Below are positions 1 through 64,000 of a stretch of DNA of 64,000 bases, piece after piece. Under the pieces are notes generated by a model. That model did no database searches. It saw nothing but the letters and a program-made list of their open reading frames with translations, and had not been told where the DNA came from. Position 1 is the first letter of the stretch, and every line of letters begins with the position of its first letter. Location: the NCBI GenBank assembly GCA_963701295.1, contig OY969585.1, positions 192,001 to 256,000 of the forward strand. Direction: 5' to 3'. Both the position numbers and the translations under genes were made by a program. The stretch comes from Ignavibacteriota bacterium (GTDB lineage: Bacteria; Bacteroidota; Ignavibacteria; UBA10030).

Positions 1-1
1 G

Positions 2-724
2 TCACTCAGAGGTCGCAGCACCATCGTCGGACTGTGATTCGCTTCCTTCGATGATGACAACATATTCTCCGCGCGGCGGCTTCTGTTCGAGCTGCGCAAG
101 AACGAATTTTACATTTCCGCGCACAATTTCTTCGAACTTCTTCGTCAGTTCGCGCGCAACGACAACTCGACGATTGCCGAAGAATGCAAGAACATCTGCC
201 AATGTCTTGAGAATGCGATGGGGAGATTCATAGAGAATAATTGTGCGGGATTCTAATTTCAGCGACTCGAATTTTGTCTTCCGGCCTTTTTTCAACGGAA
301 GAAATCCTTCGAACACGAATCGATCTGTCGGCAGGCCGCTCGCAATAAGCGCAGAAATAAACGCTGTTGGACCGGGGATGGGAATAATCGATATTCCATT
401 TTCTAAAGCCTGTTGAACAATATAAAATGCTGGATCAGAAATTCCCGGCGTTCCTGCATCGGAGACAAGCGCGATGGATTGTCCAGCAAGAAGTTTTTCG
501 ATTAATTGTGGCGCGCGCGCTTTCTCGTTGTAGCTATAATAACTCATCATTGGCCTGTTGATGTTATAATGATCAAGCAAAATTCTCGTCTTACGCGTAT
601 CTTCCGCGGCAATAAGATCGACAGAACTAAGGACCTTCACAGCGCGGTATGTGATATCTTCTAAATTGCCAATAGGAGTGGCAACAAGATAGAGAATACC
701 CGATGAAAGATATGAATTCTTCAT
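2..724 (-). CDS. rsmI: 16S rRNA (cytidine1402-2'-O)-methyltransferase
   Basis: LYLVATPIGNLEDIT, AAEDTR, SDAGTPGISDP, RELTKKFEE motifs. Confidence 0.95.
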   Translation of the reverse strand: MKNSYLSSGILYLVATPIGNLEDITYRAVKVLSSVDLIAAEDTRKTRILLDHYNINRPMMSYYSYNEKARAPQLIEKLLAGQSIALVSDAGTPGISDPAFYIVQQALENGISIIPIPGPTAFISALIASGLPTDRFVFEGFLPLKKGRKTKFESLKLESRTIILYESPHRILKTLADVLAFFGNRRVVVARELTKKFEEIVRGNVKFVLAQLEQKPPRGEYVVIIEGSESQSDDGAATSE

Positions 725-823
725 GTGCAGCTTCTTGAATTATTCCAACGAATGCTTAAATCCAGAATTACTCTCTATTCACATGTATGAATTCCAGCTC
801 AAGACCGGAATGACAGTTTGTTC

Positions 824-1669
824 CTATATTCCCCAGTCGCGAACGTAACGGAAATCGACATTCACAGTACGGTAAGAAACTTTTGCGATCACCGGCGGGC
901 GGCGCTTGAATTGGTTCTGCTGAATCATTCCACGCACTTTCTTGATGAGCGTTTCTTCGAATCCCAACGTCACTAATTCTTCGTCCGAATGCCGTTCATC
1001 GATCATCTCAAAGAGCAACGCATCAAGTTTTGCATAGGTTACACCCATTTCTGTCTCATCCGTCTGCCCTTCCCACAAATCCGCAGATGGTGCCTTCTCG
1101 ACGACCGACTTTGGAACTCCAAGTGTTTCTGCAAGCTGCCAGATCTGCGACTTATAGAGATCACCCACAGGATTGATTGCGCTCGCAAGATCGCCATGCT
1201 GAGTTCCATATCCAACAAGAATTTCCGTTTTATTACTTGTGCCGATCACGAGCGCCTTTTCACGTGCAGAGAGATCGTACAGCACTATCATCCGCATACG
1301 AGCCATCACATTGCCGCGGCGAAGTGAATCGGTAATCGCATGTTCTTCACAGTATCCATCCACCATTTTGCTGATATCCACAAGTTCCGAGCGAATGCCG
1401 GTCGCTTGAATGACGAGATTTGCATCTTCAACACTCTTAGGATTGCTCGTACGATAGGGGATCATCACACCAAGAACATTCTCTTTCCCAAGCGCTTCTG
1501 CCGCCAGCGTCGCCGATACTGCTGAATCAACACCACCGGAAATACCAACAACGGCTTTCGCAAATCCGGCATTCGTCGTCTGATCTTTGATAAACCTTAC
1601 AAGCACTTCCCGCACAATTTTGGTGTTGAGCTTAAGATCTGCCCGATTTGTTCGCTGCGATGTTTCCAT
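824..1669 (-). CDS. nadE: NH3-dependent NAD+ synthetase
   Basis: GISGGVDSA, GNVMARMRM, GTSNKTE, PSADLWEGQTDE. Confidence 0.95.
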   Translation of the reverse strand: METSQRTNRADLKLNTKIVREVLVRFIKDQTTNAGFAKAVVGISGGVDSAVSATLAAEALGKENVLGVMIPYRTSNPKSVEDANLVIQATGIRSELVDISKMVDGYCEEHAITDSLRRGNVMARMRMIVLYDLSAREKALVIGTSNKTEILVGYGTQHGDLASAINPVGDLYKSQIWQLAETLGVPKSVVEKAPSADLWEGQTDETEMGVTYAKLDALLFEMIDERHSDEELVTLGFEETLIKKVRGMIQQNQFKRRPPVIAKVSYRTVNVDFRYVRDWGI

Positions 1670-1681
1670 GTTATTTCTTTC

Positions 1682-3046
1682 TTACGCCGGCTTCATTTCT
1701 TTCAAACAGCGGCGAATAATGTCAATCCCTTCATCTACTTCTGCTTTCGACAAATTCAACGGTGGTCTAAAACGAATTGTCCTATCACTGCAGCCGATGA
1801 GCATGAGACCTTTTCCCAATGCCTTATTTTTAATCAGTTCACGGTTTTGGTGCGCATCCAGGTCCATTGCGCAGAAGAGACCAAGTCCGCGAACATTATT
1901 GATAAGATCCGGATATTCTTTCTCCAGTGCAAGAAGGTTCTTGTGCAAATATTCTCCTACGACACGGGCGTTTTCCACAAGATGTTCTTCATCGATAATT
2001 TCTAGAATCCTGGCAGCACGTACCATATCGATCAGATTGCCGCCAAACGTAGAGTTCAGGCGACTTGGTACATGAAAGACATTATCAGGTGTTTCATCGA
2101 TGCGTGTGCTTGAGATAAATCCACAGACATGCAACTTCTTACCAAATGACATCATGTCTGGTTTTACAAAATATTCATGCGCCCACATCTTACCTGTGAT
2201 GCCGACACCAACCTGCACTTCATCAAAAATAAGCATGATATCGCTTTCATCGCAGATAGTGCGCAATTCGGTAAAGAATTCTTTCCGAAAATAATTATCT
2301 CCGCCCTCTGCTTGAATCGGTTCGATAATGAGTGCCGCGATATCATCCGGATTTTGGTTGATAGCGTTTTTAATCTGATCAATTGCCACCATCTCTTCTT
2401 TTTTCACTTGTTCCAATATTGTATCTGTGATCGGAAAGGAAAGAATCGGATTGTGAATGCGAGGCCATTGAAATTTCGGGAAGTACTTGACCTTAAGAGG
2501 ATCAGTATTGGTCAATGACATGGTATAGCCGGTGCGCCCATGAAACGCATTCTTGAAGTGAATAACCTGCATGCCGACTTCGCGTGTATAATCTTTTGCA
2601 AGGTTCTTGCGCACTTTCCAATCGAATGCGGCTTTTAGTGCATTCTCATTCCCTAATGCACCTCCCTCTATAAAGAAGGCATACGGCAGATATGACGGCT
2701 GAGCAATGCGTGCAAATGTCTCAACAAACTCCGCCATCTCTACTGTATAGGCATCGGAGTTGGACGGCTTGTTGACTGCTGCACGCCCAAGCTTTTCAAG
2801 AAAGTCCGGAGTCGTCAACTTGGGATGATTCATACCCAATGCACCGGAAGCAAAGAATGTAAAGAAATCGAGCAGGGTTCGATTCGTCCGCGAATCGTAA
2901 ATATATGACCCATGACTTTTTTGAAGATCTACAACGAGATTAAAACCATCTGCCAGCATATGCCGGTTCAGCACTGTATGCACTTCAGACGGAAGGACTT
3001 TTATGGGGTTTGTTGTCGTCGGTTTTTCATTTTTCTTTTCGGACAT
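1682..3046 (-). CDS. lat: L-lysine 6-transaminase (class III PLP aminotransferase)
   Basis: NKPSNSD, AFHGRTGYTMSLTNT, EPIQAEGGD, FDEVQ, FGKK. Confidence 0.9.
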   Translation of the reverse strand: MSEKKNEKPTTTNPIKVLPSEVHTVLNRHMLADGFNLVVDLQKSHGSYIYDSRTNRTLLDFFTFFASGALGMNHPKLTTPDFLEKLGRAAVNKPSNSDAYTVEMAEFVETFARIAQPSYLPYAFFIEGGALGNENALKAAFDWKVRKNLAKDYTREVGMQVIHFKNAFHGRTGYTMSLTNTDPLKVKYFPKFQWPRIHNPILSFPITDTILEQVKKEEMVAIDQIKNAINQNPDDIAALIIEPIQAEGGDNYFRKEFFTELRTICDESDIMLIFDEVQVGVGITGKMWAHEYFVKPDMMSFGKKLHVCGFISSTRIDETPDNVFHVPSRLNSTFGGNLIDMVRAARILEIIDEEHLVENARVVGEYLHKNLLALEKEYPDLINNVRGLGLFCAMDLDAHQNRELIKNKALGKGLMLIGCSDRTIRFRPPLNLSKAEVDEGIDIIRRCLKEMKPA

Positions 3047-3321
3047 GATGCACCTCGAAATTCACACTGTGAACGGATTCTGTGATTCTTGCACGTGCGA
3101 TACATTTACCGCACATACACCGATCCATCAGAAGAATTCCTGATGCTCATAGAACGAAATGATATATGGACGACCCATCATACTATAAATTACAAATATC
3201 CAGACACAAAAGCCAAATCCCGTTGTACTGGATCCCATAAGGCGGGACAAGTTTCAATTCTTATAATCTCATGAAGACGGAATTTCTTCATTTTACTTTT
3301 TGGAATTTGAGATATCCATCT

Positions 3322-4809
3322 TCAATAATTATCAATTTGCGCACGCTGAAGCCTGCCGCTGTAATCGATATACACGGATTTCCACTCGGTAAAAAAATCG
3401 TACACCGCCCAGCCGCCTTCGCGGTGACCATTTCCGGTCTGCTTCACCCCGCCAAATGGTAAATGCGCTTCTGCACCAATTGTCGGTACATTGATGTACG
3501 TGATGCCCGCCTGAATGTCACGGATTGCAGCAAATGCTTTATTCACATCCCGAGTGTACACAGAGGAAGATAAACCGTAGATTGTTCCATTTAAAATTCC
3601 AACAGCTTCTTCAAGTGATGTTGTTCGAATAACAGAAAGCACCGGACCGAAGATTTCTTCCTGAGCAATACGCATAGTTGGCTTCACATTGTCAAAGATC
3701 GTCGGCTCATAAAACCAACCCTTTGCCAAATCACCTTGATGTGCAACAGTACCGCCGCACACAAGTTGAGCACCTTCATTCTTTCCGATTTCTACATACG
3801 ACTGCACAATTTTTCGCTGAGCTTCATTGATACAAGGACCGACATCGATCGTCGGAAGAAGTCCGTTGCCCAGTTTAAGTCTCTTCGTCCGTTCCACCAA
3901 CATCTCCATAAACTTCTCATAGACATTTTCATGAAGAATCAATCGGCTTGTTGCTGTACAGCGCTGACCTGTAGTACCGAACGCACCCCATAACACACCA
4001 TCGAGAGCAAGAACGAGATCGGCATCATCCATCACAATTTGTGCGTTCTTGCCGCCAAGTTCCAATGAGACATGTTTGAGGGTCGCACTTGCATCCCGCG
4101 AAATTTGCCTGCCAATTTCGGATGAACCAGTAAATAAAATCATATCAACATCAGGATGTGTAACGATGGCATTGCCCACTTCGCCGCCAGCGCCATGGAC
4201 GAGATTCACAACGCCTTCTGGAACTCCCGCTTCCATCATTATTTGAATAAGTGTTGTCGCTGTCTTTGGTGTATCGCTTGCGGGTTTAAAGACAACCGTA
4301 TTGCCAGAAAGGATAGCTGGAAAAATTCCCCAAGTGGGAATTGCCATCGGAAAATTCCATGGAGTGATAATACCTGCAACACCAATCGGAACACGGATTG
4401 CCATGGCAAACTTGTTGGGAAGTTCAGACGGTACGGTGTGCCCAAACAACCGACGTCCTTCTGTCGCTGCATAGTACGCGGTATCGATCCCCTCTTGAAC
4501 ATCACCCCGAGTTTCATCGAGCACTTTTCCCATTTCACGTGTCATCTCACGAGCAATCTCTTCTTTATTCTTCACAAGAAGGTCGCCTATTTTTCTTAAG
4601 ATGTCGCCGCGTGCCGGCGCCGGCATTAATCGCCACTTCTCATATGTCGCACGAGCAGCTTTCACTGCTTCGTCAACATCTTCCTTTCCTGATTTTGGAA
4701 ACAATCCGACGATATCATCCCAATGAGCCGGATTACGGTTAGCAGACGTCTTTCCCGATTTCGCGTCAACCCACTTTCCGTTAATGAAGTTTTGAAATTT
4801 TTGGGGCAT
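3322..4809 (-). CDS. Aldehyde dehydrogenase (possibly aminoadipate-semialdehyde DH, next to lat)
   Basis: ITPWNFP, LELGGKN, GQRCT, EEIFGP; ATG at 4809 with GGAGG RBS chosen as start. Confidence 0.9.
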
Positions 4810-4823
4810 AGTGGCCTCCAAGC

Positions 4824-6119
4824 TTAATGAATTCCAACATGTTCAAAGATATAGTCAATGTGCTTCAGGCTTCGTTTCGGATCAAACAATGCATCAATCT
4901 CTTTGACGGAAAGAATCTTCATTACATCTACACTTTCGAGAAGCAGCGTCTTAAATTCCTTTTCTTCCTTCCATACTTTCATTGCTTGTTCCTGCACCAT
5001 TTTATATGCATCCTCGCGCTTCAAGCCTTTCTTCGTCAACGCCAGCAATACTTCTTGCGAGAAAATGAGTCCACGCGTAGTATTAAGGTTACGCGTCATA
5101 TGATCGGGATAGACAAGCAGATTATCGATGATCTTCGTCATATCTGCAAGAATGAAATCGAGAAGAATACAACTATCCGGTATAATCACGCGCTCAACCG
5201 ACGAATGCGAAATGTCGCGTTCGTGCCATAATGCAACATTCTCCATCGCCGCAAGAGCATTCGAACGTAACACCCGCGCTAATCCTGCTATACGTTCGCA
5301 GACAATGGGATTTCGTTTATGCGGCATTGCCGAAGAGCCTTTTTGGCCTTTCGAGAAATATTCTTCCGCTTCCAATACTTCGGTTTTTTGGAGATGCCGA
5401 ATTTCCGTTGCAAATTTTTCTAATGAACATCCGCAGATTGCGAGTGTATTCATAAATTCTGCGTGGCGGTCACGCTGAAGTACTTGAGTTGAAATTTGCG
5501 CCGGCTGCAGGCTAAGTTTCTTACAAACATAGCGTTCAACAGCGGGATCAAGATGCTGATATGTGCCTACTGCACCGGAAATTTTTCCAACAGAAATCGT
5601 TTCCAACGCCGTCTTGAGCCGCTCGATATCACGCATAATTTCTGCGTACCATACGGCAAGTTTCAGTCCAAACGTCACCGGTTCGGCATGAATGCCATGG
5701 GTTCTGCCAATCATGATTGTGTGTTTAAATTCCTTCGCCCGTCGTGCAAGAACGTCTCTTAATCCTTCCATCCCTTTCAGCAGCAACTCTGCGGACTGTT
5801 TCATTTGAACAGCCAATGCAGTGTCGAGAACATCTGAAGATGTCATTCCAAGGTGAATGAAACGCGACTCGGGTCCGACATATTCACCAACATTCGTCAG
5901 AAACGCGATAACATCATGCTTCACTTCCTGTTCAATTTCGAGAATGCGTGCAACTTTGAAATTTCCTTTTTCTCGAATGAGTTTCACGGCTTTTTTCGGA
6001 ACAACACCAAGTTTCGCCTGCGCTTCGCATGCCAGCGTTTCAATTTCTAACCACACACGAAATTTATTTTCGTCTTCCCAAATTTTCCCCATTGCGGGGC
6101 GTGTATATCGTTCTATCAT
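4824..6119 (-). CDS. purB: Adenylosuccinate lyase
   Basis: MIERY start, GRTHG, GSSAMPHKRNP signature. Confidence 0.96.
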   Translation of the reverse strand: MIERYTRPAMGKIWEDENKFRVWLEIETLACEAQAKLGVVPKKAVKLIREKGNFKVARILEIEQEVKHDVIAFLTNVGEYVGPESRFIHLGMTSSDVLDTALAVQMKQSAELLLKGMEGLRDVLARRAKEFKHTIMIGRTHGIHAEPVTFGLKLAVWYAEIMRDIERLKTALETISVGKISGAVGTYQHLDPAVERYVCKKLSLQPAQISTQVLQRDRHAEFMNTLAICGCSLEKFATEIRHLQKTEVLEAEEYFSKGQKGSSAMPHKRNPIVCERIAGLARVLRSNALAAMENVALWHERDISHSSVERVIIPDSCILLDFILADMTKIIDNLLVYPDHMTRNLNTTRGLIFSQEVLLALTKKGLKREDAYKMVQEQAMKVWKEEKEFKTLLLESVDVMKILSVKEIDALFDPKRSLKHIDYIFEHVGIH

Positions 6120-7336
6120 TATTTTCCCTTCGGTGTTGCTGCAAGTGTCAGATTTATATCTATGGTCTTGTGTTCGCGGTAAATTTTGAATTTCAAAATA
6201 TCGCCCGGACTCAATTCGATCATCACAGCAAGAATGTCACTATCCGAATTCACTTTCTCGCCATTCACTTCAAGAACGATGTCGCCAACTTTCAGGCCTG
6301 CTGTTTCTGCGGGTCCGCCGGAATGAATATCGCTGACGATAACACCTTGCGGCTGTTTCATCCCGAAATATCGAGCGATGCGGGTATCCACCGGCTGCAC
6401 ATCGAAACCTGCAGTAATATCGTGCGCAACCTTTCCCTTTTTCTTTAAATCGGTGACGACTTTTTTAATTTTATTGACAGGAATTGCAAACCCGTACCCG
6501 ATATACGTACTGCTTTGTCCGCCGGTAAAGATCAATGTGTTCATCCCGATCACTTCTCCACTGCTGTTGACAAGCGGTCCGCCGCTGTTGCCTCCGTTGA
6601 TTGCTGCATCTGTTTCAATCATATCGCGATAATAACGGTTTTGCAATTGTCCCAACTTCATCCCTGTAGAACTAATGACACCGACCGTCACAGTCGGTTT
6701 GTCGTTAATCTCGAATAAACCGAACGGATTTCCCAGAGCAATAGCCCATTCACCAATAACTACATCATCAGAATTGCCTAACGTAACATACGGAAGATCT
6801 TTTCCGTCGACCTTTAGCAGACAAATATCCGTTGCCGGATCGGTACCGATGAGTTTTGCTTTCATCTGTTTTCCGCCCGTGATGGTAATTGTGATATCCG
6901 TTCCATTTCCTGCAACGTGATCGTTCGTAACGATATATCCATCCGGCGAGATGATAAAACCGGAACCAAGCTCTTTCACTTCTTGATTGTAGACACGGTC
7001 TCCAAAAAAAGGCTTGAAGAATGGATCATCAAAAAATTGCGAGAACGGATCGCGATACCGAATCTGCTGCACCGCAATAACATTGATACCGACAACTGCA
7101 GGACTTAATTTTGCTACTGCGCGTGTGATGGCGTTCTGCCGGGATAAGATAAGCTGGTCAACCTCTTGTGCATTTTTTTCCTGTGCTTGTCCAGTTGATG
7201 AAAATGTTTGATCAAAAGCTGTAGTGGCAGCTTGTGCTGATTGCACTCCTGCTGGTTTTACAACATATCCGATACCGAAACCAATAAGCAACGGCACAGT
7301 TAATATTATAAAGAAACGTACATAAGGATTATTCAT
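6119..7336 (-). CDS. HtrA/DegP-family serine protease with one PDZ domain
   Basis: GSGFII, TNDHV, TDAAINGGNSGGPL, C-terminal PDZ. Confidence 0.92.
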   Translation of the reverse strand: MNNPYVRFFIILTVPLLIGFGIGYVVKPAGVQSAQAATTAFDQTFSSTGQAQEKNAQEVDQLILSRQNAITRAVAKLSPAVVGINVIAVQQIRYRDPFSQFFDDPFFKPFFGDRVYNQEVKELGSGFIISPDGYIVTNDHVAGNGTDITITITGGKQMKAKLIGTDPATDICLLKVDGKDLPYVTLGNSDDVVIGEWAIALGNPFGLFEINDKPTVTVGVISSTGMKLGQLQNRYYRDMIETDAAINGGNSGGPLVNSSGEVIGMNTLIFTGGQSSTYIGYGFAIPVNKIKKVVTDLKKKGKVAHDITAGFDVQPVDTRIARYFGMKQPQGVIVSDIHSGGPAETAGLKVGDIVLEVNGEKVNSDSDILAVMIELSPGDILKFKIYREHKTIDINLTLAATPKGK

Positions 7337-7370
7337 AGCACAACCTCTTCTTAAAAATAAAATTTAGATA

Positions 7371-7982
7371 TTAATGCTCAATTTTTAAAAGAATCTTCAC
7401 GGTATCCCAATGACTCATGAGAAGAATCCCACTTAAGATAAACGAAAACAATCGATAATCAGTTGCAGATACTTTACGTATCATAAATATATCAATCCAT
7501 GTTGAAGGAAGCACAAGTAGAATAACGGGCGTAAGAAAGATAGCAACAAGATTCGCGTTCAAAACGTCTTTGATAATCTTGATTGAACTAAACCACATCA
7601 GGCACCAAACAATAGTGTAGCTGACCCCAATGGTGAACATACCGCCAGCCGCAGTTGATAATCCTCTTCCACCATGAAATCGCAGCCATACCGGATAATT
7701 ATGTCCAATGATTGCTCCAGTCAATGCCAATGATTGAATCCAGAAAGATCCCCCAAGCAGTTGTTCGGCTGCCAATGCAACAGCCAATCCTTTTACTCCA
7801 TCTAATATACCAACCACAATCCCCGTTTTTTTTGATTGTGTCACACTGTATGCATTGAGAGCGCCAACATTTCTGCTGCCTTGCGTGCGCACATCCAGTC
7901 CTGCCCTCAGACGAACAACGATATATGCCGTGGGAATAGAGCCGACAAGATACACAGCAAGAATACCTATAATGACGATCAA
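7371..7982 (-). CDS. plsY: Glycerol-3-phosphate acyltransferase PlsY paralog
   Basis: [32 protein letters not shown]. Confidence 0.8.
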
Positions 7983-8185
7983 TCCATTACACCTGTATTA
8001 TTGTGGCTATTGAATACATCTCTATGAGAAAATTACGGAAAAGTGAAGGGGAAAGCAACTGGAGCAAAGAAGCGATGAGCCTGTAAGTAGATGAGAAATT
8101 TCCACTATAGTCAGATATGACTATGAGATAGAGTCAATAAGAATTATAGCGGCTCGAAGACCTGTATTCTTATCAGGTCGATGAC

Positions 8186-9190
8186 TCAATGCGCTCCCTC
8201 ACCGCGTGTATCGCGGCCCATCAAATCAAGCGTGGCTTGACGGGGATTCTTATCTTCAAAGAGAACGCGGTACACTTCTTCAGCCATCGGCATCTCGATA
8301 TGATGCTTCTGAGCAAGCTGGTGGACAGACTTCGCTGTCGGCACACCTTCGGCGACCATAACCATTCCACCCAATACATCCGCGACACTACATCCTTTGC
8401 CGACTTCTTCACCGACATAACGATTACGACTGTGCCGGCTCATGCAAGTAACAATCAAATCGCCCATTCCAGAGAGGCCAGCAAATGTAATCGGCTGTGC
8501 ACCCATTTTTGCACCGAGACGCGTAATCTCATAGATACCACGCGTCATAATTGCTGCCTTCGTATTATCGCCAAAACCTGCGCCGTCGCTCAATCCTGCT
8601 GCTATAGCAATAACGTTTTTAATTGCACCACCAAGCTCGACACCGCGGATATCTTCATTCACATATACTCGGAAGTAGTTGGTCATAAAGGCTTCCTGCA
8701 CCATCTTCGCTGTTTTCATCTTAAAAGATGCAGACACAATCATCGTCGGGATTTTCAAACTCACCTCTTCCGCATGGCTTGGACCGGATAGGATCGCGAG
8801 GTTTTCTTTGCGTTCATGCATTAAGACATCCAGCAACACCTCCGACATGGTCATGAGCGAACCATTTTCAATTCCCTTAGCAACATTGCATATAATAGTG
8901 TGTTCCAGATCAAGATGAGCGATGCGTTGGAGAACAGAGCGGAGGAATTGAGACGGTACTGCCGCCACAATCATATCGCGTTCTTGACATGACGTTTCGA
9001 TGTCTGTCGTAATTTCGATTTCAGGCGGCAGAGATATACCGGGAAGGAATTCCACGTTCTCGTGTTTCTCACGCAGATACTCTGCTTGCGTGTCATCAAA
9101 GGTCCATAAATTGACTTTATGATGATTGTCATGCAGAACGAGAGCAAGTGTCGTTCCCCAGCTACCGGCACCAAGAACGGTAATCTTCAT
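8186..9190 (-). CDS. gpsA: NAD(P)H-dependent glycerol-3-phosphate dehydrogenase
   Basis: GAGSWGT, SGPSHAEEV, KNVIAIAAG, GDLIVTC.S..SRN. Confidence 0.95.
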   Translation of the reverse strand: MKITVLGAGSWGTTLALVLHDNHHKVNLWTFDDTQAEYLREKHENVEFLPGISLPPEIEITTDIETSCQERDMIVAAVPSQFLRSVLQRIAHLDLEHTIICNVAKGIENGSLMTMSEVLLDVLMHERKENLAILSGPSHAEEVSLKIPTMIVSASFKMKTAKMVQEAFMTNYFRVYVNEDIRGVELGGAIKNVIAIAAGLSDGAGFGDNTKAAIMTRGIYEITRLGAKMGAQPITFAGLSGMGDLIVTCMSRHSRNRYVGEEVGKGCSVADVLGGMVMVAEGVPTAKSVHQLAQKHHIEMPMAEEVYRVLFEDKNPRQATLDLMGRDTRGEGAH

Positions 9191-9246
9191 AATATTAATG
9201 GCACGTCAGGTTAAGATTCTTTGCCAGCTTGAGAATCGAGTGTTGT

Positions 9247-9930
9247 TTAGGATTCAACTGACTCGGTTTTGCTTCTGAAGCTCGTGATTTTCCGTTCAGT
9301 TCCTTCTACCAATCGCTTAATATTAGCGCGATGAGAATAAATCAGAAAAAGCGCAATTCCCGTACTGAAAAACACGAGTGTCTTGTAACTGTGAATTTCA
9401 TCTGAGAGGATATTATATCGAATGATCAGCGACAACGGAAATGCTGCTGCTGCCATAATAGAACCTAATGATACATAGCGAAATGCAAAGAGAAAGATAA
9501 AAAATACAACCATGGAAACTGCAAATTCTGTCGGCGCAATACCGATCAACATTCCCGCTCCTGTTGCAATGCCTTTTCCACCCTTGAATCCCGCAAATAC
9601 CGTTAATACATGGCCAATAATAGCCGCGCCCCCACAAATCATTTGAATAATTGTAAAATCGTCAAACGGAGTATGATTATAGAAAGGTAATGTCGGATCC
9701 CAAAACAATCGCGCTACCACGGTCGTCGCCAGAACGCCCTTTAATACATCCATCACAATAACAAAAATACCTGACTTCCAGCCGAGAACACGGAAAACAT
9801 TGGTGCCGCCTGCATTGCCGCTTCCTTTGCTGCGAATATCAAATCCATGCCTCCACTTAGAAAGCATAACGCTCGTTGGAATCGATCCTACGACATAACT
9901 CAAGAGTATCACAATCACCATATTCATCAT
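9247..9930 (-). CDS. plsY: Glycerol-3-phosphate acyltransferase PlsY
   Basis: GSGNAGGTN, DVLKG, FKGGKGIAT, HRANIKRL. Confidence 0.93.
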   Translation of the reverse strand: MMNMVIVILLSYVVGSIPTSVMLSKWRHGFDIRSKGSGNAGGTNVFRVLGWKSGIFVIVMDVLKGVLATTVVARLFWDPTLPFYNHTPFDDFTIIQMICGGAAIIGHVLTVFAGFKGGKGIATGAGMLIGIAPTEFAVSMVVFFIFLFAFRYVSLGSIMAAAAFPLSLIIRYNILSDEIHSYKTLVFFSTGIALFLIYSHRANIKRLVEGTERKITSFRSKTESVES

Positions 9931-10000
9931 ACAGACTTATCCTTTGTTTCTAAAATAACACAATCTATATAAGATATTCATTTCGGCATCAAGAAGCAAC

Positions 10001-10720
10001 CTACATCAACCCTTTTACATGCCACCGATCCAATATCAACGCACCCAACTCCAAATCCTCAGGTGTTGTAATTTTGATATTATCGTAATTTCCTTCCACA
10101 ATACGCACTTTGACGCCAAGCCGTTCGACCAATGCAGCTTCATCCGTTGAATAGAATTTGTCTTCTCGCGCTTTTTTGAACGCCTTCACTAATAATTTTG
10201 CGCGAAATGCTTGAGGCGTCTGTACTAACCAGAGCGCTGTGCGATCAAGAGTCTGATCGAAAAAACCTCCGCCTGTCGAACGCCGAATCGTATCTTTCGG
10301 TTGAACGGCAAGCACCGCTGCATCATATTCTTTGCAAACTTTCAGGAGATGTGCAATGCGCTTTGTCTCAATGAACGGCCGAACACCATCATGCACAAGC
10401 ACGATATCGGAATCTTTTAATGTCAGACGATTGAGGACATTGTTCACAGAATCCTGCCGCTTCTTGCCGCCCATTATCATCTTGCTAACTTTATGCAGTC
10501 TGTATCGTGCAACAACGGCTTCCATATCAGATATCGCCGATTCCGGAATAGCCATCGCCACTTCATCTATTTCCGAACAATGTTCAAATTGCTGGAGTGT
10601 ATGAACAATGATCGGCTTCCCCTTGAGAGGCAGGAACTGCTTTTTGATCTCTCCGCCAATGCGTGTGCCAGAACCAGCCGCAGGAATAATTGCAAACACT
10701 TTGGGCCTTGATCTTGACAT
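10001..10720 (-). CDS. ispD: 2-C-methyl-D-erythritol 4-phosphate cytidylyltransferase
   Basis: PAAGSGTR, RQDSV, VHDGVRP, QTPQAF, NIKITTPEDL. Confidence 0.95.
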   Translation of the reverse strand: MSRSRPKVFAIIPAAGSGTRIGGEIKKQFLPLKGKPIIVHTLQQFEHCSEIDEVAMAIPESAISDMEAVVARYRLHKVSKMIMGGKKRQDSVNNVLNRLTLKDSDIVLVHDGVRPFIETKRIAHLLKVCKEYDAAVLAVQPKDTIRRSTGGGFFDQTLDRTALWLVQTPQAFRAKLLVKAFKKAREDKFYSTDEAALVERLGVKVRIVEGNYDNIKITTPEDLELGALILDRWHVKGLM

Positions 10721-10838
10721 TTATCCGATATTCCTTTTATGCAAAAAGTGCACACCAAAAAAAATAATGAGAGGGAAATCCGCTTTCGATTATTTTATCG
10801 AATCGAATGCGTTACTCCCTCCAAAACGATCGATCAAC

Positions 10839-11876
10839 TTACCAAATCAACATCACATCACCATAGCTATAAAAGCGGTATCCTTCTTTAACAGCTTTCT
10901 TATAGCCATGCATTAATAAGTCATGTCCTGCAAATGCACTTGTTAACATAAGCAGTGTCGATTCCGGTAAATGAAAATTGGTGATCAGTTTATCGGTAAC
11001 CTTAAAATCATATGGCGGGAAGATGAATTTATCGGTCCATCCTTTTGCCGGCTTCACATGACCATCCGCGGTAACGCTCGATTCCACAGCACGGCATGTG
11101 CTCGTGCCGATAACGAAGACGTTATGCTTTGAATCAATCGTTTTATTAATAATGTGCGACGCCTCGCCAGAGATCTCAAAATACTCCGAGTCCATTTTGT
11201 GCTTCGTCAAGTCTTCCACTTCGACTGTACGGAATGTCCCAAGTCCAATATGGAGCACGACCGGTGCTATCTTCACACCTTTTGCTTGAAGTTTTTTAAT
11301 AAGCGCCTTCGTAAAGTGTAATCCTGCTGTTGGTGCCGCAACTGCGCCCACGACGCGGGCGTACACTGTCTGATAGCTTTCTTTATCCTTGTTGGTTGCC
11401 TCCCGCTTGATATAATGCGGTAACGGTGTCAGGCCAATCCTATCGATGATCTTGAAAAAATCACCTTTATGATTGAAGCGTACCGTCCGTCCGCGCGAAG
11501 TGGTATTGTCAATAACTTCGCACCAGAGTTTACCATCGTCGAAATAGATTTTATTACCGATGCGCACTTTGCGCGCCGGATCAACGATAACATCCCAAAT
11601 ATTTTCTTCAGCGTTCAACTCACGCAGTAAGAAGACTTCGATTTTTGCATTCGTCTTTTCTTTTTTACCATAGAGACGCGCTTGAAATACTCGTGTCTCA
11701 TTGACAACAAGACAGTCTCCCTTTTGAAAATATTCAGCGATTTCATAAAACTTCCGTTCTTCAATAGTGTCTTCGGCACGATTCATGACCATCAATCTCG
11801 AGTGGTCGCGCGGATTAGCCGGCTGTTTTGCTATCAAGTTTCGCGGAAGCGGATATTTGAAATCGGAGAGCTTCAT
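10839..11876 (-). CDS. queA: S-adenosylmethionine:tRNA ribosyltransferase-isomerase
   Basis: YQTVYA, AAPTAGLHF, LHIGLGTF, NFHLPES, YSYGD. Confidence 0.96.
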   Translation of the reverse strand: MKLSDFKYPLPRNLIAKQPANPRDHSRLMVMNRAEDTIEERKFYEIAEYFQKGDCLVVNETRVFQARLYGKKEKTNAKIEVFLLRELNAEENIWDVIVDPARKVRIGNKIYFDDGKLWCEVIDNTTSRGRTVRFNHKGDFFKIIDRIGLTPLPHYIKREATNKDKESYQTVYARVVGAVAAPTAGLHFTKALIKKLQAKGVKIAPVVLHIGLGTFRTVEVEDLTKHKMDSEYFEISGEASHIINKTIDSKHNVFVIGTSTCRAVESSVTADGHVKPAKGWTDKFIFPPYDFKVTDKLITNFHLPESTLLMLTSAFAGHDLLMHGYKKAVKEGYRFYSYGDVMLIW

Positions 11877-11911
11877 TGCTCATATCCCTTCTATTATGAT
11901 ATGATGAAGGA

Positions 11912-11933
11912 GGCGGTAAACGAATTTACCGCC
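11912..11933 (-). terminator. Hairpin downstream of ppdK, possible terminator
   Basis: GGCGGTAAA-cgaa-TTTACCGCC perfect 9-bp stem; weak U-tract. Confidence 0.45.
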
Positions 11934-11961
11934 CCTATGATTTAGTGAACTTACCATCGGC

Positions 11962-14742
11962 TTACTTCTTGCGCGATGTCTTTCCTTTTTTATTAACTTT
12001 CTTGGCAGTTTTCTTCGCCGGTTCTGCCGGATTCAGCAGCGCTGCACGCGCAGCAGCCAATCGTGCAATCGGAACGCGGAACGGTGAGCAGCTTACATAG
12101 TTCAAACCGATCAAATGACAGAACTCAATGCTCGATGGATCACCACCGTGCTCACCGCAGATGCCAAGTTTAATACCGGGACGCGCTGTGCGGCCCTTCT
12201 CTACGGCGATCTTCATCAGCTTGCCAACACCGTCACGGTCGAGAACTTCGAACGGATCCTTTGCGTACATTTCTTTTTCAACATACGGAATCAGGAACCG
12301 CGCCGCATCATCGCGGCTTACACCGAGCGTTGTTTGCGTCAGATCGTTTGTGCCAAAACTGAAGAACTCAGCAACCGCTGCAATTTCATCTGCAGTGATA
12401 GCACCGCGCGGAATTTCGATCATCGTGCCAACAAGATATTTGAACTTTACGCCTTTTTCCTTCATCACAGCTTCCGCTACTTTGCGAACGAGCTTTTCTT
12501 GATGCACAAGTTCCTTCACGTTGCCGACAAGCGGAATCATTACTTCCGGTTCTACCGCAATGCCCTTCTTCTGTGTATCAGCAGCGGCCTCAAAGATAGC
12601 GCGTGCCTGCATTTCAGTAATCTCCGGGAAAATGATACCAAGGCGGCAGCCGCGGAATCCAAGCATGGGATTAAACTCATGCAAACCTTCGACACGTTCC
12701 TTGACCTTCTCGTAGCTGATCTTCATTGCTTGTGCAAGTTCGCGTTGTTCTTTTTCCTCATGTGGCACGAATTCGTGCAACGGTGGATCGATCGTGCGGA
12801 TGGTCACCGGTTTCCCGTGCATCGCCTCAAAGATACCGGCGAAGTCTGCGCGCTGCAACGGCAGCAACTTTGCCAATGCTGCTTTACGTTGTTCGAGAGT
12901 ATCGGCAAGAATCATTTCGCGCATGGGACCGATTTTCCCTTCACCGAAGAACATATGTTCGGTGCGGCAAAGGCCAATACCTTCTGCACCAAACGCGATT
13001 GCATTCGCAGCTTGGTCAGGTTGATCTGCATTCGTGCGAATCTTGAGTGTCCGGTACTTGTCTGCCCATCGCATTACTTTGGCGAACGTTTGATACACCG
13101 GTGCGTCTTTCGCATCGAGCGTTTTTTCTACAAGAACTTGAAGCACTTCTGACGGTTTCGTTTGAATCTTGCCTTCTATCACTTGACCAGTTGTACCGTC
13201 GAGCGAAATCCAATCACCTTCGTTCAGCACTTTGCCCTTCACGGTCATCGTGTGCTTAGCATAATCAATGAGCAGCTCATCACATCCTGCGACACACACC
13301 TTACCCATTTGACGGGCAACAAGTGCAGCGTGCGAAGTCATTCCACCACGTGCAGTCAGAATTCCTTCCGAAGCATCCATACCTTTGATGTCTTCCGGGG
13401 AAGTTTCAATACGAGTGAGAATAACTTTCTCGCCGCGATTTTTCCATGCTTCTGCATCAACAGCATTGAATACAATGCGTCCGGTGGCAGCACCGGGACC
13501 TGCATTCAAACCCTTTGCCAGCAATCTTCCGGATTTGACAGCGGCATCTTTTTCCTTCACATCGAAGATCGGACGAAGCAGTTGATTCAATTGGTCCGGT
13601 TCGATACGCGTCAACGCTTCTTTTTCAGAAATAAATTTATCGCCGACCATATCCACTGCAATCTTGATGGCGGCAAACGCTGTCCGCTTTCCAACACGGC
13701 ATTGAAGCATGAACAACTTGCCTTGCTGGATGGTGAATTCGATATCCATCATATCGCGATAATGTTTTTCGAGAGTCTTGCGGATCTTATCAAGCTGCCC
13801 GTATAATTTCGGATCCTGTTCCTTCAACTTTGAGATATGCAGTGGTGTGCGCGTACCGGCAACCACATCTTCGCCTTGCGCATTCATCAAATATTCGCCG
13901 TAGAAATAATTTTCTCCGGTAGCCGCATCACGCGTAAAGGCTACGCCAGTTCCTGAATCTTCACCCATATTGCCGAATACCATCGTCTGCACGTTCACTG
14001 CCGTGCCCCATGACTCAGGAATATCGTACATCTTGCGGTAAGCAATCGCACGATCATTCATCCAAGAACTGAACACAGCTCCGATAGCGCCCCACATTTG
14101 TACAAGCGGGTCCTCTGGGAAATCATAACCCGTTTTCTCTTTGATCGCTGCCTTAAACTTTACAACGAGTTCTTTCAGATCTTCGGCGGTGAGTTCAGTG
14201 TCAAGTTTCACGCCTTTTGCGTGCTTCTTCGCTTCAATGATCTCTTCGAACGGATCGATGTCATCCTTGTTCACCGGCTTCAATCCAAGTACAACATCGC
14301 CGTACATCTGCACAAAGCGGCGGTACGAATCGTACACAAAGCGTTCGTTCTTTGTCTTAGCGACAAGGCCGGCAACCGTCTGGTCGTTGAGGCCGAGATT
14401 GAGAATAGTGTCCATCATACCGGGCATCGATGCTCGTGCGCCGGAGCGTATAGAAACGAGCAGCGGATTCTTCGCATCACCGAACTTTGCATCCATTGCC
14501 TTTTCGACTTTCGTGAGTGCAGTTCGGACTTCTTTCTCCAGCGATTTCGGATACTTCTGTTTGTTCTGATAATACGCGGAACAGACTTCCGTCGTGATTG
14601 TAAAACCCGGAGGAACCGGCAGTCCGATATTAACCATTTCGGCAAGGTTTGCCCCTTTGCCGCCGAGAAGATTTTTCATCTCTGCTTTGCCTTCGGCTTT
14701 ACCGCTGCCGAAGAAATAAACATACTTTGGTACTTTTGCCAT
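11962..14742 (-). CDS. ppdK: Pyruvate phosphate dikinase
   Basis: [41 protein letters not shown]. Confidence 0.97.
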
Positions 14743-14766
14743 TGCGTGCGTTATCCTTTCAGTGAC

Positions 14767-15480
14767 CTATTGATTGATGGTTCTTTTATTTAATTGATAT
14801 TGATGAACTTCTCGCAAGAATAACATCGCGAGTTTTTGCGAAAAAAAAGTTTCTCTCAAACGTTCCGGATGCCACTGCACGAGCATCAGAAACGGCATAT
14901 TGTCTTTCAACACCCACTCGGCTGCTTCCACTACATTGTCCGGTGAAATCGCAGAGCACATTAATCCTTTGCCAAGATTTTCGACTGCTTGATGATGAAA
15001 CGTGTTCACTTCCGTTTCGGTTGTTCCAGTCAGTGCATGCAGCATCGAATGCGGCATGACAGATATTCCATGCAATGTTCTACTATCATCTGATGGACTT
15101 GTATGGTCATCATAACCTTCTGATGCTAGATCAACAATTAACGAACCGCCGAGATACACATTCATTACTTGCATTCCACGGCAAACACCAAGGATCGGTA
15201 TATCGGCATCCAGTGCTCGTTCAATAGCAGCAAATTCAAATTCGTCCCGGCGTTCATTGACTCCTTTCATTTTACTAAGTTGACTTTCCTTTCCATAATA
15301 CCGCGGATGGATATCACCGCCTCCGGGGAGGAGAAGACCGTCGAGCATTTCAATTTCTTTTACGTTATCAAGTTCGTGCGACAGTTTTTGAATATCCACG
15401 GATCCATCGACTGAACGAATCCAGCGGACATACTGCTCGTATTTGTCTTCTTTCAAAGTGTCTGTAATTCCAATTCTCAT
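14767..15480 (-). CDS. Peptidase C26 / gamma-glutamyl-GABA hydrolase-like glutamine amidotransferase
   Basis: PGGGDI, GVCRGMQ, HHQAV, QWHPE. Confidence 0.88.
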   Translation of the reverse strand: MRIGITDTLKEDKYEQYVRWIRSVDGSVDIQKLSHELDNVKEIEMLDGLLLPGGGDIHPRYYGKESQLSKMKGVNERRDEFEFAAIERALDADIPILGVCRGMQVMNVYLGGSLIVDLASEGYDDHTSPSDDSRTLHGISVMPHSMLHALTGTTETEVNTFHHQAVENLGKGLMCSAISPDNVVEAAEWVLKDNMPFLMLVQWHPERLRETFFSQKLAMLFLREVHQYQLNKRTINQ

Positions 15481-16535
15481 TACCATTCACCATGTTGTAT
15501 CAATGCATCCAACATATCTTTTCCAGCAACAAACACTTGCTGAATTTCAGCAACAATCACCGGTTCATTCACCAAAAATTCGACAAATCGCTCTCTCAAC
15601 CGCATAAAATCTTTTTCTGTCGTGACTATAAAATCAATGTTTAATGCTTTTCTTGCTTTGACGATTGTCTGAATATCTTCATCAGAAAACCAGTGATGAT
15701 CGGAGAATATGAAATGCTTTACAATTTTCATTCCCGTATCTGCAAGAAGCGACTCGAACGTTTTCGGCCTGCCGATTCCGGAAACAGCAATAATTTTTTT
15801 GCCAATGAACTGCCCGTCTTCTATTATTTCGTTCGTCGGTGTTCGTTTGAACGATTTTAATTTCGTCTGCAATCCAATCATTCCCTCTCTTTTAAGCGGA
15901 AGACGAGGTTCAGATTTCAAATGCATTTTCATCATTCCCGACACCTGATCAAACTGCTCAACATCTGCACACCTCGTAACGATCAAAGCATCAGCTCGTT
16001 TCAGCGAACTCATCGGCTCACGCTTATTGCCTGCTGGCAGCAGCCAATTACCGTTCAAGATTTCTTCTGCCGACATCACCACAAGATTCAGATCGCGATG
16101 GAGGTATCGATGTTGAAATCCATCATCCAGCAATATTATCTCAGCGCCAAGTTTTATAGCTTTCTGAGCGCCGCGGGTACGTTCCTCATCGACTACAACG
16201 ATGAGATTAGAAAATTTCCTCGCAAGTTGACTTGGCTCATCTCCTGCATCTTCGACTGAGGCAAAATTTCCGCATCCATCACTTACGATTATTGTTCCAA
16301 CTGATTTCCTTCCATACCCACGACTAACGACCGATAGTCTGCGATTGTTTCCCAATCTCTCAATCAGCATTTCAACAATCGGTGTTTTTCCAACTCCTCC
16401 TGTCGAAATATTACCCACCGAGATCACCGGTATACTGACTTTCGTGGTTTTCAGAATTCCTATGTCAAAGAACCAGTTGCGAATAGTAATTCCCAACCAA
16501 AATAATAAAGAAAATGGTAACAGGAGTTTTCGCAT
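15480..16535 (-). CDS. lpxK: Tetraacyldisaccharide 4'-kinase
   Basis: VGNISTGGVGKTP, SRGYG, LDDGFQH, TTEKD. Confidence 0.95.
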   Translation of the reverse strand: MRKLLLPFSLLFWLGITIRNWFFDIGILKTTKVSIPVISVGNISTGGVGKTPIVEMLIERLGNNRRLSVVSRGYGRKSVGTIIVSDGCGNFASVEDAGDEPSQLARKFSNLIVVVDEERTRGAQKAIKLGAEIILLDDGFQHRYLHRDLNLVVMSAEEILNGNWLLPAGNKREPMSSLKRADALIVTRCADVEQFDQVSGMMKMHLKSEPRLPLKREGMIGLQTKLKSFKRTPTNEIIEDGQFIGKKIIAVSGIGRPKTFESLLADTGMKIVKHFIFSDHHWFSDEDIQTIVKARKALNIDFIVTTEKDFMRLRERFVEFLVNEPVIVAEIQQVFVAGKDMLDALIQHGEW

Positions 16536-16561
16536 TCTTTTATCAGTAACTCATTTTTCCA

Positions 16562-16640
16562 CCCCCCCCTCTTGCCTCTCCTCTTAAGAGAGGATAGCCT
16601 GCCCGCCGCAAAAAGCATGCTTTGGCAGGCGGGGGATGAG
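16562..16640. repeat. REP-like palindrome with a nested CCTGCC..GGCAGG hairpin
   Basis: tcctcttaagagagga stem plus cctgcccgcc...ggcaggcggg, between lpxK and lpxB. Confidence 0.5.
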
Positions 16641-16649
16641 GTCTCTAAA

Positions 16650-17771
16650 TTAAATCATCTGTAATATTCGTTCCGCAACTTTCTGTGATGCGCCAGCGCT
16701 GCCAAGCATTCCTTTTACCTTGGAAAGTTCCATTTTCATTTCTTTCAATTTTTTCTCGTCGCTCAACAACTTCAATGCCGACTTTTCTAAATTCTTTGCA
16801 TTCGCCCGATGTTGTATAAACTCCTGTGCAATTGTTTTTCCTGCCACAATATTGACAAGTCCGATATTCTTCACATGCACCAACAGCCGACCAATGCAAT
16901 AGGTGAGCCATGATGTTTTGTACACGACAAACATCGGTGTTCCAAAGTATGCGGTTTCTAATGTTGCCGTGCCGGAGGTAACAAAAGCAAAATCCGCATT
17001 TGCCATCACATCATAAGTTAATCCTGCGATCAACCGAACACCTTTTAGATTATAGAATGTCCGGAAGTACCGCTCTTCAAGTGTTGGTGCAACACCAACG
17101 ACGATTTCCATTTCCTTCTCTGCAGCGATTCTTCGCGCAGCGCTCAGCATATCTGGAAATATCTTTTCAATTTCTTGTTTTCTGCTTCCTGGCAGTAAAG
17201 CAAGAATTTTCTTTTGCCCATCGAGTTCAAACCGTTTACAAAAATTCTTTCGATCAAGCTTTGATTCCAATGCTTCCAACAGCGGATGGCCAACAAACTC
17301 CGTATCGATTCCTTCTGTCCGATAAAAATCAACTTCAAATGGAAAGATGACCAGCATTTTATCTACCAGTGACCGCATTTTTTTTACTCGCGACTTATGC
17401 CATGCCCACACTTGCGGACTGATATAATAGACGATTTTGACATCATATCGTTTCGCGATGCGTGCAAACCGGAGATTAAATCCTGGATAATCGATCAGAA
17501 CCAGAGCATCGGGTCTTTTGAACTTAACGATCTGCTCAAGCGTATGTTCCATCGTTTTGATAAATGGAAGATGCTTGAGTACTTCCACAAATCCCATAAA
17601 ACCAAGTTCGTTGATGTGATAGATATTCTCCATCCCTTCGTGCTTCATTTTATCTCCGCCGACACCATACACATCAATACCGGGAGAGAGGCGTTTCAGC
17701 TCTCGCACAACACCGGAGCCATGCAAATCGCCCGATGCTTCTCCAGCGATGATCATCACGCGTTTGACCAC
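16650..17771 (-). CDS. lpxB: Lipid-A-disaccharide synthase
   Basis: AGEASGDLHG, IDYPGFN, SPQVWAW, LPGSR, SGTATLE. Confidence 0.96.
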   Translation of the reverse strand: MVKRVMIIAGEASGDLHGSGVVRELKRLSPGIDVYGVGGDKMKHEGMENIYHINELGFMGFVEVLKHLPFIKTMEHTLEQIVKFKRPDALVLIDYPGFNLRFARIAKRYDVKIVYYISPQVWAWHKSRVKKMRSLVDKMLVIFPFEVDFYRTEGIDTEFVGHPLLEALESKLDRKNFCKRFELDGQKKILALLPGSRKQEIEKIFPDMLSAARRIAAEKEMEIVVGVAPTLEERYFRTFYNLKGVRLIAGLTYDVMANADFAFVTSGTATLETAYFGTPMFVVYKTSWLTYCIGRLLVHVKNIGLVNIVAGKTIAQEFIQHRANAKNLEKSALKLLSDEKKLKEMKMELSKVKGMLGSAGASQKVAERILQMI

Positions 17772-17774
17772 GGA

Positions 17775-18356
17775 TCACCTCATGTACCAAAGAACAAGAA
17801 GAACCAACAACACCAAACCCAATGCTTGAAACGTCCGCCGCTCAGAGCGCACCGCCTCATGCCAGAGTGCTTGTTGATGCGCTTGCGAAGGATGTGTGTA
17901 CGGAATGACGCGCGGAATAAAACGCGGGACATTCTTTTTATATTCAACATACCCCGAACCGAACTCGTTGACAAGAAATTCTTCTTCCGCAAAAACAATC
18001 TGAGAATATTGAAATGCGAAGTACACTACTGCAGCACTTACTAACCATGGAAACAGCGCATTCGACATGACGCCAACACCGATGTACGTAAGCATATTCC
18101 CTACATACAACGGATTGCGTACATATGCAAATGGTCCTGCCACAATCACTTCCGGTGCGCCGACACTTCCTGTCACACGGGTGAGACTTCCGGCATAAGC
18201 AACACCCCAAAATCTCATCGACTCGCCGAATGCTACCAAAACAACTCCGGCAGTTACCGTCATCAGTGTCGGGTGAGCAAAAACCATCATCACCAACAGG
18301 AATGGGATCGGTGTATAGCTTCGGAGCGTAAACAATTGTTGTCGCAACTTTTTCAT
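17775..18356 (-). CDS. Isoprenylcysteine carboxyl / phospholipid methyltransferase family membrane protein
   Basis: GPFAYVRNPLYVG, EEEFL..FG..Y..Y...VPRFIP. Confidence 0.85.
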   Translation of the reverse strand: MKKLRQQLFTLRSYTPIPFLLVMMVFAHPTLMTVTAGVVLVAFGESMRFWGVAYAGSLTRVTGSVGAPEVIVAGPFAYVRNPLYVGNMLTYIGVGVMSNALFPWLVSAAVVYFAFQYSQIVFAEEEFLVNEFGSGYVEYKKNVPRFIPRVIPYTHPSQAHQQALWHEAVRSERRTFQALGLVLLVLLVLWYMR

Positions 18357-18404
18357 AACTTCAAAAATATTCCCGCTCAACAATACGGGAACACCTTATT
18401 ACTT

Positions 18405-19109
18405 TTATCCTTGCATAAATACTTCACGGCGAGCTATTGCAGCTTCCTGCCGATGGCGAATGCGTTTGCGTTGAAGTATTTCCTCCAGCTTCACCTGCAC
18501 ATCACCAAAATGATTAAATTCAAAAAATGTAATATTCTGCTGCTGGCAATATTTTATCAATTGCCGCTTCGCAAACACGAAATCCGCGTACCGAACCGGG
18601 CATCGATCGGAAAATCCATCGCCGATATAAACAATAATATCTTCATCCGCTGATGTGTTCAGCATATAATTCCGCTTACAGTTGCCGCATAAGCTACATT
18701 CCGCATCCGTGTACGGAAAGGAAACCTTAAGCCTCTCTCCGACGAACTCCGCGTGATTCGCAAAGAACGGTACATGAATTAATCCAGCATTTGAAAGAAC
18801 ATGTTCTACATACGCATCCAAACCGTCGCTCAGAACCGTGAGCGGGGTATCCCGCTCCTTACAGAAACTGACGAAGTTAACAAAGTGTGGATCGACAACA
18901 AATTGATCCATGAAGCTTATGAACTCATTTTGATTGATTGCAGGAATCGCTTCGCACAATTCCGTCAGCCACATTTGCATGGTGATTTCACCATTGAGCA
19001 AATGGCGAGTACTTGCTTCTGCGTTCTCACCTGCATATTTCCGAAAAAACTGTTCGCCCACATCTTGCAAACACACGGTTCCATCAAAATCACAAAAAAT
19101 ACGAATCAT
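18405..19109 (-). CDS. MtnX-like HAD-IB phosphatase
   Basis: CDFDGTV, LSDG, CGNCK, YIGDGFSDRC. Confidence 0.85.
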   Translation of the reverse strand: MIRIFCDFDGTVCLQDVGEQFFRKYAGENAEASTRHLLNGEITMQMWLTELCEAIPAINQNEFISFMDQFVVDPHFVNFVSFCKERDTPLTVLSDGLDAYVEHVLSNAGLIHVPFFANHAEFVGERLKVSFPYTDAECSLCGNCKRNYMLNTSADEDIIVYIGDGFSDRCPVRYADFVFAKRQLIKYCQQQNITFFEFNHFGDVQVKLEEILQRKRIRHRQEAAIARREVFMQG

Positions 19110-19118
19110 AAATCTTCC

Positions 19119-19145
19119 GTAAGGGCGAGGTTACCTCGCCCCTAC
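19119..19145. repeat. GTAG-type REP palindrome
   Basis: gtaagggcgagg-tta-cctcgcccctac at the smc stop. Confidence 0.6.
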
Positions 19146-22100
19146 TAATTGTTTTGAACCTCATTAAAACGCACCGATACCAGCTTTGATATGCCTTCTT
19201 CTTCCATCGTAACACCGTACATTGCATTTGCGGCTTCCATTGTCCGTTTGTTATGAGTAACGATAACAAACTGTGTGTTGTCGGAAAATTTTCGGAGAAT
19301 ACGCGCAAATCGGTCAATGTTTGAATCATCGAGCGGCGCATCTACTTCGTCAAGAATACAAAACGGACTCGGCTTGACGAGATAGATAGCAAACAATAAT
19401 GCAATTGCCGTCAGTGTTTTTTCTCCGCCGGAGAGCAAGTCAATGGATGTTGGACGCTTGCCGCGCGGCTTCGCAATGATTTCAATTTTCGCTTCTAACG
19501 GATCGGGCTGATCTTCTTCCAAACGCAAATCGCATTCATCCCCTTCGTCGAACAACCCCTTGAACGTCGTAATAAAATTTTCGCGAATGAGTTCAAAGGT
19601 TTCTATGAATTGTTTTTGCGCCGTCGTGTTGATCTCGTCGATTGTTTCCATCACGGTTTTTTCTGACTGCTCCAGATCGTCCCTCTGGGCAGACATAAAA
19701 TCGAGCCGTTCTTTTTCACTTTTGTACTCATCGAATGCGGCAAAGTTCACGGCACCGAGCGCATGAACTTTGTCCTTGAGTTTGTGCGCTTCTTCGCGTA
19801 CAGCAGAAAAATTATACTGATCGGCATCCAAAAACTCCTGCGGTTGTATGTCGAAATCGAAATCTTCTTTCGCACGCATCTTGAGATTCTCTGCTTTCAT
19901 CGACAGTTCCTGAATCTTAATCTCCAAATCGTGTGCCGCTTTCAAAGAACCTTCCTGCCGTAACCGCTCATCTTTTAACTTCATTTCGATTCCATGAATC
20001 TGGCTGCGCTTGTCGTTAAATTCCTGATCGAACGATTTTTTTTGTTCCATCACGGCATCATATTCCTGGTGCGCTTCCGTGAGACTCATCGCAATAGCTT
20101 CCAGATCAGCATCGAGCGATGCACTGTCTTCTTTTGCTTTGAAGATTTCTTCTGTGCGCTGATCGAATGTGACCGCAATGGATTGCATCGTCGATGCTGC
20201 ATAATCTTTCGCCTGTATAATGCTTCGCTCTTCGCTCTGTAGCGCAAGAACGGTAAGATTCGCCTCATTCGCCACGCGGGAATATTCATTCCAGAGCGCA
20301 TCCATTGTTTCCACTTCACTCGCTGCCGCGCCGACTTGCTGTTCAGCTTCTGCTTGCTGCCGTTCTAATGCCGTTATGGATGGTGCAAGTATTTGAAGTT
20401 CTGCGTTGAGTAGTTCGATTTCCTGTGCCAGCTTTTCTGTTTCCGTTTCATTGCGTTCGATATTGTCCTGTGCACGTTTCTTTTCAAACTCTAATTGTGC
20501 AATGCGAATTTCTACCGAAGTTTTCTGTTGTTCGATCGTACGTGCTTCTTCCGACAGCTTTTTCAGATTGACAGTTTCTAATTCTTCGGATTTTTTCTGA
20601 AGATCGCGCTCAATGCGTTCGTGTCGTTCCCGCAGCTTGCGAACATCAGCAGTAAATTCTTCCAATTGGGACTTTTTGCTGATGTGCCCGCCTTCATCCT
20701 GCCGCACACTGCCGCCGCGGACAACGCCCTTGCCAGTCACAATCTCCCCGTCGAGTGTAATACAACGGATACTCGGATAATCGCTCACCACTATAAGCGC
20801 CGAAGAAACATCATTCACCAGCAGCGTCTCATCGAAAAGAAAGTTGAACAGCCGCTCGTGATTGTTGTCAAACTGCACAAGAGTACTTGCCCATCCGATA
20901 ACACCGGCGGTTTGAATCAAAACACGGTGATTGCTCATACTTGGCAACCGGTCAAGACAAATAAATGTTGCCTTTCCTTTTTTATTCTTTTTTAAAAAAT
21001 CGATGGCGGCATACGCTTCTTGTACATTTTCAACGACGACATATCCCGCCGATTCACCGAGGGCTGTCTCAATCGCGATGCGATATTGCGGTTCGGTCTG
21101 TACGGCCTCACCCACTGTCGTCTGAATCTTCGCACTCCATTCATTGCTCGTAATGAGATACTTTGCACCTTCGGAATACCCGTCAAAACTTTCCACCAGT
21201 CCCTTTAAAAAATCAATGCGGGCTTGTTTCCGTTCCACGTCGCCAAGCACTTCGTGTTCTTGTCGGCGTAATTGCTCAATCGCATCTTGCAACTGTTGCT
21301 TATAGTCTTCCATCTGGTGCGTGCGAACTTCAGCTTCGGCAAATGCAAGACGCAGTTGTTTGTTCTCTGCTGTTAACCTGGCAATCAACTCGGCGTTCTT
21401 TTCTATGTCCAGACGATATGTTTCATTCTCTTCTCTTGTGTATCCAACACGGCCGCGAATATTCTCTATGCGTGCCTTCACTTGATTTTCGCGGTTGCGC
21501 AATTCTGCCAGTTCACGCATCAATGCAATGACTTGATCTTGATTGGCTTTCAATTCGACACGCTTGGCATTCAGTTGTATTTCAAATTCATCGAGCTGTG
21601 CTTTCTTCTGAAGATATATTTCTTCTGCCGCACCCGTCTTCGTCTGAAGCTTTTCCAACGATTGTGCCAATTCAGATTGCTTCTCTTCCAGTTCCACACG
21701 CTGCTGACTGAGATCTATTTTTTCTCGTTCAAAGCGCTCAATATTCGAGAGAAGTGAACGCCGACGCTCCAGTGTCGTTGCGCGATGCTGTTCCAACTCA
21801 TGAATAGCCGACTGACGCGAGACCATGTCATCCTGCGTGCCTGCAAGCTGCCGCTCTAATTCTTCCGATTCCTGCCGTAGCACATTGAGCAAAGCTTCTT
21901 CTTGTTTCACTTCCACTTCAAGACGATTCTTCTCGTCCACAGCAACAGAGAGCTGTTGTGCGAGTGGTTCGATCTTGAGCACAACGTTGGAATACTCGCG
22001 ATTGAGTAACTCTACTTCCAGTTCCTGCAATTGTTTTACGAGTTCGTTGTACTTCTCCGCTTTCTGTGCCTGACGTTCCAAGGAATTCACCGCTTTTTCT

Positions 22101-22693
22101 ACACCGCGGATAATATCGTTCACACGCGTAAGGTCCTGCCGCACAATTTCTAAACGACGAGTTGCTTCTTTCCGTCGATATTTATATTTCGTGACACCGG
22201 CAGATTCTTCAAACAAACGGCGCCGCTCGTCGGAATTCTCACTGAGAATACTTTCCACCATTTTTAATTCGATCACAGAGTATGCATCCGAACCCATGCC
22301 GGTATCCATGAATAAATCGCGGATGTCCTTCAATCGGCAAAGAGTTTTGTTCAAATAATATTCACTTTCACCAGAACGGAACACGCGGCGCGTGATGGTC
22401 ACTTCAGAATATTCGGTGGGAAGGATGCCTTTGGTGTTTTCGATGGTGATGGAGACTTCGGCAACATTCAGTGGTTTACGTGATTTCGTACCGTTGAAAA
22501 TGACATCTTCCATTTTATCCGAACGAAGCGTTGTCGGACGTTGTTCACCTAAGGCCCATCGGATAGCATCAACGACATTCGTCTTCCCGCAGCCGTTTGG
22601 GCCCACGATTGCGGTCAAGCCTTCATCAAATGTGAGGTTCACTTTTTGGGCAAATGACTTGAATCCAAATATTTCTAGTTTAGATAAATACAT
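19145..22693 (-). CDS. smc: Chromosome segregation protein SMC
   Basis: True start MYLSKLEIFGFKSF at 22693; GPNGCGKTN, hinge, LSGGEK, LDEVDAPLD. Confidence 0.96.
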   Translation of the reverse strand: MYLSKLEIFGFKSFAQKVNLTFDEGLTAIVGPNGCGKTNVVDAIRWALGEQRPTTLRSDKMEDVIFNGTKSRKPLNVAEVSITIENTKGILPTEYSEVTITRRVFRSGESEYYLNKTLCRLKDIRDLFMDTGMGSDAYSVIELKMVESILSENSDERRRLFEESAGVTKYKYRRKEATRRLEIVRQDLTRVNDIIRGVEKAVNSLERQAQKAEKYNELVKQLQELEVELLNREYSNVVLKIEPLAQQLSVAVDEKNRLEVEVKQEEALLNVLRQESEELERQLAGTQDDMVSRQSAIHELEQHRATTLERRRSLLSNIERFEREKIDLSQQRVELEEKQSELAQSLEKLQTKTGAAEEIYLQKKAQLDEFEIQLNAKRVELKANQDQVIALMRELAELRNRENQVKARIENIRGRVGYTREENETYRLDIEKNAELIARLTAENKQLRLAFAEAEVRTHQMEDYKQQLQDAIEQLRRQEHEVLGDVERKQARIDFLKGLVESFDGYSEGAKYLITSNEWSAKIQTTVGEAVQTEPQYRIAIETALGESAGYVVVENVQEAYAAIDFLKKNKKGKATFICLDRLPSMSNHRVLIQTAGVIGWASTLVQFDNNHERLFNFLFDETLLVNDVSSALIVVSDYPSIRCITLDGEIVTGKGVVRGGSVRQDEGGHISKKSQLEEFTADVRKLRERHERIERDLQKKSEELETVNLKKLSEEARTIEQQKTSVEIRIAQLEFEKKRAQDNIERNETETEKLAQEIELLNAELQILAPSITALERQQAEAEQQVGAAASEVETMDALWNEYSRVANEANLTVLALQSEERSIIQAKDYAASTMQSIAVTFDQRTEEIFKAKEDSASLDADLEAIAMSLTEAHQEYDAVMEQKKSFDQEFNDKRSQIHGIEMKLKDERLRQEGSLKAAHDLEIKIQELSMKAENLKMRAKEDFDFDIQPQEFLDADQYNFSAVREEAHKLKDKVHALGAVNFAAFDEYKSEKERLDFMSAQRDDLEQSEKTVMETIDEINTTAQKQFIETFELIRENFITTFKGLFDEGDECDLRLEEDQPDPLEAKIEIIAKPRGKRPTSIDLLSGGEKTLTAIALLFAIYLVKPSPFCILDEVDAPLDDSNIDRFARILRKFSDNTQFVIVTHNKRTMEAANAMYGVTMEEEGISKLVSVRFNEVQNN

Positions 22694-25356
22694 TATCCGA
22701 GGTTCTGCGCGAGATGTATTATGAATTTCACATACGCACTCAGAGCATAGACCGAATCGTAATAGAAGAACAGCCCACCCAGTAGAAGAATACACACAAA
22801 GATTCCACCAACATAGGTTTTCACCAAGACCAGATCGTAAATCACAGAAATCCCCTTCAGTATCCTCAAGAATGTCCAGAAGAAAAAGAGAGACATAAGC
22901 ACGAGCGATGGAATTACATAAGAAGGATTCTCCATGATTTTGAACAGACCCATCGCAAGTGGACTCAGGAAAATAGCAGGCGCCGCACTCCACACAGAAA
23001 TCGAGTATACGTGAAACCATGAAACACGCGCTCTCACAAGCAAAGCAAATACTTTTATCAGGAAAGCGAGAAACATTCCGAAGAAAAAGAACATTCCAGC
23101 GAGCATCATGATGCCGGCAAACGGATGCCATGTTGCATAAATAAATTGTACTTTCAGCCAATCCCATACAAACAGATATGTGATGACGTAATCGGCGAAT
23201 TTATCTCCGCGATAATGATACATAATACTCGAGAGCAAGCATGCAAACGTCATAGAAATTGCGCTCGATAGAACAAGGGTATGCGCAATGGAAACTGCAT
23301 GCAGATCGCGCAAGTCAACAAAAAAATTATAGGAACGGGTCAGGGAGCGTTTGAGGCTTTCGCCAAATCTGCGGTTCGTGGATTCGTAACCGATGAGAAG
23401 AATCACAAACAGTCCCATGAGTACATGTGACCAAGGAAAACTTACACGATAGTTGCCAGCAGGAATGGCGGCAATCCGTTCTTCATTGTAGAGCGCACGA
23501 ACGGCTTCGTACGCGAGCCGTTTTTCCCTTGTCTGATTCAGCAGACCTATTGGATGAAGATAGTGATCACCAAACGGGAAGCTGAGAAGTGGACGATCAC
23601 CACGCCAATCCGTGAGAGCCGCTGCAAAACTGCCTGCCCCATTTGCTTCCTTGATTGCTGCATAGTATTGGAGATAGAATCGAGCTTGTGACTCCTGCGA
23701 CGATGGGTCGCTATATCCGTTCCGATTCTCCTGATCCACTTCTTTCCCGTAACTCAGAATAATCAATGGTTGTTCCGGGTGTTTCTTTTTCCATTCCGAC
23801 AACAACCGCCGGTACTCCTTGAGATCGGAGGATGGTACGACAATACCGACAAAATCAACGTACGATGCGCAGACATCATTTTTCGACATGCGAGATCCGT
23901 AATACACAGGACGACCATCAAGCTGGCGTGCGACGCCGCTCATGTTCTGAACAAATCCTGCGGCTTCTTCATCCGCAGAATCAAACTGATCACCAATGCC
24001 CCACGCAAGCACGCACGGAAAATGACCGTCCCGTTCTAGCATTTCTCGCATTTGAGTTTCGGCTAAGGATTGAAATGCTTCATCCTTCAAAATATCGGCC
24101 GGAACATTCCAGACTGGTATCTCCTCCAATACAGCTAATCCGTACCGAGTGCACAGGTCGAGCATATAAGGATGCGGCGGATGGAATGCAAATCGGATCG
24201 CGTTCGCGCCAAGTGATTTGATAAGGACGACATCTTTTTCCATTTGCTCGTATGAAAGAGACGCTCCGTATTTCGGTGAATCTTCATGCCATACAACACC
24301 TTTGAGTATCGTCTTGTTCCCATTCAGCACCAACGTGTTATTATCAACGCGCATGGATGCAAAGCCGATATTCAGATTGTATTGATCTATGATCGTCTTC
24401 TGTTTCTCATCTACGGAAATAATATTTGTCTTCAGTATGTAGAGCTCAGGACTTTCCGGGCTCCACAATTTTGGTCTGTTCACCGTGAGCTCAAGCTGAA
24501 CATTTGCATTCTTGTTTGATTCTAACAGAAACGGTGCAGACATTCCTTGCGCCACAAGGAGATCCGAAAACCGCTCGTACAGCTCTGCAAGTAAGAAGTA
24601 AGATACTTGTTTAGGTTTTGCTGAAAGTGAATCGCGATTTAAACCGCCGAATCGTCTATTGTTCAGAACACCATCGAGATGCACTATTGCTTGCTGCACC
24701 TCCTGGTCCACGCGAGTCTGCACATGCAGACGATCCACCCAGAGCCGCGGTGTTGCCAGCAAATAGATATCGCGCAAAATGCCGCCGTAATTCTTCCATC
24801 CCCATATATGTTTGCGAACCGGCAATGTACCAAATGCATTGAGCCGATTGTTTACCATTACTTTGACAGTGTTTTCCTTCCCAATTTGAAGCGCATCTTC
24901 CGGAATCTCAAACTCAAAACTCGTATATCCGCCGACGTGCTTTCCCACGTATACATCATTGATATAGATTTCACACTCATAATTAATTCCAAGCGCAACA
25001 AATTTGAACGCAAAATTATTTAGAAGTTCCTCGTTCAGTGTAAATGTGCGACGAAACGTCATCCGTCCTTCATAATCGATCGAACTGGGAACTTTTATTT
25101 CATTCCATATTTCATCGTTGAGGGAAAACTGCCACTTCCCCGCTAAATCGATTTTTTTCCGTGTGGGCGAATCGAGGTGAATTCCTGCGTCCAGCCCTTC
25201 TAATGTTGGCTGGCCGTTTGTAAGAACGAGCGGCATACCACATACTATCGTGCTGAGAACTATAACAGCTGAGAGTGTGAGGAATGTAAAGAAAATCCTG
25301 AAAATATGAGGTTTTTTTGCCAATTCGATGAACTTACTGTGCGCGGAAGTTGCCAC
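22693..25356 (-). CDS. GH2-like domain fused to a C-terminal multi-pass membrane domain
   Basis: H.GGYTSFEF, YGGILRDIYL, PKLWSPESPELY, GANAIRFAFHPP; hydrophobic C-terminus; catalytic Glu positions appear altered. Confidence 0.85.
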   Translation of the reverse strand: MATSAHSKFIELAKKPHIFRIFFTFLTLSAVIVLSTIVCGMPLVLTNGQPTLEGLDAGIHLDSPTRKKIDLAGKWQFSLNDEIWNEIKVPSSIDYEGRMTFRRTFTLNEELLNNFAFKFVALGINYECEIYINDVYVGKHVGGYTSFEFEIPEDALQIGKENTVKVMVNNRLNAFGTLPVRKHIWGWKNYGGILRDIYLLATPRLWVDRLHVQTRVDQEVQQAIVHLDGVLNNRRFGGLNRDSLSAKPKQVSYFLLAELYERFSDLLVAQGMSAPFLLESNKNANVQLELTVNRPKLWSPESPELYILKTNIISVDEKQKTIIDQYNLNIGFASMRVDNNTLVLNGNKTILKGVVWHEDSPKYGASLSYEQMEKDVVLIKSLGANAIRFAFHPPHPYMLDLCTRYGLAVLEEIPVWNVPADILKDEAFQSLAETQMREMLERDGHFPCVLAWGIGDQFDSADEEAAGFVQNMSGVARQLDGRPVYYGSRMSKNDVCASYVDFVGIVVPSSDLKEYRRLLSEWKKKHPEQPLIILSYGKEVDQENRNGYSDPSSQESQARFYLQYYAAIKEANGAGSFAAALTDWRGDRPLLSFPFGDHYLHPIGLLNQTREKRLAYEAVRALYNEERIAAIPAGNYRVSFPWSHVLMGLFVILLIGYESTNRRFGESLKRSLTRSYNFFVDLRDLHAVSIAHTLVLSSAISMTFACLLSSIMYHYRGDKFADYVITYLFVWDWLKVQFIYATWHPFAGIMMLAGMFFFFGMFLAFLIKVFALLVRARVSWFHVYSISVWSAAPAIFLSPLAMGLFKIMENPSYVIPSLVLMSLFFFWTFLRILKGISVIYDLVLVKTYVGGIFVCILLLGGLFFYYDSVYALSAYVKFIIHLAQNLG

Positions 25357-25563
25357 TGATTAAGGCGGCATCGCTCATAATAAATTTAAATATAATACAT
25401 AATGCCAGCGAAAGCAATGGAATTCCCAGTCCTTTTGTGGTTTTTCTGCTGAATGTTTACTATGATAGCACTGAAAAAATATTGCGAGTTGACCTCTTTT
25501 TTTCTCCATCTTCATTTGTTGAGCGGTTATTATAGTGATTCAGCATCAGAAAGTGAGACGCTT

Positions 25564-28137
25564 ATGACTCGACCAATTCTTTCCTATACCGTCGCCCCTT
25601 CCATCCCTCAAGAGCTCCAGTGTCTTCATGCCATTGCATATAATTTACTTTGGGCATGGGACCATGAACTGATGGAACTCTTCATGAGAATTGATTTGGA
25701 CTTATGGGAACGAACCAACCATAACCCTGTACAAATGTTGGGAATGATCAAACAGGAGCGGCTCAATACGCTGGTGCGGGATGATGCCTTTCTTGTACAG
25801 GCTGAACGCGCAAGCCGGCGTTTTTCAGATTATCAAGATGCCGGTTCAAGCTGGTTCCACAAAACTCATCCGGATGCAAAGAGTGGATGCTTTGGATATT
25901 TCTCTGCGGAGTTTGGGATAACTGAGTGCCTGCAAAATTATTCCGGCGGCTTAGGAATTCTTTCCGGCGATCATCTGAAAGCTGCGAGCGACTTGGGATT
26001 GCCGCTTGTCGGTGTGGGATTACTCTATCAACAGGGATATTTCCGTCAGTATCTCAACGCCGATGGATGGCAGCAAGAACGGAATCCGGAAAACGATTTC
26101 TATGGGCTTCCGCTGAAACCGGCGCTTGACTCTGAAGGAAAACAAAAAACCATCTCTGTGGATTTTCCGGGCCGTCAGGTTACCGCCCAGATTTGGCAAG
26201 TACAGGTTGGACGAGTAACGCTCAATCTTCTCGATACGAACATTCCTCAGAATTCTCAGGAAGATCAGGATATTACCGATCAGCTGTACGGCGGCGACCG
26301 AGAAATGCGTATGAAACAAGAAATTCTATTGGGCATCGGCGGATACCGCGCACTCAAAGCACTCGGGCTGAAACCGGCTGTCTATCATTTAAACGAAGGG
26401 CACTCTTCCTTCCTGACATTAGAACATTGCCGAGATCTCATGCATGAATATCACATTACGTTTGCAGAAGCACGTGAACAAACGATTGCAAGCACTGTCT
26501 TTACCACGCATACACCTGTGCCGGCCGGTAATGATTACTTTGACCCGAACCTAATGGAGAAGTACTTTGGTCATTACTATAAAGAATTAGGGCTTTCCAC
26601 GATAGAATTTCATGGACTCGGACGTGAAAATCCAAACAACGCAGCTGAAAGTTTTTGTATGACCATTCTCGCGTTTAAGATGTCTGGGCACAGCAACGGT
26701 GTGAGCAAGCTGCACGGAAAAGTATCGAGAGAGATGTGGAAAAACGTGTGGCCCGGAGTTCCGGTACAGGATGTTCCTATCATCTCCATCACCAATGGTG
26801 TGCATGCGCCATCCTGGATCAGCCGCGATATGGCGGGACTATTAGATCGGTACCTTAGTCCCGGTTGGCGTGAAGACGCGGGCCAACAGTATGGACTCTG
26901 GGGTAGAGTGCATCAAATTCCGGATGAAGAACTTTGGCGTACTCATGAACGCCGCCGCGAGCGACTTGTTGCCTTCGCGCGCAATCGTCTTCGAACTCAG
27001 CTTGAAGCCCGCGGTGCTACTCCTTCGGAGGTGGCACAGGCGAACGAGATACTTAGACCGGAGGCGCTCACGATCGGCTTCTCACGGCGCTTTGCGACCT
27101 ATAAGCGCGCGACGCTCCTTTTGCGCAATCCTGAACGCTTGATAAAAATTCTCACGGATAAGGAACGGCCCGTTCAATTCATCTTTGCCGGCAAAGCACA
27201 TCCGAATGATAATCCTGGCAAAGAGTTGATTCGTCAAATCATACATTTCGAACGCCTTCCGGAAGCACGCAGGCGGATGGTATTCATAGAAGATTACGAT
27301 ATCGTCGTTGCCCGTTACCTTGTTCAAGGTGTCGATGTCTGGCTGAACACACCGCTCCGCCCGATGGAAGCCAGCGGCACGAGCGGCATGAAGGCAACAT
27401 TGAACGGCGCTATCAATGTCAGCATCTTGGACGGCTGGTGGGCTGAAGCATTCAACCCGAACACCGGTTGGGCTATCGGCCGCGGCGAAGAGTATCGCGA
27501 CGAAGAGTATCAGAATGAAGTGGAGTCAAACGCGCTCTTCGATCTCCTCGAAAAGGAAATCATTCCGTTGTTCTACACCCGCACAACAGACGATCTTCCG
27601 CGTCCATGGATTGCTAAAATGAAAAGCGCCATGCGCGCTATTGGACCGTATTTCAATACAAACCGGATGGTACGCCAATATGCAGAAGAGATGTATTTGC
27701 CGGCACTTCAACGCGCTGAGATTCTTTCCAAAGACAATTTTGAACATGCAAAACAGCTTGCCGCGTGGAAGCAAAATCTGCGCGCGAATTGGAGTACACT
27801 CAAAATTCTCGAAGTGAAAAATGAAAAACACGATGGTTTCAAAGTCGGCGATCCTTGCGTTATCCACGCGTGGCTTGACCTCGGTAAATGTAAATCGGAT
27901 GATATTTCGGTTGAAATGTTCTACGGACCGTTAGATGCAAATGGCGATATCGAATCTCCAAAAACATCACCCATGCAGTACATCAAGCAAGCAGAGAACG
28001 GTTCGCATGAATTTACGGGAACCATTAAACTCGAAGTCAGCGGACGGATAGGACATACAGTACGTGTGCTGCCCAAGCATCCGGATATTGACAACCCGTT
28101 CCGTGAGGGATTGATTCTCTGGGCACAAAAAAAATAG
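25564..28137 (+). CDS. glgP: Alpha-glucan (glycogen) phosphorylase
   Basis: YSGGLGILSGD, HLNEGH, FTTHTPVPAG, EASGTSGMKA; ATG at 25564. Confidence 0.95.
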   Translation: MTRPILSYTVAPSIPQELQCLHAIAYNLLWAWDHELMELFMRIDLDLWERTNHNPVQMLGMIKQERLNTLVRDDAFLVQAERASRRFSDYQDAGSSWFHKTHPDAKSGCFGYFSAEFGITECLQNYSGGLGILSGDHLKAASDLGLPLVGVGLLYQQGYFRQYLNADGWQQERNPENDFYGLPLKPALDSEGKQKTISVDFPGRQVTAQIWQVQVGRVTLNLLDTNIPQNSQEDQDITDQLYGGDREMRMKQEILLGIGGYRALKALGLKPAVYHLNEGHSSFLTLEHCRDLMHEYHITFAEAREQTIASTVFTTHTPVPAGNDYFDPNLMEKYFGHYYKELGLSTIEFHGLGRENPNNAAESFCMTILAFKMSGHSNGVSKLHGKVSREMWKNVWPGVPVQDVPIISITNGVHAPSWISRDMAGLLDRYLSPGWREDAGQQYGLWGRVHQIPDEELWRTHERRRERLVAFARNRLRTQLEARGATPSEVAQANEILRPEALTIGFSRRFATYKRATLLLRNPERLIKILTDKERPVQFIFAGKAHPNDNPGKELIRQIIHFERLPEARRRMVFIEDYDIVVARYLVQGVDVWLNTPLRPMEASGTSGMKATLNGAINVSILDGWWAEAFNPNTGWAIGRGEEYRDEEYQNEVESNALFDLLEKEIIPLFYTRTTDDLPRPWIAKMKSAMRAIGPYFNTNRMVRQYAEEMYLPALQRAEILSKDNFEHAKQLAAWKQNLRANWSTLKILEVKNEKHDGFKVGDPCVIHAWLDLGKCKSDDISVEMFYGPLDANGDIESPKTSPMQYIKQAENGSHEFTGTIKLEVSGRIGHTVRVLPKHPDIDNPFREGLILWAQKK

Positions 28138-28295
28138 AATTCATCCGAGAGAGTAACTACCTCGGAACTTGCTCCAAAGTATTCAATATATTTTTTTGGA
28201 TGCCAGATTAATTTATTTTGGAATGATATAAATATTGTTGCAAGCTCACGCTTGCTTTATTCTCAGACCTCCGGCTGAAATCGAAACGTATACAT

Positions 28296-28558
28296 GTTCT
28301 TTCTTTTGTCTTGACACAAAAGGAAAGAACCAAAGAAAAAGTCAAGACTGACGAAAAATATGGAGTCGGAGACATAATATAGATACACGCTATAGCGTGC
28401 AACAACTTTAGACCTCCGGCTAGCTCCCATCGTTGACCAGAAAAAAACTCGTTCGCTAAAGCGAACTCAGACAATTTTCTGGTCGGGCACTTTGCTCGCC
28501 TTGTTTTACTTCCATATTTTTCTGAGGTCAATATAAAAGCTTTATCGATTTCGCGGGC
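28296..28558 (+). repeat. Structured intergenic repeat, copy 1 (MITE/REP-like)
   Basis: Near-identical to 31564-31855; nested stems (gaaaaatatgga/tccatatttttc, gaccagaaaa/ttttctggtc, gttcgc/gcgaac). Confidence 0.85.
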
Positions 28559-28846
28559 TGAAGAAAAAATCATAAAAAGGAAATGTCATACCCGTGGTTT
28601 TTTAGCTGGCATCCATGTCCTTGATTCCTTGGTTCTGGATTCCCGACAAAGGCACTCGGGAATGACTTGAAGAAAGACGAGTTGTCAAGATTGTTCTGCC
28701 ATGCAGACATCCGAATTATAACATTTCCTCCACTCTTCATCAACAAAAACAAATATCCTGCGATTTTCATAAACCTGTGGAGGTTCAAGACAAATATTCT
28801 TATCATTTTTACAAGTCCTCACTGAACACTTTATGCACAGGTCATT

Positions 28847-29758
28847 ATGAAACTATCTCTCCTCAATAAAATTCTTATTGCTCTTGGTGTTATTACCGCA
28901 GCGTCATTGCTTTTTGTGTGGATGGTCATGCGCCCAAAGTATGAAGCAACAGTTCTCGCCGAACGGTTCACCGTCATCCAGCAATTGCAGAAATCCTCCA
29001 TGGACGATCTTGATTATACTATCGAAGGTTGGTCTCATGTCCCGCGATTCATTATATCCCAAGTAACCGAGAAGCCGAACGAAGGAGAAACCATTCTCCG
29101 TATGATGATGACGCTTCACCCCGAAATTATTCAAATGAGAATCCATTCATCCGGACCTTCTGATGAACTCAGGAGCCAGAACACTTCTTATCCTTCGTTC
29201 AATGTGCAATTCTCAGACAGCGTTTGGGTGCGTGCAAAAGTGGACAGCACTCTTCACATTGCGTGGCTCAACCGGACAGAATTGCCGACGCAAATATTTG
29301 CTATGCAAACGGAGTTTCAAGTTCGCCAGATTCCCTTTGTACTGACGGTTATGTGGGATGCAAAACGACTCAATGATATTCTTGCGGGACTTCCCTTTGA
29401 CAAAGATTATTCCGTAAGCATTCACAGTTCATCAGGCGTCATCATGCAGAACGCTTCGTCCTTAAAATTTGATAGAGTTCATGCCTCGATAGACACGTTG
29501 AGCACTGTCCAAATCGTTCATGAAGGATCTCGTTCTTGGCGTATTCTTACGAGCGCCTTCCATTCTGCACAGCTTTGGATGGTTGTAGCCATCCCTGAAG
29601 AAATTTTTACAAAACCCGTGGAATATTTCTTGCTCTACTCCGCAGCATTGATCGTCGGACTAATGTTTCTTATGGCGATCCTCGGATGGCTGTTATCGCA
29701 CCAGATAAAACGATTCATAGAAAAGATGAAAACATGTGCCAACCCTGCCAGAGAGTAG
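28847..29758 (+). CDS. Membrane sensor fragment (TM-periplasmic Cache-like-TM) with no output domain
   Basis: Two TM segments flank a periplasmic region ending WMVVAIPE; the ORF stops ~20 aa after TM2. Confidence 0.6.
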   Translation: MKLSLLNKILIALGVITAASLLFVWMVMRPKYEATVLAERFTVIQQLQKSSMDDLDYTIEGWSHVPRFIISQVTEKPNEGETILRMMMTLHPEIIQMRIHSSGPSDELRSQNTSYPSFNVQFSDSVWVRAKVDSTLHIAWLNRTELPTQIFAMQTEFQVRQIPFVLTVMWDAKRLNDILAGLPFDKDYSVSIHSSSGVIMQNASSLKFDRVHASIDTLSTVQIVHEGSRSWRILTSAFHSAQLWMVVAIPEEIFTKPVEYFLLYSAALIVGLMFLMAILGWLLSHQIKRFIEKMKTCANPARE

Positions 29759-29886
29759 TGAAATCTCCCAAACACATCCACCCTAACGACGAATGGACAC
29801 TTGTAAAAAAAGCGCATGCATGGGATGATCGTGCATTCACACAGCGTGTGAAGCAGTACGAGAATCTTGTCTCGAGAGGCGCTTAG
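29758..29886 (+). pseudogene. N-terminal remnant of an ECF sigma factor
   Basis: [28 protein letters not shown] resembles the ECF D..LV..A..GD..AF..LV..Y pattern, then stops. Confidence 0.5.
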
Positions 29887-29891
29887 ACTTT

Positions 29892-31541
29892 ATGAAAAAT
29901 CTAAGCCTTCAACAAAAAATCGTTTATCCTATTCTTGGAGCATTCGCGCTCGTCACCGGCATTGGTTCTTGGTACTTTGTATCGGCACAAATCGATGAAA
30001 CCGAGTCGTGGTATCGTGAAGAACTCCGCACCTTGGCAATAGCATCGGGATATATGCCGCATGCAACGGCGGATGAATTTATGCAGACAAAAGGGCTGCG
30101 ATTTCACCGCATTTTATTATCGGGAAACTCCGGTGCAAACGGAAAGAATGAACTCGAAACGAGAGCTGCAGCGGCATTCAACAAAGATCCGAACCTCGAA
30201 CTCTTTGCCGAAGAAGTATCCATGAACGACACTGTGTTCATGGCAGTTTTTACACCGACAACCATAAAACCCGAATGCGTGACGTGTCATGCTGATTTCG
30301 ATATTCAAGGATCCTTCGATCGTCAGGAAAGGAAAGTTATAGCATTATTCGGGTCTTCCGGATCGATGGCAGAAATTCATGCCAGAGAAACGAGAACCAA
30401 AATTATTATATTCACCATTACCCTCCTTGTCATTGCCGGCCTGGGATGGATCGTCCATCGTTCTATGAAAGTGATTCTTTTAGAACCGATGCGCGAGTTG
30501 AAACTCCAAACCGAAGTTGTTGCCAACTGCGACCTCCGAGCAGTAACAACACCGGCTCTGGAACGCAAATTGACCTCTGACGATGAAATGGGCCATGTGA
30601 CCCGTTCATTTGCAACCATGATCCACATGCTGCGGACAACCATACGGCATATGCATGATGCATCGAATGAAGTTGCAGAAGCATCGACACAGATCAGTTC
30701 GAGTATAGAAGAAATCGCAGCCGGTTCGCAAGAACAAATGAGCCAAGCACATGAAGTTACCAAAGCAATAGAAGACATGACACGAACGATCATGGAGAAC
30801 AGCAGGAGTGCAAACGAAACAGCAGAGACCGCACGGAAAGCCCGCCTGACGGCGGAAGCAGGGGGAATCATTGTTTCGGCAACTGCGGAGGGCATGAAAC
30901 GGATCGCACAAGCAACGAGCAAGAGTTCGGAGATAGCACAGGCATTAGAGCGGTCAAGCAAACAAATTGGAGAGATCGTGAAGCTCATCAATGATATCGC
31001 AGACCAAACAAGCCTCCTTGCCCTGAATGCAGCAACGGAGGCAGCGCGGGCAGGAGAACAAGGAAGAGGATTTAGCATTGTGGCTGATGAAGTCCGCAAA
31101 TTGTCGGAGCGGACAATGAAAGCCACAAAAGAGATTGAGGTGATGATCAAAAATATCCAGCGAGAAACCGGGCGGGCAGTTGCATCGATGGATGAAGGAA
31201 CATCGGAGGTAAAAGAAGGAATGAAATTAGCGGATCAAGCCGGACAATCATTGCGGGAAATCGTAAAGATCTCACAAAAAGTAACAGATATGATAACACA
31301 GATTGCAGTATCGAGCGAACAGCAGTCTGCCACAAGTGAGCAAATCTCTCAAAACGTGGAGGTTATTCATTCTGTGTCGAAACAAATGGCCGATAACACA
31401 AGAGAAGTTGCCTCTGCTTCCGAAGGGCTTAAGCATCTCACCGAACAACTACAGGAGACGGTCAATCAATTCAAACTTGATGAGGATGAGCAGAATAGAG
31501 ATACACGGAATGTTGGGATTGTTCGGAAGCAGCGCCTGTGA
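29892..31541 (+). CDS. Methyl-accepting chemotaxis protein with periplasmic CxxCH heme motif
   Basis: CVTCH, HAMP (DEMGHV..SF..M), [26 protein letters not shown]. Confidence 0.92.
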
Positions 31542-31563
31542 TTTTTTTCGTATTTAGGATGTC

Positions 31564-31855
31564 GTTCTTTCTTTTATCTTGACATCCCGATATCCATCGG
31601 GACAGACGCCAGGAAAGAACCAAAGAAAAAGTCAAGAGTGAAGAAAAATATGGAGTCGGAGACATAATATAGATACACGCTATAGCGTGCAACAACTTTA
31701 GGCCTCCGGCTGGCTTGCGTCATTGACCAGAAAAAACTCGTTCGCTGAAGCGAACTCAGACAATTTTCTGGTCGGGCATTTTGTTCGCTTTGTTTTTACC
31801 TCCATATTTTTCTAAGGTCGATAAAAAGAAAATAAATGTGCTGTCGATTTCGCGG
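31564..31855 (+). repeat. Structured intergenic repeat, copy 2
   Basis: Direct repeat of 28296-28558 with an extra tcccgat..atcggga hairpin in the first loop. Confidence 0.85.
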
Positions 31856-32065
31856 CCGCGGATAAAAGAAGAGTATATCATTCCCGCGATCGCGGGAATC
31901 TAATGGACATTATTCCCTTGCGTTTTAGTGATGCAATTGATAGATTACGAGCGCGCATAAAAAAGATACAGCGGCGAAGTATTTGAAGAAAGTGGGGAAT
32001 TATTGGGAGCTGTTGGAACAACGTACAACTATAGTGCCAGAACCCGTTTCATTATCACCAAATTT

Positions 32066-32178
32066 GGCTGCAGACCTAGCAGTCTCTCAAATAATTTATT
32101 CATGTCAGGCTGCAATATGCAGTCTAACACTCAAAAAAGCGTATTAGGCTGCGGTATGCAGTCTAATCAGAGTTATGC
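32066..32178 (+). other. attI-like integron recombination site
   Basis: GTTATGC core at 32172 complements GCATAAC at the end of cassette 1; preceded by GTCTAATCAGA and three ggctgc..gcagtct palindromes rather than an attC. Confidence 0.7.
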
Positions 32179-32374
32179 CGCACGGGCGGCGAACAAATAA
32201 AAAATGCATATACATTTGTAAAAGCGTTTTGTGGCACAAGAAAAAACATTTGCTGAAAAAGAATCATAGAAAGTTATCTTCCAAATAGTCTGTGATAGTC
32301 CTGAGAATGCCTATGAATACCTTTAATAGAAAACCACCAACAACTATCGCCAATACAATTTCAAAGAAAGATAA

Positions 32375-32839
32375 ATGATGGTCACTGGCATCCTTGGCTT
32401 TTTCATTCGTTTGTGGTTTAATATTTTGTATAGCTTGAATAAAGCCAAAGGGCAAGAGGCAAGAACTGCATATCTGAAGTTTAGAGAAACATTCACCCCC
32501 TTCGTTCGCCACTTGGAATCGAATGATGTTAATCTTAATAATCTCATTGCGGATACATTTTGTGAACATGATGATGCCAGACGTAATTTTATTTGGTGTG
32601 TCAAGGGATCTGGCAGAGAGAGATTCAATGCCAAATGGAAAAAGTACAAGGAACAATACGACCAAGTGGTTCAACTTGAGGAGTTGCGTAAAGCAAGAGA
32701 CCTTTCGCCTTTTAACAACGAGAAATTTGCAACGCACAAGCAAATGTACGATGATCTGTGGGAAAGACAAGATGAGAGAAGAACAAATTTGCTTAGAATT
32801 ATAAATGAATTGTTTGATGTCGCAGAAATCAAACTTTAA
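32375..32839 (+). CDS. Cassette 1 hypothetical protein (N-terminal TM, helical)
   Basis: 154-aa ORF enclosed by nested inverted repeats inside cassette 1. Confidence 0.6.
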   Translation: MMVTGILGFFIRLWFNILYSLNKAKGQEARTAYLKFRETFTPFVRHLESNDVNLNNLIADTFCEHDDARRNFIWCVKGSGRERFNAKWKKYKEQYDQVVQLEELRKARDLSPFNNEKFATHKQMYDDLWERQDERRTNLLRIINELFDVAEIKL

Positions 32840-33024
32840 TTCGTGATTATTCCAATTATCAAAAGAATTTAAAAACTGTGCCGCAAAACGCAAAACAATA
32901 GAATGTGCAAAAGAATAAATAACGGCTTTTATTTTCGCCGCCCGTGCAACAAGCAATGAGCACTTAATTAATTTTAAAGTTCTGTGAATTACTATTACCA
33001 TTTGAGCACCTTGAAAGTTATTTG

Positions 33025-33183
33025 GCATAACCAGCAACTCAAGCTGACGGTTGGAGCAAGGCGATAAATTCATGGCGCTAAACACACGTTATTTTTATGG
33101 CGCGGCAATAGACGTGTGGCTTGTTTCGTTGATTGCATGGCTTATAACTTTCAACACCGCAGCTTAGTTGCCGTCCGTTAGGT
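33025..33183 (+). repeat. attC 1 (159 bp)
   Basis: gcataac-cagcaactcaagctg...cagcttagttgc..gttaggt. Confidence 0.92.
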
Positions 33184-33189
33184 TGCGTT

Positions 33190-33537
33190 TTGAAACAATT
33201 AGTTCTGACCACCAAATATTTAGGTGATTTTGTGGAAAAAGACAAATCAATTTATACAGTTGTTATTACTGAAGAAGCTGCAAAACTATTCAAAGATCAT
33301 GGATTTGACCTATTGCTTAATCACAGTACTAAAGGGTTCTCTTCATTCAAATGCACCACAATAGATCAACAAGGTCCATATTTGAAAATGCAAGTATTCA
33401 TTGAAAAGGCAGATGTAGTTGTCGATTTCCAGATACCTCATCATTACGTTCTTTACATTTATGGAGAGCGAGATAAAAAGATCGGTTTTTTGATTCAACA
33501 GATTGAAACTGATAAAAAGCCAATCTCTTCGCATTAG
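33190..33537 (+). CDS. Cassette 2 hypothetical protein
   Basis: 115-aa ORF just after the core site; start uncertain. Confidence 0.6.
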   Translation: MKQLVLTTKYLGDFVEKDKSIYTVVITEEAAKLFKDHGFDLLLNHSTKGFSSFKCTTIDQQGPYLKMQVFIEKADVVVDFQIPHHYVLYIYGERDKKIGFLIQQIETDKKPISSH

Positions 33538-33558
33538 CACTAGGGAACATTTCTCAAT

Positions 33559-34014
33559 ATGACTATTCGTGGTTGGATTTATATAATAACAAATAAGGCT
33601 ATGCCGGGATTATTGAAAATCGGGTATTCCACTAAAGACCCTGAATTAAGAGCCGCAGAATTAGCAAATACTGGTTCACCTCATCGATATGTCGTAGAAT
33701 ATGATGCACTTGTCAATGAGCCACGTTCAGTTGAACAAAAAATACATAGAGCTCTTGCCGACAAAAATGAAGGAAAAGAATGGTTCCGTTGTGAAGTAGT
33801 TGAAGCAATATTGGAGATTCATAGATTAATCGAAAAGAGTATCATTTTAGAAAAAATTAATAGGCAGCTTTCATTCAATTGTTCAATAAATGATTGTGGT
33901 GAGAAATCCAGTACCAAGGATGATGAAGACGGTCGGTTTTATTGTTCAAGACATTACGTGGAATTATTAAAACAAAGAATTATCACTGCGTATGTTAAAA
34001 ATCATAAAAAATAA
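33559..34014 (+). CDS. GIY-YIG (T5orf172-like) nuclease-domain protein
   Basis: GWIYIITNKAMPGLLKIGYSTKDPELRA.EL..TG.P; EQKIH; EWF; C-terminal Cys/His cluster. Confidence 0.85.
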   Translation: MTIRGWIYIITNKAMPGLLKIGYSTKDPELRAAELANTGSPHRYVVEYDALVNEPRSVEQKIHRALADKNEGKEWFRCEVVEAILEIHRLIEKSIILEKINRQLSFNCSINDCGEKSSTKDDEDGRFYCSRHYVELLKQRIITAYVKNHKK

Positions 34015-34053
34015 TCGCGCTTCTATTTATTTGGCAAAACGCAACCTAACCAG

Positions 34054-35434
34054 TTTAAAAAGGAAAGAGTCAAGTAAATAATATACTCCCGATGCGTTCC
34101 GCGCAATCGGAATGCAGAGTTCTTTAACATTAAGGACGACCGAATCCGTGCCGATGCCGCGTTCTCTATCGAATAGACAGGCGATTACCAGAGCAATGCC
34201 GTCCAAACCAGTTTACGGATTTACATTCACTCATTGAAGAAACGATGGTGAAAGCGTATCTCGTCGAGCGAGATGTTCCAGATATTACCACGGCACAGCG
34301 CACTCTCTTCCCAATCCAGCGAACGATCCCGACGCAGTCGGGATCAGTTAGGAAAGCGGGCTTGAGAGGCGCGGCCACTGCTGAGATTTATGCCGGCTGA
34401 TCGGCTGACCTTTGAGACCTTTATATATTGTTTTGTTTTTTAAGACATAGTAAACAATCTTCGCAAGTTCTTTGGCAACGACGGTTCGCGCAGTCGCCTC
34501 ATTGGAGCGACGAGCTAATTTCTGGAATAAGCGTTTGTATTCCGGATAGTACTGAATAGCATGAACAGCGGCATCGGAGAAGGCGATTTTGAGATACTTA
34601 TTGCCGTCTTTGCTGGAGCGATGGTGCACAGAGCGATTGGAGTTATCGGCAGCAGGGACGAGTCGGCAGTAAGAGACAAACTTTTTATCGGAGTCGAATC
34701 GTTCAATGCCGTCGATTTCAAGATACACCGTGAATGCGGTGAGCTTGCCGATACCTGGAATGTGCAAGAGCCGTTGAATATCGTCGTTGGGAATCAGCAC
34801 AGGATGGAGAGATTTTTCCAGCGAGAGGATCTGAGCAGTAAAAGTGTCTCTGGTATGTTGCAAGACAGCAAGTTGAAAACGATACGGATCCGGAACAGAG
34901 CCGTTAAATTTGGTCTGAATACTGTAGAGACGCAGAAGACTGGCAGTTCGTTGCTGAACGAGCCGTAGACGAATACGCATGGTATCGCGCAGGCCGCGTA
35001 GTTCTCGGCTGATTTTGTGAGCCCGTGGAATGAGTCCCTGTCGTAAGAGAAGAGCAAGAGTTTGCGAATCGACTTTATCTGTTTTAACTTTAGCATAACT
35101 GATGGCTTTGAGATATTTGGCGTGAGCAAGGACAAGCTCGATGCCGTGATCGCTGAGAAGATCGTTGAGCCAGTACCATCCTGTGGTAGACTCAACGACT
35201 GCGTGATGAGGACCGGGCAGAGAGTGGAAGTAATCAAGAACACGTTCATTGTTATTCTCGACACGTTGTCGCTTGATGACAGCACCAGTGTCATCAACAG
35301 TGGTGATAAAACAATTATCAGAATGCAAATCGATACCTGAGTAATACATGGGAATCTCCTTAGATTGTGGATGTTGGTGACCTAGAGAATTATCAATGTA
35401 CATAATCGGGAGATTCCTTTTTGGTAATATCCAG
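34054..35434 (-). mobile_element. IS110-family (IS1111-type) element in attC, copy 1 (1381 bp)
   Basis: CCAG at both junctions, sub-terminal IR AAAAAGGAA/TTCCTTTTT, long non-coding region 3' of tnp, no TSD beyond the core. Confidence 0.92.
34348..35349 (-). CDS. IS110-family DEDD transposase/recombinase
   Basis: YSGIDLH, VVESTTGWYW, KTDKVDS, IPGIG; ATG at 35349 with AGGAGA RBS. Confidence 0.93.
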   Translation of the reverse strand: MYYSGIDLHSDNCFITTVDDTGAVIKRQRVENNNERVLDYFHSLPGPHHAVVESTTGWYWLNDLLSDHGIELVLAHAKYLKAISYAKVKTDKVDSQTLALLLRQGLIPRAHKISRELRGLRDTMRIRLRLVQQRTASLLRLYSIQTKFNGSVPDPYRFQLAVLQHTRDTFTAQILSLEKSLHPVLIPNDDIQRLLHIPGIGKLTAFTVYLEIDGIERFDSDKKFVSYCRLVPAADNSNRSVHHRSSKDGNKYLKIAFSDAAVHAIQYYPEYKRLFQKLARRSNEATARTVVAKELAKIVYYVLKNKTIYKGLKGQPISRHKSQQWPRLSSPLS

Positions 35435-35619
35435 CAACTCAAGCTGACGGTTTGGGCGTTGGAGCAATCAACATGGCTAATATAGGTCTTGTGCTTAATA
35501 TTTCACTTGATAGCGTGAACTCGTTTCGTTGGTTGCATTACGAAACTTTTCAACGCCGCAGCTTAGTTGCGGTCCGTTAGGTTGCGCCTTCAATGGTTAA
35601 TTGAAAGGAATTATCCACC

Positions 35620-36285
35620 ATGAAATCCAGATTCATATCCATCCTGTTTTTCATTTATTTGTTTTTGTGCTCTTTAAGTGCCCAGAGTATTTATACTCCG
35701 GAATTAAAAGCTACGATCGATGGAATAGGCTGGAAAGGTAAGTTCACAGCAGCAGAGCTTGCAAAAACAGATTCTTCAGATGCAATTATGATAACAAAAA
35801 CTGATGGTGACGAAATCATCTGGCTCGATAATGTTACATTTACAAACGGCACTATCGAGTTTGACGCAAAAGGCAAAAGCGGTCCGCCGCAAAGTATTTT
35901 TGTTGGTGTTGCTTTCCGTGTCGTTGATCAAACTACTTATGATGCGATCTATTTTCGGCCGTTTAATTTCCTCTCTCCTAATCCCGTTAATAAAGCTCAT
36001 GCTGTCCAATATATGTCTCATCCCGATTGGACATGGAAAAGATTACGCGACGAGCACACTGGAGAATATGAAAAAGGAATCGATCCTGCTCCTAATGGCG
36101 ATGAATGGTTCCACGCAAAGATTGTAGTTCAAAAGCCTGAGATAAAAGTTTATGTAAACAGTGCGAACGATCCAAGCCTTGTAGTAAACGAATTATCCGA
36201 TAGAAAAGATGGTTCAGTCGGTCTTTGGTGTAATGGATTTGGTATAATCGCAAATCTAAAAATTGGACAACTAATCAAAAAATAG
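35620..36285 (+). CDS. Cassette 3 secreted DUF1080/LamG-like protein
   Basis: Signal peptide; FTNGTIEFD.KG, FVGVAFR, YFRPFNF, WFHAKIVV, GSVGLW. Confidence 0.7.
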   Translation: MKSRFISILFFIYLFLCSLSAQSIYTPELKATIDGIGWKGKFTAAELAKTDSSDAIMITKTDGDEIIWLDNVTFTNGTIEFDAKGKSGPPQSIFVGVAFRVVDQTTYDAIYFRPFNFLSPNPVNKAHAVQYMSHPDWTWKRLRDEHTGEYEKGIDPAPNGDEWFHAKIVVQKPEIKVYVNSANDPSLVVNELSDRKDGSVGLWCNGFGIIANLKIGQLIKK

Positions 36286-36303
36286 TGTATAAACCGAGGC
36301 GCA

Positions 36304-36461
36304 ACCTAACCAGGCGCTCAAGCCGACGGAATGAGCGTGCTACAAAATTCATGGCGAGTATAGGTTTAGATGCTTAATAATTTATTTATCAGCGTGAACT
36401 TGGTTCGTTATCAGCAATTAGAAAATATTCAGCGCCGCAGCTTAGCGCCGGTCCGTTAGGC
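36304..36461 (+). repeat. attC 3 (158 bp)
   Basis: acctaac-caggcgctcaagc...gcttagcgcc..gttaggc. Confidence 0.92.
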
Positions 36462-36485
36462 GGCAGTCAATAAAGGAGATAAAAT

Positions 36486-36893
36486 ATGAAACCAGTACCT
36501 TGGACTGAACGATTTTCCGTCGGTGTAAAAGAAATCGATCTTCAGCATCGCGGTTTGCTGGATATTGTAAATCAAGTTATCGATTCTATTGAAAAGGAGA
36601 AGGAATGGCAAACAACTTCTGCCGTTCTTGACTCTCTTATCAATTATGCCTATAACCATTTCGCAACCGAAGAACGATATATGAAGGAAGCTGAATATCC
36701 GGAATTGTTGTGGCATGTTGGGTTGCATCTTGAGTTTATAAAAAAGGTGTTTTCATTGTCTCAAGAAGTATCGCTGAAAGGACTGGAAATACAACGAGAG
36801 ATGCTCACGTTTTTAATAGAATGGTACACTAACCATGTTCTTGGAGTTGATAGGAAATATATGGCAAGTCTTTCTGCGAAAGGATTCAAATAG
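36486..36893 (+). CDS. Cassette 4 bacteriohemerythrin
   Basis: W...SVGV.EID.QH, HFATEE..M, H...H, W..NHV..VD..Y. Confidence 0.92.
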   Translation: MKPVPWTERFSVGVKEIDLQHRGLLDIVNQVIDSIEKEKEWQTTSAVLDSLINYAYNHFATEERYMKEAEYPELLWHVGLHLEFIKKVFSLSQEVSLKGLEIQREMLTFLIEWYTNHVLGVDRKYMASLSAKGFK

Positions 36894-36906
36894 ATTTAGA
36901 ACTGCC

Positions 36907-37103
36907 GCCTAACCATGCGCTCAAGCTGACCGATTGAGCGTAGGAGCAATTTGCATGGCTAATGGTGGGTTGGTATTTTTAATATTAACATTTCAGTACC
37001 TCGTTGGTTGATTGCAGGTTAATATGGTTATCAGCGCAAACTCGTTTCGTTTTGTGTATTTTGAAAATTATCAGTGCGGCAGCTTAGCACCCATCCGTTA
37101 GGC
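36907..37103 (+). repeat. attC 4 (197 bp)
   Basis: gcctaac...gttaggc with L boxes. Confidence 0.9.
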
Positions 37104-37119
37104 AGCTTTATTAATTATT

Positions 37120-38164
37120 ATGGAAGACAAACTAGTTCCATTCAATACTTTTCTTACCAATAAGGGAAGTTTTAATATTCCTCAGAAGAGAAAGAATCTT
37201 CTGTACTTTTCAGGTACAAAAACCAAAAAATGTCGGCTTTTCGGTTGGAATATCCTTGTCGTTTAATATCAGTTTAGATGATAATCCATTTACCGAGGAT
37301 AATCTTCGTGTGGAGGTCGAAAAACTCAAAGAAGAAAATATTTCCAACGATGACATATTAAAAAAGATAAAAGAGAAAATCAGAATTGATCTTGACTGTG
37401 GCAGAACTCGATCTGAAGAACCAAGCATTATTTATCTGTTACTTCCCATAATTAGACCTGCCAATATCGAAGGAGTGGATCGTCCAAATTACTATCCTTG
37501 TTATGCTCAGTTATTCCCAGAACAAAGATGGATATATCTGAATTGGCTACAAGACATTTCTAAACCTATTCCCAAGGGATATGTCTATATTTATTTTTAT
37601 GGTTTGGAACGACGAGTGTTACAAGAAGCAAATGCGGATGCCATTGATGAACTCTTATTTCTATCAGAATGTCATAACTTTATCAAAAGAGAGGCATACT
37701 CCGCTATATTGTTTGCATATTTTCGTAGCGGTAATGAGGAAATACTGAAAAAGTTATTCGAAAAAAATCTGGATTATCCTATAGACAATCTCATTTTAAT
37801 ACTTTTATACTCACTTAAAAGACCTCTCACCAGCAAACATATATTTGAATTAATCAGCCAAAGTGGTCAAATAAATAAAAGATATATAAATCTTCACCCA
37901 CAATTGTACCTCGAAGAATTAGATAAATATTTACTGAGAGTTTACAAGGAGCCTATCTATCCGTTTTACCAGTTATTCACAATTGATGAATTCCCGTTAG
38001 ACAAAATGAAAATATTTCTGAATTATTCTTTACCGGATGAAATCAGAGAAGTCGAAATATACAATATTGCTAATTATCAGAAATTCAAAAATGAAATGAT
38101 AAGTATTCACAAAACTATTCATGAAGAAATAAAAACCAGACTGAGAAAGAATAAATCGAAATAA
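37120..38164 (+). pseudogene. Cassette 5 TerB-N-domain protein, probably frameshifted near the 5' end
   Basis: YYPCY..L.PEQR..YL.WL, GYVYIYFYGLERR; ATG 37120 frame goes out of register at the A-runs ~37218-37230. Confidence 0.7.
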
Positions 38165-38168
38165 AGCT

Positions 38169-38364
38169 GCCTAACCAAGCACTCAAGCTGACCGGATGAG
38201 CGTGGGTGCTTTACGCATGGCTGATGGTGGGTTTAAGTTTTTATTATTAAGTTCTTTGTACTTCATAACATTTGTGAAATTAAATTCGTTATCAGCATGA
38301 ACTTGTTTCGTTTTCAGCAACTTGAAAGTATTCAGTGCGGCAGCTTAGTGCCCGTCCGTTATGT
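38169..38364 (+). repeat. attC 5 (196 bp)
   Basis: gcctaac-caagcactcaagc...gcttagtgc..gttatgt. Confidence 0.9.
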
Positions 38365-38647
38365 TGCACAGGCAGCGCACACAGTATGTGTTACTTGCGG
38401 GGTTGGGTAATCGCGTTCTAACGGCTTTAAGTTTTAGTTACATTGTACAGATTTAGATTTTGGTTGCTTTCTATAAGTTACGTTGTCAACAAGTTTTGTT
38501 TTGTACGAGAATAAAAGCAGTGCAAGTTAAGTTCCTCAAAAGAATCTCGGCGATGCGCTGCCTGTGCTCAGAATAATTCAAGTTTTGATGGTGGTAGCAA
38601 GTATTGTTTTGCAGAAAGTTTGTACAACAAAGAAACTATAACATAAC
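38358..38647 (+). other. Gene-less cassette 6
   Basis: No ORF >=60 aa; 14-bp IR 38366-38379/38554-38567. Confidence 0.85.
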
Positions 38648-38798
38648 CAGCAACTCAAGCTGACGGTTGGAGCTCGGTACAAAATTCATGGCGAGAAACA
38701 CACGTTATTTTTATGGCGCAAAATAGACGTGTGGCATGTTTGGTTGATTGCATGACTCGTAATTATCAACGCCGCAGCTTAGTTGCCAATCGTTATGT
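38641..38798 (+). repeat. attC 6 (158 bp)
   Basis: acataac...gttatgt. Confidence 0.92.
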
Positions 38799-39081
38799 TG
38801 CACAGGCAGCGCACACAGTATGTGTTACTTGCGGGGTTGGGTAATCGCGTTCTAACGGCTTTAAGTTTTAGTTACATTGTACAGATTTAGATTTTGGTTG
38901 CTTTCTATAAGTTACGTTGTCAACAAGTTTTGTTTTGTACGAGAATAAAAGCAGTGCAAGTTAAGTTCCTCAAAAGAATCTCGGCGATGCGCTGCCTGTG
39001 CTCAGAATAATTAAAGTTTTTTTGGTGTTAGCAAGTATTGTTTTGTTGAAAGTTTGTACAACAAAGAAACTATAACATAAC
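38792..39081 (+). other. Gene-less cassette 7 (near copy of cassette 6)
   Basis: 434-bp offset duplicate; IR 38800-38813/38988-39001. Confidence 0.85.
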
Positions 39082-39234
39082 CAGCAACTCAAGCTGACGG
39101 TTGGAACGTGGGATTTAAATTCATGGCGCTAAACACACGTTATTATTATGGCGCGAATATAGACGTGTGGCTTGGTTCGTTGATTGCATGACTCGTAATT
39201 ATCAACGCCGCAGCTTAGTTGCCATCCGTTAGGC
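39075..39234 (+). repeat. attC 7 (160 bp)
   Basis: acataac...gttaggc. Confidence 0.92.
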
Positions 39235-39257
39235 GGCATTAAATTAAGGAGGAATTT

Positions 39258-39869
39258 ATGAAACATATTTCTATCACTTTTTTATTTACAATATTATTAT
39301 TTCTAGACGGATGCGATAAAAGTAATCCAGTCGAAGTTAATCATTCACCTCAAAGTATTATCCCTCTTGTTGTTGGAAATACATGGAATTTCTCTGGAAC
39401 TTCATATGACACATTGGGTTCGGTCAATGAAATATTTGGAGAACTTTATAAAGTTAGTGGTGATACAGTTATATTTGGTAGAAAACTTACAGTATATGCT
39501 GGTCAATGCTGTGCCAATACCGATAGCGGTCTTATTGCATATTCTGGATATGGTGTTTCTTCTTTATCTCCGAACGATACAATTGTTTCTTATAGGCTAG
39601 TATACAAATATCCAACATATACCGGTGACAGATTTAACTATGATATAAGAGTGGGTAATGTTGATACAATTATAAATGTACCGGCTGGTTCATTCCATTG
39701 TATAAAATACCAGAATTATGATCCTATTTCAGGTATTCTTTATGGCGACACTTATATATCGCCTGGATTTGGTCCAGTAAAATATGTCTCATATTATGGA
39801 AGCTATTGCCAGCATAATCCATCACAATTAGAAGGAATTTCTAATCTCAATACTTACACACTTAAATAA
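39258..39869 (+). CDS. Cassette 8 lipoprotein (beta-rich, VPAG.F.C motif)
   Basis: Lipobox LDGC; PLVVGNTW.F; INVPAGSFHCIKY; PGFGPVKY. Confidence 0.8.
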   Translation: MKHISITFLFTILLFLDGCDKSNPVEVNHSPQSIIPLVVGNTWNFSGTSYDTLGSVNEIFGELYKVSGDTVIFGRKLTVYAGQCCANTDSGLIAYSGYGVSSLSPNDTIVSYRLVYKYPTYTGDRFNYDIRVGNVDTIINVPAGSFHCIKYQNYDPISGILYGDTYISPGFGPVKYVSYYGSYCQHNPSQLEGISNLNTYTLK

Positions 39870-39887
39870 AAAAATAATTACAATGCC

Positions 39888-40046
39888 GCCTAACCAGCAA
39901 CTCAAGCTGACGGTATAAGCGTGAGTACGTTAAGCATGGCGCGTAGAGGTTCAGATGTTTAATAATAAACTATTCAGCATGAACTTGTTTCGTTTTCAGC
40001 AACTTGCGGGTTATCGTTGCCGCAGCTTAGTTGCCATCCGTTAGGC
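39888..40046 (+). repeat. attC 8 (159 bp)
   Basis: gcctaac...gttaggc. Confidence 0.92.
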
Positions 40047-40252
40047 CGCGCGTGCGGTGCTCAGGTTTAGTAATTATGTTTTTAAAAAAGTTTTGTTGTT
40101 ACGAGTGTTTGAGTGCTATCTGCGTCGTGCCATTAAAATTAAGTATTCGTTTGCACCACACGCGCAAGTATCTATTTCGTTGAGTACATTTTGAGAATAT
40201 CGGTCGTTGTCTTTCGACCAATGGTGATTCAATGAAAGTCTGTTGGCCTAAC
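40040..40252 (+). other. Gene-less cassette 9
   Basis: No ORF; IR 40048-40060/40153-40165 (12/13). Confidence 0.85.
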
Positions 40253-40398
40253 CAAGCAACTCAAGCTGACAGAATGAGCGTTGGTACGTTAAGCATGGCG
40301 CTTAGAGGTTATTGTTTAAAAGATTTTATAATAAACTTATTTTGTATTCAGCAACTTGCGGCATATCAGCGCTGCAGCTTAGTTGCCGTCCGTTAGGT
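40246..40398 (+). repeat. attC 9 (153 bp)
   Basis: gcctaac...gttaggt. Confidence 0.92.
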
Positions 40399-40423
40399 GG
40401 CATTTGAACCAAAAGGAGATTCT

Positions 40424-41245
40424 ATGAATAAACATATATTTATTGCAATGTTTTTGCTATTCAATGCGATAGCTTTTTCACAACCAAACAATGATGTTAT
40501 AAATAGTCCCTTGTCTGCTGTTGCCCCTTTTGGAAATGGAGCGCTTAGTATTACCGTCAAGGATTTTCTCGAATCCTTAACCAATGCAAATAATACAATT
40601 CAATGGGAACAAGGAGATAATGCTTCTGAATGGATATTGAGAACATCAAGAGAAGATAAACTCACAAATACAGTAAACCATATATCATGGGCATTTCGTG
40701 TTTTCTCAGATACAAAAACCGGAAACACAAATACTCTTTTATATCGCATATTAATCGCTGGCAAAGAATTTAATAGAAATGAAGTGTGGGCTGTGGCCCA
40801 GAGGATTGCCCTTGAAGCCGGAGCAAAGCGAGAGAAAGAAAGAGAAATGGCAGAGGAAGAGAAGCTTAAACTTGAAAAAGAGGAACAAGAAAACACTGCC
40901 TTTTACATTTCTGGCACAGCAGATGAATTGGAAAAGGCCGGAATAATACGAAAAGAACAAGATGAAAATATATTGGGTATGTTTGCAGGTTCTTCTTGGA
41001 AACCGACATACTCCTATAGGGACTTTCCTAGTTTTAATGGTTCCGGAGGCTATAAAACATTCACAAGAATTGACATCAGAAAAAATGATCTCATTCCTTT
41101 TCCAAAGAACTTCAAAATAGTCTCAAACCATCGTGAAGAATTGTTGAAAAAAGAGAAAGAGCAAAATGATTCGCTCTATTTCAAGATAGAAAATCCCTTA
41201 AAGTTTTGGAATCTGTCTAAATTCTTAATTGTGATTGAAAAATAA
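40424..41245 (+). CDS. Cassette 10 gene A, secreted coiled-coil protein
   Basis: AAGGAG RBS, signal peptide, NTAFYI.GT..EL...GII, I.NP..FW..SKFL.V. Confidence 0.75.
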   Translation: MNKHIFIAMFLLFNAIAFSQPNNDVINSPLSAVAPFGNGALSITVKDFLESLTNANNTIQWEQGDNASEWILRTSREDKLTNTVNHISWAFRVFSDTKTGNTNTLLYRILIAGKEFNRNEVWAVAQRIALEAGAKREKEREMAEEEKLKLEKEEQENTAFYISGTADELEKAGIIRKEQDENILGMFAGSSWKPTYSYRDFPSFNGSGGYKTFTRIDIRKNDLIPFPKNFKIVSNHREELLKKEKEQNDSLYFKIENPLKFWNLSKFLIVIEK

Positions 41246-41248
41246 TAT

Positions 41249-42019
41249 ATGCCATTTATTCAAGACTGGAGTGGTTCAAATATAGAAGTAGCTCTCAGTA
41301 AGGGTGGCACACTTGCCGTTGCAAACCCTTTTTCCAATTTGCTTCTGATAAAGGGCACTTCATTTCCACCATCAGAGATACTACAGAAATTGTATGCTAG
41401 CAACCAAAGTAATGCTTTCATTGATGCTAACGCAGAAATTTCTTCTCGTTATCTTGGCTATTATTGCGATCTTCAATCAATACATAGCGAAGATGCTATA
41501 ACATGGAGTTTTTTCGGTACGCTTCTCTATGCAGAAGAAACAATTCGGAATCGCTATGTCGAAGAACTGCTTCGTCTCTTACATATTGAAGGAATCAATG
41601 TTGCATCATCACAAATATGGCTTTGGCGACGCATTCCACATCCCGATACTTTGGTTTCTGGTGGGCCAGAAATTGATTTCGGTATTCTCACTAATGATTT
41701 AGTCTTGCTGGGAGAAGCTAAATGGCTTTCTGGAGTTGGCGTTAAGCAAGGAAAGTTTAAAGACAAGGATCAATTCACTTTACGAAAAGAATTTTTTCAA
41801 AAGTTAGGACATCGCATTTTTCCATCCACTTCTCATTTTGTCCTTCTTGGCGTTAGTCTTTCTGGAAATATTTTAGATGAGAGTGACGATTCTATAAATG
41901 GAATCAAGATGCACATGCGCGACACGACATGGGAATCGCTTTCGGGCTTGTCTTCTCATCCGCTTTCGACTGATTTGAAAAAATATCTCGAATGGAAAAA
42001 GATTCATTCCAGAAAATAA
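41249..42019 (+). CDS. Cassette 10 gene B, PD-(D/E)xK nuclease-like protein
   Basis: SEDAITWSFF; PEID...GEAK. Confidence 0.7.
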   Translation: MPFIQDWSGSNIEVALSKGGTLAVANPFSNLLLIKGTSFPPSEILQKLYASNQSNAFIDANAEISSRYLGYYCDLQSIHSEDAITWSFFGTLLYAEETIRNRYVEELLRLLHIEGINVASSQIWLWRRIPHPDTLVSGGPEIDFGILTNDLVLLGEAKWLSGVGVKQGKFKDKDQFTLRKEFFQKLGHRIFPSTSHFVLLGVSLSGNILDESDDSINGIKMHMRDTTWESLSGLSSHPLSTDLKKYLEWKKIHSRK

Positions 42020-42030
42020 TTACAAATGCC

Positions 42031-42189
42031 ACCTAACCAGCGGCTCAAGCTGACCGGATGAGCGTTGGTACGTTAAGCATGGCGAGCATAAGTTTTGGTT
42101 TTTAATAATAAAGTTTTCAGCATGAACTTGTTTCGTGTGGTGTATTTTGAAAGTAATCAGTGCGGCAGCTTAGCCGCCGTCCGTTAGGG
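42031..42189 (+). repeat. attC 10 (159 bp)
   Basis: acctaac-cagcggctcaagc...gcttagccgc..gttaggg. Confidence 0.92.
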
Positions 42190-42224
42190 CGCAAGCGTCA
42201 AAAACTTAAACGGACAAACATATC

Positions 42225-42623
42225 ATGAAGAAAGAACATACAATCGTCAGAAAGCTTCTTGCAACTCAAAAATGGTCAGAGGAAACCGCACGTCTAGCCT
42301 ATCGTGCTCGCTACAAATGCGAGTATTGCGGCTTGGATCTACTTTCTTCTCCAGATATATACAGATTATGGCAAGTAGATCATATCGTTCCAAAATCTAA
42401 AGGCGGTTCAGACGCCATTTCAAATAAAGCCACTGCTTGCATGCCGTGCAACATTTACTTCAAGCGTAAGTGGAATCCAAGAAATAATGTCGGCCCCAAA
42501 GCCACGCGCAAACAATTGATTTTAGCAGTTCAACAATATGTTCGAGAAAAGAAAGCGGAAACAGAGAAAGAACTAATTGAAGTCCATCAAATTGTCGGAT
42601 ACAATAAAAAGCTTGCGCCCTAA
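42225..42623 (+). CDS. Cassette 11 HNH endonuclease
   Basis: CEYCG, DHIVPKSKGG, N...AC..CN..K; stop codon lies inside R''. Confidence 0.9.
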   Translation: MKKEHTIVRKLLATQKWSEETARLAYRARYKCEYCGLDLLSSPDIYRLWQVDHIVPKSKGGSDAISNKATACMPCNIYFKRKWNPRNNVGPKATRKQLILAVQQYVREKKAETEKELIEVHQIVGYNKKLAP

Positions 42624-42627
42624 CCAG

Positions 42628-44008
42628 TTTAAAAAGGAAAGAGTCAAGTAAATAATATACTCCCGATGCGTTCCGCGCAATCGGAATGCAGAGTTCTTTA
42701 ACATTAAGGACGACCGAATCCGTGCCGATGCCGCGTTCTCTATCGAATAGACAGGCGATTACCAGAGCAATGCCGTCCAAACCAGTTTACGGATTTACAT
42801 TCACTCATTGAAGAAACGATGGTGAAAGCGTATCTCGTCGAGCGAGATGTTCCAGATATTACCACGGCACAGCGCACTCTCTTCCCAATCCAGCGAACGA
42901 TCCCGACGCAGTCGGGATCAGTTAGGAAAGCGGGCTTGAGAGGCGCGGCCACTGCTGAGATTTATGCCGGCTGATCGGCTGACCTTTGAGACCTTTATAT
43001 ATTGTTTTGTTTTTTAAGACATAGTAAACAATCTTCGCAAGTTCTTTGGCAACGACGGTTCGCGCAGTCGCCTCATTGGAGCGACGAGCTAATTTCTGGA
43101 ATAAGCGTTTGTATTCCGGATAGTACTGAATAGCATGAACAGCGGCATCGGAGAAGGCGATTTTGAGATACTTATTGCCGTCTTTGCTGGAGCGATGGTG
43201 CACAGAGCGATTGGAGTTATCGGCAGCAGGGACGAGTCGGCAGTAAGAGACAAACTTTTTATCGGAGTCGAATCGTTCAATGCCGTCGATTTCAAGATAC
43301 ACCGTGAATGCGGTGAGCTTGCCGATACCTGGAATGTGCAAGAGCCGTTGAATATCGTCGTTGGGAATCAGCACAGGATGGAGAGATTTTTCCAGCGAGA
43401 GGATCTGAGCAGTAAAAGTGTCTCTGGTATGTTGCAAGACAGCAAGTTGAAAACGATACGGATCCGGAACAGAGCCGTTAAATTTGGTCTGAATACTGTA
43501 GAGACGCAGAAGACTGGCAGTTCGTTGCTGAACGAGCCGTAGACGAATACGCATGGTATCGCGCAGGCCGCGTAGTTCTCGGCTGATTTTGTGAGCCCGT
43601 GGAATGAGTCCCTGTCGTAAGAGAAGAGCAAGAGTTTGCGAATCGACTTTATCTGTTTTAACTTTAGCATAACTGATGGCTTTGAGATATTTGGCGTGAG
43701 CAAGGACAAGCTCGATGCCGTGATCGCTGAGAAGATCGTTGAGCCAGTACCATCCTGTGGTAGACTCAACGACTGCGTGATGAGGACCGGGCAGAGAGTG
43801 GAAGTAATCAAGAACACGTTCATTGTTATTCTCGACACGTTGTCGCTTGATGACAGCACCAGTGTCATCAACAGTGGTGATAAAACAATTATCAGAATGC
43901 AAATCGATACCTGAGTAATACATGGGAATCTCCTTAGATTGTGGATGTTGGTGACCTAGAGAATTATCAATGTACATAATCGGGAGATTCCTTTTTGGTA
44001 ATATCCAG
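42628..44008 (-). mobile_element. IS110-family (IS1111-type) element in attC, copy 2
   Basis: Appears identical to 34054-35434; same insertion nucleotide and orientation. Confidence 0.92.
42922..43923 (-). CDS. IS110-family DEDD transposase/recombinase
   Basis: Same protein as 34348-35349. Confidence 0.93.
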   Translation of the reverse strand: MYYSGIDLHSDNCFITTVDDTGAVIKRQRVENNNERVLDYFHSLPGPHHAVVESTTGWYWLNDLLSDHGIELVLAHAKYLKAISYAKVKTDKVDSQTLALLLRQGLIPRAHKISRELRGLRDTMRIRLRLVQQRTASLLRLYSIQTKFNGSVPDPYRFQLAVLQHTRDTFTAQILSLEKSLHPVLIPNDDIQRLLHIPGIGKLTAFTVYLEIDGIERFDSDKKFVSYCRLVPAADNSNRSVHHRSSKDGNKYLKIAFSDAAVHAIQYYPEYKRLFQKLARRSNEATARTVVAKELAKIVYYVLKNKTIYKGLKGQPISRHKSQQWPRLSSPLS

Positions 44009-44172
44009 CGGCTCAAGCTGACCGGATGAGCGTTGGTGCGTTAAGCATGGCGAGCATAGGTTTCGGTTCTTAATAATAAACTTTTCAGCGTGAACTTGTT
44101 TCGTTTGGTACATTTTGAAAGTATTCAGCGCGGCAGCTTAGCCGCCATCCGTTAGCCCGCAAGAAAGGATCA

Positions 44173-44712
44173 ATGGCACTAGTAGTCTTCCTCAAAGGCG
44201 TCAACGTTGGTGGCCACCGGACGTTTCGTCCGAGCGCGTTGGCAAAGCGATTAAAGCGCTTCGGCACCATCAACATTGGTGCAGCGGGGACATTTATCAT
44301 TCCCAAGTCAGTTGGCCGGATGCAGCTTCGAATGGCGATTCGACGGCTCATGCCATTTAATGTGGATATCATAATCTGCAAGGGCCGCGACATCCTCGAG
44401 CTGGTATCACAAGATCCGTTTGCTGACCAACGCTCCTCCAAACGCGATATTGTGCAGTTCATCAGCGTACAGGAAAAGCGACAACAGCTGCTGTGTGCCC
44501 CCCCATTCACTGTACCTGCGACTGGCCGATGGTGTGTAAGAGTTCTCGCCCACTACAAACGCTTTGTTATAGGCATGCATCGTCGTGAGATGCGAGCTAT
44601 CAGACATCTTGGGCAACTGGAGAAGCTTGTTGGAGGGACGATTACAACGCGGAGTTGGACTACAATCCTAACGCTCGCACGCCTGCTCTGCGTACAACCA
44701 AGCGGTAGCTGA
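44173..44712 (+). CDS. Cassette 12 DUF1697-family protein
   Basis: VVFLKGVNVGGHR, GAAGTF, TTRSWTTI. Confidence 0.8.
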   Translation: MALVVFLKGVNVGGHRTFRPSALAKRLKRFGTINIGAAGTFIIPKSVGRMQLRMAIRRLMPFNVDIIICKGRDILELVSQDPFADQRSSKRDIVQFISVQEKRQQLLCAPPFTVPATGRWCVRVLAHYKRFVIGMHRREMRAIRHLGQLEKLVGGTITTRSWTTILTLARLLCVQPSGS

Positions 44713-44744
44713 CCATAGCGGCATGGTATAGAAAATCCCTTGCG

Positions 44745-44903
44745 GGCTAACCAGCGGCTCAAGCTGACCGGATGAGCGTTGGTACGTTAAGCATTGCGAT
44801 CATAGGTTTTAGTTCTTAATAATAAACTTTTCAGCATGAACTTGTTTCGTTTAGTACATTTTGAAAGTTATCAGTGCGGCAGCTTAGCCGCCATCCGTTA
44901 GGC
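44745..44903 (+). repeat. attC 12 (159 bp)
   Basis: ggctaac...gttaggc. Confidence 0.92.
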
Positions 44904-44936
44904 GGGCATACAAAAACAACATTAAAGGAAAAGAAA

Positions 44937-45596
44937 ATGACTATCAAACAAAAAGAAGACGATTTCTTTTCTAGATATCCGGAAGGTTTAAAAAACATTG
45001 TTCGTGATGGTGTTGTTGAAGAAGGTTCTTACTTGACGAGCAGTCCAAAGATGCTATTTCTTCTAAAAGAAACTAATAGCCCAGGTGAAAGTGGGTGGAG
45101 TCTTATCGAAAAAATCCGATCCTATGATTCGGTTCCAATGCTCGATACCTTGGCAAGATGGACATCAGGAATCCGTAATCTTCCAAAAGACCTTCCGTGG
45201 ATCGGAGTCAAAAATATTAGTGCATATACACGTATTTCGGTTTTAAATCAGGTTGTACTTTTCAATCTTAAGAAAACCCCCGGAGGTCGCTTTACCTTCG
45301 AGAATAAATTGGCAGAAGAGGCTTTAAAACACGCTAGTCTTCTAAAAGAACAATTCTCTTTCTACGATCCCGATCTTGTAATCTGTTGTGGTAAAGCAAC
45401 TGCTAGATTGTTTAATAAAATTCTTTCGCCCAACGAAGTTCCTTGGCCAAACACAACTGAAGGGATTCCATTTAGAGAATTTCTTCCTAAAAAATATGTC
45501 ATCGCTTATAATCATCCCCAAGCGATCGTGAACAAGGAACGTCAATATTCTAGATTAGTAAAAGCTGTCAAGGAAATATTTTATAAACAAACGTAG
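44937..45596 (+). CDS. Cassette 13 uracil-DNA glycosylase-like fold protein
   Basis: KMLFLLKETN, NLKK.PG, EQ....PDLVICCG, YNHP. Confidence 0.65.
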   Translation: MTIKQKEDDFFSRYPEGLKNIVRDGVVEEGSYLTSSPKMLFLLKETNSPGESGWSLIEKIRSYDSVPMLDTLARWTSGIRNLPKDLPWIGVKNISAYTRISVLNQVVLFNLKKTPGGRFTFENKLAEEALKHASLLKEQFSFYDPDLVICCGKATARLFNKILSPNEVPWPNTTEGIPFREFLPKKYVIAYNHPQAIVNKERQYSRLVKAVKEIFYKQT

Positions 45597-45603
45597 TATG
45601 CCC

Positions 45604-45762
45604 GCCTAACCAGGCGCTCAAGCTGACGGAATGGGCGTGGGTGCAATTTACATTGCGTGTAAAGTTTTAGATGTTTAATAATTTATTTATCAGCGTGAAC
45701 TTAGTTCGTTTGTTGCAACTTGAAAATATTCAGCGCCGCAGCTTAGCGCCAGTCCGTTAGGT
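45604..45762 (+). repeat. attC 13 (159 bp)
   Basis: gcctaac...gttaggt. Confidence 0.92.
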
Positions 45763-45808
45763 TGCGTTTTAAAATAGTTTTGCGACAGTCTCTCCAAGAA
45801 AGTTTAAC

Positions 45809-46555
45809 GTGATATATGAAATTGATATTGCTACTCGTGATGTTGAAGATAGGATTACACGCATTCGAGAAGGAGCATGGTTTTTACAATGGGCACTAAT
45901 TTATTTGCCAAATGTTCCAAAGCCTCTCAACTTTGACGGGGCACTCCAATTTTCTCAAGTATATGCGCGTTACTCAAACAGAATGAGCTATCATGCCGAA
46001 CAGTTTATCAAAAATTTGAAAGACATCCAGAACGTTCTTTCTGTTAAAGTAGAGGTCGATCAAGAAGTCTTTATGTCTACTCATGATTCTCTCTTTTTCG
46101 ATTTTGATGCCTTCATAGCCTCGGCCAAAACTCTAGTCGAAGGAAACATCCGAGAACGAGCAAGGCATCTCGATCCATGGCTTCACACAGCGTTTGAACA
46201 ACTCGCAACAGTACACTTCCAAAATTTCGTTGACCCATTCTTGGCACCTTTTAGAAACGAGATATTACATGTTAATAATTTTGGAAGTAGCCTTTATTCA
46301 CAACTTTCTTTGAGAAATGACGGCCAAGTTATACATGTTTCAATGAAACCAGTGTTCGGGACTTTCCAAGATCGCTCAGTCGATCTAATTGGTGTATTTT
46401 GTAAAACATTTGAACAAATGGAAAATATATTTTGCCAAGTAGCTGGTTGTATCCTAGCGCATTTCTTCTCCAAATGGGGAGCACCGCATAATCCTGCTGA
46501 AGTATTTGCAGACAAGTCCATTGATCTTACGTATTTTAAAATACCAAACATTTAA
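45809..46555 (+). CDS. Cassette 14 gene A, putative HEPN-like RNase
   Basis: Helical protein with DFDAFIASAK and an R-x4-H motif RNEILH. Confidence 0.55.
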   Translation: MIYEIDIATRDVEDRITRIREGAWFLQWALIYLPNVPKPLNFDGALQFSQVYARYSNRMSYHAEQFIKNLKDIQNVLSVKVEVDQEVFMSTHDSLFFDFDAFIASAKTLVEGNIRERARHLDPWLHTAFEQLATVHFQNFVDPFLAPFRNEILHVNNFGSSLYSQLSLRNDGQVIHVSMKPVFGTFQDRSVDLIGVFCKTFEQMENIFCQVAGCILAHFFSKWGAPHNPAEVFADKSIDLTYFKIPNI

Positions 46556-46633
46556 AGTGGAGAGACCGTCAAATAACACGCATAAAAATGAATCATAATT
46601 TATATATATCATAGGTTGAAAGGATCATATACA

Positions 46634-47080
46634 ATGAACAAGATACTAATGTTTCTCTTGCTTTTCCCCTTGTCGGTGATTTGTTCACCAATTCTTGCTC
46701 AAGATTCATTGGCGAAACAAATAAGAACAAGTGGGCTTCTCAATGGCAGGGCTTGGGAAAAAGTTCAATATGATGATAAGACATTATTCCTGGCTGGATT
46801 AGTTGATGGAATAACGATGTTTTTTGATGAGTATTTTATAATTGCCAAAAATGAAAAAGAAGAAATCAAGATTACTAAAGTTTTCATGGAGAACGTGCAT
46901 CAAGCACAACTTAATGATATAATCCAACCGATAGACGCATTCTATGCAGACCGTACCAATATAAGAATACCGATAGCATATGCTTACAAATATGTTCTGA
47001 TGAAAATTAAGGGAGCCAGTCCAAAAGAGTTAGATGAATATGCTTCTAAATTGCGGAGGAATTATAATAATGCTGAATAA
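46634..47080 (+). CDS. Cassette 14 gene B, secreted hypothetical protein
   Basis: Signal peptide; NGRAW, FLAGLVDG, IDAFY. Confidence 0.7.
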   Translation: MNKILMFLLLFPLSVICSPILAQDSLAKQIRTSGLLNGRAWEKVQYDDKTLFLAGLVDGITMFFDEYFIIAKNEKEEIKITKVFMENVHQAQLNDIIQPIDAFYADRTNIRIPIAYAYKYVLMKIKGASPKELDEYASKLRRNYNNAE

Positions 47081-47098
47081 TAAATTTTACAAAACGCA

Positions 47099-47253
47099 AC
47101 CTAACCAGGCGCTCAAGCTGACGGAATGAGCTCACTGCAATTTGCATGGCGTGCATAGGTTTAGTACAGAATTGAAGTTATCAGCATGAACTTGTTACGT
47201 TTTCAGACACTTGAAACTTATCAGCGCCGCAGCTTAGCGCCGGTCCGTTAGGC
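47099..47253 (+). repeat. attC 14 (155 bp)
   Basis: acctaac...gttaggc. Confidence 0.92.
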
Positions 47254-47268
47254 GCCGCAGGAGTAGTT

Positions 47269-47898
47269 ATGTGGAAATATTTATTTATTCTTTTTTCAAT
47301 TACCTTTGCTTATTCTTTCCAAAAGAAAGGATTTGAAGCAATCAAGGTTGGGATGAAAGATTCAGAAGTTGAAAAACTCGTCGGCCTTCCTCAGGAAATA
47401 TTTCGAGGATTTCCAAAAGTCGAGGACTATGAAGTTGTAAATGCAGGTCAACTTAACTACACCTGTTGGCGTTATAAGCAATCAGTGAAAACTCTATATG
47501 CTGAAATTGATTCTGATCGTCCAGTTCCTAGAAAAGATACTGTTTATATCTATAATGGTGTTGAAAGTGTTGAGTATTCATTGAACGAAGCTAAAAAAAT
47601 AAGTGACACAATTTATTGGTATTGCTATAAATCAGGATCCAAAGAAGTTGTCACAAAAGAAAAATATTACACATTGCTTATTGGCGATAAGGGCTCTTCT
47701 GTGTACTGTGTTCCTGTTGAATCTAAATCAATGAAGATCGTTGATAGTTATGACACAGATATAACTCAGAAAGTTCATAAAAAGTATTTTCTCATTTCAA
47801 ACATGTGTGTTCTGTTTGAACCATCAAGTAATAGAGTTGTCAGTGTGGAATATCTACCTACTAAATTGGAACTTAAAGTCACAAAAATAAGTAAATAA
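47269..47898 (+). CDS. Cassette 15 secreted protein with SmpA/BamE-like motif
   Basis: Signal peptide; IKVGMKDSEVEKLVGLP. Confidence 0.65.
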   Translation: MWKYLFILFSITFAYSFQKKGFEAIKVGMKDSEVEKLVGLPQEIFRGFPKVEDYEVVNAGQLNYTCWRYKQSVKTLYAEIDSDRPVPRKDTVYIYNGVESVEYSLNEAKKISDTIYWYCYKSGSKEVVTKEKYYTLLIGDKGSSVYCVPVESKSMKIVDSYDTDITQKVHKKYFLISNMCVLFEPSSNRVVSVEYLPTKLELKVTKISK

Positions 47899-47928
47899 AC
47901 TGGCTCTGATGGAGGAAACATCTGCGGC

Positions 47929-48080
47929 GCCTAACCAGCAACTCAAGCTGACAGAATGAGCGTGGGTACGTTAGGCATGGCGCTTGGGAATTATTGATTG
48001 TAATATTTTATAATAAACTTGGTTAGTATTCAGCAACTTGCGGCTTCTCAGCGCTGCAGCTTAGTTGCCATCCGTTAGGG
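47929..48080 (+). repeat. attC 15 (152 bp)
   Basis: gcctaac...gttaggg. Confidence 0.92.
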
Positions 48081-48087
48081 CGCAATA

Positions 48088-48954
48088 ATGAAAAGCATGA
48101 ATAATATGAAATGCTTCATAATGGCATATCGCACTTTATCTTTACTTATTGGTCTTATAGTTTTGTTCGCTGATTCACTACAATCACAAACTAAACCTAT
48201 TCCAATCACCGTCACCTGCAGAGAATCCACTTTTAAAGGATCATATGTTTTGCAAATTCAAAGCATGTCTAATGATAAATTAAACTTATGGTTGCAAGCT
48301 AAGGGTAAGACTTCCCAATTTCTTCTTCCTGCTGGCAAGGTGATGGAATTCGGTTGGGCTCAAGGTTATAAATTCGATGCAAATAATCTTTTTCTCGTCG
48401 GGAGTAGCGGATTTGATACTATTAAACAGGTAATGCCGAATGTTGAGTTATCTCCTTGGAGAATTGGTTTTGCAGATGGTGGTCTTGCGCTTAGTCTTTC
48501 ACAATCTTTTATGCAGACTCGATTGCCAAAATATTTAGAATTGCCTGTAAAAGAGAATTTATCAAATATTCTTGAGGTAGCACTCAATCAAGTACCACAG
48601 ATTATATTAAAAGAAGGATCCGAAAGAATTTATGCTAATGCTAACCTTGAGGCATCGATTACTTCTCTGAATCTTCATGTCCCTATTGTTGCAAGTGTTT
48701 CGTTTGTTCCTTCTTATGTTGTCTCAACTGGTCAAATAATTGCATCTCAAATTACAGTCGAAAACATTGATATGAATGTTTTGCCAAAGGAATGGATAGA
48801 TGAGACAACTAAAATTGTCAACAAGGTTTTACCCGCTCTGTTTGCTAAATATGTCTTTTATCAATTGGAGCATAAATGGCTGTTAAAAGTTGCCAAGGTT
48901 GTACATCTACGAACGAAAGTTATTGATAGCAGATTGGAAATTATAATTCTTTAG
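48088..48954 (+). CDS. Cassette 16 exported hypothetical protein
   Basis: 288-aa ORF filling the cassette; start uncertain (several ATGs). Confidence 0.7.
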   Translation: MKSMNNMKCFIMAYRTLSLLIGLIVLFADSLQSQTKPIPITVTCRESTFKGSYVLQIQSMSNDKLNLWLQAKGKTSQFLLPAGKVMEFGWAQGYKFDANNLFLVGSSGFDTIKQVMPNVELSPWRIGFADGGLALSLSQSFMQTRLPKYLELPVKENLSNILEVALNQVPQIILKEGSERIYANANLEASITSLNLHVPIVASVSFVPSYVVSTGQIIASQITVENIDMNVLPKEWIDETTKIVNKVLPALFAKYVFYQLEHKWLLKVAKVVHLRTKVIDSRLEIIIL

Positions 48955-48969
48955 TAAGAAATTATTGCG

Positions 48970-49167
48970 CCCTAACCAGCGGTTCAAGCTGACCGGATGA
49001 GCGTTGGTACTTTACGCATGGCGAATGGTGGGTTTAGGTTTTTATAATTAAGTTCTTTGTACTTCATAACTTTTGTGAAAATAATTTCGTTATCAGCATG
49101 AAACTTGTTTCGTTAAGTACTATTTTGAAAGTTATCAGTGCGGCAGCTTAACCGCCATCCGTTAGGC
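48970..49167 (+). repeat. attC 16 (198 bp)
   Basis: ccctaac-cagcggttcaagc...gcttaaccgc..gttaggc (compensatory change). Confidence 0.92.
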
Positions 49168-49192
49168 CGCCATAATCAAAAGAGGTAACATT

Positions 49193-49564
49193 ATGGGTAT
49201 CACATATTCTATTGATAAGAATCTAGACGTAATATTTGAGGTCTGGGATGGTGAAATAATTGCAAATGATCTTAGAGAATATTGGATCAATTATTTAGCG
49301 AACCCAGATGTTATGAAATGTAGAAGGACTCTTGTTGATTTACGTAAATCTATAGTCAAAATTAAGGGTGATGAACTAGCAAGCCTTATCGAATCAATTG
49401 TGATCCCCAAGTTGGGGAAACTGAAATGGAAGAGTGCACTGCTCGTCGAAGCGCCAATTCAAATAGGAATATCGAGACAATATAATGTGTTTGCGGAACT
49501 CTACAGCAAAGACGAAATATTTCATGATTATGATAGCGCCCTAAAATGGTTACTCCAACAGTAA
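49193..49564 (+). CDS. Cassette 17 STAS/SEC14 (SpoIIAA-like) small protein
   Basis: W.GEI, LVDLR, K.ALLV, IF.D...ALKWL. Confidence 0.7.
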   Translation: MGITYSIDKNLDVIFEVWDGEIIANDLREYWINYLANPDVMKCRRTLVDLRKSIVKIKGDELASLIESIVIPKLGKLKWKSALLVEAPIQIGISRQYNVFAELYSKDEIFHDYDSALKWLLQQ

Positions 49565-49575
49565 TTATTATGGCG

Positions 49576-49734
49576 GCCTAACCAGCAACTCAAGCTGACG
49601 GTATGAGCGTTAGTACGTTAAGCATGGCGTGTAGAGGTTCGGATGTTTAATAACAAACTTTTCAGCATGAACTTGTTTCGTTTTCAGCAACTTGCGGGTT
49701 TTCGTTGCCGCAGCTTAGTTGCCATCCGTTAGAA
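49576..49734 (+). repeat. attC 17 (159 bp)
   Basis: gcctaac...gttagaa. Confidence 0.9.
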
Positions 49735-49869
49735 CACACGAATTACTTATGGCATAACAATACAATTTATAGAAAAGTTAAAAATAGTGGAGACCAGATC
49801 CCACTTTAAAAAACGGGGCGACATTAAAGAGCCAAATGATTAGGGAAATCAATAAGAAGGGAAATAACA

Positions 49870-50139
49870 ATGGAAACAGAAAATAATAATCAAAAACAAA
49901 TTGTTATTGTAAAAACTGAAAAAAGCATGGGAGTTACAATACTCCTAACAATATTGTTCGGTCCCTTAGGAATGTTTTATTCAACAATAACAGGCGCAAT
50001 AGTAATGATGATTGTTAGTGTGTTAGTAGCGATAGTCACATTTGGTTTTGGATTAATAATTACTTGGCCTGTTTGTATTATATGGGCTGCATTAGCCACT
50101 AAGAATTATAATAATAATTTAGGAGTTCAATACAAATGA
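49870..50139 (+). CDS. Cassette 18 gene A, small membrane protein
   Basis: KSMG..ILLTILFGPLGMFYS, TM2-like hydrophobic pattern. Confidence 0.75.
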   Translation: METENNNQKQIVIVKTEKSMGVTILLTILFGPLGMFYSTITGAIVMMIVSVLVAIVTFGFGLIITWPVCIIWAALATKNYNNNLGVQYK

Positions 50140-51422
50140 ATCTTAGCGAAAAATATTCCATAGTAATAGTTTTGCTATTTGTAAGCAGCTTCCAACAAAT
50201 ATATGCTCAAGCCATAGGCAAAGAAGAAGCTTTTTTTACTTTTATGAAAGTATACAATTTGACACCGAGTACTCCTACTGACGTGTCTATGCGAAATGGA
50301 TCGTTGTCACAGGAATCACCAAGAATCTCTCAGTCTAATGGTGGCTTTCAGTTGTTTAAGGATAAGGGAAAGAATTTTTTAGAATACTACCTATACGTAT
50401 TCGATCCTTACAATTTTGAACAAAAACGAAATGATGAGTTTGAAAGAGATAACTACGCGAGAATAATGAATGCCAAAATACTTAAAGGCATCGAAAAGGT
50501 GAATTTTGAAAAAAAATATTCAATATCATGCAGAGCAGAAATTGGGGAATATTCCAGTGGCAATAATTCATTTCCAATTTATTTTAACCCGGAGGCCAAC
50601 TTTGCCCTAACTTTTTATAGTGAGAACCTTCTCGAATGTTATTGCAAAATAGTCAATTATGATAATTTCAATATGATTTTAAAAATGTCTGCAGCCCAGG
50701 CTAAAACCATTATCGCAAGAAGAAAGAATCAAGGTGGTTCAATTAATAGAAGTGTTTATTTAAACCTTACTTATTCTGTTGTAAATAAGAAAACAAATAA
50801 TCCTACTAATTCAGCATCAAATATCATTGGTTCTGGAATACTAATTTATGTGTATTCTATCGACATTTTAGACTATCAAGGGGCAACAAAGAAGTTAGGT
50901 ACTCTATATCCTAATATAGATTATTATGATAAAGTACATGGTGTTAAAATAAAAGATGGAACAGTCACCACTTATTATAAAGCCGATTGGCAAACGTGCT
51001 CAAAAGAAGAGGCAAAATATTATAGAGTTATTAATTATGTTGACGGAAAAATTTCTGGCACTGTAAAAGATTATTTTATTTCTGGTAATTTACAAATGGA
51101 GGGAACTTATAATGATTACTGGGCAGAAAATGGGTATGGCAGTGGTTTATTTACTTGGTATTTCGAAAATGGACAAAAATCAGTAGAAGTAAACTATTCA
51201 AATGGAGCACAAAATGGGAAATATCAGTCATGGTATAGTAACGGTGCAACAAAAGAAGAAGTAAATATGATTGATGGTAAAAAAGATGGGTGTGATTATC
51301 AATGGAGTGAAGCCGGAGGTTGTATTGGTGATACTTGGACAGACTGTTTTATATTCTATAAAAACGGAGAAGCAGTTACTTTCAGTCGTGAATGTCCATT
51401 TAAATCTAAAAATCAAAAATAG
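50136..51422 (+). CDS. Cassette 18 gene B, secreted protein with MORN2/YwqK-like repeats
   Basis: Signal peptide; YFISGNLQMEGTY, YFENGQK, WYSNG repeats; ATGA overlap with gene A. Confidence 0.75.
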   Translation: MNLSEKYSIVIVLLFVSSFQQIYAQAIGKEEAFFTFMKVYNLTPSTPTDVSMRNGSLSQESPRISQSNGGFQLFKDKGKNFLEYYLYVFDPYNFEQKRNDEFERDNYARIMNAKILKGIEKVNFEKKYSISCRAEIGEYSSGNNSFPIYFNPEANFALTFYSENLLECYCKIVNYDNFNMILKMSAAQAKTIIARRKNQGGSINRSVYLNLTYSVVNKKTNNPTNSASNIIGSGILIYVYSIDILDYQGATKKLGTLYPNIDYYDKVHGVKIKDGTVTTYYKADWQTCSKEEAKYYRVINYVDGKISGTVKDYFISGNLQMEGTYNDYWAENGYGSGLFTWYFENGQKSVEVNYSNGAQNGKYQSWYSNGATKEEVNMIDGKKDGCDYQWSEAGGCIGDTWTDCFIFYKNGEAVTFSRECPFKSKNQK

Positions 51423-51482
51423 GAACCAAATTAGATAATACAATTGCAAAAAGTATTTAAATTAAATATTCTACCGCGTGTG

Positions 51483-51640
51483 TTCTAACCAGGCGCTCAA
51501 GCTGACGGTTGCCAGCTGGGTACGTTAAACATGGCGAGCATAGGTTTTAGTCTTAATAATTTCTTTTTCAGCGTGAACTCACTTCGCTGGGTGCATGTTG
51601 AAAATTATCAGCGCCGCAGCTTAGCGCCGGTCCGTTAGCC
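51483..51640 (+). repeat. attC 18 (158 bp)
   Basis: ttctaac...gttagcc. Confidence 0.9.
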
Positions 51641-51672
51641 AGCATTTGCATTCAGATCAAAAGGAGGTTCAG

Positions 51673-52272
51673 ATGAAACAATTTGCAATTTGGTTTTTAT
51701 CATTATCGTTTTTGATCTTCTTCTATGGTTGCGGAGCACCAAGCTTTGAAATCGTAAAGGTGAGCGACAAGTTTTCAGATCCAAAGGAACCATACGGTTT
51801 CTTAGGAAAGAATAACCGACTTTCAAACAAGTCTTCTCAGGGTGGAATTCATATTGACTCTAAAGGAGTTTATCTTGATCCATATGTTTACCGAGATAGA
51901 AAAACAAATGATGTGACATCAATTGGTTTCTATGTTACGCATTTAAATTTTGATGTCACATCGGGTTTCCGTCCAATTCAAGAAATTGTATTCCTAACAA
52001 ATACTGGTGAACGGGTTGCTCTTCAAGTAAAAGCATTAGATTCCGAATTCAGTGTTGGAAGTTGGAATACTGTTTCCAAAGAGTTCAACACTTCTTACAG
52101 CGAGAGTGGTATTTGCACAGTATCTAAAGAAGACATCTCCAAGTTAGCGAATGCAAAATCACTCGAAGCAAAAATCACAGGTGGTAAATTGTCTCAGACT
52201 TATGACAAGGACGATATTCCAGTTTCTTTCATTTCTAATCTTAAATTGTTTTATGAAACACAAATAAAGTAA
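51673..52272 (+). CDS. Cassette 19 lipoprotein
   Basis: AGGAGG RBS; lipobox FYGC. Confidence 0.75.
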   Translation: MKQFAIWFLSLSFLIFFYGCGAPSFEIVKVSDKFSDPKEPYGFLGKNNRLSNKSSQGGIHIDSKGVYLDPYVYRDRKTNDVTSIGFYVTHLNFDVTSGFRPIQEIVFLTNTGERVALQVKALDSEFSVGSWNTVSKEFNTSYSESGICTVSKEDISKLANAKSLEAKITGGKLSQTYDKDDIPVSFISNLKLFYETQIK

Positions 52273-52287
52273 TCATACACAAATGCT

Positions 52288-52483
52288 GGCTAACCAGCGG
52301 CTCAAGCTGACCGGATGAGCGTGGGAGCAATTTGCATTGCTAAGGTGGTTTTAGGTTTTTATTAGTAGCTTTTTAGTACTTCGTCGGTTGAGTAATTTAA
52401 ATATGGTCATCAGCATGAACTTGTTTCGTTTTGTGTAACATTAAAGTTGGTCACGCGGTCAGCTTAGCCGCAGTCCGTTAGGC
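52288..52483 (+). repeat. attC 19 (196 bp)
   Basis: ggctaac...gttaggc. Confidence 0.9.
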
Positions 52484-52525
52484 AGCCGCAAAAAAATATT
52501 GTTTAGAAATATCTATTAAGGGACT

Positions 52526-53125
52526 ATGAAAAATCGAAGCTACTTATTCGTTCTCTCAGCATTATTATTGTTTGGCTGTAGTCAAAAACGCGAAGAAATA
52601 GATTCGAAAAAGATTTATCCTTCTATCGATACTATTGCAATAATGTCTGTTACAACAAAACCCAACCTTATTCCTTTACCGGAAGTAGATTCTACCTTGG
52701 ATATAAATCCACGCATCTATTTAATCAAGGGTCAAGATGGATTCGTTTTATTCGATAGCGTTGGCTTAGATACATTTCACCTTTCTTCTAAGCGACAAAG
52801 AATTGATGTCGGACTTAAATCACCAACTGGTAAATATATCGCTTGCCTTGTTCGTGTTTCACTCGTTGATGAACCTGGTATCTGGGGAGACAAACCCGCA
52901 CCAAAGAGAGCATATCACAATTTGGTTGTTGTGAATACAGTTTCTGCTCGCATTGTCCGCAGGATGAAACCTCCTTGCGATAGTTTTATGAATTTTGATA
53001 AGTGGGTTTCAAAAAGTAGATTACTTTTTCATACTAGTGATGGTTTTGCTGTAGGTTGTTTTTTTGTCTTTGATGCTTTTCGTGATTCCTTGCAGAGAGT
53101 TCCTGATGAATATGATGATAAATAA
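52526..53125 (+). CDS. Cassette 20 lipoprotein (partial beta-propeller-like)
   Basis: Lipobox LFGC; SPTGKYIA. Confidence 0.7.
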   Translation: MKNRSYLFVLSALLLFGCSQKREEIDSKKIYPSIDTIAIMSVTTKPNLIPLPEVDSTLDINPRIYLIKGQDGFVLFDSVGLDTFHLSSKRQRIDVGLKSPTGKYIACLVRVSLVDEPGIWGDKPAPKRAYHNLVVVNTVSARIVRRMKPPCDSFMNFDKWVSKSRLLFHTSDGFAVGCFFVFDAFRDSLQRVPDEYDDK

Positions 53126-53138
53126 AATCAATGCGTCT

Positions 53139-53295
53139 GCCTAACCAGGCGCTCAAGCTGACGGAATGAGCGTGAGTACGTTAAGCATTGCTTGCAGAGG
53201 TTTTGTGTTTAACAATAAAAATTCAGCATGAACTTGTTTCGTTTAGTGTATTTTGAAAATTATCAGCGCGGCAGCTTAGCCGCCATCCGTTAGGC
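53139..53295 (+). repeat. attC 20 (157 bp)
   Basis: gcctaac...gttaggc. Confidence 0.92.
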
Positions 53296-53327
53296 GCCCG
53301 TAGAAATAGCTACAATGAGGAATTGCA

Positions 53328-53765
53328 ATGAATCTTAAGTTCGCGTCAATAGCAGGTTTTGGTGTTGCTGTTTTGGTTCTCATTATTCTCATCATGCGAG
53401 AATCAATTCTAGCGGTTGGTATTATTGCGAGTCTTGTTCAAGTATTTGCAGTGGCGCTTATGCTCTGGGCGCGTTTTACGTTCGGTCGTCGCAGTTTTCA
53501 TGCCTCTGCAGATCCTACAGAAGGTGGTTTAATAACATCTGGTCCATATCATTATCTCCGACATCCGATCTACGCTGCTATAATATATTTCCTTTGGGCT
53601 GGAATATTTTGTCATTTGACGTTGTTGAATGCATTTCTAGGATTCGTCGCTACTCTTGGCTTATTTATTCGCATCTTCGCAGAGGAGCGTCTAGTCGTTG
53701 AGCAATATCCGAATTATGTAGAGTATGCGGCATGCACCAAACGGATAATTCCGTATGTATTATGA
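53328..53765 (+). CDS. Cassette 21 ICMT/PEMT-family membrane methyltransferase
   Basis: LITSGPYHYLRHPIY, EERL, Y..Y...TKRIIP. Confidence 0.85.
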   Translation: MNLKFASIAGFGVAVLVLIILIMRESILAVGIIASLVQVFAVALMLWARFTFGRRSFHASADPTEGGLITSGPYHYLRHPIYAAIIYFLWAGIFCHLTLLNAFLGFVATLGLFIRIFAEERLVVEQYPNYVEYAACTKRIIPYVL

Positions 53766-53792
53766 TTCAAATGTTTTTGTCGTGTTACGGGC

Positions 53793-53901
53793 GCCTAACC
53801 AAGCGCTCAAGCTGACCGGATGAGCGTTGGTACGTTACGCCCCGCTAAAAAACAGCGGGATGCAAAAAACGCACATGGCGCGTAGAGGTTTTAGCATGAA
53901 C
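53793..53901 (+). repeat. attC 21, left half only (disrupted)
   Basis: R''/L'' intact, hairpin insert at 53841, no L'/R' nearby. Confidence 0.75.
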
Positions 53902-54008
53902 AATAGAAATAGAAACACGCTTCGCATGTTACAGTTACAGGGCTCCGCCTGTTCAGTTGTATATTTAAAATTTTAGCCACGATCCGATATGCGGATGGTA
54001 ATTATTAT

Positions 54009-55676
54009 ATGAAGCGAAACATAATCTCATTTCTTTGTCTGTTTGCCTGCACCAGTGTCTTTGGGCAAAATCGTTATGATGTACTGCTCAACATGCTTCA
54101 TCACAATCCCGGTGAACCGCAGTTCACAACCAGGTTTATAGACCCATTCTATTTAAAAGAACTGGGATATACCGGACAGGTGCCAAAAATGGAAGTACAA
54201 TGCGCTTGTACTTTTGATGATTGGCAAGACGAGGTTATCCCTCAAAAGACAGAAGAGCGGAGATGGATTGAACGTCATGCGGCGCGCTTGCGCTTGCAAA
54301 TGAAAAATGCGAAAGAAGCAGGCATGCCTGTCTATCCTTTTACTGATATGCTCGTGCTCCCACAAACCATCATGGAAAAATATGGAAGCGAAATTAAAAA
54401 CGAGAGTGGGCAAATTACCATTCTCAAACCGAGAACACAGGAATTAGTCAAAGCGCAAGTTGCTGAATTGTTCAAACGCTTTCCCGAAATTGATGGATTG
54501 GTCATCCGGCATGGAGAAACTTATCTTCACGATACACCTTTTCATAAGGGCGGTTCACCCGCCAGAACACCGGAAGAACATGCTCTGTTTATAAACATCC
54601 TGCGGGATGAAATCTGTGTAAAACGAAACAAAAAACTTTTTTATCGTACATGGGATTTCGGTATGCTGCATAGTCAGCCGAAACTCTATCTGGAAACCGT
54701 GAATGCGGTGGAGCCGCATCCCAATCTGTATTTTTCGATTAAACATACTCAGTTTGATTTTCTTCGCGAATACCCGTTCAATCCGACCATAGGCATAGGT
54801 CAGCACCAGCAGATTGTGGAAGTTTCAACAAATCAAGCCGGAGTCTATGGCAAAAATTCAAGTCCCTACTATATAGGAAAGGGAATCATCGAAGGTTGGC
54901 CCGAATTAACTGGCAGCGGCAATAAAGGTTTACGCGATCTTTATAATGACAAAAAAATAAAAGGTTTCTGGATCTGGACTTGGGGCGACGGATGGTATGG
55001 GCCTTACTTTGACAATGAACTATGGGTGAAACTGAATGAGTTTGTCCTCCGCGATTATGTTCTACATCCGGATCAGACAGAAGAAGCGATTTTCAATAAA
55101 TACGCCATTGACCACCTGAAACTGAGCAAGTCTGATATCAGGAAATTTCGTGAGTTATGTCTTTTGTCTGTAGACGCTGTTTTTCACGGACAGGAAACTC
55201 AACTGTTTAATGGCGAAGAGTGGTGGTGCCGGGATGAATTCATTACAGGCGTGAATTTGGACAGTGCCGTTATAAAAAATGTGCAAAAAGCCGTGCTGAA
55301 AGAAAAAAAAGACAATATAAAGAATTGGTATCGCATAGAGGATCTTTCGCGTGAGATTAAGATGTCCAATCCCGAAGACCAGGAATTTCTGGAAGTTTCT
55401 TCCACGTACGGACGAATCAAGTACGAGATTATGGAACAGGTATGGATTATGCAGATGATGCTGAGTGAAAAAAAAATAAACAAGACCCCTATAGACAAGA
55501 AGAAGGCATCGGAAGCGATAGCCGCTTATGAATCGAAATGGGTCGAATGGAAAAAGTTGAAAAAAGACCATGCCTGCTGCCCAACGCTGTATGATGATAG
55601 TCGCGCTGTCCATGTCAGTAATCCTTTTCAGGTTAGTTTATCTAAGTTAAAAGAAATGGTAAATGCGACAAATTAA
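54009..55676 (+). CDS. Secreted glycoside-hydrolase-like (TIM-barrel) protein
   Basis: Signal peptide; FPEIDGLVIRHGE, YRTWD, WTWGDGW. Confidence 0.6.
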   Translation: MKRNIISFLCLFACTSVFGQNRYDVLLNMLHHNPGEPQFTTRFIDPFYLKELGYTGQVPKMEVQCACTFDDWQDEVIPQKTEERRWIERHAARLRLQMKNAKEAGMPVYPFTDMLVLPQTIMEKYGSEIKNESGQITILKPRTQELVKAQVAELFKRFPEIDGLVIRHGETYLHDTPFHKGGSPARTPEEHALFINILRDEICVKRNKKLFYRTWDFGMLHSQPKLYLETVNAVEPHPNLYFSIKHTQFDFLREYPFNPTIGIGQHQQIVEVSTNQAGVYGKNSSPYYIGKGIIEGWPELTGSGNKGLRDLYNDKKIKGFWIWTWGDGWYGPYFDNELWVKLNEFVLRDYVLHPDQTEEAIFNKYAIDHLKLSKSDIRKFRELCLLSVDAVFHGQETQLFNGEEWWCRDEFITGVNLDSAVIKNVQKAVLKEKKDNIKNWYRIEDLSREIKMSNPEDQEFLEVSSTYGRIKYEIMEQVWIMQMMLSEKKINKTPIDKKKASEAIAAYESKWVEWKKLKKDHACCPTLYDDSRAVHVSNPFQVSLSKLKEMVNATN

Positions 55677-55760
55677 AGGCATTCCCTGTGCGGCTTATCC
55701 AGATTAATTCATCGGGCATAGCGCGGTTCAAATAAAAAAGAATTGGATTAAACATTAGAC

Positions 55761-57622
55761 GTGAAAAATATTAAGAATAAAAGCATAGTCCTTTCAGATG
55801 AAAAACAAAATTCTGTAACAGGAAACGTTTGGATTCAAGAAAGTATTTTTCTTCTGGCATGTTTCCTCTATTTGCTTTTCAGAGTTTATCCCGTGCTAAT
55901 TCTTGAATGGCAACCGTCGGTCTTTTTTAAAAGCACCGGTTTTCTGGTTGATTCTTTAAAAATCCCGGGCGGGATGGTAGATCGGCTCACAGCATTTATT
56001 ATGCAATTTTGGTTTTCCGATTTGTTGAGTTCCTTATGTATAATCCTTTGTTTCTGGATGGTTGCGTTTCTAACAAAAAAATGGATAGAAACCCTGACAG
56101 AAATTCGTCCTATCCATTCTTTCCATCTGATTCCGGTTGGACTTCTACTCGTCTTCCACAATCAGTACGATTATCATTTTAGTATCACCATAGCATTGAT
56201 CATCAATCTTGCATTTCTCGTTTTGTTCATCCATTGGGCACCGAAACAACAATGGATTCGCTCAATATTTGGTCTGACTGCTTCTCTTTTTCTGTATTGG
56301 ATCACGGGCGGAGCTTTCCTGACTTTTACCTTTCTCTGCGGATTGGACGATATTTTTTTCAGGAAAAGATTTGCAAGTGGTTCTTTGTTTCTGTTGTTAT
56401 CAGCCGTTCTACCGTTTGCAGCATCTGAGTACTTTTTTCTTATCACACTGAAATATTCATATTTCCACAATTTGTCTTTTGAAAATCCGCTTGAGCTCTC
56501 TTTCACGGGTTATGCTCTACCGGCATTTTTTCTGTTCGTAATCTTCATTATGCCGCTTGAGAAGTTTTTTAGAATTCGAAAACCGTTTAAAAAATTTACA
56601 ACATTTCCCTATTTATGGAAATTGACGGCAGGAACGATCCTTCTCTTAGGTGGAACAATTTTGCTGACAGAAGAATCTACAAACGAGACAAAACGGCTTG
56701 TCTTCCAAAACGATAGAGCTATTAGTGAGAATCGTTGGACGGATGTGCTCACGTCCGTCCGGCACTGTTCCAACATAACTCCGGTTGTTTCATGCCAAAC
56801 CAATCTGGCCCTGTTTGAAACTGGCAGACTCCTTGATAGTATGTTTACGTATCCTCAAACGGATGGATCCATCGAGCTTTTCTTGAACGAAACATGGTGT
56901 TACGTTCTGCCAGAAGAAACAAGCGATATGTACTGGAAACTGGGGTCAGTCAACAGATCTCTGCATTGGGCTCATGAAGCCCTCGAATGTAAGGGCCCCA
57001 CTCCCGATATTTTAAAAAGGCTCGGGATGGCTTATATGGTCAAAGGCGAGAATGAAACAGCTAAACCGTTTTTTCTAAAACTGAAAAGCGTTCCATTCCA
57101 GGGAAAATCAGCGGATGAACTTATCCGGCTGAGTTTGCCCGGGACAGCAGTTGCATGTACATTCGATCGTGCATGCTCAATGAAGATATAATATCTCTCG
57201 AGAAACCGTCCATCCTTGAATTGGAAATGTTGTTGAAGCGGAATCCCAAAAATAAAATGGCATTCGAATACCTGATCGCTTCCTTTTTATTAAATGGCAA
57301 TTCGAATGAAATCTGGCAACGTTATTCGGCTGTAGATACTATCACATCTTCTGAAATTCCACGCCACGTTCAGGAAGCGCTGATGATGAACGCAGTAATG
57401 ACTCCAAATTTCGATTTGAGCCGGTTAAGAAAAATGGTTAATCCCATTATCTATAATCGATTTGTTGATTACCAGCAAATTCTTTATAAATATAGGGACG
57501 GTAAATATGCGGGGACGAAGCAAGAACTTAAAATACAGTTTGGCGATACCTATTGGTATTATCTGATGTTTACCAAGTCGTATCAAAAACAATCTAACGG
57601 TTACAATGAATATCAACAATAA
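55761..57622 (+). pseudogene. DUF6057-like membrane/TPR protein split by a frameshift (~57130-57160)
   Basis: PGG....L..F..QF, NLAL...G.L...MF.YPQ, NP.NKMAFEYL, GDTYWYY spread over two overlapping ORFs. Confidence 0.7.
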
Positions 57623-59205
57623 TATAGCTACTATACTCTGCTTGATTTTATTTATTCCAGCACTCATTCTGTGCGCGGGTTGTTCGAGACCGGAGGATGA
57701 AGCGGATGTTCAATCCGCGGGTCGGCCTGCAAACATCCAGCCCGATTATTCCGGAATAATAATTCCGCCAAACATTGCACCTCTGAATTTTATAATTAGG
57801 GAATCTGGTCAAGAATATTTGGTTCGGATTCATTCCAAACAGGGAAATTCAATTCGGATTCAATGCACTTCAAATTGTATCTGTATTCCATTAGAACCAT
57901 GGAAACGTCTGCTTGCAGATAATCCCGGAGAGCAATTAATTATAAATGTCTCTATGAAGAACCAAAACAGCCAATGGATTCGATTCTTTAGTGAACCGGA
58001 TCGCACTGGAATCTATGGACGGTTATCTGGTGTATCGAAGAATCGGCCCGGTATTCAACATAGGAAAAAAGATGGGAATTTTTCAGCGCTGCCTAGAAAA
58101 CTTCGATGAAAATCCGGTTCTTCTTAACAGCCTAACGCAGGATAATTGCATGAACTGTCACAATTTCTGGCAGAATGGAACTGACCGGTGGCTTCTTCAA
58201 ATGCGTCATGCACCCGGTAATTCAATGCTTTTAGTTATTGATGGCAAAGTCCGAAAAATCGATACAAGGACCAAATTTAACGGACCTGCAGCCTATCCGG
58301 CATGGCATCCGTCCGGTAACTTGATTGCGTTTTCGGTCAGCAAGCTGCTTCAATTTTTCCACGAGACCGGTGAATGCCGCGACGTATTGGATATATATTC
58401 GAACATCATCCTGTACGACATTCCAACGAACACTATCACAACTACACCGGAAATTTCCAGTTCAGATCGTATGGAAATTTGGCCTGCATGGTCACCTGAC
58501 GGCAAATTTCTGTATTTCTGCAGCGCTCCAAAAATAGAAACGTTCGCTGATTCCAACAAACCTGATGATATAGCGTACGATAAAATTAAATATGATTTGA
58601 TGCGGATCGCATACGATCCGGTGAATCGTACATGGGGAAAGCTTGAGACTGTAATATCATCTGCTGAATTAGGATTAAGTATTACCGAGCCAAGAGTTTC
58701 TTCTGACGGCCGCTTCGTTCTCTTCACAGCGGCGAAATATGGTCAATTCCCGATTTATATTTCTAGTGCTGATTTGTATTTGCTCGATTTGCAGACCGGC
58801 CGCTGGAAAAAGTTGAATATAAACAGTGATCAGGTTGACTCGTTTCATTCCTGGTCAAGCAATAGCCGCTGGATCGTATTTTCGAGCAAGCGACAGGACG
58901 GCTTATTCACCAAACCATATTTTAGCTACATCGATACATCGGGCAATACATCAAAACCATTTGTTCTACCGCAGGAGGATCCATTATTTTACGAAACATT
59001 TCTGGAGGTATTCAACGTTCCGGAATTTACTAAGCAGCCCATCCATGTAAGCCCGCGGGTTTTGGCTAAAGCTGCTTTTTCCGAGCAGGATGCTTTGAGT
59101 GCGAAATTGGATCTGAATGTGATGTTGAGCAGAAGTACGGATAAGTCAAAAACTGCTGAACAGATTCAAATCTTATCGAATAAGAATAAAGTTAAGCATT
59201 GGTAG
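57606..59205 (+). pseudogene. TolB/PD40-repeat lipoprotein with CxxCH, split by a frameshift (~57985)
   Basis: PDY....IPPNIAPLNF in ORF1; YLVYRRI, CMNCH, YPAWHPSG, WSPDGK, HSWSSNSRW in ORF2. Confidence 0.75.
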
Positions 59206-59277
59206 TTTTCACTGCATGCCGCATCCCGATTTCCTTCGACAAGCTCAGGACAAGCATCGGGAGACAATCCATTAGCT
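59204..59277 (+). repeat. Degenerate attC right-half remnant with nested REP-like inserts
   Basis: agttttca..gccgca[atcccgat..ccttcgacaagctcagg..atcggga]caatccATTAGC versus consensus agttttcagcgccgca..caatccGTTAGG. Confidence 0.55.
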
Positions 59278-59305
59278 GGCGGCTTAAATTAAGGAGGTTT
59301 GTTTT

Positions 59306-59806
59306 ATGGTAAAGAGATATTTGAGTAATGTTGTAATAATTAGTCTCTTATGCTTTCCACTATCTTCCTGCTTCCCTCCGGTATATGTTTCAGATTTGAA
59401 GATCATTCATTTAGGTCATGTTCATGGCGGAATTGGTATAGATAAACCCTATTGGACCAATCAATTGATTATATGTGGTATAAAATATAATAAGGGAATT
59501 GTTATACATCCCGAAGATGGTGGAGTAATTGCATTTACTGAATTCCTATTACCGAAAAAGGGAGGGCGTCTTGTAGGTATAGCCGGTTGGGCAGAACAAG
59601 TCGATGCTATTCATAACGGTAAAATGAGGTTTCGCCTTTTTGCAGATGGTGAATTATTATATGTAGCTGAAATAAATGGGAAGGATTGTGAAGAATTAAA
59701 TTTGTATCTAGGCAATGCTAGTGTTCTGCGAATTGAAACCGATGATTGGTCCGACCGATATTGGGCCGATCATATGGCTTTTGGAGATTTGCGGATTGTA
59801 TATTAA
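59306..59806 (+). CDS. Cassette 22 NPCBM/NEW2-domain lipoprotein
   Basis: Lipobox LSSC; VYVSDL, G..YNKGI..H, F...ADG..LY, DH..FGD.R. Confidence 0.8.
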   Translation: MVKRYLSNVVIISLLCFPLSSCFPPVYVSDLKIIHLGHVHGGIGIDKPYWTNQLIICGIKYNKGIVIHPEDGGVIAFTEFLLPKKGGRLVGIAGWAEQVDAIHNGKMRFRLFADGELLYVAEINGKDCEELNLYLGNASVLRIETDDWSDRYWADHMAFGDLRIVY

Positions 59807-59824
59807 GCTAAAGCGCTATCCGCT

Positions 59825-60121
59825 GGCTAACCAGCAACTCCCGCCCAACTGATGGTGGGCAAGCAAGCTGACCGGATGAGCCTGCCTGCCGGCAAGTAGG
59901 CGGGGGTACTTTATGCATGGCTTGTGGTGGGTTTCAGTTTTTTATTATTACTTTATTTGCACCTCATGACTTTTGTGTAATTAATTTTGTTTTCAGCATG
60001 AAACTTGTTTCGTTAAGTACTATTTTGAAAGTTATCAGCGCGGCAGTCCGTTCCATCTTTCAGATGGAACGAGATCTCGTGGCGCAATAAGCGGCACAAA
60101 CTTAGCCGCCATCTATCAGGC
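59825..60121 (+). repeat. attC 22, inactivated (three inserts, R' GTT to ATC)
   Basis: Removing inserts 59841-59864, 59882-59900 and 60047-60100 leaves a ~200-bp long-class attC. Confidence 0.8.
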
Positions 60122-60324
60122 AGCAATGCTGGTATAGAGTAAAAGTCTAATTTGAAAGAATTGACCAATCTGTCGGTGTCTGAGAACCTGAAATTACTTG
60201 ATTCTTCACAGACGCAAATTATTTTCAACTATGAACAACACTTTCGCAGATATATTTGATATTTGACAATAGAATTAAAGTATATTAGCTTTTGTCATGA
60301 TTTATTCTTTTAGAGGGAAAAAAC

Positions 60325-61920
60325 ATGAAAAATGTTCAACAATTCCTGCAACGTCCCTGGCTATATGTAATCCTGGTAATAATAGGAGTATCACTAAAAT
60401 TTTACAATCTCGATAAAAGATTTTTCTGGTATGATGAAATTTGTACCATTCAGCACACCTCCGGTAATCAAATAGTTAATATTCCGGTTAACGAAATAAA
60501 GAATATACATTATTACTCTGATCAACTCAGGCTCAAAAAGCAAAATTTAACGATTGGTTCTGAAATACAGGGATTGTTCTCAACAACAAATCTGAATCCT
60601 TTACATTATACCTTTCTCATGATATGGTATAGAGTTGTTGGCGACGATCCGATTCACTACAGGCTGTTTTCCGTATTCATTTTTATTTTAACATTACCTT
60701 TTTTATTCCTGCTGAGTAAAAAGCTTTTTGAATCTGACCTGGCTGGGTGGATTGCTGTGAGTCTCTATTCTTTATCTCCATTTTTTCATTTCTTTGCCCT
60801 GGAGGCCCGATATTATATTTTTTGGGCTTTTATACTCATTGTACTTCACTATTTATTCCTTATTGCAGTTTCACAGAATAAGTTGAAGTGGTGGATCGGG
60901 TATTCCATTGTCGGGATTCTGAGTTTGTATGCCTCAATTCTTTCAGGACTGGTTGTTTTAGGTCATTTTATCTATTTACTGATTATCAGGCGAGATTTGT
61001 GGTATATATATAGTATCAATGCGCTCATGATTTTTTTAGGTTATCTTCCCTGGCTGATTTTCCTTTTAAACAACAAATCAAAGATATTTGCAGCGCTTGC
61101 ATGGCATAGTTGGTTTGGGAGCGGAACTAATATATTCACGCTTGTAGTTGGTCAACTAATGCTTATGGCTGCATCCTTCGTGAGCTTAAATGGGGTTGAT
61201 GGCCAGTTAGCGATGTTATCAACTTTTGATCTGCAAGGCAGATACATCCAATTTTGTATTTCTCTTCTCCTTGTAGCGTTAATTGTATATTCAATTATCT
61301 ATGTCATTAAAAAATCGCCCCCGAAAGTATCTTTTTTCCTGATTCTTATAACGCTACCCCAATTCTTATTTTTTATTATATCCGATCTTATTAGAGGTAC
61401 AGGAGGTTCGCTGGTATACCGTTACCATATTATAACATTTACTGGAATTTTATTCTTCATTGTCTTTTTAATCAGTAAGAAAATACAATTGGGAAAGATT
61501 ATTTATTCGGGCATTTTCATAGGCATAATAATATTCGGATTTATTTCTATTTTCATTAATTCACAAAACAGGTGCTGGGATACCCCTATTCAGTGTGAAG
61601 AAGTCATACAAACTGCACAATTTACTTCAGCCCTTGAAAAACCATTGGTAATTATTGATTATTCAATAAAATCAGAAATAGTGTCACCAGCATTTATGAC
61701 ATTTATTAATGAGTGTAAATCTGATAATATTGATATTCTCATTGCTTCACCTGATATAGAACATGGCGATAAATTGTTGACTGGAAATAACTATTCAGAT
61801 ATAGTCGTTAGTAGTAGTTCTGATGGACTGGTTAAAAACTTGAAATCTCAATTTGGAGAAAGAATGGATTCAGTGAAAATGAAAGGAGTTTTCCCTACTT
61901 GGTTAATAAAACTTAAATAA
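60325..61920 (+). CDS. GT-C fold (ArnT/PMT-like) membrane glycosyltransferase
   Basis: FWYDE, PLHY.FL..W, R.FSV, SPF....A.EARYY, YLPWL; many TMs. Confidence 0.85.
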   Translation: MKNVQQFLQRPWLYVILVIIGVSLKFYNLDKRFFWYDEICTIQHTSGNQIVNIPVNEIKNIHYYSDQLRLKKQNLTIGSEIQGLFSTTNLNPLHYTFLMIWYRVVGDDPIHYRLFSVFIFILTLPFLFLLSKKLFESDLAGWIAVSLYSLSPFFHFFALEARYYIFWAFILIVLHYLFLIAVSQNKLKWWIGYSIVGILSLYASILSGLVVLGHFIYLLIIRRDLWYIYSINALMIFLGYLPWLIFLLNNKSKIFAALAWHSWFGSGTNIFTLVVGQLMLMAASFVSLNGVDGQLAMLSTFDLQGRYIQFCISLLLVALIVYSIIYVIKKSPPKVSFFLILITLPQFLFFIISDLIRGTGGSLVYRYHIITFTGILFFIVFLISKKIQLGKIIYSGIFIGIIIFGFISIFINSQNRCWDTPIQCEEVIQTAQFTSALEKPLVIIDYSIKSEIVSPAFMTFINECKSDNIDILIASPDIEHGDKLLTGNNYSDIVVSSSSDGLVKNLKSQFGERMDSVKMKGVFPTWLIKLK

Positions 61921-61943
61921 AATCAATTCGGAATACTATAAAC

Positions 61944-62087
61944 AGCTAACCATCATACAATATAAACAATAGCTGGATCAAGGGGTTGTAAGGTTTAATA
62001 TATTTTGAAATCTATCAGCATGAACCCATTTCGTTTAGTGCATTTTGCAAGTTTTCAGCGCCGCAGCTTAGCGCCAATCCGTTAGGC
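61944..62087 (+). repeat. attC 23, left half degenerate
   Basis: agctaac without L''; right half cagcatgaac...gcagcttagcgccaatccgttaggc intact. Confidence 0.75.
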
Positions 62088-62106
62088 TGCCTCAAGGAGA
62101 CCAGCA

Positions 62107-62481
62107 ATGGAAGACAAAAAAGAGTATCAACTTGTGACTTCTGTGAATGAAGGAATCCTTGAAATCATTATCACAGGCGAAGTACCGTCGAACGCAGTTG
62201 ATAAACTACTGAGTGAAGTAAATGCTATTGGAAAAACAATGAACGTCAGTCTTTTACTTGTAGATGCCCGTTCTGCAAAAGGAAGGATTGGATTTGGAGA
62301 ATCCTATTTTCATGTTAGAGGATCCCCTGCCGACATGCCGAAGATGAAAATAGCTGTTGTAGACCTCGAAGAGAATGCAGGTTTGCAATCGTTTCAGGAG
62401 ATTACAGCCAAGAATGCCGGCCTGTCGTTAAAATGGTTTACAGATATCGATGCCGCGAGAACTTGGCTTAAGGGTAAGTAA
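62107..62481 (+). CDS. Cassette 24 STAS/SEC14 (SpoIIAA-like) small protein
   Basis: AAGGAG RBS; LLVDAR, KIAVV, F.E..A.NAG, FTD..AA..WL. Confidence 0.75.
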   Translation: MEDKKEYQLVTSVNEGILEIIITGEVPSNAVDKLLSEVNAIGKTMNVSLLLVDARSAKGRIGFGESYFHVRGSPADMPKMKIAVVDLEENAGLQSFQEITAKNAGLSLKWFTDIDAARTWLKGK

Positions 62482-62561
62482 TAAGAAGGCAGCCTAACCA
62501 GGTACTGTGGTAAAAGTCAAGCGTAAAGCAATATTTCAAAGAACACACACAGAAGAAAGAG

Positions 62562-63472
62562 TTAGGAAAAGGTACTAGCGATAGATAAAGTGCGCGAATG
62601 ATAATTTGTAATGTAAGGCGAATTAGATTTCCAGAGCGTGGAGATCAGGAGTAATAATTTACGAGCGACAGCAACGATGGCAAGCTTTTTATTTTTGCCT
62701 TTAGCAATAAGACGTTGATAGAGTTCTTTGAGATCAGGATGAGCCCGACAGGCAGAGAGGGCAGGCATAAAGAGAGCTTTACGGATAAACTTGTTGCCCT
62801 TTTTTGAGATAGAAGTTTTTCCTTTCTTCAAGCCAGAGTCGTTAAAGACGATGTCGAAACCAGCGTAGCTGGTAAGCTGCTTTTGATTGGAGACAAGCTC
62901 AAAACACCTAGTTTCTGCCAGGACGGTGAGAATGGTAATATCGCCGAGTCCTTTTGTGGTGGAGATTTTCTTCAGACGGAGAGCCAGATCAGGTTCGGTC
63001 TTGACCAGGTTGTGGAGTTCTTTATGAATAAGAGCTATCTGCCGGTTAAGGAATCTGAGAAGGTGCTGTTTGCGTTTGAACGATTCACGGTGAGGTTTGA
63101 AGGAGACATTGAGAGCGTGACAATGACGGCGGCATCGAGAGGATCGGTTTTAGATTTGGATTCGAGGGATTTGGCATAATTTCTGATTTTATTTGGCAGG
63201 ATAACGGCAACTTGATACCCCTGCTGGAAGAGGAAGTGAGAGAGTTGTTCGTAATAGACGCCAGTAGCTTCCATGACAAAGACCAGAGGAATGTCGTCGG
63301 AGAGGATATATTTCTTGAGCCATCGCAGAAAGAGTTTGAATCCTGCGAGTGAGTTTTTGAAGGATTTTGAAGCAGATAGGTTTATTTCTTGTTGAGTATT
63401 GATGGTAGCGAATCTGGCATCGAAGGATTTGTAAGAGACATCGATACCGATGGTTTGTTTTAAGATCGTCAT
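62562..63472 (-). pseudogene. IS110 recombinase with internal deletion/frameshift at ~63121
   Basis: GIDVS, MEATGVY, KTDPLDA, then other frame KGLG..T...LAE, YAGFD....SG, GNK.IRKAL.MPA, AVARKLL. Confidence 0.9.
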
Positions 63473-63499
63473 AGCAAAAGCTCCTTGAAATAGAGGTTA

Positions 63500-63700
63500 A
63501 GAGAAGAAATACATTGGCAGCTTCCTTGTGATCTTGACTCGTGCGTTATACGGGATTCCACGGGAAAGAAATATGGATCTCAAAGTACTGTTCAGATTCT
63601 TGAGAAGCGGAAAGTCATAGGGAGATGTATCTGGTTAACGATATTCTTCTGGGAAGATATCTAGCGGCTCCTATCTCTCCTATGACTTTGCCAAGGGACC
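63500..63700 (-). ncRNA. Predicted bridge RNA (ends approximate)
   Basis: Stem 63611-63626/63673-63689 encloses guides GAGCCGCT and TAACCAG (attC target); second loop has ACAGTAC and ACGAG (donor junction). Confidence 0.8.
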
Positions 63701-63773
63701 AGGATACGAAAATAATTGTCACAGACTCAACATACGAGCGGCACCAAATAAAGATTATGATTAAGGAGAGACT

Positions 63774-64000
63774 ATGAAAACACTTGCTGGACGTCGACGA
63801 AGTATCGGGCTCGCTGGTGCTGCACTCTGGTTATTTGTGATTAGTTTCGTCTGTGTCACATGGTCGCTTCTGGTAATCGGAACACCGATGGCAAGACTGG
63901 TGCTCATCGGCACGTTTGTTCTTATGGGTGCCCTCCTTGCAACCGACATAGTGGTGATTCGTGCGGCGTTGGGCTTGCCCGTTAGCATTGCACCGCGAAC
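63774..64000 (+). CDS. Cassette 25 membrane protein, runs off the window
   Basis: AAGGAG RBS; MKTLAGRRRSIGLAGAALWLF..., open to the window end. Confidence 0.65.
   Translation, partial: MKTLAGRRRSIGLAGAALWLFVISFVCVTWSLLVIGTPMARLVLIGTFVLMGALLATDIVVIRAALGLPVSIAPR

Follow-up and report, generated by a model that had tools for sequence, protein, structure and literature searches.

Cassettes 1, 6, 7 and 9 of the integron array described here are built to a common plan that stands in exact register with the crossover point, covaries, recurs in many copies, moves with the whole cassette, and surrounds variable cargo. In each of the four cassettes, the R' and R'' boxes pair over exactly 8 bp and are followed by a GC-rich helix of 13 to 14 bp, the clamp, while an unstructured AT-rich tail of 72 to 79 nt separates the clamp from R''. 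We tentatively favor reading this chassis as an element that prolongs the attC stem and acts in cis as DNA, carried by a cassette lineage that is successful and partly selfish, and we infer that the pairing acts in DNA and promotes recombination.

The window, which is the whole 64-kb stretch of DNA analyzed, holds an array of 21 co-oriented attC sites that includes these four cassettes. Each cassette body extends from the G|TT crossover of a GTTRRRY-type core, with the variant GTTATGY in cassettes 1, 6, and 7, to its own attC (R''...R'). There is no integrase within the 64-kb window, and the sole intI of the genome is found at genome 3566721-3567662 (453 bits, cut-off 265). At the head of the array, window positions 31909-32182 share 81% identity across 276 nt with genome 3566705-3566433, directly beside this intI, and the genome contains seven such attI-like sites in total. 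Cassettes 1, 6, 7, and 9 are integron gene cassettes by their boundaries, the co-oriented attC array, and the intI in the genome, and cassette 1 is the attI-proximal cassette that the sequence-only reading took it to be. The features of the array head and the four cassettes are:

31909..32171, + strand: attI-like region at the array head, by identity to the attI region beside the sole intI
32107-32127 and 32146-32166: two direct repeats AGGCTGCRRTATGCAGTCTAA in the attI-like region, then TCAGA and the crossover G at 32172
32172..32179, + strand: R' box of cassette 1, GTTATGCC, partner of the R'' box at 33024-33031
32180..32193, + strand: cassette 1 outer 5' clamp arm GCACGGGCGGCGAA
32205..32212, + strand: cassette 1 middle 5' arm GCATATAC, pairs with 32901-32908
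32224..32239, + strand: cassette 1 inner 5' arm GCGTTTTGTGGCACAA
32375..32839, + strand: cassette 1 cargo gene, 154 aa
32876..32891, + strand: cassette 1 inner 3' arm CTGTGCCGCAAAACGC
32901..32908, + strand: cassette 1 middle 3' arm GAATGTGC
32934..32947, + strand: cassette 1 outer 3' clamp arm TTCGCCGCCCGTGC
32948..33023, + strand: 76-nt AT-rich tail of cassette 1, with high conservation among members of type G
33024..33184, + strand: cassette 1 attC (R'' 33024-33031, R' 33177-33184)
38358..38647, + strand: cassette 6 body, type A, gene-less (R' 38358-38365, R'' 38640-38647), with 5' arm 38366-38379, loop 38380-38553, 3' arm 38554-38567, and tail 38568-38639
38640..38799, + strand: cassette 6 attC
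38792..39081, + strand: cassette 7 body, type A, gene-less (R' 38792-38799, R'' 39074-39081), with 5' arm 38800-38813, 3' arm 38988-39001, and tail 39002-39073
39074..39235, + strand: cassette 7 attC
40040..40252, + strand: cassette 9 body, type D, gene-less (R' 40040-40047, R'' 40245-40252), with 5' arm 40048-40060, 3' arm 40153-40165, and tail 40166-40244
40245..40399, + strand: cassette 9 attC

The 5' arms of the four clamps all begin 8 nt after the core G, and the distances from the end of the 3' arm to the end of R'' are 84, 80, 80, and 87 nt in cassettes 1, 6, 7, and 9, respectively, which bears out the shared architecture first noticed in the sequence. The clamps of cassettes 1 (32180-32193 / 32934-32947), 6 (38366-38379 / 38554-38567), and 7 (38800-38813 / 38988-39001) are perfect 14-bp helices. 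The 13-bp clamp of cassette 9 (40048-40060 / 40153-40165) has one C.A mismatch, which is private to the copy in the window, with the copies at genome 1799387 and 3167438 being perfect. The least constrained scan covered 77 cassette intervals, and all stem cassettes in it shared an arm offset of 8 and a tail between 73 and 80 nt long; the later family scans required offset 8, and the members that they returned all fit the register. Compensatory change maintains the clamp, and its pairing is beyond chance. Across 30 distinct members 97.1% of cells are paired overall and the covariation score is 0.411, compared with 0.184 in shuffles, none of 500 of which reached the observed value, and at most 0.105 in slid controls. 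Within the clamp, 7 of 14 pairs have changed on both sides and 95.4% of cells are paired, and in the R-box helix all cells are paired (100%). Cassettes 1 and 6 differ at three points in their arms, and these differences are likewise compensated, as had been proposed.

Further members of the family are readily found. This genome has 14 copies among approximately 100 cassettes, 13 of them gene-less, and members also occur in 8 of 16 genomes of the genus (positive by pattern), in one further genus where they were verified, and on 11 metagenome contigs, with the other matches among 277 genomes of the order at control level. The 290-nt body of cassette 7 is identical at genome 230792, 2478694, and 2485959, in two arrays and with different neighbors, and from these copies the stem cassettes evidently move as whole cassettes, R boxes included. 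The attC subtype common to cassettes 1, 6, and 7, which had been called private to them, is real but does not define the family: elsewhere it follows other cassette types, and A-type cassettes in other genomes precede different attC interiors. Orthologous cassette bodies with different attC interiors were also found, and both clamp and tail lie outside R''...R'. By this comparison, the clamp and tail descend with the cassette body, whereas the attC interior is swapped, and they are not part of the canonical attC. Such separate histories of body and attC interior are not predicted by the textbook model of one cassette with one attC.

Cassettes 6, 7, and 9 belong to gene-less subfamilies, A to F, that have their own conserved inserts and could be non-coding cassettes, selfish or accessory, that owe their persistence and multiplication to the chassis. 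In types A, B, and C, mean pairwise identity is 67% in the loops and 75% in the tails, with blocks near 100%, and the loops are conserved across species as apparently non-coding families, with no reading frame conserved across 15 members. An inner helix, CGAGA/TCTCG, is kept across these three types. Consensus folding gave almost no conserved structure inside loops or tails; the tails have no conserved fold, and their length is nonetheless kept across subfamilies. One of the options in the sequence-only reading was that these three cassettes are empty copies of a vector that in cassette 1 has captured a gene. However, all 19 A/B/C 3' arms in 16 genomes (one cut by a contig end) have their partner arm ~200 to 220 nt away, no gene-filled versions of the gene-less subfamilies were found, and the shell of the subfamily to which cassette 1 belongs, subfamily G, was not seen empty in 13 complete and 6 partial members. 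Because the one kind was never found filled and the other never found empty, the four cassettes are not empty and filled states of one vector.

In subfamily G, genes are carried inside the same chassis with two more nested helices, and cassette 1 accordingly has a middle and an inner helix within its clamp. The inner stem of cassette 1 (32224-32239 / 32876-32891), which had been noted as a second stem enclosing the 154-aa gene, is real: it contains one T.G and is kept in 12 of 13 relatives compared, while the 14th, L099, has a different, self-complementary inner stem. The 154-aa protein belongs to no Pfam or PADLOC family and has two homologs, with 78% and 55% identity, the latter housed in an ordinary cassette without clamp or tail. 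Around 13 cargos, the 5' shell (~78 nt) and the 3' shell with tail (~165 nt) are highly conserved. The cargo genes of two of these members (L103 and L107) are on the opposite strand with the orientation of the shell to attC unchanged, which ties the shell to the cassette and not to the cargo mRNA. A stem cassette is the first cassette at two of the seven attI-like sites in the genome, and 4 of 12 G-type members are preceded by attI-like sequence instead of attC, although these are few cases and the contigs were chosen by the search itself.

In the excised circular or single-stranded cassette, the 3' arm, tail, attC, and 5' arm are contiguous, and the clamp is therefore an outward extension of the attC stem. 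The chassis of this one lineage consists of the 8-bp R'/R'' pairing, the clamp stacked on it, and the tail bulging on the R'' side. In integrase-mediated recombination, the clamp could hold the cassette ends, and hence the flanking attC hairpins, together. It may represent an exaggerated form of the end complementarity of 13 to 16 bp in ordinary cassettes of this genome, where perfect complementarity of the ends reaches 13 nt or more in 31 of 77 intervals and never goes beyond 16. In a tail-less variant, for which tailed orthologs exist, the clamp adjoins R'' directly, giving an unbroken stem of 21 bp. The proposal that the chassis works as DNA is based on this variant and this end complementarity, together with the offset-8 register, the covariation of the clamp, the shell orientation that is independent of cargo, movement as whole cassettes, the position next to attI, arms that are not dispersed, and tails that are foldless but constant in length. 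Several observations speak against it. In a DNA partition-function model the clamp brings no gain in attC folding, with R-box pair probabilities of 0.81-0.99 for attC alone and 0.91-0.98 with clamp and tail, and shuffling one arm noticeably lowers the probability only at the outermost pair. Nor does the bottom strand, the one that recombines, stand out by its wobble bias, with 8 top-strand G.T cells versus 3 A.C in the G-type inner stems and 2 versus 5 in the outer stems. As RNA, the top strand folds far more stably than the bottom strand (for cassette 6, -72.7 versus -59.6 kcal/mol), the conserved blocks in A/B/C loops and tails would be needless in a pure spacer, uncompensated clamp mismatches occur in 5 of 11 relatives of one comparison set, and the attI enrichment involves small numbers.

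Some of these observations would fit an element that works as RNA, in which the sense transcript of the array would fold through its arms into a stalk that processes or stabilizes each cassette RNA, releasing a stable ~200-nt RNA from gene-less members and an insulated mRNA from G-type members. The flanking stems of rRNA precursors, which serve RNase III, provide a model. The greater stability of the sense folds, loops that are poor in C (10-14%), and the excess of top-strand G.T in the G-type inner stem point in this direction, as do the CGAGA/TCTCG helix of types A, B, and C and one G.T position with full compensation in L109, as is usual when RNA helices evolve. We nevertheless consider an RNA-level role unlikely, as a stalk in RNA leaves the exact 8-nt register with the R boxes unexplained, the shell orientation follows the cassette even where the cargo genes are reversed, and the outer clamp has no top-strand wobble bias. 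Furthermore, the consensus folds of loops and tails are nearly structureless, and positions 32100-40450 gave no Rfam match at gathering score or at E up to 1. The window as a whole has a single Rfam match at gathering score, a DUF805 RNA at 49782-49850.

The idea of a vector that captures open reading frames holds up only for subfamily G, and fails for cassettes 6, 7, and 9. The 13 G-type cargos have no blastn similarity to each other, except that L098, L103, and L107 have 84 to 146 nt of cargo 3' end in common. They include three different restriction-modification systems, each enclosed by an additional nested inverted-repeat layer, and the cargo unit of cassette 1 recurs in the plain cassette of another lineage noted above, with homology ending just inside the frame. 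There is some chance, albeit a small one, that the G-type shell of three nested stems, tail, and R boxes is a natural gene-loading frame, with unrelated genes placed repeatedly at the hairpin apex between the same two junctions and attC interiors exchanged separately. It is somewhat less likely still that capture accounts for the chassis, with loading at fixed junctions into the apex recording cassette genesis or attC-independent exchange of cargo. Besides the missing empty shells, a further point against capture is that the G-type shell has no associated recombinase, transposase, or reverse transcriptase. Some apparently different cargos have leaders and trailers in common, and their proteins are weakly similar (27-32% over 44-90 aa), so that they may be fast-diverging homologs. 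A TTAAAAGA repeat flanks the cargo on both sides, and was rejected as a target duplication because its 5' copy is fixed and its 3' copy varies independently.

Gene-less members could instead supply sense or antisense promoters to neighbors far from Pc, with the AT-rich tail active upstream of attC. Gene-less cassettes of Vibrio superintegrons offer a precedent, as described by Blanco et al (2024; PMC11014356), and the tails here are AT-rich, unstructured, and conserved in length, with conserved sequence blocks in both loops and tails. The best-conserved loop block of type A contains a sigma-70-like TTGTCA-18-GAGAAT (9/12). However, promoter-like sites in the region number 27 against a mean of 24.9 in shuffles, and no TAnnTTTG-type motif is conserved, with scattered matches in 9 of 29 members at no common position. 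A promoter role also leaves the covarying clamp and its register unexplained and is at odds with the tail-less member, making it improbable.

The (near-)perfect inverted repeats around a short non-coding segment, in many copies with co-changing arms, recall a small non-autonomous element of the MITE or REPIN type whose terminal repeats are the GC arms, but we rejected this very unlikely origin: the arms occur only inside cassettes and at one fixed position (of 25 arm matches in the genome, 22 belong to the family and 3 are singletons, against 4 hits in the control), tail profiles match nothing outside the family, no target duplications were found, including any that vary with the site, and copies travel with their R boxes. 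Equally remote is decay, in which the short cassettes without open reading frames would be pseudogene remnants, like the truncated genes in some gene-less Vibrio cassettes described in PMC11014356, or deletion derivatives of cassette 1, since no frame is conserved across the 15 A/B/C members, the clamp covaries, and the loops, which form their own conserved families, do not align with the shell or gene of cassette 1.

The clamped cassettes are a variant of the non-coding cassette families. Non-coding cassettes are common in chromosomal integrons and poorly explained, and canonical attC sites are R''-L''...L'-R' hairpins recognized as folded single strands. Like the ordinary cassettes of this genome, which also prolong the R-box helix, to 13-16 bp, the clamp prolongs the R''/R' helix outward, contiguous with attC in the circular cassette. 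Unlike canonical attC, it lies outside the site, has a one-sided bulge of 72-80 nt, and is inherited with the cassette body. If the clamp does raise mobility, it would exemplify selfish optimization inside integrons. The clamp-and-tail structure covaries and is in exact register with the crossover, and excision and integration assays could follow its disruption and repair. In subfamily G, one frame around many unrelated genes makes frame/cargo junctions visible at single-base resolution. Should the frame prove to load genes, it would bear on cassette origin, with arrays preserving visible junctions of gene packaging; de novo cassette formation is termed "largely unknown" in a passage of PMC5371416. 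For Vibrio chromosomal integrons, Boucher et al (2006; PMC1382264) described paralogous non-coding cassettes and proposed that they are selfish elements or have an integron-specific function. As described there, those cassettes resemble the present family in lacking open reading frames, having many paralogs per genome, and having close homologs only in related species. By the same description, the present family, which is from a different phylum (Ignavibacteriota-like), is set apart by its covarying long-range clamp in R-box register, constant-length tail, and gene-carrying sister subfamily. The Vibrionaceae superintegron cassettes for which promoter activity was measured (Blanco et al, 2024; PMC11014356) are, as that report presents them, similarly gene-less, inside large arrays, and able to act on neighbors, whereas the present family has no conserved promoter consensus and is defined by its structure.

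In the ordinary cassettes of this genome, the two ends of a cassette pair contiguously through the R box, with perfect end complementarity of at least 13 nt in 31 of 77 cassette intervals and a maximum of 16 nt. In cassettes 1, 6, 7, and 9 of the window array R' and R'' pair over exactly 8 bp, a GC-rich arm of 13-14 bp starts immediately on its 5' side, and 72-79 nt lie between the partner arm and R''. We refer to the helix formed by these arms as the clamp and to the AT-rich stretch between its 3' arm and R'' as the tail. The arms described in the sequence-only reading were all recovered at their coordinates, and its cassette numbering, its inner stem in cassette 1, and its compensated arm differences between cassettes 1 and 6 proved correct. 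The attC subtype common to cassettes 1, 6, and 7 is also present, and is "private" only as a trait of recent copies.

Pairing was counted on an alignment of 30 distinct family members. In the 8-bp R-box helix every cell (100%) is paired and three pairs are altered on both sides; in the 14-bp clamp 95.4% of cells are paired and seven pairs are altered on both sides. The both-sided clamp changes occur at seven or more positions and in several subfamilies. The covariation score of 0.411, which like the other covariation statistics is inflated by the relatedness of the members, compares with 0.184 for shuffles (0 of 500 reach 0.411), and slid registers do not exceed 0.105. Unpaired clamp cells concentrate at positions 6-8, often as T.C, and 5 of 11 relatives from one search have a single uncompensated clamp mismatch.

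The feature is real, selected, and widespread within the genus. The family extends well beyond the four cassettes noticed originally: a genome scan found 14 members in the source genome, BLAST and pattern searches found 7 of 15 other genomes of the genus positive by pattern, and the type represented by cassette 1 occurs on 11 metagenome contigs. Outside the genus, matches in the order (277 genomes) were at the level of the reversed-pattern control. The one exception, two cassettes in tandem in a second genus of the same family, was confirmed by reading.

Subfamilies of the clamp-and-tail cassettes, with their representatives in the window
A/B/C: cassettes 6 and 7; loop 130-207 nt; gene-less
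D: cassette 9; loop 94-140 nt; gene-less
E: none in the window; loop 86-87 nt; gene-less
F: none in the window; loop 111-207 nt; gene-less
X: none in the window; loop 108 nt; gene-less
H (the other genus): none in the window; loops 35 and 90 nt; gene-less
G: cassette 1; loop 629-4050 nt; carries genes

Among non-coding integron cassettes these represent a new structural variant, whose sister subfamily, unexpectedly, carries genes. Full-text searches on gene-less or non-coding integron cassettes and on cassette genesis gave no description of the clamp-and-tail frame, which is not proof of its absence in print, and for Ignavibacteria the literature found mentions only the presence of integron cassettes. 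One Vibrio study describes paralogous non-coding cassettes confined to related species and considers that they might be selfish (PMC1382264). Stem cassettes often occur in tandem (genome positions 2478234-2479130 and 3166195-3167438; contigs G005:C83, G092:C72, and G009:C5 of other genomes), and where tandem neighbors have arm sequences in common, the arms could pair across the intervening attC.

A small-ORF check found no conserved reading frame across 15 A/B/C members, and Rfam gave no match for the cassettes at the gathering score or at E values up to 1. By consensus folding, no structure was supported apart from the terminal helices and an inner helix of 5 bp. In pairwise comparisons within A/B/C, the arms are on average 89-94% identical, the tail 75%, and the loop 67%, and short blocks are nearly invariant. 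All subfamilies have AT-rich tails, 72-80 nt long, with a short ATTAAAGTT-like motif in common; no tail consensus fold emerged for A/B/C or F, and D yielded one 5-bp hairpin. In a type E member from another genome the tail is precisely absent, which produces a continuous 21-bp stem, and its orthologues carry a 72-nt tail. This natural variant shows a tail-less cassette to be viable. Identical gene-less copies lie in different arrays with different neighbors, and arms and tails have no occurrence elsewhere in the genome beyond the family. Dispersal as REP or MITE sequences was rejected because the arms are not found elsewhere in the genome, and the tail was rejected as an independent element because tail profiles match only family members there, at E below 1e-6. 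Derivation of the tail from attC was set aside as unproven: with the attC profile only the tails of type D gave a match, a weak one (E 0.009-0.033, target of 5.9 kb), and those of A and G were not significant.

Subfamily G comprises 13 complete and 6 partial members with a conserved frame. Of the complete ones, one is cassette 1 of the window, six come from four further genomes of the genus, and the other six lie on metagenome contigs. The frame consists of a 5' shell of ~78 nt and a 3' shell plus tail of ~165 nt, which form nested helices of 13 bp (outer), 6 bp (middle), and 16 bp (inner). In the alignment the frame is nearly invariant and the interior wholly different: blastn among the 13 cargos found nothing in common except 84-146 nt of the cargo 3' end in three of them, and blastp found only weak similarity (27-32% over 44-90 residues). 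Three different restriction-modification systems are among the annotated cargos, and the rest are unknown membrane proteins or lipoproteins.

Restriction-modification cargos of subfamily G
Type II methylase with an MvaI/BcnI-type endonuclease
Type I-like specificity subunit and methylase pair
Type IIG enzyme with its own specificity subunit

These three systems (loci L098, L103, and L107) lie within a further nested imperfect inverted repeat, CACGGCAAG... / ...CTTGCCGTG, which forms a fourth layer of end pairing inside the G shell. Cargo genes are reversed in two G members and the shell orientation is unchanged. At locus L104 (G001:C50), two cargo genes of a G-type cassette are separated by a shortened and degenerate 5' half of an attC, so that at least some G-type cargos have the look of fused former cassettes. 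The protein of cassette 1 has a 78% homologue encoded on an ENA contig and a 55% homologue in another Ignavibacteriota lineage. The latter is encoded in an ordinary cassette that lacks both clamp and tail, and the DNA homology of that cassette to cassette 1 starts and stops just inside the frame. The cassette 1 gene occurs in none of 85 other genomes of the bacterial family, and the G 3'-shell pattern had no matches in viral contigs. In this subfamily TTAAAAGA was rejected as a target-site duplication, because its two copies vary independently, and "self-locking" pairing of the end of the cassette 1 tail with its own attC was not taken as a family trait, because attC interiors differ among G members.

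The proposal of an empty and a filled form of one vector was only partly right, and cassettes 6, 7, and 9 are not empty copies of the frame of cassette 1, because no empty G shell was found among the 13 complete and 6 partial members and because all 19 of the A/B/C 3' arms have their partner within about 220 nt (16 genomes; one cut by a contig end). Beyond the R boxes, cassettes 1, 6, 7, and 9 have nothing in common except the outer clamp and the tail.

Excision is reported to depend on attC folding, orientation, and sometimes cassette length, in a text that calls de novo cassette formation 'largely unknown' (PMC5371416). We tentatively propose, at somewhat less than an even chance, that the clamp acts in cis: it would hold the cassette ends and the neighboring attC hairpins together, with the tail as a flexible linker, and gene-less members would count as selfish or accessory cassettes. 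This commitment, and our preference for a role in DNA recombination over one in RNA, stem from the exact register of the clamp with the crossover, the way it prolongs the attC stem once the cassette is circular, the weaker use of the same principle in ordinary cassettes, and the fixed orientation of the shell whatever the orientation of the cargo. Against a clamp role, a DNA partition-function model gives no gain in R-box pairing, the wobble bias is mixed, and loops and tails contain conserved blocks, which points to a sequence-specific function. The clearly stronger folds of sense-strand RNA also count against it and favor an RNA stalk, which we nevertheless consider unlikely given the four observations that point to DNA. 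That the G shell serves to load genes also seems unlikely: its nearly invariant frame and varied interiors speak for this reading, the failure to find an empty form against it. Some Vibrio gene-less cassettes are reported to carry promoters (PMC11014356), but a promoter function for those described here is likewise unlikely, as sigma-70-like matches are at shuffle level and TAnnTTTG, present in 9 of 29 members, is never at a common position.

The attC interiors are exchanged: orthologous family members carry very different ones downstream, 127-253 nt long and with different L boxes. For an ordinary hemerythrin cassette, two genomes show 88% identity through the body and the first ~40 nt of the attC, after which similarity is lost until a short 35-nt match at the attC 3' end. 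Because attC interiors differ among orthologous bodies, the hemerythrin cassette included, the unit of inheritance is the body from R' to R'', and the attC interior and the cassette body have separate histories, which is not what the standard crossover at R' would by itself lead one to expect. Orthologous bodies with different attC interiors, both ordinary and stem-type, are seen on comparison of window 36455-37103 with L052:1096-1800, a relative's locus, and among stem-type loci.

The source genome is complete (3.64 Mb) and contains at least 97 attC sites in about 16 clusters. The window array has 21 co-oriented attC sites of 150-200 nt each, from 32172 to ~53950, and Pfam identified no integrase among 29 ORFs in and around it. 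The sole integron integrase of the genome (TIGR02249, 453 bits against a cut-off of 265) is at 3566721-3567662. Window positions 31909-32182 match the sequence abutting this intI gene with 81% identity over 276 nt, and this attI-like stretch has two direct repeats, then TCAGA, then the crossover G. Cassette 1 is therefore attI-proximal, as proposed from sequence alone, in an array whose own integrase was lost or never present. Genome-wide there are seven attI-like sites against one integron integrase gene; each site consists of two direct repeats and TCAGA or TCATT before the crossover G, and each heads a cassette array. The arrays do not look like plain CALINs but like an integron platform that has been split or duplicated. 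Cumulative GC skew over the whole genome indicates an origin at about 0.96 Mb and a terminus at about 2.70 Mb; the clusters, bar exceptions, have the attC bottom strand on the leading-strand template, and a lone attC at 454 kb is oriented differently. An IS110-family transposase gene is present in two copies on the minus strand of the window, at 34348-35442 (with domains DEDD_Tnp_IS110 and Transposase_20) and 42922-44016. Both copies are inserted within attC sites directly past R'', an insertion point that we take to be similar to that of attC-targeting IS1111-type elements. One cassette in the window array contains a DUF805 RNA motif (RF03081) at 49782-49850 on the plus strand, scoring 67.4 bits against a gathering score of 51.1.

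Follow-up and report, generated by a model that had tools for sequence, protein, structure and literature searches.

The window, i.e. the 64,000-nucleotide stretch of an Ignavibacteriota genome that was analysed (assembly GCA_963701295.1, contig OY969585.1), contains an integron cassette array that starts at about position 33000 on the plus strand and runs past the window end, with attC sites of about 180 nt. The attC starts have the form GCCTAACCAG-NNNN-TCAAGCTGAC and the ends the form CAGCTTAG...CCGTTAGGC; the four variable bases pair with the other attC arm, giving the subtypes CGGC, GCGC and CAAC. Genome-wide we counted 105 attC starts in many clusters on both strands (49 of type GCGC, 19 CAAC and 9 CGGC). 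A single integron integrase exceeds the curated cut-off; as its gene, at G000:C1:3566721-3567662, is far from the window, the array represents an attC cluster remote from the integrase. The cassette ORFs are mostly without a Pfam family, and none of them matched a drug-resistance family.

Several smaller features accompany the array. Just upstream of it lies a repeat of about 190 nt (28321-28507 and 31611-31796, 94% identical), which flanks an ORF at 28847-29758 and a chemotaxis-receptor ORF at 29892-31541. Within the array, a direct repeat of 300 nt (38332-38631 and 38766-39065; 95% identical, 434 nt apart), which includes two attC starts (38644 and 39078), looks like a short cassette that was duplicated, and the Rfam DUF805 RNA motif (67.4 bits) is found at 49782-49850 on the plus strand, between an attC and the next cassette ORF.

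Near the window end the array is interrupted by a mobile element that reads on the minus strand and consists of the following parts.

62500-63738, minus strand: IS110-group element of 1239 nt, with a CT core at both junctions
63739..63745, minus strand: left target flank (LT), GGTGCCG, matching six of seven guide positions and lying outside any intact attC
63737..63738, minus strand: left copy of the CT core, where the homology to all relatives starts
63473..63736, minus strand: left non-coding end of 264 nt, beginning with the right-donor sequence CGTATG
63729..63734, minus strand: -10-like half, TATGTT, of a putative promoter that would form only at the circle junction
63512..63697, minus strand: predicted bridge RNA core of 186 nt, a closing stem around two stem-loops that each have an internal loop
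63663..63671, minus strand: left target guide, GGAGCCGCT, in the sense of LT plus core
63640..63661, minus strand: inner hairpin of the target-binding loop, with compensatory changes at three pairs in relatives
63631..63637, minus strand: right target guide, TAACCAG, the reverse complement of CT-GGTTA
63583..63591, minus strand: left donor guide, ACAGTACTT, matching the right end ACAGTAC-CT with a U opposite the first core base
63538..63542, minus strand: contiguous part of the right donor guide, ACGAG, the reverse complement of CT-CGT
63122..63472, minus strand: N-terminal part of the recombinase (DEDD/RuvC-like domain), homologous up to ...KTDPLDAAVI
63121..63122, minus strand: deletion junction, with 128 nt missing and a frame shift
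62562..63116, minus strand: C-terminal frame of the recombinase (remainder of the coiled coil and PF02371 domain), open to the stop and out of frame with the N-terminal part
62502..62561, minus strand: right non-coding end of 60 nt, containing the left donor ACAGTAC (62508-62502) and a -35-like TTGACT (62520-62515)
62500..62501, minus strand: right copy of the CT core, as read in the sequence
62486..62499, minus strand: right target flank, GGTTAGGCTGCC, the R'' end of an attC (plus strand GGCAGCCTAACC)

On the minus strand the left junction thus reads GGTGCCG-CT-CGTATG and the right junction ACAGTAC-CT-GGTTAGG, the right flank being situated directly 3' of the stop of the cassette ORF 62107-62481. 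On the left, no attC is found beyond CGGC; a ribosome-binding site and the next cassette ORF come next. The element very probably represents a decayed member of the IS110 group, related to IS621 and ISCro4, that belongs to a clade of bridge-RNA elements specialised on the attC sites of integrons. This assignment was derived from comparative sequence analysis as outlined below.

The N-terminal ORF (63472-63035) carries PF01548 (E 6.8e-19), and the motifs GIDVS, VMEATG and KTDPxDA are present in the recombinase alignment; the C-terminal fragments carry PF02371, the domain with the conserved serine, ISKKG being aligned to MSKAG of ISCro4. An intact relative of 342 aa (P0004) matched the PDB chains of ISCro4 (E 9e-33) and IS621 (E 1e-28). 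With 962 proteins at E <= 1e-10, relatives of 339-345 aa are frequent; full-length open copies occur in three of 40 related genomes. The window copy lacks about 128-131 nt at element position 617/620 that are present in every relative; relative to L047 and L034 the gap measures 128 nt and falls between window positions 63122 and 63121, and contigs from relatives continue into unlike sequence at 63122/63123. Because of the length of the gap the frame shifts, and as a consequence the copy cannot move by itself, in line with the broken recombinase described in the initial annotation: the N-terminal ORF ends at 63035 and the C-terminal part (63116-62562) lies in a different frame. Left of the gap the element shares 98% identity with the genome's one further copy (G000 3542248-3543612, about 23 kb from the integrase gene), and right of it 97.5% identical to L047 versus 83% to the second copy; given that the identity partner switches at the gap, the window copy is a mosaic. 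The second copy itself carries a single additional base in the KTDP-DAA codons.

Upstream of the recombinase gene, the RNA core at 63512-63697 is the only match in the window to a covariance model of the bridge RNA (215 bits). The underlying alignment comprises 24 distinct left ends and was folded with RNAalifold, resulting in a consensus structure of 50 pairs in which 99.5% of the cells are paired and 7 pairs show compensatory changes. None of 500 shuffles reached the observed values for pairing and compensation, and pairing dropped to 36-46% when the partners were slid against each other. In the consensus fold, the two target guides are enclosed by a stem (63688-63674 with 63625-63612) and separated by an inner hairpin (63661-63653 with 63649-63640), which is the stem-enclosed loop that had been proposed earlier from the letters of the window copy. 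All four guide motifs read there on the minus strand lie where they had been placed, with GAGCCGCT of the left target guide at 63670-63663 and ACAGTAC of the donor loop at 63591-63585; the proposed match of the donor loop to the element's own ends likewise holds, as ACAGTACTT fits ACAGTAC-CT and ACGAG fits CT-CGT. The target-loop hairpin is also seen when a single sequence is folded with the segment offset by 9 nt (z -2.46). Among the aligned left ends, one mismatch in the closing stem (column 3) is unique to the window copy. Helix 5 of the RNAalifold fold, in which parts of both donor guides are paired, is invariant and for that reason may not be real. No Rfam bridge-RNA family matched, either at gathering thresholds over the whole window or at E up to 10 over 62400-64000, although Rfam 15 may hold no such family. 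In a comparison with four runs, peat metatranscriptome contigs from three libraries, 85-99% alike, cover parts of the elements of relatives including the left end (X16, 63403-63694; X17, 63573-63730); as these contigs come from relatives and RNA libraries can hold DNA, they are no proof of transcription.

Transcription, RNA binding and catalysis are properties that we infer from the homology to IS621. By analogy, the element would excise as a circle in which the joined right and left ends create a promoter, TTGACT-N17-TATGTT. This junction promoter would then transcribe the bridge RNA of about 186 nt from the left end. The target loop would pair with both strands of the target, GGAGCCGCU corresponding to the left side plus the CT core and UAACCAG to the CT core plus the right side, and the donor loop, through ACAGUACUU and ACGAG, would pair with the joined ends of the element itself, after which the DEDD/serine recombinase would exchange strands at the CT core. 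Upon joining of the ends, TTGACT (62520-62515) and TATGTT (63734-63729) are indeed 17 nt apart, so that the junction sequence given in the initial annotation follows from the two ends, and both hexamers of the predicted promoter are conserved in relatives. A promoter scan of the left end of the integrated copy yielded no sigma-70-like site on the minus strand, which fits a dependence on the junction promoter and proves nothing. The design corresponds to that described for IS621 and ISCro4 (PMC11208160), namely in the two protein domains, in a long left end that specifies an RNA of about 180 nt, one internal loop serving the target and one the donor, in a left guide that has the sense of LT plus core, in a right guide that is the reverse complement of the core plus the right target (RT), and in the CT core; the predicted promoter at the circle junction would likewise agree. 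It deviates from IS621 in that the natural target is attC and not one of the REP-type targets described there, and in that the right guide pairs over 7 nt as compared to 4; moreover, a single closing stem surrounds both loops, unlike in IS621/ISCro4.

The target loop (GGAGCCGCT plus TAACCAG) fits the bottom strand of CGGC-type attC sites, of which nine in the genome are intact, three of them in the window.

42034..42046, plus strand: free attC in which 13 nt fit both target guides exactly, found by sequence search
44748..44760, plus strand: free attC in which 13 nt fit both target guides exactly, found by sequence search
52291..52303, plus strand: free attC in which 13 nt fit both target guides exactly, found by sequence search

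The exact string TAACCAGCGGCTC starts at these positions in the 10th, 12th and 19th attC start in order, precisely the sites that had been listed earlier as intact targets. Allowing up to two mismatches, the number of target matches is 19, against 0.87 expected by chance. By sequence, the landing point is the CT that separates the R'' box from the L'' arm in attC, with the element directed against the cassettes, and the guide allele of the window copy fits CGGC-type sites. The four variable L'' nucleotides lie within the stretch read by the left guide, so that guide alleles fit particular attC subtypes. Insertion leaves no scar and a core dinucleotide at either side: the flanks of the second copy rebuild an intact GCGC-type attC around a single CT.

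Comparison with relatives indicates that attC is the regular target of the clade. Outside this genome, the right junction reads CT-GGTTA in 29 of the 31 cases anchored by BLAST, the exceptions being L005, which abuts the end of an IS1111-type element, and L046 (CT-GTTTAGG). For the left junctions, which were anchored by pattern, the attC arm GTCAGCTTGA is found in 20 of 26, and the remaining six terminate in (G/T)AGxxx or GAATGA. Hence the outcome that the initial annotation had named as counter-evidence, other copies lying in non-attC targets unrelated to the guides, is not what these junctions display. Among the right-end pattern matches, a set that includes distant relatives and some spurious matches, the 12-mers of the further flank differ in 43 of 45, implying that the insertion sites are largely separate.

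Within this close clade the right target guide and both donor guides are invariant; the left target guide varies and follows the flank. The guide GAGCGC is found with the flank GAGCGC (L031, L032), GAGCGU with GAGCGC, via a G:U wobble, in nine of the 11 loci with that guide, GAGCGA with GAGCGA (L046, and L009 with the first guide base changed), GAATGA with GAATGA (L007) and GGAGCCG with GGAGCCG (L047). Over 25 rows, i.e. after removal of a duplicate locus (L003), two loci with guide indels (L006 and L054) and one whose sequence equals that of L038 (L040), 123 of 150 non-core positions match between left guide and flank (136 with wobble). The permutation means were 109.8 (122.2 with wobble) and none of 20000 permutations reached the observed values, a test that overstates independence because the loci share ancestry. 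Some insertions run against this reading: the second copy has the guide of the window copy and is located in a GCGC-type attC with two mismatches, and elements with a GAGCGG guide are found at sites with one to three mismatches (L030, L039 with three, and L041-L043). L034 and L008 speak against it as well, as do the guide indels of L006 and L054.

The second copy shows two peculiarities. Its left junction (L002 1501-1512) reads CT-GGTATG, where all other copies have CT-CGTATG; the G after the core is the base of the target at that position, as if exchange or repair had extended one base beyond the core. In addition, the attC in which it resides (L002 1290-1500) is shortened, the inner part leading to a ribosome-binding site and the next gene start and lacking the L'/R' end.

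A distant clade, with a protein identity of only 35-40%, served as a control, since the covariance model was built from the close clade only. The model nevertheless matched upstream of the recombinase gene in twelve of its loci, with E-values from 2e-6 to 5e-12, and it gave no match in a clade at 29-32% identity. At the position of the right guide the distant clade has GCGCAAG, next to right flanks that read CT-TGCGC or CT-TGTGC, and its donor is CT-CATAT with the guide ATATGAG. From one clade to the other, guide and flank therefore change together, and only the close clade targets attC. The right donor guide also covaries with the right-donor sequence (RD) in the distant clade; given that neither donor guide varies within the close clade, both are assigned from complementarity and from this comparison. 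Other properties of the 35-40% clade are a donor left half, ACAGTAC-CT, that is held in common and adjoins CT-TGCGCC (L011, L012, L014, L055-L060), and a left guide that matches the flank in L059 and does so neither in L011 nor in L014.

The site of the window copy itself calls for a separate explanation, and we consider the case evenly balanced that its present setting is no simple record of an insertion into a CGGC-type attC: either a collapsed attC remnant was hit, or the rest of the attC was lost in a later rearrangement that joined parts of two diverged elements. On the plus strand the element is followed by CGGC, ACCAAATAAAG, a ribosome-binding site and the ATG of the next cassette at 63774, with no L'', L' or R' parts. 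Two of the 17 listed attC ends have CGGCA after GTTAGG, so that a pair of CGGC repeats could have recombined by deletion. Elsewhere a relative occupies a collapsed site, CTAACC-AG-CGGCTCCCC-GTTAG (L096), and L047, which has the guide of the window copy, is likewise without an obvious attC on its left. The switch of identity partner at the recombinase deletion points in the direction of two joined elements. Against this, the target loop still matches the flanks at six of seven left positions, the core and all five right positions, which makes a direct insertion possible without any later event. An uninterrupted version of this cassette boundary was found in none of the 40 related genomes, where only paralogues occur whose similarity begins at the ORF.

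A very unlikely alternative to guidance by the RNA is that attC is recognised by the recombinase protein, or via the folded attC as with integron integrases, and that the complementarity is incidental. The sites are structured, and the right flank and right guide of the close clade, being invariant, provide no covariation there. Nevertheless, recognition by protein or fold is hard to reconcile with a left guide that covaries with the left flank, with the joint change of right guide and right flank in the distant clade, and with the fact that the attC sites of L024, L025 and L047 are targeted despite their differences outside the 13-nt match.

The preferred reading, an RNA-guided IS110-group element, also has to be set against the second type of element in the array, of which the window holds two copies.

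34054..35430, minus strand: IS1111-type element, flanked in its attC by a CCAG on each side (CTGG in the element's own orientation), with a long non-coding end downstream of the gene
42628..44004, minus strand: second, identical IS1111-type copy, at the same attC position in a CGGC-type attC

Both copies have CTGG at both junctions, containing the CT that is used by the IS621-like element, and elements of the two kinds read against the cassette direction. The initial annotation was therefore right about the shared attC nucleotide and orientation; its description of the two elements as unrelated does not hold, as the IS1111-type recombinase has the same domains (PF01548 and PF02371) and is 26% identical to the IS621-like one. 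It is scarcely credible that the IS621-like element itself belongs to the known IS1111-attC group (ISKpn4, ISPst6 and relatives), with which the target region and orientation would agree, considering that both the RNA and the long non-coding end are located upstream of its gene with only 60 nt downstream, that the identity to the IS1111-type recombinase is as low as just mentioned, and that the PDB chain of IS621 scores 104 bits with its family versus 29 bits with the IS1111-type.

The IS1111-type element is present in the genome in nine identical and two diverged copies. The nine identical copies and one diverged copy are located in attC sites, with CTGG at the right junction (ATGG in the diverged copy); the other diverged match ends short of the right end. 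In view of the nine identical copies the element has probably been active recently. Five of these are in CAAC-type attC sites, three in CGGC and one in GCAC; none is in the GCGC type, the commonest.

Placed among known systems, the IS621-like element has the layout of the IS110 group, with the long non-coding end upstream of the gene (Durrant 2024, PMC11208160, as far as available to us). The available parts of PMC11187229 describe how the IS1111-attC group (ISKpn4, ISPst6, ISPa25) targets the attC end in a fixed orientation, and how a seekRNA, shown for ISKpn4 and ISPst6, directs targeting by two short RNA segments. The element studied here is alike in using one attC end, a fixed orientation and two short RNA segments; it differs in that its RNA is encoded upstream instead of downstream of the gene, and in a junction repeat of 2 nt as compared to 4 nt (CTGG) in that group. 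From the same partial source, ISEc21 is an IS110-type element with an upstream seekRNA that targets a conserved stretch inside IS3-family transposase genes, and in its natural relative ISMch6 guide and target have changed together; ISEc21 thus resembles our element in taking its guide from the upstream non-coding region, unlike it in having an IS3-family transposase gene and not attC as target. A literature search for an attC targeter of the IS110 group returned no report, and the portion of the PMC11208160 supplements that was searched contains no attC-type target motif. Within the compass of these partly available sources, the mechanism (bridge-RNA IS110 elements) and the targeting of attC (IS1111 group) are already known, and an attC targeter of the IS110 group would be new.

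The clade offers a natural test of bridge-RNA targeting, with dozens of independent insertions into one structured, repeated target and guide alleles paired with its subtypes. Tentatively, and with somewhat less than even confidence, we propose that this IS110-group lineage may have converged on the same attC CT independently of the IS1111-attC group, that the left-guide alleles (GAGCGC/U, GAGCCG, GAGCGA, GAGCGG and GAATGA) could constitute a natural reprogramming series tracking the L'' nucleotides of the hosts, and that two RNA-guided lineages may share, or compete for, attC. With attC targeting now also found in an IS110 subgroup that has its RNA at the opposite end of the element, convergence on a single attC dinucleotide is directly testable. 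Each insertion splits an attC, and the elements may thereby freeze parts of cassette arrays; if the proposed convergence is true, the integron integrase should be unable to excise a cassette whose attC is split in this way. The intact natural relatives are furthermore a source of recombinases with a 7-nt right guide.

The two kinds of element also meet directly. In L005 (around position 3900) and L094 (around 2603), the right end of an IS621-like element is immediately followed by CTGG-ATATTAC, the left end of an IS1111-type element, and the two are stacked at one attC position.
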